From NCBI GenBank assembly GCA_039937575.1, contig JBDTGE010000056.1, forward strand, positions 1 to 25,605: 25,605 bases of DNA. Reading direction: 5' to 3'. A program made the position numbers and the translations under genes. The notes beneath the pieces are model-generated. The model worked only from the letters and a program-made list of their open reading frames with translations, was not told where the DNA came from and did no database searches. This stretch comes from Jatrophihabitantaceae bacterium (lineage in GTDB: Bacteria > Actinomycetota > Actinomycetes > Mycobacteriales > Jatrophihabitantaceae). This document shows positions 1-25,605 of this stretch, in pieces. Positions within the stretch are counted from its first letter, which is position 1, and each line of letters begins with the position of its first letter.

Positions 1-2890
1 ATTCCTGGTACTGGATCTGAGTCTGCCAGTTCTGTCCGTCCTGACCGATCAGGCTGTTGCCGCCGTGATACGAGACCGCGATCTGCGGTGTGCCGAGCAC
101 GCCGGCCGACACGAAGTTGGCGCTGAACTGGCTCGCGCTGGTATCCAGAGTAGGCACCGGGATGCTCACCGACCCGGCCGAGGAGTGCGAGGGGTTGCCG
201 CCGAAGTAGGCCGGAGATCGTCTCGTGGAGCCGTCCTCGACCAGTTGGACGGTTAGCCGGCAGCCGCCGTTGTAGTTGGCGCGCGCGATCGGGAAGCTCA
301 GGCTGGCCGCGGCGGGGTCGAAGTTGGACTGGTTCAGATCCAGGTGGGTGTTGCCGCAGTCGAGGCCGCTGTTGGTCAGGTCGAACGTCTCACCGCGCGC
401 GTCCGCGCTGCTCAGACCGCCGATCTTGACGCTCAGGGTGCCGTTCGACGCGTCGGTCGGTACGAAACTCGCGTCGACGGCGAGCGTCGGCCAGTTGGCG
501 ACCGCGGCGTCGACGGGGGCGAGCGGCAGCGGCACCGATGCGGTCGGGTGCTTGGGCGGGCTGACGGTGACCCGCACCGAGTAGGACTGGCCAGGTTCGA
601 TACCGCCGAGGGACACGCTGGTGGCACTGGTCGGGCCCTTGGTCGCGACGGTCGAGTTGCCGGACATGAGCTGGTAGGTGAGCTGACCGCCCACGCCACC
701 CAGAGCGACGTTCTGATCGCCGGTGAAGGACACGGTCACGTTCGTGCTGCTCGTGCCTTGAACCCCCGTCGCCGGCGGAGTGCTGGCCACGACGTGGATG
801 TTGCCCGGGGTCGGGCGGGCCCAGCTGTAGGCGCACGCGCTGGCGGCCGAGACCGTCCCGGTCGTGCCCTGAACGCCCAGGCCGGCGACCTGGAAGCCCA
901 GACCGCGACCGAGCAGAGTGGGATTGCCCTTGTAGACCATGGAGAAGCTGTGCGTCGTCGGGTCGCCGACGACCTGTGCGTTCGCGGGCGCGTTGACCAG
1001 GCCGCCCGCGTTGTCGCACAGCTGGGGGATGACCGTCCAGTTGGCCGCCGGGACGCACCCGTTCTGCACGCCGCCGCACGAGTTCCACGTCACGGTCCAG
1101 TTGCCCTGATCGTCCGGAACCGCGCGCACGTTGGTCGGGGCGGCCGGCCCCTCGATGCTGGTGCGGACCGGCAGCGCCGCCGACGGCGTGCCCGCGCCGT
1201 TGATGTACGCGGTGACCACGATGCTGTACTGCGTGTCCGGGAACAGCCCGACCAGGTTCACGCCGGTCTGGCCCTGCACGGTGACGGTCTGGGGTGGCGG
1301 GGGCGCGTTGCCGCTCAGCAGCCTGACGGTCACGGTGTAGGTCGACGGGGCGCAGTCCTGCCGGTCCAGCAGCGGGTAGGTCCACTGCAGCTGCACCGAG
1401 CGTGAGCCGCGGTCGACGAGCGCGACGGTGGGGATATGCGGGATCTGCTTGACGGTCTGGCAGTCGATCTTGTCGGTGACCTGCTGCGCGGGATCGACGC
1501 GCGTCTTCGGCGGCCCCTTCGTCGGGTTCTTCGACGGGTTGGCGTGCAGGTTGGCTAGCGCGGCGGCGGCGCCGTTCGCGGTAGCGTCGACGGCTGCGTC
1601 CTTGCGGTTGACGACCGGTTTGCGGCTCCCGTCGGTGAAGACGGTGACGGACTGCAGCCGCGCTCGCGAGTTGAAGATGACCCGGGCCCCGTTGGCGATC
1701 ACCTGGGTCTGGGAGAAGTCCGAGGTCTCACCGTCGATGATCGGGTACGTGCCGACGTCCGGGACGGACGAGGCGACGGCGCCCTCGTCGATCCGCCACA
1801 GCGCGCCGCTCTTGGTGTCGGCCGTGTACAGCGACCCGTTGCTCTGCGCCGGGTCGGCGAGCGGAGCGGTGGCGTCGATGCCCTTGAGTTGCTGCACGCC
1901 CGCGCGGCCCGTGCCGTCGACCGGTGTCCGCACCACGGTCCAGCCGGCGGACGAGTGGTACAGGAAGGCGAAGCCGCCCTGCTGGCTGGTCACCGGCAGG
2001 ATCGAGTCGACGTCGGACGGGAGGTTGACCGACACGGTGTGCGAACCGCCCGTGGGCTCGAAGAGCTCGATCGCGGTGGCCGACGCGGCCGCGACGACGT
2101 CGCCGCCCGATCCGTCCGTCTTGGCCGTGCTCACGCTTATCGCCGACTGCCCCTTCACCGAACCGTGATCGGTCACCGTCAGGCCGACGCCCGGGTTGCT
2201 CCCCCTGGGCACCGTCAACTGGCGGATGGTGCGGGAGTTGCCACTGCCGACCAGCATCCACAGATCGCTGTTGGCGGTGACCGTCGACCGGCTGACGTCC
2301 TGCACGGTGTCGGTCATGCCGATCGACGCGCGAGGCCGCACGGCCCCGCCGCCGATCGCCGAGGTCACCGTCGACAGGCTGACCAGGTACACCGACGTAT
2401 CGGACGCACCGGTGCGAACGATGTACGCCGACCCGCCTGAGGCCAGCCCGATCGAGGTTGTCGTCTCGGATGTCGTGCCCACCGACACGCCCCCGCCGGG
2501 CTTGGCGACGATGCCGCTGCCGTCGACCATGTTGAACTCACCGGTCAGCGGGTCCAGCAGGAGGGTCCCGCCGGCCAGCGGGACGACGTCGACGTCGCTC
2601 GGCTGCTTGGCGTTGACCTGCTGGTAGGCGTCCGGCAGCCGGACCGCGGGCCGGCCGCTGGCCAGGTCGATGGAGACCGGAGCGGTGTTGTCGTTGATGA
2701 ACACCGAGCCGTAGAACAGGTCGAACGCGCGGGCCTTGCTCGGTTTGACGGTGAATGAGGCGACGGCGATCGCGGCCGCGACCAGGACCAGGGCGCTGAC
2801 CAGGGCGACCGCCTGGCGCCGGCTGGGCGTGCTGGAGGTGAGCGGCGTGGCGGCGGGGCGGAAGGCAGCCTGCTGCCGTCGTCCAGCCAC
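1..2890 (-). CDS. Large membrane-anchored/secreted fibronectin type III domain protein, 3' end outside window (>=963 aa)
   Basis: My minus-strand translation is open from GTG 2890 (GGAGG 7 nt upstream) to base 2. N-terminal hydrophobic segment AVALVSALVLVAAAIAVASF; FN3-like segments (SVQLQWTYP...VGLFPDTQYSIVVTAY; PAAPTNVRAVPDDQGNWTVTWN; LGGIEPGQSYSVRVTV). Missing from the ORF track, presumably because no stop lies in the window. Confidence 0.85.
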   Translation of the reverse strand, partial: MAGRRQQAAFRPAATPLTSSTPSRRQAVALVSALVLVAAAIAVASFTVKPSKARAFDLFYGSVFINDNTAPVSIDLASGRPAVRLPDAYQQVNAKQPSDVDVVPLAGGTLLLDPLTGEFNMVDGSGIVAKPGGGVSVGTTSETTTSIGLASGGSAYIVRTGASDTSVYLVSLSTVTSAIGGGAVRPRASIGMTDTVQDVSRSTVTANSDLWMLVGSGNSRTIRQLTVPRGSNPGVGLTVTDHGSVKGQSAISVSTAKTDGSGGDVVAAASATAIELFEPTGGSHTVSVNLPSDVDSILPVTSQQGGFAFLYHSSAGWTVVRTPVDGTGRAGVQQLKGIDATAPLADPAQSNGSLYTADTKSGALWRIDEGAVASSVPDVGTYPIIDGETSDFSQTQVIANGARVIFNSRARLQSVTVFTDGSRKPVVNRKDAAVDATANGAAAALANLHANPSKNPTKGPPKTRVDPAQQVTDKIDCQTVKQIPHIPTVALVDRGSRSVQLQWTYPLLDRQDCAPSTYTVTVRLLSGNAPPPPQTVTVQGQTGVNLVGLFPDTQYSIVVTAYINGAGTPSAALPVRTSIEGPAAPTNVRAVPDDQGNWTVTWNSCGGVQNGCVPAANWTVIPQLCDNAGGLVNAPANAQVVGDPTTHSFSMVYKGNPTLLGRGLGFQVAGLGVQGTTGTVSAASACAYSWARPTPGNIHVVASTPPATGVQGTSSTNVTVSFTGDQNVALGGVGGQLTYQLMSGNSTVATKGPTSATSVSLGGIEPGQSYSVRVTVSPPKHPTASVPLPLAPVDAAVANWPTLAVDASFVPTDASNGTLSVKIGGLSSADARGETFDLTNSGLDCGNTHLDLNQSNFDPAAASLSFPIARANYNGGCRLTVQLVEDGSTRRSPAYFGGNPSHSSAGSVSIPVPTLDTSASQFSANFVSAGVLGTPQIAVSYHGGNSLIGQDGQNWQTQIQYQE

Positions 2891-3139
2891 CGTCGCTCCT
2901 CCGCCTCGGCGACCGGTATCGCGGGGAGCCCGGCCGACAACTTGTCCGAAAACCAACACCGGACATACACCGCATCACAGGGTAACCGACAACGGCGGCC
3001 TGAGAGTTGTACCTGGGGTGGCGCCCGGTGCGCCGTTGGTGGGAGCCGGTGACTATCCTGCTGAAGTCGGGTGATCGCGTCGATTCATGACGGCGCGGCG
3101 CCCGCAGGAGATGTCCGATCCCGACAGGGAGGCACCACC

Positions 3140-4948
3140 GTGACCACGACCGTTGAGCCCGCCGCGGCTGCACCAGGTCCGATCGAGCCTTCGACGATCG
3201 TTGCCCGGCCGTTCCCGGTGCACGAGGTCAGCAAGGGCTCGATGTTCAGCCAGGTGCTGCGCACGACCGACCACAAGCTCATCGGCCGGATGTACATGGT
3301 GACTTCGCTGCTGTTCTTCGCGGTCGGCGGCATCCTCGCCCTGCTCATGCGCACCGAGCTGGCCCGTCCGGGCATGCAGTTCCTCTCGCCCGAGCAGTAC
3401 AACCAGCTGTTCACGATGCACGGCACCGTCATGCTGCTGTTCTTCGCGACCCCGATCGTCTTCGCCTTCGCCAACCTGGTGCTGCCGCTGCAGATCGGCT
3501 CGCCCGACGTCGCCTTCCCCCGCCTGAACGCCTTCTCGTACTGGCTGTTCCTGTTCGGCGCGCTGACGGCCCTGTCCGGCTTCTTCACCCCGGGTGGCGC
3601 GGCCGACGCCGGCTGGACCCTGTACGCCCCGCTCAACAGCGAGATCAACTCACCGGGCGCCGGCACCGACCTGTGGATCATCGGCCTGGCGATCGCCGGC
3701 CTCGGTACGATTCTCGGCGCGGTGAACATGGTCACCACGGTGATCACGCTGCGCGCGCCGGGCATGACGATGTTCCGCCTGCCGATCTTCACCTGGAACA
3801 TCCTGGTCACCAGCCTGCTGATCCTGCTTGCGTTCCCGATCCTGACCTCGGCGCTGCTCGTGCTGTGGGTCGACCGGCACATGGGCGCCCAGGTGTTCGA
3901 CGCCAACAACGGTGGAGCCATGCTCTGGCAGCACCTGTTCTGGTTCTTCGGCCACCCCGAGGTCTACATCATCGCGCTGCCGTTCTTCGGCATCGTCACC
4001 GAAGTCATCCCGGTGTTCAGCCGCAAGCCGCTGTTCGGCTACAAGGGCATGGTGCTGGCGACGATGTCGATCGCCGCGCTGTCGCTGACGGTGTGGGCGC
4101 ACCACATGTTCACCACCGGCGCGGTCCTGCTGCCGTTCTTCTCGGTGATGACGTTCCTGATTGCGATCCCGACCGGCATGAAGTTCTTCAACTGGATCGG
4201 TTCGATGTGGCGGGGCGCCGTCACCTTCGAGACGCCGATGCTGTTTTCGGTCGGCTTCATGGTCACGTTCCTGTTCGGCGGCCTCACCGGTGTTCTGCTG
4301 GCCAGCCCGCCGGTCGACTTCCACGTGTCCGACTCGTACTTCGTCGTCGCCCACTTCCACTACGTGCTGTTCGGCACCATCGTGTTCGCGGTGTACTCGG
4401 GCTTCTACTTCTGGTTCCCGAAGTTCACCGGCCGGTTCATGGACGAGAAGCTGGGCAAGGTGCACTTCTGGCTGACGTTCATCGGCTTCCACCTGACCTT
4501 CCTCGTCCAGCACTGGCTGGGGGCCACGGGCATGCCGCGCCGGGTTCCCGACTACCTGCCGACCGACGGCTTCACGACGTTGAACACGGTCTCGACGATC
4601 GGCTCGTTCGTGCTCGGCGCGTCGATGATCCCGTTCTTCTGGAACGCCTACCACTCCTACCGGTTCGGTGAGATCGTCACGTCGGACGACCCGTGGGGCC
4701 ACGGCAACTCGCTCGAATGGGCTACGTCCTCCCCACCGCCACGGCACAACTTCACCTCGATCCCGCGCATCCGCTCCGAGCGCCCGGCGTTCGAGTACCA
4801 CTACCCGCACCTGCTTGATCAGCTGGCGGCCGAGGCCCACGGGGGCCGTAAGCACACACGGCATCAGCCCGTGCCGGTGCTGGCCGGTGCGACCGTCGGC
4901 GGCGCCGGCGTGCGTCAGGGTGTTGACGACCCCGACCCGGGTAGCTGA
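3140..4948 (+). CDS. ctaD: Cytochrome c oxidase (aa3-type) subunit I
   Basis: [46 protein letters not shown] motifs. Start moved to GTG 3140, which follows a GGGAGG RBS. Confidence 0.97.
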
Positions 4949-4994
4949 CCGGACGTCGGCGGCGCAGCGTGCCGCCGGACTCCACTGAACTGCG

Positions 4995-6182
4995 ATGAAA
5001 CCGATCTCCGTTCTCGCGACGCTGTCCGGACGTGATCGCCCCGGGGTCACCGCGGCGTTCTTCAGCGCCCTGGCCGCGCATGACGTGGACGTGCGGGACG
5101 TCGAGCAGGTCGTCATCCGCGATCGCATGGTGCTCGCCGTGCTGCTCGACCTGCAGGGCGATCCGTCCGCCCTGCGCTCGTCGGTCACCCGCGCCGCCGA
5201 GGCCCTGGGCATGGACTGCGAGGTCGTCGTCGCCGATGACGGCCGGACGGCTCGGCGTACCGCCGGGCGCTCGCGCAGCCACGTGATCGTGCTCGGTCAT
5301 CCGTTGCGGCCGGGCGTGCTGAGCAGCGTGACCCAGCGCATCGCCGATCTCGGCGCCAACATCGACTCCATCTCGCAGCTGTCGACCGAGCCGGCCTCGG
5401 CCGTGGAGATGCTCGTCAGTAGCGACGATCCGGCCGAGCTGCGGGCCGCGCTCGTCCAGGCCGCCGACGAGACCGGCGTGGACATCGCCGTCGAGCCCGC
5501 CGGGTTGCGGCGGCGGGCGAAACGGCTCGTCGTGCTTGACGTCGACTCGACCCTGATCCGGGACGAGGGCATCGACGTGCTGGCCGCGCGGGCCGGGGTA
5601 GGACGCCGGGTCGCGGAGGTGACCGCGCGCGCGATGGCCGGCGAGCTCGACTTCGCCGACTCGCTGCGCGAGCGGGTCGGACTGCTCGCCGGGCTGCCGA
5701 TGGGCGAGGTCCACGCTGCTCGCGACGCGCTGCGACTGACCCCGGGTGCACGTACGTTCGTCCGAACCCTGCGGCGGCTGGGCTTTCACGTCGGCGTCGT
5801 CAGCGGCGGATTCACGGTGTTCACCGACCGGTTCGTCGACGAGCTCGACCTGGACTTCGCGGCGGCGAACGAGCTCGAAGTGGCCGACGGCACCCTGACC
5901 GGGCGCATCGTCGGACCGGTCGTCGACCGGGCCGGCAAGGCCCGCGCGCTGGAGCGCTTCGCCGAACAGTTCGGCGTGCCGCTCTCGCAGACCGTGGCGG
6001 TCGGTGACGGCACGAACGACATCGACATGCTCGAGGCCGCGGGACTTGGCATCGCGTTCAACGCCAAGGCGGCACTGCGCGCGGCCGCCGACACGTCGGT
6101 GAACCTGCCCTACCTGGACAGCGTGCTGTTCATCCTGGGGATCTCGGGCGAGGAGATCGAGGAGGCGTCGGGCACCGCGTAG
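4995..6182 (+). CDS. serB: Phosphoserine phosphatase with two N-terminal ACT domains and a HAD domain
   Basis: N-terminal GRDRPGVT (ACT), DVDSTLI (HAD motif I), VSGGF, VGDGTND; same ctaD-serB2 adjacency as in mycobacteria. Confidence 0.95.
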   Translation: MKPISVLATLSGRDRPGVTAAFFSALAAHDVDVRDVEQVVIRDRMVLAVLLDLQGDPSALRSSVTRAAEALGMDCEVVVADDGRTARRTAGRSRSHVIVLGHPLRPGVLSSVTQRIADLGANIDSISQLSTEPASAVEMLVSSDDPAELRAALVQAADETGVDIAVEPAGLRRRAKRLVVLDVDSTLIRDEGIDVLAARAGVGRRVAEVTARAMAGELDFADSLRERVGLLAGLPMGEVHAARDALRLTPGARTFVRTLRRLGFHVGVVSGGFTVFTDRFVDELDLDFAAANELEVADGTLTGRIVGPVVDRAGKARALERFAEQFGVPLSQTVAVGDGTNDIDMLEAAGLGIAFNAKAALRAAADTSVNLPYLDSVLFILGISGEEIEEASGTA

Positions 6183-6186
6183 GCGC

Positions 6187-6846
6187 TCACTTCGCCCGGC
6201 GAGGCCCGATCAGCGCGCCGACCGCGACCAGCACGAACCCGGCGAGGCTGAGGTAGACGCCGAGCCGGGAGTGCTTCAGGTACTCGGTGTAGCTCGGCGC
6301 ACCCGCCGTACCGCGCTTGACGAGGTCGATCGCCACAAGGGTGAGCACGATCCCGGCCAACGCGGTCAGTGCGCTGATCGCCTTGAACAGAGCCGATGTC
6401 GCGCCCGGCGCGCAGGCGATGATCGCGGCGATCACCGCCACCGCGAACAGGGCCCAGCCGAGCCAGGAGAAGTAGGCGCTGGACAGGCTGTTGGCCGCGT
6501 GGACGGCGTTCAGCTTCTTGAGCGCGGCGTGGATGTCGCTGAAGTGCGACGGGCCGTCGCCGATGGCGTGGGTGAACCAGTCGACCGCCGTGAATGCGAC
6601 GCCGATCGCGATCGCACCTAGGACCGCCACGGCAGCACCGACCGCGCCGAAGGTATAGCTCGGCCCCGGGTCCAGCTTGGCGAACCGGGTGGTCATCGGG
6701 CCCATCGGCGACTGCGCGTGTTGGGGCTGGCCGTACTGGGGCTGGCCGTACTGGGGCTGCCCGTACTGGGGCTGGGCGTAGCCGCCCGGGCCGGTCGATC
6801 GGTCAGATGGCGGCTGGCCCCACTCGGGCGGCGTCGGTCCGGTCAT
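6187..6846 (-). CDS. Uncharacterised ~4-TM membrane protein with a Pro/Gln-rich N-terminus (219 aa)
   Basis: Real start is probably ATG 6846 (MTGPTPPEWGQ), with TACGGT -10-like hexamer 7 nt upstream; the longer track ORF overlaps pncA. Hydrophobic segments; homologous to 8836..9363. Confidence 0.8.
   Translation of the reverse strand: MTGPTPPEWGQPPSDRSTGPGGYAQPQYGQPQYGQPQYGQPQHAQSPMGPMTTRFAKLDPGPSYTFGAVGAAVAVLGAIAIGVAFTAVDWFTHAIGDGPSHFSDIHAALKKLNAVHAANSLSSAYFSWLGWALFAVAVIAAIIACAPGATSALFKAISALTALAGIVLTLVAIDLVKRGTAGAPSYTEYLKHSRLGVYLSLAGFVLVAVGALIGPRRAK
6721..6780. repeat. 15-bp coding tandem repeat x4 (yTGGGGCTGsscGTA), encoding QPQYG/QPQ units
   Basis: Units at 6721-6735, 6736-6750, 6751-6765 and 6766-6780, read directly. 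Confidence 0.9.
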
Positions 6847-6904
6847 GCCCGGAACCGTACTGAGATTCGGGGCCGAGCGACAGGCGACGGCGTGGCGGCC
6901 ACCG

Positions 6905-7474
6905 TCAGCCGCGGACGATCGGCTCGCCCCGCAGCCGGACGCCGTGCGCGCGCAGGTCGGCCAGGGCCGAGGCGACGGTCGTCGCCGCAACCCCGGCGGT
7001 GAGCTCGAGCCGGACCGTGATCGTGAACCCGGCCGCGGCCGCGTCGAGAGCGGTGGCTCGCACACAGTGGTCGGTCGCGATGCCGAGCACCTCGACCGTG
7101 TCGACGTGACGCGCGCGCAGCCAGTCGCCCAGCCCGACCCCGTCCGAGTCGCCCTCGAATCCGGAGTAGGCGGCGGCGTGCTCGCCCTTGTCGAAGACGG
7201 CCTCGAGGTGGGTGCGGTCCAGCTCGGGGTGCAGCTCGACCCCGCTCGTGCCGACGACACAGTGCACCGGCCACGAGTCGGTGAAGTCCGGCGCGGCCGA
7301 GAAGTGCGCACCGGGGTCGATGTGGTGATCGCGCGTCGCGACCGCGTGGTCGTACCCACCGGCGGCCAGGCGGGCGCTGATCGCGCGGGCGACGTCGGTC
7401 CCGCCCCCGACGGCCAGGGAACCGCCCTCGCAGAAGTCGTTCTGGACGTCCACCACGATCACCGCGCTTCTCAT
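6905..7474 (-). CDS. pncA: Nicotinamidase/pyrazinamidase (isochorismatase fold)
   Basis: VVDVQNDFCEGGSL, DHHIDPGAHFS, WPVHC, FDKG, GIATDHCV catalytic and metal motifs; adjacent to pncB. Confidence 0.95.
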   Translation of the reverse strand: MRSAVIVVDVQNDFCEGGSLAVGGGTDVARAISARLAAGGYDHAVATRDHHIDPGAHFSAAPDFTDSWPVHCVVGTSGVELHPELDRTHLEAVFDKGEHAAAYSGFEGDSDGVGLGDWLRARHVDTVEVLGIATDHCVRATALDAAAAGFTITVRLELTAGVAATTVASALADLRAHGVRLRGEPIVRG

Positions 7475-7539
7475 GTGACCCCGTTGCCCTGATCGGCATG
7501 GTGGGCGAAGTGGAGGCGAGTGTTTGCTCCGGTGCTCAC
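7471..7539 (-). repeat. Intergenic mini-ORF element, copy A (MSTGANTRLHFAHHADQGNGVT), stop overlapping the pncA start
   Basis: 54/66 aligned nt identical to 18740..18805 with one 3-nt indel; ends GGTCAC-ATGA; TACGGT 6 nt upstream of its GTG. Confidence 0.75.
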
Positions 7540-7558
7540 GTGATCACCGTAGTCACGC

Positions 7559-8839
7559 TCAGGGGGGCGGGACGAGTCGTGTCGAGATCGCCGGGTCGCC
7601 GCGCGAGAGCTTGAGGCCGTCCCAGGGCAGCGTCACCATGGCCGCCCGCAGGTGATCGCGCGACTGGTCCAACGTCGGCCGGTCGTCGACCGGCCGGCCA
7701 CCACGCATGAGCGGGCGCTGGATCAGCCGCTCGAACTCACCGAGTGGCGGGCGGTCGCCGGCCACCACGATCTCCTCGGTCGCCGTCCCGGTCGGCTTGT
7801 GGGCGCGGATCGCCGTCTTGCGGCCGCCGTGACTCTGCTTGTGTTCCGAGCGCTTGGCCACCGGGCGGCCCTCGACCTCGACCAGCTTGTAGACCAGGCC
7901 GGCCGTGGGAGCGCCGGAGCCGACGACGACCGCGGTTCCCGCCCCGTATGCGTCAACCGGCGCGACCGCGAGGGCCGCGATGGCGAACTCGTCCAGGTCG
8001 CCGCTGACGACGATCCGGGTCGACGTCGCGCCGAGGCGGTCCAGCTGCGCGCGGGCGTGCCGGGCCATGACGCCGAGGTCACCGGAGTCGATGCGCACCG
8101 CCCCGAGCTGCGGTCCCGCGACCTCGACCGCCAGCTCGATGCCGTGCGTGATGTCGTACGTGTCCACCAGCAGCGTCGTGCCCGTCCCGAGCGAGGCGAT
8201 CTGGGCCGCGAACGCGGACCGTTCGTCGTCGTGCAGCAGGGTGAACGCGTGTGCGGCGGTGCCCGTCGTCGGGATGCCGTGGCGCACGCTGGCCGCCAGG
8301 TTGGACGTCGCCGCGAACCCGGCCAGGTAGGCGGCGCGGGCCGAGGCGACGGCCGCCTCCTCGTGCGTGCGGCGAGAGCCCATCTCGATGATCGGGCGCC
8401 CGGCCGCGGCGGTGACCATGCGCGCCGCGGCCGAGGCGATCGCCGAGTCGTGGTTGAGGATCGAGAGCGCCACCGTCTCCAGGATGACGGCCTCGGCGAA
8501 CGTGCCGGACACGGTCAGGATCGGGGAGTGCGGGAAGTACAGCTCGCCCTCGGGGTACCCGTCGACGTCGCCGGTGAACCGGTAGCTCGAGAGGTACTGC
8601 GCGCCGGTATCGTCGATGACATCGCCCTTGCGCAGAAAGGCGATCGTCGCCTCGTCGAACGTGAAATCGGTGATCGCGTCCAGCAGACGCCCGGTCCCGG
8701 CGACGACCCCGAAGCGGCGTCCCTCCGGCAGGCGCCGCGCGAACACCTCGAACACGCACTGCCGTTCGGCCGTCCGGTCGCGCAGCGCGGACCCGAGCAT
8801 CGTCAGCTCGTACCGGTCGGTGAACAGCGCAGTGGTCAT
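7559..8839 (-). CDS. pncB: Nicotinate phosphoribosyltransferase
   Basis: TDRYELTM, EMGSRRTH, GTAAHAF, LVDTYD, VRIDSGDL, VYKLVE motifs; divergent from clpS as with Rv1330c/Rv1331. Confidence 0.95.
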   Translation of the reverse strand: MTTALFTDRYELTMLGSALRDRTAERQCVFEVFARRLPEGRRFGVVAGTGRLLDAITDFTFDEATIAFLRKGDVIDDTGAQYLSSYRFTGDVDGYPEGELYFPHSPILTVSGTFAEAVILETVALSILNHDSAIASAAARMVTAAAGRPIIEMGSRRTHEEAAVASARAAYLAGFAATSNLAASVRHGIPTTGTAAHAFTLLHDDERSAFAAQIASLGTGTTLLVDTYDITHGIELAVEVAGPQLGAVRIDSGDLGVMARHARAQLDRLGATSTRIVVSGDLDEFAIAALAVAPVDAYGAGTAVVVGSGAPTAGLVYKLVEVEGRPVAKRSEHKQSHGGRKTAIRAHKPTGTATEEIVVAGDRPPLGEFERLIQRPLMRGGRPVDDRPTLDQSRDHLRAAMVTLPWDGLKLSRGDPAISTRLVPPP

Positions 8840-9363
8840 GGACTGATCGTGTCAAACCCCGGCGGCCGCGGGCCGAGCGCGGCTCCGATGCCGGCGAGCA
8901 GGTAACCGCCCAGCGCGCACCAGATGCCCAGGCTCGCGTTGTCCAGCGCCCCGCTGCCCGTCCCGAACAGGTCGTGCGTGGCCTGTGCGTAGCGCGACAG
9001 CGTGTAGTACGTGAGCGCAGCGCCCGCCAGGCCGAGGAACAGTCCCAGCAGGCGTAGCCCGTTCGACGCCCTGATCGGCAGGTTGGCGGCGAACGCGACG
9101 ATGATCAGCGCGATCAGCAGCGCCCAGGCCAGCCCGCCGAAGTAGGCGACGCTGGCGGACGGTCGGCCCTGCGCGGGGAAGCGGTCCAGGTTGTGGCGCA
9201 GCTCGGAGAAGGTGATCTTGCCGACGCTGTCCCCGGTCGCCTTCGGGGCCGAGTACCACTCGAAGGTGGTGAACGACAGCAGCAGCCCGATCGCGCCGCC
9301 GATCATGAAGACGATCCCGGGCGCGCCGATCCGTCCCCGCGCCGTCCGCTCGTCCGTGCCCAC
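8836..9363 (-). CDS. Uncharacterised ~4-TM membrane protein, paralog of 6187..6846
   Basis: Hydrophobic segments; stop overlaps the pncB ATG (ATGA); TAGGTT 6 nt upstream of GTG 9363; motifs shared with 6187..6846. Confidence 0.8.
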
Positions 9364-9423
9364 GTCGCGAACCTAACCGACGCGGCGCCGTCGCGCGCGA
9401 GCGGTCGTGACACGATGGCGGGT

Positions 9424-9726
9424 ATGGCAGGCACGCTCACGCCGCAGCGCGAAGCCGCGGAGCAGACGACTGCGCAGGCGTGGGCCGATCCGGATCTTCC
9501 CTGGATCACTATCGTGTGGAACGACCCGATCAACCTGATGTCCTACGTCACGCACGTGTTCATGACCGTGTTCGGCTACTCGAAGGCCAAGTCCGAGACG
9601 CTGATGCTCGACGTGCACCAGAAGGGTCGCGCCGTCGTCTCCCACGGCACCCGCGAACGGATGGAGCTGGACGTCTCGACGCTGCACGGGTACGGGCTGT
9701 GGGCGACGTTGCAGCAGCAGTCGTGA
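9424..9726 (+). CDS. clpS: ATP-dependent Clp protease adaptor ClpS
   Basis: [21 protein letters not shown]...[13 protein letters not shown]...GLWATL, the actinobacterial ClpS pattern. ATG 9424 chosen (CACGAT 7 nt upstream); ATG 9415 is the alternative. Confidence 0.95.
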
Positions 9727-10214
9727 AGTTCACGCGCGTCGGGGACGACACGGTCCGCATGCGGCTGGCCGTTGCCGAGGCCGACACACTGGCCGCGCTG
9801 CTCACCGACCTCGTCGACACGTTGCAGCCCAGTGGCCTGGACCGGGCCGACCCGGTGTACCGGCGGCTCTACCCGGACGGGTACCAGGAGAACGCCGAGG
9901 CGGCCGACGCGTTCCGGTCACTGACCGAGTCCTCGCTGCAGCAGGAGCGCCTGGGCCGGGCCGAGGACTGCCGCGCCGGCCTGGCCGCTCTCGACCGGAC
10001 AAAGCGCAGGATGGACCTGAGCCTGGATCCCGAGGCGGCCCAGTGCTGGCTGCAGGTGCTGAACGACATGCGGCTGGCGATCGGCACCCGGATCGGCGTC
10101 ACCGAGGACGAGCCGCGCGAGTTTCACGCGGATGACCAGGACGCGATGCCCCGCGCGGTTTACGGCTATTTGAGCGGCATGCAGGATGCGCTGGTGCAGG
10201 CCTGCATGGGCTGA
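9723..10214 (+). CDS. DUF2017 family protein (Rv1332-like)
   Basis: GTGA overlap with the clpS stop; RLYPDGY...FRSLTE and [18 protein letters not shown] motifs; synteny. Confidence 0.85.
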
Positions 10215-10237
10215 GCGCCCGCCGGTATCGTTGCGGG

Positions 10238-10654
10238 GTGCTGACCATCGACCAGGCGACCCACGACGCGATCCTCGCCCACGCCCACCGGGACCACCCG
10301 GACGAGGCGTGCGGCATCGTCGCCGGCCCGGAGGGCAGCGATCGCCCGGCCCGCTTCGTCCCGATGCTCAACGCCGCCCGCTCGCCCACGTTCTACGAGT
10401 TCGACTCGGCCGATCTGCTTCAGCTGTACAAGGAGCTCGACGCGAACGACGAGGAGCCGGTGATCGTCTACCACTCGCACACGGCGACCGAGGCCTACCC
10501 GTCGCGGACGGACATCGCGTACGCCTCCGAGCCGAACGCGCACTACGTGCTGGTGTCCACCCGCGAGGGCGACCCCACGCAGTTCCGCTCGTTCCGCATC
10601 GTCTACGGCCAGGTCACCGAGGAGCCGGTCGAGGTGGTCCCGTCCTATGCGTGA
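10238..10654 (+). CDS. mec: JAMM/Mov34 metallopeptidase, CysO-cysteine peptidase
   Basis: EACG and YHSHTATEAYPSRTD (JAMM E...HxH...S..D); upstream of cysO-cysM. Confidence 0.93.
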   Translation: MLTIDQATHDAILAHAHRDHPDEACGIVAGPEGSDRPARFVPMLNAARSPTFYEFDSADLLQLYKELDANDEEPVIVYHSHTATEAYPSRTDIAYASEPNAHYVLVSTREGDPTQFRSFRIVYGQVTEEPVEVVPSYA

Positions 10655-10832
10655 GCAGCTGATCGAGCGGGTGCTGCTGGCCCATCGGGCACTCGACGTC
10701 CACTACGACTGTCGCTGACCGCCGTCCGCCGCGTGAGTTCGGCCACCTGAGAGCGGGGTGGGACGATTGGCGGGCCACCGTGCGTTGACCTACTCGAGCA
10801 GAATCCGCCTTCGGACAGGAGCCGTAAATACC

Positions 10833-11108
10833 ATGGCCATCGACGTCAAGATCCCCACGATCCTGCGCACATACACCAAGGGCGAGAAGGCCGTCTCGGC
10901 CAAGGGCGACACGCTGTCCGCCCTCATCGACGACCTGGACGTCAGCTACCCGGGCCTGAAGGGCCGGCTGCTCACCGACCAGGGCGGGCTGCATCGCTTC
11001 GTCAACGTGTACGTCAACGACGAGGACGTCCGCTTCACCGGGTCGCTCGAGACCGCGCTCAAGGACGGCGACGCGGTCACCGTGCTCCCGGCCGTGGCCG
11101 GCGGCTGA
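10833..11108 (+). CDS. cysO: MoaD/ThiS-like sulfur carrier protein
   Basis: IPTILR, FVNVYVNDEDVRF, C-terminal PAVAGG; CAGGAG RBS; mec-cysO-cysM context. Confidence 0.93.
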   Translation: MAIDVKIPTILRTYTKGEKAVSAKGDTLSALIDDLDVSYPGLKGRLLTDQGGLHRFVNVYVNDEDVRFTGSLETALKDGDAVTVLPAVAGG

Positions 11109-11142
11109 ACGCTCTGCCTATCACGCTCGGCGCGAGGAGTGA

Positions 11143-12110
<968 letters not shown>

Positions 12111-12158
12111 GCGCGGCGTAGGGGCTTGTTACGAGGTTGGGAAATCCTCGGTCAATCG

Positions 12159-12185
12159 GCATCCGCACCGGCCCCGCCGCGCGAA
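12159..12185 (+). promoter_or_regulatory. Candidate ECF (SigK-like) promoter GCATCC-N16-GCGAA
   Basis: Resembles the SigK CCATCC/CCGAA consensus as I recall it; CGAA ends 9 nt before GTG 12195. Confidence 0.4.
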
Positions 12186-12194
12186 GCTTGACGT

Positions 12195-13748
12195 GTGAAG
12201 TCCCCTCGATCGCACCGCTTCGGTATCGGAGCGCTCGTCGGCCTGCTGTCCGCGGGCGTAGCGCTCGGCGTAGGTGAGATCGTCGCCGCGTTCGTCCGGC
12301 CCTCCGCCTCGCCGGTGATCGCGGTCGGCAACCGGTTCATCGTGCTCACTCCGGAAACGGTGAAACGCTGGGCGATCCGGTCGTTCCAGACGTCGGACAA
12401 GCCCGTGCTGCTGCTCGGCATCTACGCCGGGATCGCCCTGCTCGCGATCCTCACCGGCATCCTGGCGCTGCGGCGGATGGTCTACGGTCTCGCCGGGCTC
12501 CTCGTGTTCGGCGCCGTCGGCTGCTACTGCGCGCTGACCGCCAACGCCGCCCGAGGCACCGACGTGATCCCGACCCTCGTGGGCGTCGGCGCCGCGTGCA
12601 TCGCGCTGGTCGTCCTGGTGCGCGCCTCCGGGGTCGAAAGCGCGCACGAGCGACCCTCCAAGCCGGGTTTCCCGGTGGCGGATCGGCGTCGGTTCCTGCA
12701 GGGCGGTGCGGCCGCCGCCGGGGTCGCGGTCGTCACCGGCCTCGGCGGCCGGGTGGTGCAGAACGCCCGCTACAACGTCGACAGTATTCGGGCCAAGCTC
12801 GTCCTGCCGGCACCGGCCTCGCCCGCCGCGCCGCTCGCCGGCAACCCCGATCTCGGCAAGAGCGGGGTCCCGTGGCAGACGAGCAACGGCACCTTCTACC
12901 GGGTCGACACCGCGCTGTCGATTCCGCAGATCGACCCCAAGAACTGGAAACTGCGCATCCACGGCCTGGTCGATCACCCGATGACCCTGACCTATGAGCA
13001 GCTGCTGGCCCGTCCGCTCATCGAACGCTGGATCACGTTGTGCTGCGTGTCCAACGTGGTCGGCGGCCCGCTGATCGGGAACGCCAAGTTCCTCGGCGCC
13101 CGGCTGGCCGACCTGCTGCACGAGGCCGGCGTGCACTCGGACGCCGACCAGCTGGTCCTGTCCTCGGAGGACGGCATGACGATCGGCGCCCCGACCGCGG
13201 TCGTGCTCGATGGTCGCGATGCGATGCTGGCCGTCGGCATGAACGGGCAGCCGTTGCCGGTCGCGCACGGCTTCCCGGTGCGCACCGTCGTCCCCGGCCT
13301 GTACGGCTACGTGTCGGCCTGCAAGTGGATCGTCGACATCGAGGCGACGACGTTCGCGCAGAGCAAGGCGTACTGGGTCCAGGGGGGCTGGGACCAACGC
13401 CTGCCGATCCAGCTCGAGTCGCGCATCGACACCCCGAGGAACGGCGCGACGGTCGTGTCGGGCTCGGCGACCGTGATCGCCGGGGTGGCCTGGGACCAGC
13501 ACGTCGGGGTCTCGAAGGTGCAGGTCCAGGTCGGCGGCGGGGACTGGACCGATGCCCGGCTGGCGCCCGTCCCGTCCACCGACACGTGGCGCCAGTGGGT
13601 GCTGGCCTGGACGCCGCCGAAGGCCGGGTCGTACGTGGTGAAGGTCCGGGCGGTGGACGCGCAGGGCACGGTGCAGACGACGGCCAGCGCGCAGCCCTTC
13701 CCCGGCGCGGCGAGCGGCCTGGACTCGATCACGGTCCGCGCGCGGTGA
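12195..13748 (+). CDS. Sulfite oxidase-family molybdopterin oxidoreductase with polytopic N-terminal membrane domain and internal twin-arginine motif
   Basis: FYRVDTAL, WITLCCVSN (Mo-ligand Cys), MNGQPLPVAHGFPVRTVVPGLYGYVSACKW, SRIDTP, DTWRQW, Ig-like C-terminus; four hydrophobic segments, then DRRRFL plus a hydrophobic segment. Confidence 0.92.
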   Translation: MKSPRSHRFGIGALVGLLSAGVALGVGEIVAAFVRPSASPVIAVGNRFIVLTPETVKRWAIRSFQTSDKPVLLLGIYAGIALLAILTGILALRRMVYGLAGLLVFGAVGCYCALTANAARGTDVIPTLVGVGAACIALVVLVRASGVESAHERPSKPGFPVADRRRFLQGGAAAAGVAVVTGLGGRVVQNARYNVDSIRAKLVLPAPASPAAPLAGNPDLGKSGVPWQTSNGTFYRVDTALSIPQIDPKNWKLRIHGLVDHPMTLTYEQLLARPLIERWITLCCVSNVVGGPLIGNAKFLGARLADLLHEAGVHSDADQLVLSSEDGMTIGAPTAVVLDGRDAMLAVGMNGQPLPVAHGFPVRTVVPGLYGYVSACKWIVDIEATTFAQSKAYWVQGGWDQRLPIQLESRIDTPRNGATVVSGSATVIAGVAWDQHVGVSKVQVQVGGGDWTDARLAPVPSTDTWRQWVLAWTPPKAGSYVVKVRAVDAQGTVQTTASAQPFPGAASGLDSITVRAR

Positions 13749-13779
13749 ACCGTCCGGGCTCGGAGCACGAATAGAGGGT

Positions 13780-14229
13780 ATGAACACACTCGTACGCTGG
13801 GCCCTCGTCGCAGTGGCCGCAGTCGGCCTGGGCATCGACGCCTACACCCACCTCGACCTGGCCTCGCTGTACGACGGGAACAAGACGAGCACGGTCAGCC
13901 AGGGCACGCTCTTCCGGATCGAGGCGGTCTTCGCGATCCTCGTCGGCATCGCGCTGATCGTCCGTGCCAACCTGATGACCGCACTGGCCGTCGTCGCCGT
14001 CGCCGGCGGGGGACTGTTCCTTCTGCTGCTCTACCGCTACGTCAGCGTGGGCAAGATCGGGCCGCTGCCGGACATGTCCGAGCCGCTCTGGTACGCCGAG
14101 AAGTCCTGGTGCGCCTGGGGCGAGGGCATCGCCCTCGGCGCTGCGCTGTTGCTCGCCGGCGACCGGTTCCGGAGCGCTCGGACCTCCCGGAGAACGCGGA
14201 CCGCGCGGGCGAGCCGCGCGGCTGCGTGA
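13780..14229 (+). CDS. Uncharacterised ~4-TM membrane protein
   Basis: Hydrophobic segments with polar motifs DAYTHLDLA, QGTLFRIE, YRYV, GPLPDMSEPLWY; fills the gap between neighbours on the same strand. Confidence 0.8.
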   Translation: MNTLVRWALVAVAAVGLGIDAYTHLDLASLYDGNKTSTVSQGTLFRIEAVFAILVGIALIVRANLMTALAVVAVAGGGLFLLLLYRYVSVGKIGPLPDMSEPLWYAEKSWCAWGEGIALGAALLLAGDRFRSARTSRRTRTARASRAAA

Positions 14230-14255
14230 GCCGCCCGGCTCGTTACGCTGCGAAC

Positions 14256-14936
14256 GTGACCCCGTCCCTGTCCGATCGCTTCAAGCAGGCGTGGCAGAAG
14301 AACGACTACAAGCCGGCCGCCGGCACCGAACCGGCGTTCGACCCGCGCAGCTGGAGCGGCGCGCTCATCATCATGTGCGGCTTCGGCGCGCTGCTCTGGA
14401 TCGTCGAGATCGTCAACGCGGCCAACCACTACTCGCTCGACCGGTTCGGCCTGCGACCGCGCCAGGTGGGTGGGCTGTGGGGCATTTTCACCCAACCGTT
14501 CCTGCACGCCAGCTACGGGCACCTGGCGTCGAACACGGTCCTCGTCGTCCTCATCGGCTGGGTCCTGATGCTGTCCGGGATCCGCACCTGGCTGAGCGTC
14601 ACGGCGATCATCGTGGTCCTCGGCGGCGTGCTCACCTGGTTGGTCGCGCCGTCCGGGCTGATCGTCGGCGCCAGCGCGATGGTGTTCGGCTGGCTCGGCT
14701 ACCTGATCGCCCGCGCGTACTTCTCCCGCAAGCTGCGGTGGATCATCGTCGCGGTACTAGTCCTGTTCTTCTTCGGGGCCCTGCTGCAGAACCTGCTGCC
14801 GACGTTCCACTCCGACGCGTCGTGGCAGTCGCACCTGTGCGGATTCCTCGCCGGGATCGCGGCCGGTGCGGTTCTGCATCCGCGGCGCCCACGCCGCCCT
14901 GAACGGGCCCGGTCGAAGGGCACGCCCGTATCCTGA
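14256..14936 (+). CDS. Rhomboid family intramembrane serine protease (Rv1337-like)
   Basis: [26 protein letters not shown] (catalytic Ser), SWQSHLCG (catalytic His). Start GTG 14256 has TACGCT 6 nt upstream; GTG 14226 is the alternative. Confidence 0.92.
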
Positions 14937-14940
14937 CCGG

Positions 14941-15759
14941 GTGAGTTCCCCCGGCGTCGACGCCCCGATCGGCATGATCGACTCCGGGGTCGGCGGGCTC
15001 ACGGTCGCGCGAGCGGTGTTGGACCAGCTTCCGCACGAAACCCTGCACTACGTCGGTGACACCGCGAACGGCCCCTACGGGCCCAAATCGATAGCCGAGG
15101 TACGCGCCCACGCGCTCGCCCTGATGGACGAGCTGGTCCAGAGCGGGGTCAAGGCCCTGGTCATCGCCTGCAACTCGGCCAGCTCGGCCTGCCTGCGCGA
15201 TGCGCGCGAGCGGTACGACGTGCCCGTGGTCGAGGTGATCCTGCCCGCGGTCCGTCGTGCGGTGGCCGCCACCCGCAACGGGCGCATCGGAGTCATCGGC
15301 ACGATCGCGACGGTCACCAGCGGGGCCTATGACGACGCGTTCGCGGCCGCGGCCGGGGTCGACGTCGTCAGCGCGGCCTGCCCCCGATTCGCCGAGTTCG
15401 TCGAGCGCGGCGTGACCAGCGGTCGCCAGCTGCTCGGGCTGGCCGAGGCCTACCTGTCACCGCTCAACGCGGCCGGCGTCGACACGCTGGTGCTGGGCTG
15501 CACGCACTACCCGATGCTCACCGGCCTGCTGTCGGTCGTGATGGGCGACTCGGTCACACTGGTGTCCAGCGCCGAGGAGACGGCGAAGGACGTCTATCGG
15601 GTCCTCACCCAAGCCGATCGGCTGCGTCCCGACGACTCACCGGCCCCGCACCACGTGTTCAGGACGACCGGCCCATCGCAGTCATTCATCCGGCTCAGCC
15701 AGCGCTTCCTCGGTCCCGAGGTGGGCGCCATGCGGCCGGCGTACGGAGGTGTGCTGTGA
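14941..15759 (+). CDS. murI: Glutamate racemase
   Basis: [31 protein letters not shown]. Confidence 0.97.
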
Positions 15760-16517
15760 AGCTGACCGTGCTCGGCTGTTCCGGCAGCGTGCCCGGGCCG
15801 GACTCGCCCGCGTCGGGCTACCTCGTGCAGGCCGACGACTACACGCTGCTGGTCGACCTCGGACACGGCGCGTTCGGCGCGCTACAGCGGCACATCGACC
15901 CCGCGGCCGTCGACTCGATCGTGATCAGCCACCTGCACGCCGATCACTTCATCGACCTCACCGCGTACATCGTCGCCCTGCGGTACGGCGCCGACCCGCG
16001 CTACAAGATCGCCGGGCCCGAGGGACGTATCCCGCTCATCGGTCCGGCCGGCACGCGGGATCGGCTCGAGGCGGCCTACGACCCGCTCACCCGCAAGCTG
16101 GCCCTGCACGAGTTGTTCGGCTTCTCGACGCCGAGCCCGGTCGAGCTCGGCCCGTTCTCGCTGACGTTCGCCGCGGTGAACCACCCGACGCCGACGAACG
16201 CCATGCGGATCACCTACGGCGACCGCTCACTCGTGTACTCCGGCGACACCGGCGAGAGCGACGCCCTGGTCCAGTTGGCGCAGGGTGCGGACGTGTTCCT
16301 GTGCGAGGCGTCCTTCAGTCCGGAGGACGTCTACGTGCCCGACCTGCACCTGACCGGGCGCCAGGCCGGCGAGCACGCCGACCGCGCGGGCGTCGAGCGG
16401 CTAATCGTCACGCATGTCCCGCCGTGGACGTCCCCGCAGCTGCAGGCCGACGAGGCCGCCGCTGCGTTCCACGGGGTGGTCGAGCTGGCGCACCCCGGCG
16501 GCGAGTACTGGATCTAG
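15756..16517 (+). CDS. Metallo-beta-lactamase fold hydrolase (Rv1339/AtaC-like cyclic nucleotide phosphodiesterase or RNase Z-like)
   Basis: [31 protein letters not shown]; GTGA overlap with murI. Confidence 0.9.
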
Positions 16518-16553
16518 GCGGTCGGTGCCCGCCTGACCGCCCGCAGATCTTGT

Positions 16554-16575
16554 TGCCCCTGAGGTGTCAGGGGCA
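16554..16575. terminator. Perfect 9-bp hairpin between convergent genes (TGCCCCTGA-GGTG-TCAGGGGCA)
   Basis: Inverted repeat read directly; no clear U-tract, so the terminator role is inferred from position. Confidence 0.5.
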
Positions 16576-16606
16576 CCGAACTGCACCAAGGTTGCCGGTC
16601 GAGCGG

Positions 16607-17245
16607 TTACTTCCTGCCGCGCTGCTTCGGCGAGACCGGCGGTGCCCCGTCGCGGACCTCGGCCAGCATTCGGATCATGAGGTCCTCGGGCTTCTCCTCG
16701 GGCCGGACCTGACCACCGGCCGGCCGGAAGAACTCGACCTTGATCGACGTGCCCCCTGGCTGCCACACCCGGCCCGTCGTCCCGGTCACCCGCGCGCACA
16801 CGATGGTCGTCCCCGGCACGGCGAGTACCAGCCGGCCCGCCCCGCTGCGCGCCCGCAGGTCGCGCCCGAGTGAGCGGGTGCCCTCGGGGAAGACGCCGAT
16901 GCAGCCGCCGTCCCGCAGGATCTGCGTGGCCGCGGTGATGGCGCCGTGGTTGCTCGAGCCGCGTTCGATCGGGATCTGCCCCATGCCGTCGAGCACCTTG
17001 CCGACGATCGGGTTCTTCCACAGCGTCGACTTGGCCAGCGCGAGCAGCTGACGCCGGCCCCGGGCCGCGTACCCGAGGGCGATCGGGTCCCAGTTGCTGT
17101 CGTGGTTGGCGATCAGGACCGTGGGCCCGGAGAGCGGGATGCTGTCGGCGCCGGTGATCTCGATCCGCGACAGCCGCATGAACAGCCCACCGATGCCGAT
17201 CACGGTGCGATAGGCCGGGCTCAGTTCCACGCGATCGGACGTCAT
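16607..17245 (-). CDS. Lysophospholipid (PlsC-family) acyltransferase
   Basis: ANHDSNWD (HX4D), LAKSTLW, IPIERG, FPEGTRS. Start ATG 17245 (CATCAT 7 nt upstream) or 17254. Confidence 0.92.
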   Translation of the reverse strand: MTSDRVELSPAYRTVIGIGGLFMRLSRIEITGADSIPLSGPTVLIANHDSNWDPIALGYAARGRRQLLALAKSTLWKNPIVGKVLDGMGQIPIERGSSNHGAITAATQILRDGGCIGVFPEGTRSLGRDLRARSGAGRLVLAVPGTTIVCARVTGTTGRVWQPGGTSIKVEFFRPAGGQVRPEEKPEDLMIRMLAEVRDGAPPVSPKQRGRK

Positions 17246-17336
17246 TGCTCGCATGATGCCGTATCTCCGGCCTCACCCGGCAGTAGGAACGGCCACCACG
17301 CCGAAGGTTGCTGGTCCGGCGTGCGAGAGCGGCACT

Positions 17337-17459
17337 GTGCAGGTGGGGATCCTCGGGCCGTTGCAGGTGCGGGACGATGACGACGAGTTGATCGACGTCG
17401 CGGGCCCTCGCCTGCAGACCCCGCTGACCCGTCTGGCCCTGGACGCTGGACGCCGGTCG
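17337..17459 (+). pseudogene. N-terminal remnant (~41 codons) of an AfsR/SARP (winged helix-BTAD) regulator
   Basis: VQVGILGPLQVRDDDDELIDVAGPRLQTPLTRLALDAGR matches the typical LGPLEV...GPR.R.LL..L.L.AGR.V start of SARP proteins; similarity stops abruptly after DAGR. Confidence 0.65.
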
Positions 17460-17463
17460 GCGT

Positions 17464-17550
17464 CGCGGCCACCAGCTGGCTCAGCACTTGCTCGTCCACT
17501 GCGACCGGCGACACTGACGGGCCGCCGGACTCGGTCATCACCGCGTTCAT
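17464..17550 (-). mobile_element. Possible N-terminal remnant of an IS256/Mutator-type transposase
   Basis: MNAVMTESGGPSVSPVAVDEQVLSQLVAA resembles the AVDEQL..QL N-termini of actinomycete IS256 transposases as I recall them; the expected GLQLTGEGGLL continuation is absent. Confidence 0.3.
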
Positions 17551-18020
17551 TCTGCTTGATCGAAGTGGCGCCGCGGCCGATATGCGACCAGATCCCTACC
17601 GCGACGAATCGGTTCCTGCGGCGAACCTACGCGCTGGCGCGGACCGCGGCCGGTACGACGACGGCCCGCCCCGAGCTGATGCTCGAGACGGGCCGCTGCA
17701 ACTATCTTGTGACTACGTTGTGTCGGTCAGTCGTCCTCGTGGGATCTAGTCGTCCCAGGGACCGCGACCGCTGTTGTCATCGTTCACAGCTTTTCTCCTT
17801 TGCATGAATGGACCGTCTACGACGCGCTGAGTCAGCGGAGGCGGGTAAGTCGTCGTACCTGTTCCAGGTCCGTAACGACTTGAATCAGATCAGAGGAAGA
17901 TGACCCTCTGGCAGCCGCAAGGTGGACTGCTGTCAACCACCCTACCGGACGCCGGAGGCAAACTCCGAATCGGGGCCGAGGGCCGCAGCGCTGACAGGCA
18001 CCGTCGCTAGGCTCGTGGGC

Positions 18021-18743
18021 ATGTCACGACCAGACGGCCGCGCGGCCGACCAGCTCCGTTCGATCACGATCACCCGCAACTGGCAGGCCTACGCCGAGGG
18101 GTCGGCGCTGATCGAGTTCGGCGCTACGAAGGTGCTCTGCGCCGCGTCAGTCCAGCAGGGCGTCCCGCGCTGGCGCAAGGGCAGCGGACTGGGTTGGGTC
18201 ACCGCCGAGTACTCGATGCTCCCGCGCGCCACCCTGACCCGCAACGACCGCGAGTCGGTCAAGGGCCGGATCGGCGGCCGCACCCACGAGATCTCCCGGC
18301 TGATCGGCCGGTCGTTGCGCGCGGCCATCGACCTGTCGGCGCTGGGCGAGAACTCCATCTCGATCGACTGCGACGTGCTGCAGGCCGACGGCGGCACCCG
18401 GACCGCTGCGATCACCGGCGCGTACGTCGCGCTCTCGGACGCGGTGTCGTGGCTGCGCGAGAAGGGCGCGCTGGCCCGCCCCGAGCCGCTGATCAACTCG
18501 CTGTCGGCGGTCAGCGTCGGTGTCATCGACGGTCAGCCCCGGCTGGACCTGATGTACGAGGAGGACGTCCGGGCCGAGACCGACATGAACGTCGTCATCA
18601 CCGGCGCGGGGGAGTTCGTCGAGGTCCAGGGCACCGCCGAGGGCGTGCCGTTCCGTCGCGACGAACTCGACGCGCTGCTCGACCTCGCCGTCGGAGGCTG
18701 CGCCGACCTGGCCAAGTTCCAGGAACGGGCTCTCAGCTCGTGA
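18021..18743 (+). CDS. rph: Ribonuclease PH
   Basis: [55 protein letters not shown]; TAGGCT 7 nt upstream of ATG. Confidence 0.97.
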
Positions 18744-18805
18744 GAGCCGGAGTAAACGCTCACCTCCACTTCGCGGACCATGCTGGCCGGGGCAAGGTCA
18801 CATGA
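18740..18805 (+). repeat. Intergenic mini-ORF element, copy B ([21 protein letters not shown]), bridging the rph stop and the rdgB start
   Basis: Its GTG overlaps the rph TGA (GTGA) and its TGA overlaps the rdgB ATG (ATGA); homologous to 7471..7539. Confidence 0.75.
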
Positions 18806-19407
18806 GCCGGATCCTGCTGGCCAGCCGCAACGCCAAGAAGCTGGCCGAGCTGCAGCGCATCCTGGCTCCGGCGCTGCCCGGGCTGGAGGTCGTCGGCCTG
18901 GACGACGTGCCGGCCTACGACGAGGTCCCGGAGTCCGGGGCGACGTTCGCCGACAACGCGCTGATCAAGGCGCGCGAGGGGTTCCGGCACACCGCGATGC
19001 CCACTGTCGCCGACGACTCCGGTCTCGCGGTCGATGCGCTGAACGGCATGCCGGGCGTGCTGTCGGCGCGCTGGGCCGGCGGGCACGGCGACGACGAGGC
19101 GAACCTGCAACTCGTGCTGGCCCAACTTTCGGACACGCCCGACGCCCGCCTGCGCGCCGCTTTCCTGTGCTCGGTGGCCTTCGTCGACGGCGAGGACGAG
19201 TTGGTGGTGGACGGGCGGATGGACGGCCACCTGGTGCGCGAGCCGCGGGGCACGAACGGCTTCGGCTAAGACCCGATCTTCGTCCCCGACGGCTTCGAGG
19301 TCACGAGCGCCGAGCTCGTGTCCGGGCAGAAGGACGAGATCAGCCACCGCGGCCAGGCGCTGCGGGCGCTCGTCCCGCACCTGCTCGAGCGCTCCACGAC
19401 CTCTTGA
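18802..19407 (+). pseudogene. rdgB: dITP/XTP pyrophosphatase (HAM1 family) with an in-frame TAA at 19267-19269
   Basis: SRNAKK, NALIKAR, ADDSGL, PGVLSARW, then GFG*DPIF...KDEISHRGQAL...TGA 19405-19407 in the same frame; the stop replaces the Tyr of GFGYDP. Confidence 0.92.
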
Positions 19408-19437
19408 GCACCGCGGTGCGCGAGTAGCTTCGGTTCC

Positions 19438-20160
19438 ATGAGCGAACCACTCGAACCGGTCGACGAGTCGTGGTCGACCGCACTGGCGATCGTCGCCCAC
19501 CCGGACGACCTCGAGTACGGGACGGCCGCGGCGATCGCGCGGTGGACCGGCCAGGGCAAGCAGGTCGTGTACGCGCTGGCCACGAGCGGTGAGGCGGGCA
19601 TCGACGGCCTCGCGCCGGAGGAGTGCGGCCCGATCCGGGAGGCCGAGCAGCGGGCCTCGTCCGCCATCGTCGGCGTGGACGTCGTCGAGTTCATGGGCCA
19701 TCGCGACGGGGTGCTCGAGTACGGGCTGCCGCTGCGGCGCGACGTCGCCCGCGCCGTCCGCCGGCACCGCCCCGACGTCGTCATAACCGGCAACTATCGC
19801 GACACGTGGGGACCGGGGATGCTCAACCAGGCCGACCACATCGCGCTCGGCCGCTCGGTGCTCGATGGCGTGCGGGATGCCGCCAACCGCTGGGTGTTCC
19901 GCGAGCTCCTGGACGAGGACCTGCCAGCGTGGTCGGCCCGGACGGTGCTCGTCTCAGGCGGCGAGGCAACCCACGGCGTCGACGTCACCGAGAGCTTCGA
20001 TCGGGGCGTCGAGTCCCTCGAGGCGCACGCGCAGTACCTGGCTGGGCTGGGCGAGCACCCGATGGCCGATCCCCGCGAGTTCCTTGAATCCATCGCGCGC
20101 AGCGCCGGCACTCGTATGAAGTGCACGTTTGGCGTGGCGTTTGAAGTGATCAGTTTCTGA
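19438..20160 (+). CDS. PIG-L/LmbE family deacetylase
   Basis: VAHPDDLEYG, TSGEAG, REAEQR, NQADH, LEAHAQY. Confidence 0.9.
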   Translation: MSEPLEPVDESWSTALAIVAHPDDLEYGTAAAIARWTGQGKQVVYALATSGEAGIDGLAPEECGPIREAEQRASSAIVGVDVVEFMGHRDGVLEYGLPLRRDVARAVRRHRPDVVITGNYRDTWGPGMLNQADHIALGRSVLDGVRDAANRWVFRELLDEDLPAWSARTVLVSGGEATHGVDVTESFDRGVESLEAHAQYLAGLGEHPMADPREFLESIARSAGTRMKCTFGVAFEVISF

Positions 20161-20182
20161 CGCACCTGGCACGATGGGTCAG

Positions 20183-20992
20183 GTGACGAGCGGTAACGGC
20201 GACCGGGCCGCACGCAGTCGCGGTCGCGGGCTCTCGCCCGATCGCATCGCCCAGGTCACCTTGGAGCTGATCGACCAGCAGGGGCCGGGTGCGGCGTCGA
20301 TGCGGGCTATCGCGGCGCGCCTGGGCGTCGAGGCGATGTCGCTCTACAAGCACGTGCGGACCCGTGACGTGCTGCTCGACCTGGTCGTCGACCGGATCGT
20401 CGAGGAACTCGACCGCGACCCCGAGGCCAGCCGGGACGCGAGCAACGGCTGGCGCGACTACCTCACCCGGCTGGCGCGGGGCGTACGCCGCTACGCGATC
20501 GCGCACCCGCACGCGTTCCCGCTGGTGGCGACCCGACCCGCCGAGGCGCCGTGGGTGAACCCGCCGCTGCGCTCGTTGGCCTGGATCGAGTCGATGCTGG
20601 CGACGCTCGAGCGTGAGGGGTTCGACTCGGAGCAGATCCTGTTCGCCTACCGCTCCTTCAACAGCTTCCTGCTCGGCTACCTGCTGATGGAGACCGGAGC
20701 CCGCACGTTGCGCGATCCGCAGGCCGGCGACGGGTCCTACAGCCCGGACGGCGCGAGCGATCCCGAACCGGTACCGGGGGGCCTGTCGCCGACCCGGACC
20801 GACGAGCAGGCCGAGGCGATCAGCGGCGCCCAGAGCATCGCCGATCAGCTCGATCCGCAGGACGACATCGACGCAGCCGAGTTCCCGGTCATCCACCGTC
20901 TCGCCCGCGGTCTGGCCGAGGACCACTACGACGCCGAGTTCGAGCGAGCGCTGGCCGACATGCTGGATCGGATCGGGGAGCAGGTCGGCTGA
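20183..20992 (+). CDS. TetR/AcrR family regulator (TetR_C-type C-terminus) with an acidic insertion
   Basis: HTH SMRAIAARLGVEAMSLYKHV; C-terminal EFPVIHRL...AEFERAL. Start GTG 20183 (CACGAT 7 nt upstream) or ATG 20174. Confidence 0.92.
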   Translation: MTSGNGDRAARSRGRGLSPDRIAQVTLELIDQQGPGAASMRAIAARLGVEAMSLYKHVRTRDVLLDLVVDRIVEELDRDPEASRDASNGWRDYLTRLARGVRRYAIAHPHAFPLVATRPAEAPWVNPPLRSLAWIESMLATLEREGFDSEQILFAYRSFNSFLLGYLLMETGARTLRDPQAGDGSYSPDGASDPEPVPGGLSPTRTDEQAEAISGAQSIADQLDPQDDIDAAEFPVIHRLARGLAEDHYDAEFERALADMLDRIGEQVG

Positions 20993-21002
20993 CGCCGCAT
21001 GG

Positions 21003-21037
21003 TTACACCGTAAGCCTTTGGTAAGATTACAGTGTAA
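21003..21037. promoter_or_regulatory. Two TTAC-N3-GTAA palindromes (21003-21013, 21027-21037), candidate TetR operators
   Basis: TTACACCGTAA and TTACAGTGTAA, 24 bp apart, in an AT-rich patch that also holds TAAGAT and TACAGT -10-like hexamers. Confidence 0.55.
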
Positions 21038-21055
21038 GCTTGCCGTCATCAGCGG

Positions 21056-21259
21056 ATGTCGCTCATCTCGATCCCGATGACGATCGTGATCGGCATCATC
21101 GGCTCGTTCGTGGGTCGCTTCCTGGGCTACCTGATCTTCCACAAGGACGGTCAGGACGGATTCCTGCAGCCGTCCGGCATCGTCGGCTCGGTCATCGGCG
21201 CGGTGATCGTCCTGCTGATCTGGACCAAGACCAGCGGTCGCAAGACCATCCGGGGCTGA
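21056..21259 (+). pseudogene. GlsB/YeaQ/YmgE (transglycosylase-associated) stress membrane protein, apparently N-terminally truncated
   Basis: ISIPMTIVIGIIGSFVG.FLG...GIVGSVIGAVIVLLIW is the family's second half; the first TM (G.IAG..ARL..PG) is not encoded upstream in the frames I read. Confidence 0.65.
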
Positions 21260-21292
21260 CACCTGCTCGGTGGCCGCGGCAGCAGCCGGTGA

Positions 21293-21330
21293 AAATACGA
21301 AGGGCCCCCGACTCGGGGCCCTTCGTATTT
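21293..21330. terminator. Bidirectional intrinsic terminator, 16-bp stem
   Basis: AAATACGAAGGGCCCC-CGACTC-GGGGCCCTTCGTATTT, between the convergent GlsB-like ORF and tRNA-Lys. Confidence 0.85.
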
Positions 21331-21338
21331 CGCTGTTG

Positions 21339-21411
<73 letters not shown>

Positions 21412-21498
21412 GCTGTCGATCACCTTACAAACCACCGGCCCACCGAAGCGGGCCGAGGGGAAACTTTAGCATGGGGGACACGGGCGCCACGTTCTGCC

Positions 21499-21575
21499 TG
21501 GGGTGAGTGACGGGACTCGAACCCGCGACATCCGCGACCACAACGCGGCGCTCTACCAGCTGAGCTACACCCACC
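21499..21575 (-). tRNA. tRNA-His (anticodon GTG) with genomic G-1 and encoded CCA
   Basis: G-GTGGGTG...CACTCAC-C-CCA; CCGCG-TT-GTG-GT-CGCGG anticodon arm; GGTTCGAGTCC T-arm. Confidence 0.97.
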
Positions 21576-21604
21576 ATGTCGGCGTCCGGGGACGCCGAGC
21601 CGGA

Positions 21605-22222
21605 TCAGTCTACCTGCCCCGGCGCGACTCCCAGAACCGCATTGGCCGCCGCGCGAGCCTCGTCCAGCGAGGGTCCCGGCTCGGCCACGAACAGCGTGCG
21701 CCGATAGAACTCCAGCTCCTGCACGCTCTCGGTGATGTCGGCCAGGGCGCGGTGGGCCAGGCCCTTGGCCGGCTGGGACTGGTACACCCGCGGGAACCAG
21801 CGCTTGGCCAGTTCCTTGATCGAGGAGACGTCGATCATCCGGTAGTGCAGATGCTCGTCGAGCGAGGGCATGTCCCGGTTGAGGAAGCCGCGGTCGGTGG
21901 CGATCGAGTTGCCGCACAGCGGGGCCACCTTGGCCTCGGGCACATGCCGCTTGATGTACTCCAGCACCTGCTTCTCAGCCTCGCCCAGGGTGAGCCTCGA
22001 TGCCCGCACGGCGTCGGTCAGGCCCGAGGACGCATGCATGTCGCGGACGAAGGGCACCATCGTCTCGAGCACGTCGTCGGCGACGTGGATGACCAGGTCC
22101 AGGCCCTCGTCCAGGACCTGTAGGTCCTCATCGGTGACCAGGACCGCCACCTCGATCAGGGCGTCGCGCGCCAAGTCGAGTCCGGTCATCTCGCAGTCGA
22201 TCCACACCAGCTGGTTCATCAC
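21605..22222 (-). CDS. orn: Oligoribonuclease
   Basis: [44 protein letters not shown] (DEDDh); upstream of tRNA-His. Start GTG 22222 or ATG 22219. Confidence 0.97.
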
Positions 22223-22284
22223 GAGTGCTGAGGCTATACGTCGGCGCTAACGTGGGTGACGGACCCGTGTACCCGGAGGTGGCC

Positions 22285-22593
22285 ATGTCGCACGATCTGC
22301 TCGGCCCGGACGCCGTCGAGGCGGCTCTGGGAGCGCTCCATCCCGGCTGGACGGGCACCAGTGACAGGTTGGCGCGAGCGATCGAGTTCGCCGACTTCCC
22401 GACCGCGGTCGAGTTCGTCAACCGGATCGCGCCGCGCTGCGAGGCGATGGACCACCACCCCGACCTGGCTCTGCGCTGGCGCTGGGTCGACGTCTCGCTG
22501 GCCACGCACAGCGCCGGCGGCGTGACCGACCTGGACGTGCAGCTCGCGCGCATCATCGACGAGGTCGCCGGCACGCTGCCCCTGGCCGGCTAG
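22285..22593 (+). CDS. phhB: Pterin-4-alpha-carbinolamine dehydratase
   Basis: F.DF..AV.FV..I...E..DHHPDL, THSAGGVT..D..LA..I; GGAGG RBS before ATG 22285. Confidence 0.9.
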   Translation: MSHDLLGPDAVEAALGALHPGWTGTSDRLARAIEFADFPTAVEFVNRIAPRCEAMDHHPDLALRWRWVDVSLATHSAGGVTDLDVQLARIIDEVAGTLPLAG

Positions 22594-22621
22594 CCGCGCC
22601 GCCCGCAACGACCATGCGTTC

Positions 22622-22680
22622 TTCGTGATCATCTGCGAGTTCTGGTCGTGTAGCAGCCACAACTCGCAGATGATCACGAA
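22622..22680. repeat. REP-like palindrome 1: perfect 20-bp stem, 19-nt loop
   Basis: TTCGTGATCATCTGCGAGTT (22622-22641) / AACTCGCAGATGATCACGAA (22661-22680). Confidence 0.9.
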
Positions 22681-22733
22681 CGGCGAGGGCGCGGACGATC
22701 CGCACCAAGTCCCGTCCGAGCGGGTTGCGTTGC

Positions 22734-22785
22734 GTGATCTTGTTGCGAGCTGGTCGTTCGGGCAGCCGACGCGCAACAAGATCAC
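22734..22785. repeat. REP-like palindrome 2: perfect 14-bp stem, homologous to palindrome 1
   Basis: GTGATCTTGTTGCG (22734-22747) / CGCAACAAGATCAC (22772-22785); shares loop motifs CTGGTCGT and GCAGCC with palindrome 1. Confidence 0.88.
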
Positions 22786-22829
22786 CGACCGCCCTCAAGG
22801 CCCGGTGCACCGAGATCCACCGGAGACGG

Positions 22830-23474
22830 TCAGTCCGTTGCGCTGTGCCACACGCTCATGCCGAGGGCGATCAGCCGCAGCTGGCGTTCGCTGCGGTCGA
22901 GGATCGTCCGCTCGTCCTCGGCGTGGCGGGCCTCGGCCTCGAGCAACTCCATGACCGCGGCGAGCATGGCGGCGACCATGAGGTCGGCCGTCATCTCCAG
23001 ATCGTAGGAACTCCAGCCGGCCCCGGCCGTGATGCGCGCGAGGTCGACCGTCAGCTCGCTGGTGAACAGTCGCAGTTCGGTGGCGATCGCGCGGCGCACC
23101 GCCGCGATGCCGCCGTAGCGCTCGCGACTCAGGAAGCGGAACTCGGCCTTGTGCTCGCGCACCTGCCGACCAAGGATCTCGACGGTGTTCTTGATGATGT
23201 CCTGGTGCGTGGGGCTGCCGCGACGCGCATCACGGATCATCTGGCGCAGCGGACGCATGCTCTCGTCGACCAGCTCGACCCCGAGCGCGTCCATCGACTC
23301 GAAGTGCCGGTAGAACGCGGTCGGCACGATCCCGGCCTCGCGGGCGACCTCGCGCAGGCTGATCCCGGCCAGGCTGCGCTTCTCGATGAACTCCAGCGTG
23401 ACATCCAACAGCCGCTGCCGCGTCCGTTCCTTGCGCTCGGCGCGGCTGGCTATCCTCGCGACGGTCTCGGGCAT
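22830..23474 (-). CDS. TetR family regulator, FabR/DesT-like, divergent from the desaturase operon
   Basis: RAERKERTRQRLLD, SLREVAREAGIVPTAFYRHF, FRFLSRERYGG, ELRLFTSEL..DL; context. Confidence 0.92.
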   Translation of the reverse strand: MPETVARIASRAERKERTRQRLLDVTLEFIEKRSLAGISLREVAREAGIVPTAFYRHFESMDALGVELVDESMRPLRQMIRDARRGSPTHQDIIKNTVEILGRQVREHKAEFRFLSRERYGGIAAVRRAIATELRLFTSELTVDLARITAGAGWSSYDLEMTADLMVAAMLAAVMELLEAEARHAEDERTILDRSERQLRLIALGMSVWHSATD

Positions 23475-23577
23475 CGGTCAAGAGTACGCCCGTACACCGG
23501 GCGTGTCGCCGTCGTGACGTACCGGACGTCACAACGTTCCGGGTTGACAGGGCTGGACGACCCTCGCTTCACTATTG

Positions 23578-23595
23578 AGTGTACGAGCGTGCACT
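23578..23595. promoter_or_regulatory. Candidate FabR/DesT-type operator AGTGTAC-GAGC-GTGCACT
   Basis: 18-bp imperfect palindrome between the TetR gene and the reductase; resembles AGTGAAC-N4-GTTCACT-type sites; TTGACA at 23544-23549. Confidence 0.6.
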
Positions 23596-23637
23596 GAAAG
23601 CTCGCTCGATTCAAACGCCAGAGAAGGAGGCCGAGAG

Positions 23638-24750
23638 ATGACGACCACCGCTCCCGCCCGCCCGGCCACCCGGCACCGGATCTCGCCGCTCGCCCTGTTC
23701 GAGGCCCTCGCGACCCCGCACGGTGTGGACCGCTACCTCGAACTGGTCAATCCGATGCTGACTGTGCGCGAACTGCGGGCCGAGGTCACCGACGTGGCCC
23801 GGTCCACCGCCGACACCGTCACCCTCACGCTGCGTCCGACGCGGCAGTGGAGGGGGTTCCAGGCCGGCCAGTTCGTCCAGGTCACCGTCGAGATCGACGG
23901 GGTTCGCCGCACCCGCTGCTACTCGCCGGCCGGCTCGCAGTACCGCAACGACGGGCGCATCGAGCTCACCGTCAAGGCGCACCCCGAGGGTCTGGTGTCG
24001 CAGTACTTGCACGCCAACGCCGCTCCCGGGCTGGTGGTCGGTCTGTCGCAGGCCGACGGGCAGTTCCGGCTGCCGATCCAGCGGCCGGACAAGGTTCTGC
24101 TGATCAGCGGCGGGAGTGGCATCACCCCCGTACTTTCGATGCTCCGCACGCTGTGCGACGAGGGCTACGCCGGCGAGCTCACGTTCCTGCACTACGGCAA
24201 CACGGCCGAGGACATCAGCTACCGCGCGCAACTGCAGCGGATCGCCGCGCAGCACGACAATGTGCGGCTCGTGCTCGCGTACACCGACCAGAAACGCGGC
24301 GGCGATCTGCACGGGTTCTTCGGCGGCCCGCACCTGGACTAGGCCGCACCGTGGCACGCCGAGGCCGAGACGTTCCTGTGCGGTCCGCCCGGGCTGATGA
24401 AGGCGGTTCGGGCCCACTTTGACGCGAACGGGCTCACCGACCGGCTGCACACCGAGGAGTTCCAGCCCGCCCCGGTCGTCCTCGACGACGCCGCGGTGAC
24501 CGGGACGATCAGCTTCAACGACGCCGGCATCGCCGCCGACAACACCGGCGAGACCCTGCTGGTGCAAGCCGAGGCGGCGGGCCTGCGCCCCGAGCACGGC
24601 TGCCGGATGGGCATCTGCTTCTCGTGCACGCAGGTCAAGACCAGCGGCTGCACCCGCAACATCCGTACCGGCGAGACCAACAGCGACCCCGACGTCGAGG
24701 TGCAGTTGTGCATCTCGCAGGCCGTCGGAGACGTCGCACTCGACCTCTGA
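23638..24750 (+). pseudogene. Ferredoxin reductase partner of the desaturase (Rv3230c-like; FAD/NAD domain plus C-terminal 2Fe-2S) with an in-frame TAG at 24340-24342
   Basis: RCYSPA, GLVSQYL, SGGSGITP, then HLD*AAPW...FLCGPPGLM...EEF...CRMGICFSC...LC, all in one frame (370 aa if read through); GAAGGAGG RBS. Confidence 0.92.
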
Positions 24751-24779
24751 ATACCCTTGCTACTCAAGGAGAAACTCGC

Positions 24780-25605
24780 ATGAGCATCACATTGACCGAA
24801 GACCAGATCGAAGAGATCGGCACCGAGCTCGACGCGCTCCGCCAGCGGGTCGTCGACCAGCTCGGCCAGGAGGACCGCGACTACATCTACAAGATCGTCA
24901 AGGCGCAGCGCGCGCTCGAGGTCGCCGGACGGGGTTCGCTGTTCCTCGGCTTCCTGCCGCCGTTCTGGCTGGCCGGCACCGCCGCCCTCGCGCTGTCAAA
25001 GATCCTGGACAACATGGAGATCGGCCACAACGTCATGCACGGCCAGTACGACTGGATGCGCGACCCCGGCCTGAACTCGAAGATGTTCGAGTGGGACACC
25101 GCATGCCCGGCCGACCAGTGGCGGCACTCACACAACCACATGCACCACACCTACACGAACATCCTGGACAAGGACCGCGACATCGGTTACGGCATCCTGC
25201 GCATGGACGAGTCGCAGAAGTGGAACCCCTACTACCTGGCCAACCCGGTGGCGGCGTTCCTGCTCATGACGTTCTTCCAGTACGGCGTTGCGCTGCACGA
25301 TCTCGAGACCGAGAACCTGATCACGGGCAAGCGCAAGTTCGCGGAGAACGAGCAGCTCTGGCACGGCATCTGGCGCAAGATCGGCCGGCAGACGCTCAAG
25401 GACTACGTGCTGTTCCCGGCCCTGACCGGCCCGCTGTTCCTGTCGACGATCACCGCGAACGCCACGGCCAACCTGGTCCGCAACCTGTGGTCCTACTCGA
25501 TCATCTTCTGCGGGCACTTCCCGACCGGTGTCGCTACCTTCACCGAGCAGGAGTGCGAGAACGAGTCGCGCGGGCACTGGTACGTGCGCCAGATGATGGG
25601 CTCGG
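24780..25605 (+). CDS. desA3: Membrane acyl-CoA (stearoyl-CoA 9-type) fatty acid desaturase, DesA3-like, 3' end outside window
   Basis: Open from ATG 24780 to the edge; KILDNMEIGHNVMHGQYDW and WRHSHNHMHHTYTN His boxes, FCGHFP; AAGGAG RBS; absent from the ORF track. Confidence 0.92.
   Translation, partial: MSITLTEDQIEEIGTELDALRQRVVDQLGQEDRDYIYKIVKAQRALEVAGRGSLFLGFLPPFWLAGTAALALSKILDNMEIGHNVMHGQYDWMRDPGLNSKMFEWDTACPADQWRHSHNHMHHTYTNILDKDRDIGYGILRMDESQKWNPYYLANPVAAFLLMTFFQYGVALHDLETENLITGKRKFAENEQLWHGIWRKIGRQTLKDYVLFPALTGPLFLSTITANATANLVRNLWSYSIIFCGHFPTGVATFTEQECENESRGHWYVRQMMGS

Follow-up and report, generated by a model that had tools for sequence, protein, structure and literature searches.

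A dispersed, MIRU-like repeat that bridges into gene starts in Jatrophihabitantaceae: an apparently undescribed sequence family of a known kind

What kind of element stands, in almost the same form, directly in front of two genes such as pncA and rdgB in one actinobacterial contig? The window analysed here is the whole stretch of 25,605 nucleotides that makes up contig C56 of a Jatrophihabitantaceae MAG (hereafter G000; 1.56 Mb in 200 contigs, 50% complete). An earlier note, made from the sequence alone, had drawn attention to two look-alike stretches in it (copies A and B, Table 1), both GTG-started ORFs of 21-22 aa with 12 identical residues and an ATGA overlap with pncA or rdgB, and all of this was confirmed. 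In a global alignment of the two copies, 55 of the 66 bases of copy B are identical in copy A, one more than the 54 that had been counted, with the single 3-nt gap that had also been described. The stop of copy A overlaps the pncA ATG at 7474..7472, while the pncB TGA (7561..7559) lies 19 nt upstream of the copy, which therefore has no upstream-stop overlap. Copy B is joined at both ends, its GTG overlapping the rph TGA (GTGA) and its TGA the rdgB ATG (ATGA). The mini-ORF peptides are VSTGANTRLHFAHHADQGNGVT (22 aa) for copy A and one of 21 aa for copy B.

Table 1. Positions of the two repeat copies and of the neighbouring features in the window
Feature	Position	Strand	Description
Repeat copy A	7471..7539	minus	22-codon mini-ORF, GTG 7539..7537, TGA 7473..7471
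Copy A, conserved 5' module	~7540..7496	minus	
Copy A, variable 3' module	~7495..7470	minus	
TACGGT, -10-like box	7546..7551	minus	6 nt upstream of the copy A GTG
pncA (isochorismatase/nicotinamidase family)	6905..7474	minus	PF00857, E = 8e-24
pncB (nicotinate phosphoribosyltransferase, NAPRTase)	7559..8839	minus	gene upstream of copy A
Repeat copy B	18740..18805	plus	21-codon mini-ORF
rph (RNase PH)	17922..18743	plus	gene upstream of copy B
rdgB (Ham1 family)	18802..19269	plus	gene downstream of copy B

The likeness of the two copies is far beyond chance. Their similarity has a BLAST E of 6.5e-12 within the genome, and the best ungapped 45-mer match elsewhere in the window reached 26/45 against 37/45 for copy B. 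Within the family described below copy B is the closest relative of copy A and vice versa, and both have CCAC in place of CCGC in the core and an identical 3' end. The remark that neither gene has a visible Shine-Dalgarno (SD) was roughly right: there is no GGAGG before pncA or rdgB in copies A and B, but their last 15 nt pair weakly with the canonical anti-SD, at -8.1 and -8.6 kcal/mol (the canonical sequence was assumed in all the SD estimates; the 16S 3' end is absent from the assembly). Where copy A meets its upstream flank (7530..7549), there is a 20-nt near-palindrome centred on CACGTG, made from CGGTGATCACGT and ACGTGAGCACCG, and another copy of the same genome, on contig C93, has a TACGGTGATC lead-in ahead of its GTG as copy A does.

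An iterated nhmmer search of G000 retrieved 19 copies at E < 1e-3, a lower bound given the half-complete assembly, and a fuzzy search added a divergent subfamily of four further copies, two of them in tandem. Copies are 66-69 nt long and follow one plan, RTGA(G/C), then ~45 well conserved nt with the core GGAGTRAACGCTCACCTCCGCTTCGCGG, then ~20 variable nt that usually contain an SD-like run (AAGGTGG or GGAGG), then RTGA(G/C) again. The divergent subfamily, missed by the profile at E < 1e-3, has the core ACCGGAAGCAAGCTNCTCAC with the length and the RTGA ends unchanged, and was found in G000 at C52 (two tandem units with a period of 65, minus strand), C169:1106-1174 (minus strand) and C182, and also at L102 in G001, a genome of the same genus. 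An anti-SD-like CACCTCC, identical to the canonical 16S rRNA 3' end, is present in the conserved core of most copies (18763..18769 on the plus strand in copy B; CGCCTCC at 7513..7507 on the minus strand in copy A). The idea of an anti-SD mimic that sequesters the element's own SD-like stretch was rejected, as the predicted pairing amounted to 1.9 bp against 1.2 bp in shuffled sequences (p = 0.73).

The placement of the copies is exact. In 18 of the 19 copies of G000 the 3' RTGA coincides with the start codon of an ORF that is on the same strand and 112 aa or longer, in 10 of the 19 the 5' end falls on the stop of a long upstream ORF, and all the copies are co-directional with their genes. The nineteenth copy is decayed and is located just upstream of a gene that we take, from its first residues as read from the sequence, to be RecO-like. 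The 18 downstream genes are functionally unrelated and comprise trpA, an FAD-linked oxidase, an Nramp transporter, rdgB, ftsQ, a family-A polymerase-like gene, a zincin peptidase, pncA, an SDR, ksgA, a DUF3817 gene, two ABC permeases, holB and four unknowns. The dispersed repeat with a mini-ORF bridging to unrelated gene starts, as proposed in the note, was thus borne out by searches of the genome and its relatives, with at least 19 + 4 copies in G000.

The upstream side of the element is less uniform. In a pooled set of 58 near-full copies from four genomes, 35 are intercistronic (5' RTGA on the upstream stop), 7 have a TANNNT 5-8 nt before the RTG, 4 are SD-led, 11 fit none of these contexts (some of them lie on a TGATG overlap) and the last lacks a start codon in the usual position. 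By our estimate from base composition, only ~0.5 of the 23 non-intercistronic copies would be expected to have TANNNT at that distance, against the 7 observed. The feature common to the insertion contexts is the start codon and not the operon junction. Over the 16 nt before the gene start the SD-like complementarity was -8.9 kcal/mol, compared with -5.6 kcal/mol in shuffled sequences, again with the canonical anti-SD assumed.

The history of these sites could be followed at the orthologous junctions of G001 and of other genera of the family. Empty sites were found at the five loci compared (pncA, rdgB, trpA, ftsQ and ksgA, 5/5). At the rph-rdgB junction G001, G016 and G004 have a plain GTGA overlap, G018 a TTGA and G012 a TGATG, the trpB-trpA junction is an element-free GTGA or ATGA in G001, G132 and G016, and the ftsQ and ksgA junctions were element-free in every relative examined. 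Copy A is missing from the pncB-pncA junction of G001, G016, G018 and G012, and in the first three of these genomes pncA starts with GTG or ATG 6-7 nt after a TACGGT or TACCGT. These element-free junctions indicate that copy B entered a stop/start overlap and copy A a leaderless-type start codon. The TACGGT that precedes copy A, which we located at 7551..7546, would be the former leaderless-type promoter geometry of pncA, now in front of the mini-ORF; the reading of this box as leaderless geometry, already made in the note, agrees both with the element-free relatives and with the 7 of 23 copies preceded by TANNNT.

The two ends of the element also bear a short direct repeat. When the 5' and 3' RTGAN of 50 copies were compared, they agreed at R in 34 copies, where 25.7 were expected by chance (p = 0.02), and at the base that follows TGA in 36, where 23.7 were expected (p < 0.0002), with no agreement over chance in the flanks beyond RTGAN in the same 50 copies. 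A target duplication of 4-5 nt would give this pattern, to which subfamily structure may contribute in part. The only sequencing runs with this DNA came from soil and the rhizosphere; they gave fragmentary DNA contigs at low depth and no RNA, and no joint among them skips the element.

What has been preserved in the element is the frame. The mini-ORF is intact and in phase with the gene in 46 of 55 pooled copies; the other nine include two that stop one codon early (TGATG), two that stop 5-8 nt before the gene start, one fused in frame and four out of frame. Where the length of a copy varies, it does so by a multiple of 3 in 11 of 16 cases (binomial p ~0.004 by our arithmetic, a significance that is overstated because the script that pairs starts and stops prefers in-frame pairs). 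Internal stops interrupt the mini-ORF frame in 5 of 49 copies, and the two alternative frames in 35 and 14 of them. Column variability at codon positions 1, 2 and 3 was 0.56, 0.72 and 0.72 bits, without the third-position excess of coding-type constraint, and the codons GGA, GCT and ACT, rare in high-GC DNA, are conserved as nucleotides. The intact frame, the missing codon-position pattern and the retention of rare codons together indicate that the frame is constrained and the peptide is not, and selection on the peptide was rejected for want of a codon-position signature. The mini-ORFs should not be mistaken for conserved small proteins in annotation.

These data bear on the role that the note had suggested for the element, a leader peptide or attenuator common to a regulon of nucleotide and cofactor housekeeping genes. 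Such a role would suit a mini-ORF placed directly before pncA and rdgB, and the peptide start M-x-T-G-V-N-x-H-L-R-F-A does recur across copies. Against this, the genes downstream extend to trpA, the Nramp transporter, ftsQ, ksgA, holB, the ABC permeases, the SDR and the metallopeptidase, the copies are recent insertions and vary without a codon-position pattern, and neither alternative hairpins nor a terminator were found in them. Furthermore, the rare A/T-ending codons (GGA, GCT) are kept as nucleotides, pointing to recent copying rather than to selection on the peptide. A shared regulatory or leader-peptide role is already largely refuted, and we consider it extremely improbable.

A structured RNA, or a REP-like element acting on mRNA stability, processing or termination with the open frame as an incidental feature, fares hardly better. 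There are short GC-rich self-complementary bits in the element, such as the CCGC-TTC-GCGG of the core and a weak 3' hairpin, but RNAalifold gave no consensus structure, the mean MFE z-score was -0.52 with folds that vary among copies, and three hand-picked candidate hairpins showed no covariation beyond that of shuffles. Terminal inverted repeats were not found either. At gathering score Rfam matched only two tRNAs in the window, and 7400..7620 was empty even at E up to 1. In addition, a structured RNA would not be expected to keep strict phase with the genes on both sides or to favour lengths in multiples of 3, and it is therefore a very unlikely main identity for the element.

We think it probable that the copies belong to a mobile, non-autonomous repeat, ~69 nt long and with the build of a mycobacterial MIRU, that would spread by transposition and be tolerated through a termination-reinitiation relay in its mini-ORF. 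Insertion would occur at an RTGAN motif whose RTG is the start codon of a gene, and this start codon could overlap the preceding stop, follow a Shine-Dalgarno or be the start of a leaderless transcript. After the insertion the old start, often still on the upstream stop, would open a mini-ORF of 21-22 codons through the element, and the TGA of the mini-ORF would overlap the new RTG start of the gene. Ribosomes coming from the upstream gene, or loaded at the old start, would translate the mini-ORF and, after termination at its stop, move back 4 nt to reinitiate, perhaps assisted by the weak SD-like stretch in the 3' part of the element. The expression of the gene would be largely preserved, and with it the insertion tolerated. 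Selection against insertions that break the chain of the relay would in turn explain the orientation, the phase and the conservation of the frame. The frame is broken in roughly a tenth of the copies, which counts against the relay. As for the machinery, the analysis brought no mobilising enzyme to light; Y1/HUH transposases (IS200/IS605 or RAYT) were found in no element-carrying genome, with PF01797 in only 3 of the 121 genomes of the family, and mobilisation by an enzyme of this type was rejected since the gene is missing from every element-bearing genome.

Two features are not so easily explained by tolerance. Selection alone does not obviously explain why nearly all copies are placed on start codons, since RTGAN sites in neutral intergenic DNA should be several-fold more abundant. 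In addition, the 5' 45 nt are far better conserved across genera than the 3' part, and the relay model alone does not account for this difference. Active targeting would be compatible with both the near-exclusive start-codon placement and the conserved 5' module, and we put forward tentatively, as a possibility with perhaps a minority chance of being correct, that the element is actively targeted to start codons (stop-overlapping, SD-led or leaderless) by mobilisation machinery that reads the conserved 45-nt 5' module. If true, this would represent a class of mobile elements that home to start codons, in place of random insertion filtered by selection, and the bursty spread in culturable Jatrophihabitans would offer a handle on how MIRU-type repeats move. 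To our knowledge, no explanation of MIRU movement is given in the literature cited here.

The same module could be seen in another way, as a DNA-level site bound by a recombinase, a nucleoid protein or a regulator as the main role of the element, with the relay frame as the price paid for carrying it. The 5' module with its core GGAGTRAACGCTCACCTCCGCTTCGCGG is indeed nearly invariant across genera, third codon positions included, while the 3' half varies freely. Dyad symmetry of the operator type was not found, however, and recent amplification of master copies would also give conservation, so a binding site as the main role seems to us improbable, if a little less so than a structured RNA. 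This reading complements the MIRU-like relay repeat that we prefer, since such a site could be the signal for mobilisation.

The distribution of the family was studied with a sequence-only model (R1). It was found in 25 of 121 Jatrophihabitantaceae genomes and in 12 of 42 genera, with 1 to at least 42 copies per genome, and R1 matches were present in 6 of the 31 nearest genomes. The count of 25 includes one unpublished genome, G043, whose sequence is not used here, and G694, a genome of limited access, contributed nothing. Members of genus g11 (Jatrophihabitans) and of genus g18 carry from 4 to 42 copies. There were 17 copies in G001 and at least 42 in G132, and the copy numbers differ widely inside genera, going from 0 to more than 40 among close relatives. 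The element is patchily distributed and has spread in bursts. Outside the family, R1 was run on 139 genomes from 18 families of the order (11 from Mycobacteriaceae and 128 from the 17 others) and found no copies and only single weak partial matches, which are ordinary GC-rich stretches without RTGA ends and were taken as chance. In an exact-pattern scan of species genomes, all the matches came from Jatrophihabitans and from Jatrophihabitantaceae MAGs, apart from one MAG with the label 'Pseudonocardiales bacterium', and no match for the element was found in known plasmids. That MAG is G132 (JAVHVB01, loci L028/L032), the genome with most copies, and in the genome set used here it groups with the family of the window genome; the order label given by the submitter looks outdated or wrong.

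Some copies are old, for example the one at the L5-S14 junction of a ribosomal-protein operon, which is found at the same site in two genera. At the L16-L29 junction of G001, likewise within a ribosomal-protein operon, there are three tandem units with a period of 65 and chained mini-ORFs, which adds to the two tandem units of contig C52 in G000. In-frame internal tandem duplications of 39 nt, restarting at GCTCACC, were seen in L122 and L129 of G132 and in L029/L083 of Jatrophihabitans sp., indicating that arrays grow within the element as well as by whole units.

Copies of this type raise the possibility of a domesticated tuning device that sets the translation ratio of the neighbouring genes or gates the downstream gene, with the tandem copy number as a dial. 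Copy number has already been proposed as a dial for some MIRU-VNTR loci. The shared L5-S14 site and the three-copy array at L16-L29 lie in operons in which stoichiometry matters, and the mini-ORF frame is maintained. A reported link between MIRU-VNTR length and fpg1 expression (PMC2734929) also counts in favour of tuning. On the other side, the five loci compared are all empty in the sister species and in other genera, close relatives have from none to more than 40 copies, the downstream genes share nothing, and a few old copies retained are also expected of neutral insertions. We find tuning unlikely as the general explanation, and continue to favour the tolerated mobile repeat described above.

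The closest known counterpart of this repeat is found in mycobacteria. MIRUs are dispersed repeats of 40-100 bp without dyad symmetry (Supply et al. 1997, as described in PMC3184786, PMC4473831 and PMC12548453), with small ORFs that run in the direction of their neighbours and overlap them, tetranucleotide direct repeats at the flanks and insertion at start codons with -4 coupling, often in tandem, and the publications on them give a matching design and rationale (PMC3184786, PMC4473831, PMC12548453). The element is also within 40-100 bp, has tens of copies and no dyad symmetry, and bridges co-oriented ORFs; it shares with MIRUs the insertion at start codons with -4 coupling, the empty and filled sites, the short direct repeats and the tandem arrays. 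By every architectural criterion it is a MIRU, and it fails to be one in sequence relatedness only. We recovered a genuine MIRU through the MIRU-10 forward primer (PMC3558156) in a PE-positive Mycobacterium genome, in which this 53-nt unit has at least 35 dispersed copies. R1 scores it at 2.4 bits (E = 0.6), which is background and actually falls below the background matches in the same 3 kb, so the sequences are unrelated; the note, too, had not recognised the sequence as a MIRU. There are other differences as well. The host family is a different one (the element was found in 0 of 11 Mycobacteriaceae genomes), the element has two parts, a conserved 45-nt 5' module and a variable 3' module, and several of its copies demonstrably took over leaderless-type gene starts. 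The claim that the element is undescribed therefore holds for the sequence family, for which we found neither an Rfam match nor a description in the literature, and does not hold for the kind, as the MIRU architecture was already known. We regard it as an apparently undescribed sequence family of Jatrophihabitantaceae, of the known MIRU-like relay kind.

Other short repeats resemble it less. Like MITEs, the element is short, non-autonomous and dispersed, with flanking direct repeats, empty and filled sites and bursts of copies in single lineages, but it has neither terminal inverted repeats nor a long stem-loop, no related insertion sequence was recognised, and its orientation and phase relative to genes are strict. 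With the REP/BIME-RAYT system it shares short GC-rich repeats between genes of one transcription unit; unlike REPs, which have no phased ORF, it lacks a palindromic hairpin, and the Y1 genes of the family belong to three genomes of which none bears the element. The REP2 repeats of Neisseria supply a promoter, a ribosome-binding site and a start codon, and mark a co-regulated gene set (PMC3184786). Both repeats bring a ribosome-binding site and a start codon to downstream genes, although REP2 is not a stop-to-start bridging mini-ORF and the genes downstream of our element are unrelated. Finally, synthetic bicistronic designs use short leader ORFs as translational couplers (cited in PMC12548453), in which a gene receives its ribosomes from a short ORF whose end lies on the gene's start codon, as is proposed here for the element; those are engineered single cassettes, in contrast to natural dispersed repeats.

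The MIRU design is thus not peculiar to mycobacteria. An unrelated sequence family built in this way has expanded in bursts within a different actinobacterial family, where it has also reached ribosomal-protein operons and leaderless genes. Gene callers will misplace the starts of the genes concerned or miss the coupling. For typing purposes, the insertion and VNTR polymorphism provides ready strain markers for soil Jatrophihabitantaceae. The repeats are also natural test cases of termination-reinitiation, including reinitiation after a leaderless mini-ORF.

Some further observations were made in the window genome and its relatives. The rdgB gene downstream of copy B is interrupted by an in-frame TAA (19267..19269, plus strand) at the position of the Tyr in the GFGYDP motif of the relatives, and its homology to the RdgB of G001 (83% identity) continues in frame past this TAA to ~19398; the TAA is either a nonsense mutation, which would make a pseudogene, or a sequencing error. 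A genome-wide control scan for bridging mini-ORFs was noisy in high-GC DNA without real gene calls, and it nonetheless exposed both the divergent subfamily and a second small family. The latter consists of 69-nt bridging mini-ORFs at C45:712-780 and C149:7296-7364 (both on the minus strand), which start with GTGAGCGAGCGGGCGAGCG, have a GGAGG near the 3' end and run with a GTGA onto the next ORF. They may represent a second, low-copy relay family in G000. At the pncA start of G004 (L075 ~880-1115, minus strand), the site that copy A has in the window, there are four tandem copies of a different 32-nt unit, which starts with GTGAGGACCGAGCG. Their mini-ORFs are chained via GTGA overlaps and the array closes in ATGAG on the pncA start, indicating that a second, unrelated relay repeat is found on the same target as copy A.

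Follow-up and report, generated by a model that had tools for sequence, protein, structure and literature searches.

The 62 bases that separate rph and rdgB in this Jatrophihabitantaceae genome are probably a secondary insertion. We assign a probability of about 0.8 to the reading that a dispersed repeat of roughly 65 nt, specific to this family and similar in design to the mycobacterial MIRUs, entered an ancestral 4-nt GTGA overlap between the two genes. The window, by which we mean the whole 25,605-nt stretch of DNA that was analyzed, is contig C56 of the source MAG (G000; 1.56 Mb, 200 contigs, 50% complete, 70% GC). On its plus strand, rph (RNase PH; Pfam RNase_PH PF01138 and RNase_PH_C PF03725) occupies positions 18021-18743 and ends in ...AGC TCG TGA, and rdgB (Ham1 family; Pfam Ham1p_like PF01725) occupies 18802-19410. 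Between them lies copy B of the repeat (18740-18805, plus strand), a GTG...TGA mini-ORF of 21 codons without an internal stop, recognized from the gap sequence, a profile search and the empty sites of relatives. The GTG of the mini-ORF (18740-18742) shares a GTGA (18740-18743) with the rph TGA (18741-18743), and its TGA (18803-18805) shares an ATGA (18802-18805) with the rdgB ATG (18802-18804), both on the plus strand. The initial annotation had proposed that the mini-ORF fills the entire gap with an overlap at each end, and the coordinates confirm this; a script tracing overlapping stops and starts reproduced the chain from rph through the mini-ORF to rdgB. Relative to an empty GTGA site, the net insert is 62 nt.

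Copy B is not an assembly artefact, because Logan contigs of two soil/rhizosphere runs span the site unchanged, covering 18680-18915 and 18617-18986 with zero differences from the window; these two runs may include the sample that yielded the MAG. No contig skipping copy B was found in four soil/rhizosphere runs, at a depth of about 5 that says little. The downstream gene itself carries an in-frame TAA (19267-19269) in place of the TAC that encodes the Tyr of the conserved GFGYDPIF motif in the same-genus genome G001 and other relatives, and its frame past the TAA runs to 19410 with a C-terminus normal for RdgB. The gene could be a pseudogene, or the TAA could be a strain variant or an error in the consensus. 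With a premature stop in rdgB, coupling at this junction may no longer be important, or the gene may be decaying.

The evidence for insertion comes from relatives that lack the element. In G001, the rph-rdgB junction is an empty site in which the rph TGA directly overlaps a GTG start of rdgB (ccGGTGAGCCGG; cccgGTGAgccggatcc). The 4-nt overlap is found in 24 of 29 relatives (23 of 28 without the unpublished genome G006), and among the others two have a 1-nt overlap and one a 10-nt spacer. At the sites of three further copies, trpB-trpA, murC-ftsQ and C125:6399-6469, G001 again has an empty RTGA overlap, which brings the number of empty sites to four. The initial annotation had suggested insertion into a stop/start overlap and had proposed looking for empty sites in relatives; the sites described here are what it predicted. 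It had also named unrelated spacers of similar length in relatives as counting against an insertion, and such spacers do occur in G034 and G019. Both, however, are bridging mini-ORFs of other repeat families (20 and 21 codons) and thus reinforce the idea of insertion. Elsewhere in the source genome, a bridging mini-ORF of 10 codons (G000:C125:6836-6868; MSVHPGPEPA) has an ATGA and a GTGA overlap where G001 has a full 22-codon copy (L102, C284), and it is consistent with a copy that has undergone a 36-nt in-frame internal deletion.

Copy B belongs to a family with at least 19 members, each 62-71 nt long, in the 1.56 Mb of the source genome (iterated nhmmer profile, E<1e-3). Measured between successive RTGAs, the repeat unit is about 65 nt, a length of 2 mod 3, so that an upstream stop would overlap the start of an open mini-ORF whose own stop would overlap the downstream start. 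In 17 of the 19 copies the 3' end shares an RTGA with the start codon of a co-oriented downstream ORF, and these ORFs are 112-592 codons long with a GC3 of 0.88-0.96. A strict double overlap, which also includes the stop of a long upstream ORF, is found in only eight. The mini-ORF of four further copies starts 9-19 nt past the upstream stop, and the rest stand at the heads of genes with no overlapping upstream gene. The second copy in the window, copy A (7471-7539, minus strand; repeat match 7470-7540, 57 nt at 81%), is a 22-codon mini-ORF of this kind. Its TGA overlaps the ATG (7472-7474) of a pncA-like isochorismatase-family gene (6905-7474, minus strand; Pfam PF00857), and its GTG lies 19 nt past the stop of a pncB-like nicotinate phosphoribosyltransferase gene (7559-8839, minus strand; Pfam PF17767), so there is no double overlap. 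The proposal that an overlap is regenerated at each end therefore holds for copy B and, at the 3' end, for the family in general, but not for both ends of most copies. Since 11 of the 19 copies lack the double overlap, bridging is not obligatory, and the primary rule is coupling to the downstream start codon rather than bridging as such. The same orientation and coupling pattern was found in G001 and in other genera.

To describe the distribution of the repeat we used R1, a covariance model of sequence only. It matched 31 of 101 Jatrophihabitantaceae genomes in 17 of 42 genera (including G047, an unpublished single-copy genome), with 1-27 copies per genome. Among 138 genomes from 18 other families of the order, R1 gave three marginal single matches only; the repeat is specific to Jatrophihabitantaceae and essentially not found in those families. 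No tandem arrays were seen in the half-complete source genome. Head-to-tail arrays of 2-4 units with a 65-nt period are present in relatives (G001:C225, with three units; G098:C43; G088:C62; G053:C4; G107:C18), and their units are chained by the same overlap coupling. The main ribosomal-protein operon of G001 carries three identical units in its rplP-rpmC gap and a single copy in its rplE-rpsN gap (L099:860-1049, 2982-3060; G001:C225); in several genera (L066, L071, L135) a copy is again found 5' of rpsN. All junctions of the rplP-rpmC array are TGATG, with a 1-nt overlap, and TGATG is also the native form of this junction in most of 23 relatives (two of them, G006 and G030, unpublished). A copy thus takes the junction type that is native to its site. 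A search with blastn of plasmid and phage collections gave no match to the repeat and no longer relative, and a plasmid or phage vector was rejected on this ground.

What the copies preserve bears on what the mini-ORF is. The most conserved core of the family lies at 18747-18779 (plus strand) in copy B and consists of CCGGAGTAAACGCTCACCTCC and ACTTCGCGGACC, as determined from the family alignment and pair counts. Variability among copies is nearly flat across codon positions, and synonymous differences make up a fraction of 0.24 in the ORF frame compared to 0.14 and 0.27 in the other two. In copy C93, compensating deletions of 1 nt and 2 nt cause the core to be read in another frame; the resulting peptide is unrelated, and the copy is still open and RTGA-coupled. 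Net length changes among the copies are multiples of three (-3, -3, -3, +6 and -6) with the sole exception of C178 (+4), whose frame is fused to its downstream gene. Given the synonymous fractions, C93 and the length changes in multiples of three, selection appears to act on the frame and its openness and not on the peptide. These observations weigh against two readings in which the mini-ORF would serve the cell. One is that it is a regulatory leader peptide or uORF, acting for example by ribosome stalling on the conserved N-x-H-L-R-F-A core, and that the family is a regulatory module in dispersed copies and not a parasite that the host tolerates. The well conserved core sequence, the co-orientation and coupling to the downstream start, the copies at the heads of genes and the recurrence 5' of rpsN would all fit this reading. 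Content tied to the downstream pathway and a conserved peptide would be expected of a leader or attenuator, however, whereas the genes downstream of the copies are mutually unrelated and share no common pathway (they encode RdgB, a PncA-like protein, TrpA, an FAD-linked oxidase, Nramp, a PolA-like protein, FtsQ, a Zincin_2 peptidase and two ABC permeases). The ORF frame also shows no synonymous excess, the peptide of C93 is an entirely different one, close relatives have empty sites at the orthologous positions, and tandem arrays of 2-4 units are unexpected for a leader, so we regard this reading as highly improbable. The other is that the mini-ORFs are real genes whose small proteins, about 22 aa long, serve a cellular function. 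Although no full-length copy has an interrupted frame and a consensus M-S-T-G-V-N-T-H-L-R-F-A-G-H-A-D is recognizable, there is no purifying selection at the peptide level, and the mini-ORFs use atypical codons (GGA, GTA, ACT) in a genome with a GC3 above 0.9. Together with the frameshift in C93, the fusion in C178 and the identity of tandem units, this makes small-protein genes hardly credible.

The remaining alternative is a primarily structured RNA or DNA element, similar to REP/BIME elements or MITEs, with hairpins bound by a protein and an open frame that is only a by-product of GC richness. Some pairing potential is present. The core contains complementary GGAG/CTCC segments, three hand-drawn helices are 68-91% paired across copies with little covariation, pairing is 68-88% for CGGAG/CUCCG, UCCGC/GCGGA and a 3' hairpin, the 3' helix shows a few double changes, and the window also has REP-like hairpins at 22622-22680, where a near-perfect inverted repeat of 24 nt (96% complementary) encloses an 11-nt loop. 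Folding, however, argues against a structured element. The minimum free energy of copy B has a z-score of -0.32 relative to shuffled sequences, and those of the eight folded copies range from -0.3 to -1.4; the RNAalifold consensus of the family reaches only -2 kcal/mol with 4 pairs, and covariation measures for a fuller structure fall within or near shuffled controls. RNA structure was therefore rejected as the basis of the element: the consensus is trivial, covariation is little and the copies fold no better than shuffled sequences. The suggestion in the initial annotation that the copies could form RNA structure is thus not supported, and of the two complementarities on which it drew, GGAG/CTCC is conserved (without covariation), whereas the terminal GTGA/TCAC is present in one 3' subtype only. 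An Rfam search of the window returned only two tRNA genes (21339-21411 and 21502-21574, minus strand; RF00005, 69 and 64 bits) and no match at copy A or copy B.

The family shares with REP/BIME elements (RAYT) and with IS200/IS605-derived palindromes that it is short, numerous, intergenic and non-autonomous and has some internal complementarity. It differs in having no significant hairpin stability and no Y1_Tnp domain in the carriers searched; the combination of a stable palindrome and a Y1 transposase was not found, and a fixed orientation to the downstream gene and a codon-phased insertion are not REP features. Y1_Tnp (PF01797, RAYT) was absent from five carrier genomes, G000 (50% complete), G001 (97%), G063, G088 and G098, in a search in which control genomes scored, and mobilization by IS200/IS605 or RAYT was rejected on this basis. 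With MITEs the family has in common its small size, its lack of autonomy, short direct repeats on the flanks and sites that are filled in some genomes and empty in others. Unlike MITEs, it has no terminal inverted repeats beyond the 4-nt GTGA/TCAC of one subtype, no related full-length IS to which such repeats might correspond was identified, and its target is a stop/start codon overlap. Structure would also not account for a unit length of 2 mod 3 or for RTGA phasing, and we regard a structured element as very unlikely.

The family instead resembles the mycobacterial MIRUs. As described in two reports (PMC3184786 and PMC12548453, citing Supply et al. 1997 Mol Microbiol 26:991), MIRUs are 40-100 bp repeats present in 40-50 copies, the ends of their ORF overlap the flanking genes, and insertion at a start codon leaves the ORF coupled at -4 nt. 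The same reports list tetranucleotide direct repeats and empty versus filled sites, and state that MIRUs are thought to preserve the -4 coupling. By that account, both are short dispersed repeats in tens of copies between co-oriented genes, with a small ORF that overlaps the stop and start of its neighbors at -4 nt. In both, tetranucleotide direct repeats border the unit, and a site that is filled in one genome can be empty in a relative. Tandem arrays with a period equal to ORF length minus overlap are also common to both, as is a tolerance attributed to kept coupling. The architecture found here, that is, short dispersed and co-oriented repeats, a double-overlap ORF, filled and empty sites with direct repeats, and tandem arrays, corresponds to the MIRU type. 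The differences are in the host, which is Jatrophihabitantaceae and not Mycobacterium, with no convincing R1 match in the 18 other families of the order; in the arrays, which occur only in relatives and not in the source genome; and in the subfamilies, which reproduce either -4 (RTGA) or -1 (TGATG) junctions. We would class the family as a separate sequence family with MIRU architecture, likened to MIRUs by their published description and not by unit sequence. No report of MIRU-like elements outside Mycobacterium was found in full-text literature searches.

The ends of the element bear on how it may insert. The direct repeat at both ends is RTGA(G) with no further extension, and the RTG at either end goes with the 3' subtype: one subtype has GTG at both ends and the other ATG, a concordance seen in 13 of 17 copies. 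AGY is the second codon of the downstream gene in 15 of 18 copies compared to 26% at native overlaps, and AGT, a rare codon here, in 7 of 18 compared to 4%. This codon seems to travel with the element. Either the target preference is RTGAGY, or the copied unit extends from RTGA to RTGAGY and replaces the junction; the four filled/empty pairs fit both. A simple duplication by staggered cuts does not predict the AGY bias; duplication of an xTGA target, as the initial annotation had proposed checking, is not proven as a clean case, with the RTGs following the subtype and the second codon apparently moving with the element. A longer target duplication or a partial upstream unit, raised by C140, C138 and C125, was rejected because the 20 nt 5' of the two RTGs have a mean identity of 6.9/20 against a null of 6.8. 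Insertion after codon 2, raised by the filled/empty pair at C125, is contradicted by C175 and C178, where the downstream second codons are not AGY, so that the boundaries can be placed only to within RTGAGN.

Copy B's family is not the only one found at such junctions. The rph-rdgB insert of G034 (L021:1810-1872) belongs to a second MIRU-like family, GAGCATCGCAGGGCC...GGCCCGAGGAGCG..., unrelated to that of copy B, with 24 matches in G034 that are mostly pairs or arrays of a period of about 83 nt; this second family is also present in G001 and in the source genome (C191:4565-4610, minus strand; C184:567-610, minus strand). At trpB-trpA, four further unrelated bridging mini-ORFs of 16-24 codons were found in G004, G011, G014 and G034 (L108, L116, L119, L126), and the insert in G014 consists of two tandem units. 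A crude scan of the source genome returned 50 mini-ORFs of 5-58 codons with an RTGA overlap on both sides, eight of them from copy B's family, with lengths peaking at 21-22 codons; some singletons among the 50 may be artefacts of simple gene calling. At least five unrelated bridging repeats at rph-rdgB and trpB-trpA in different genera, the reproduction of the junction type and the start and second codons that are apparently carried would allow the reading that stop/start overlaps (RTGA, TGATG) are specific targets of a class of small mobile elements across Actinomycetota and not mere sites of survival. We consider this doubtful and put it forward tentatively. If true, it would imply an undescribed insertion mechanism that recognizes or copies the junction. 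Because no transposase travels with the element, the candidates for such a mechanism would be microhomology-primed copying or a host-encoded enzyme.

For copy B as a MIRU-like insertion, the anatomy of the junction suggests a plausible relay of ribosomes. Ribosomes that terminate on rph would re-initiate on the mini-ORF and, after its stop, again on rdgB. A purine-rich, SD-like stretch, GGGGCAAGG (18789-18797, plus strand), lies 4 nt 5' of the rdgB ATG and may aid this re-initiation. Pairing of the 3' part of the element with the anti-SD, whose sequence was taken from general knowledge, has an energy of -6.8 kcal/mol; the corresponding values are -5.2 for 240 native overlaps (p=0.014) and -3.5 for random positions. 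An insertion of this type would thus do little harm and could survive selection, and the peptide itself would be without function.

MIRUs are used worldwide to type tuberculosis strains, and their biology is barely understood. The repeat family described here, from environmental actinobacteria, offers clean filled and empty sites, tandem arrays, copies in a ribosomal-protein operon and evidence of selection on frame and not on peptide, and its copies provide many natural variants for testing termination-reinitiation coupling. In annotation, such spacers should not be called genes or regulatory RNAs, and they can shift predicted start codons. The findings support the MIRU-type design as a general way to insert DNA between translationally coupled genes without polar damage.
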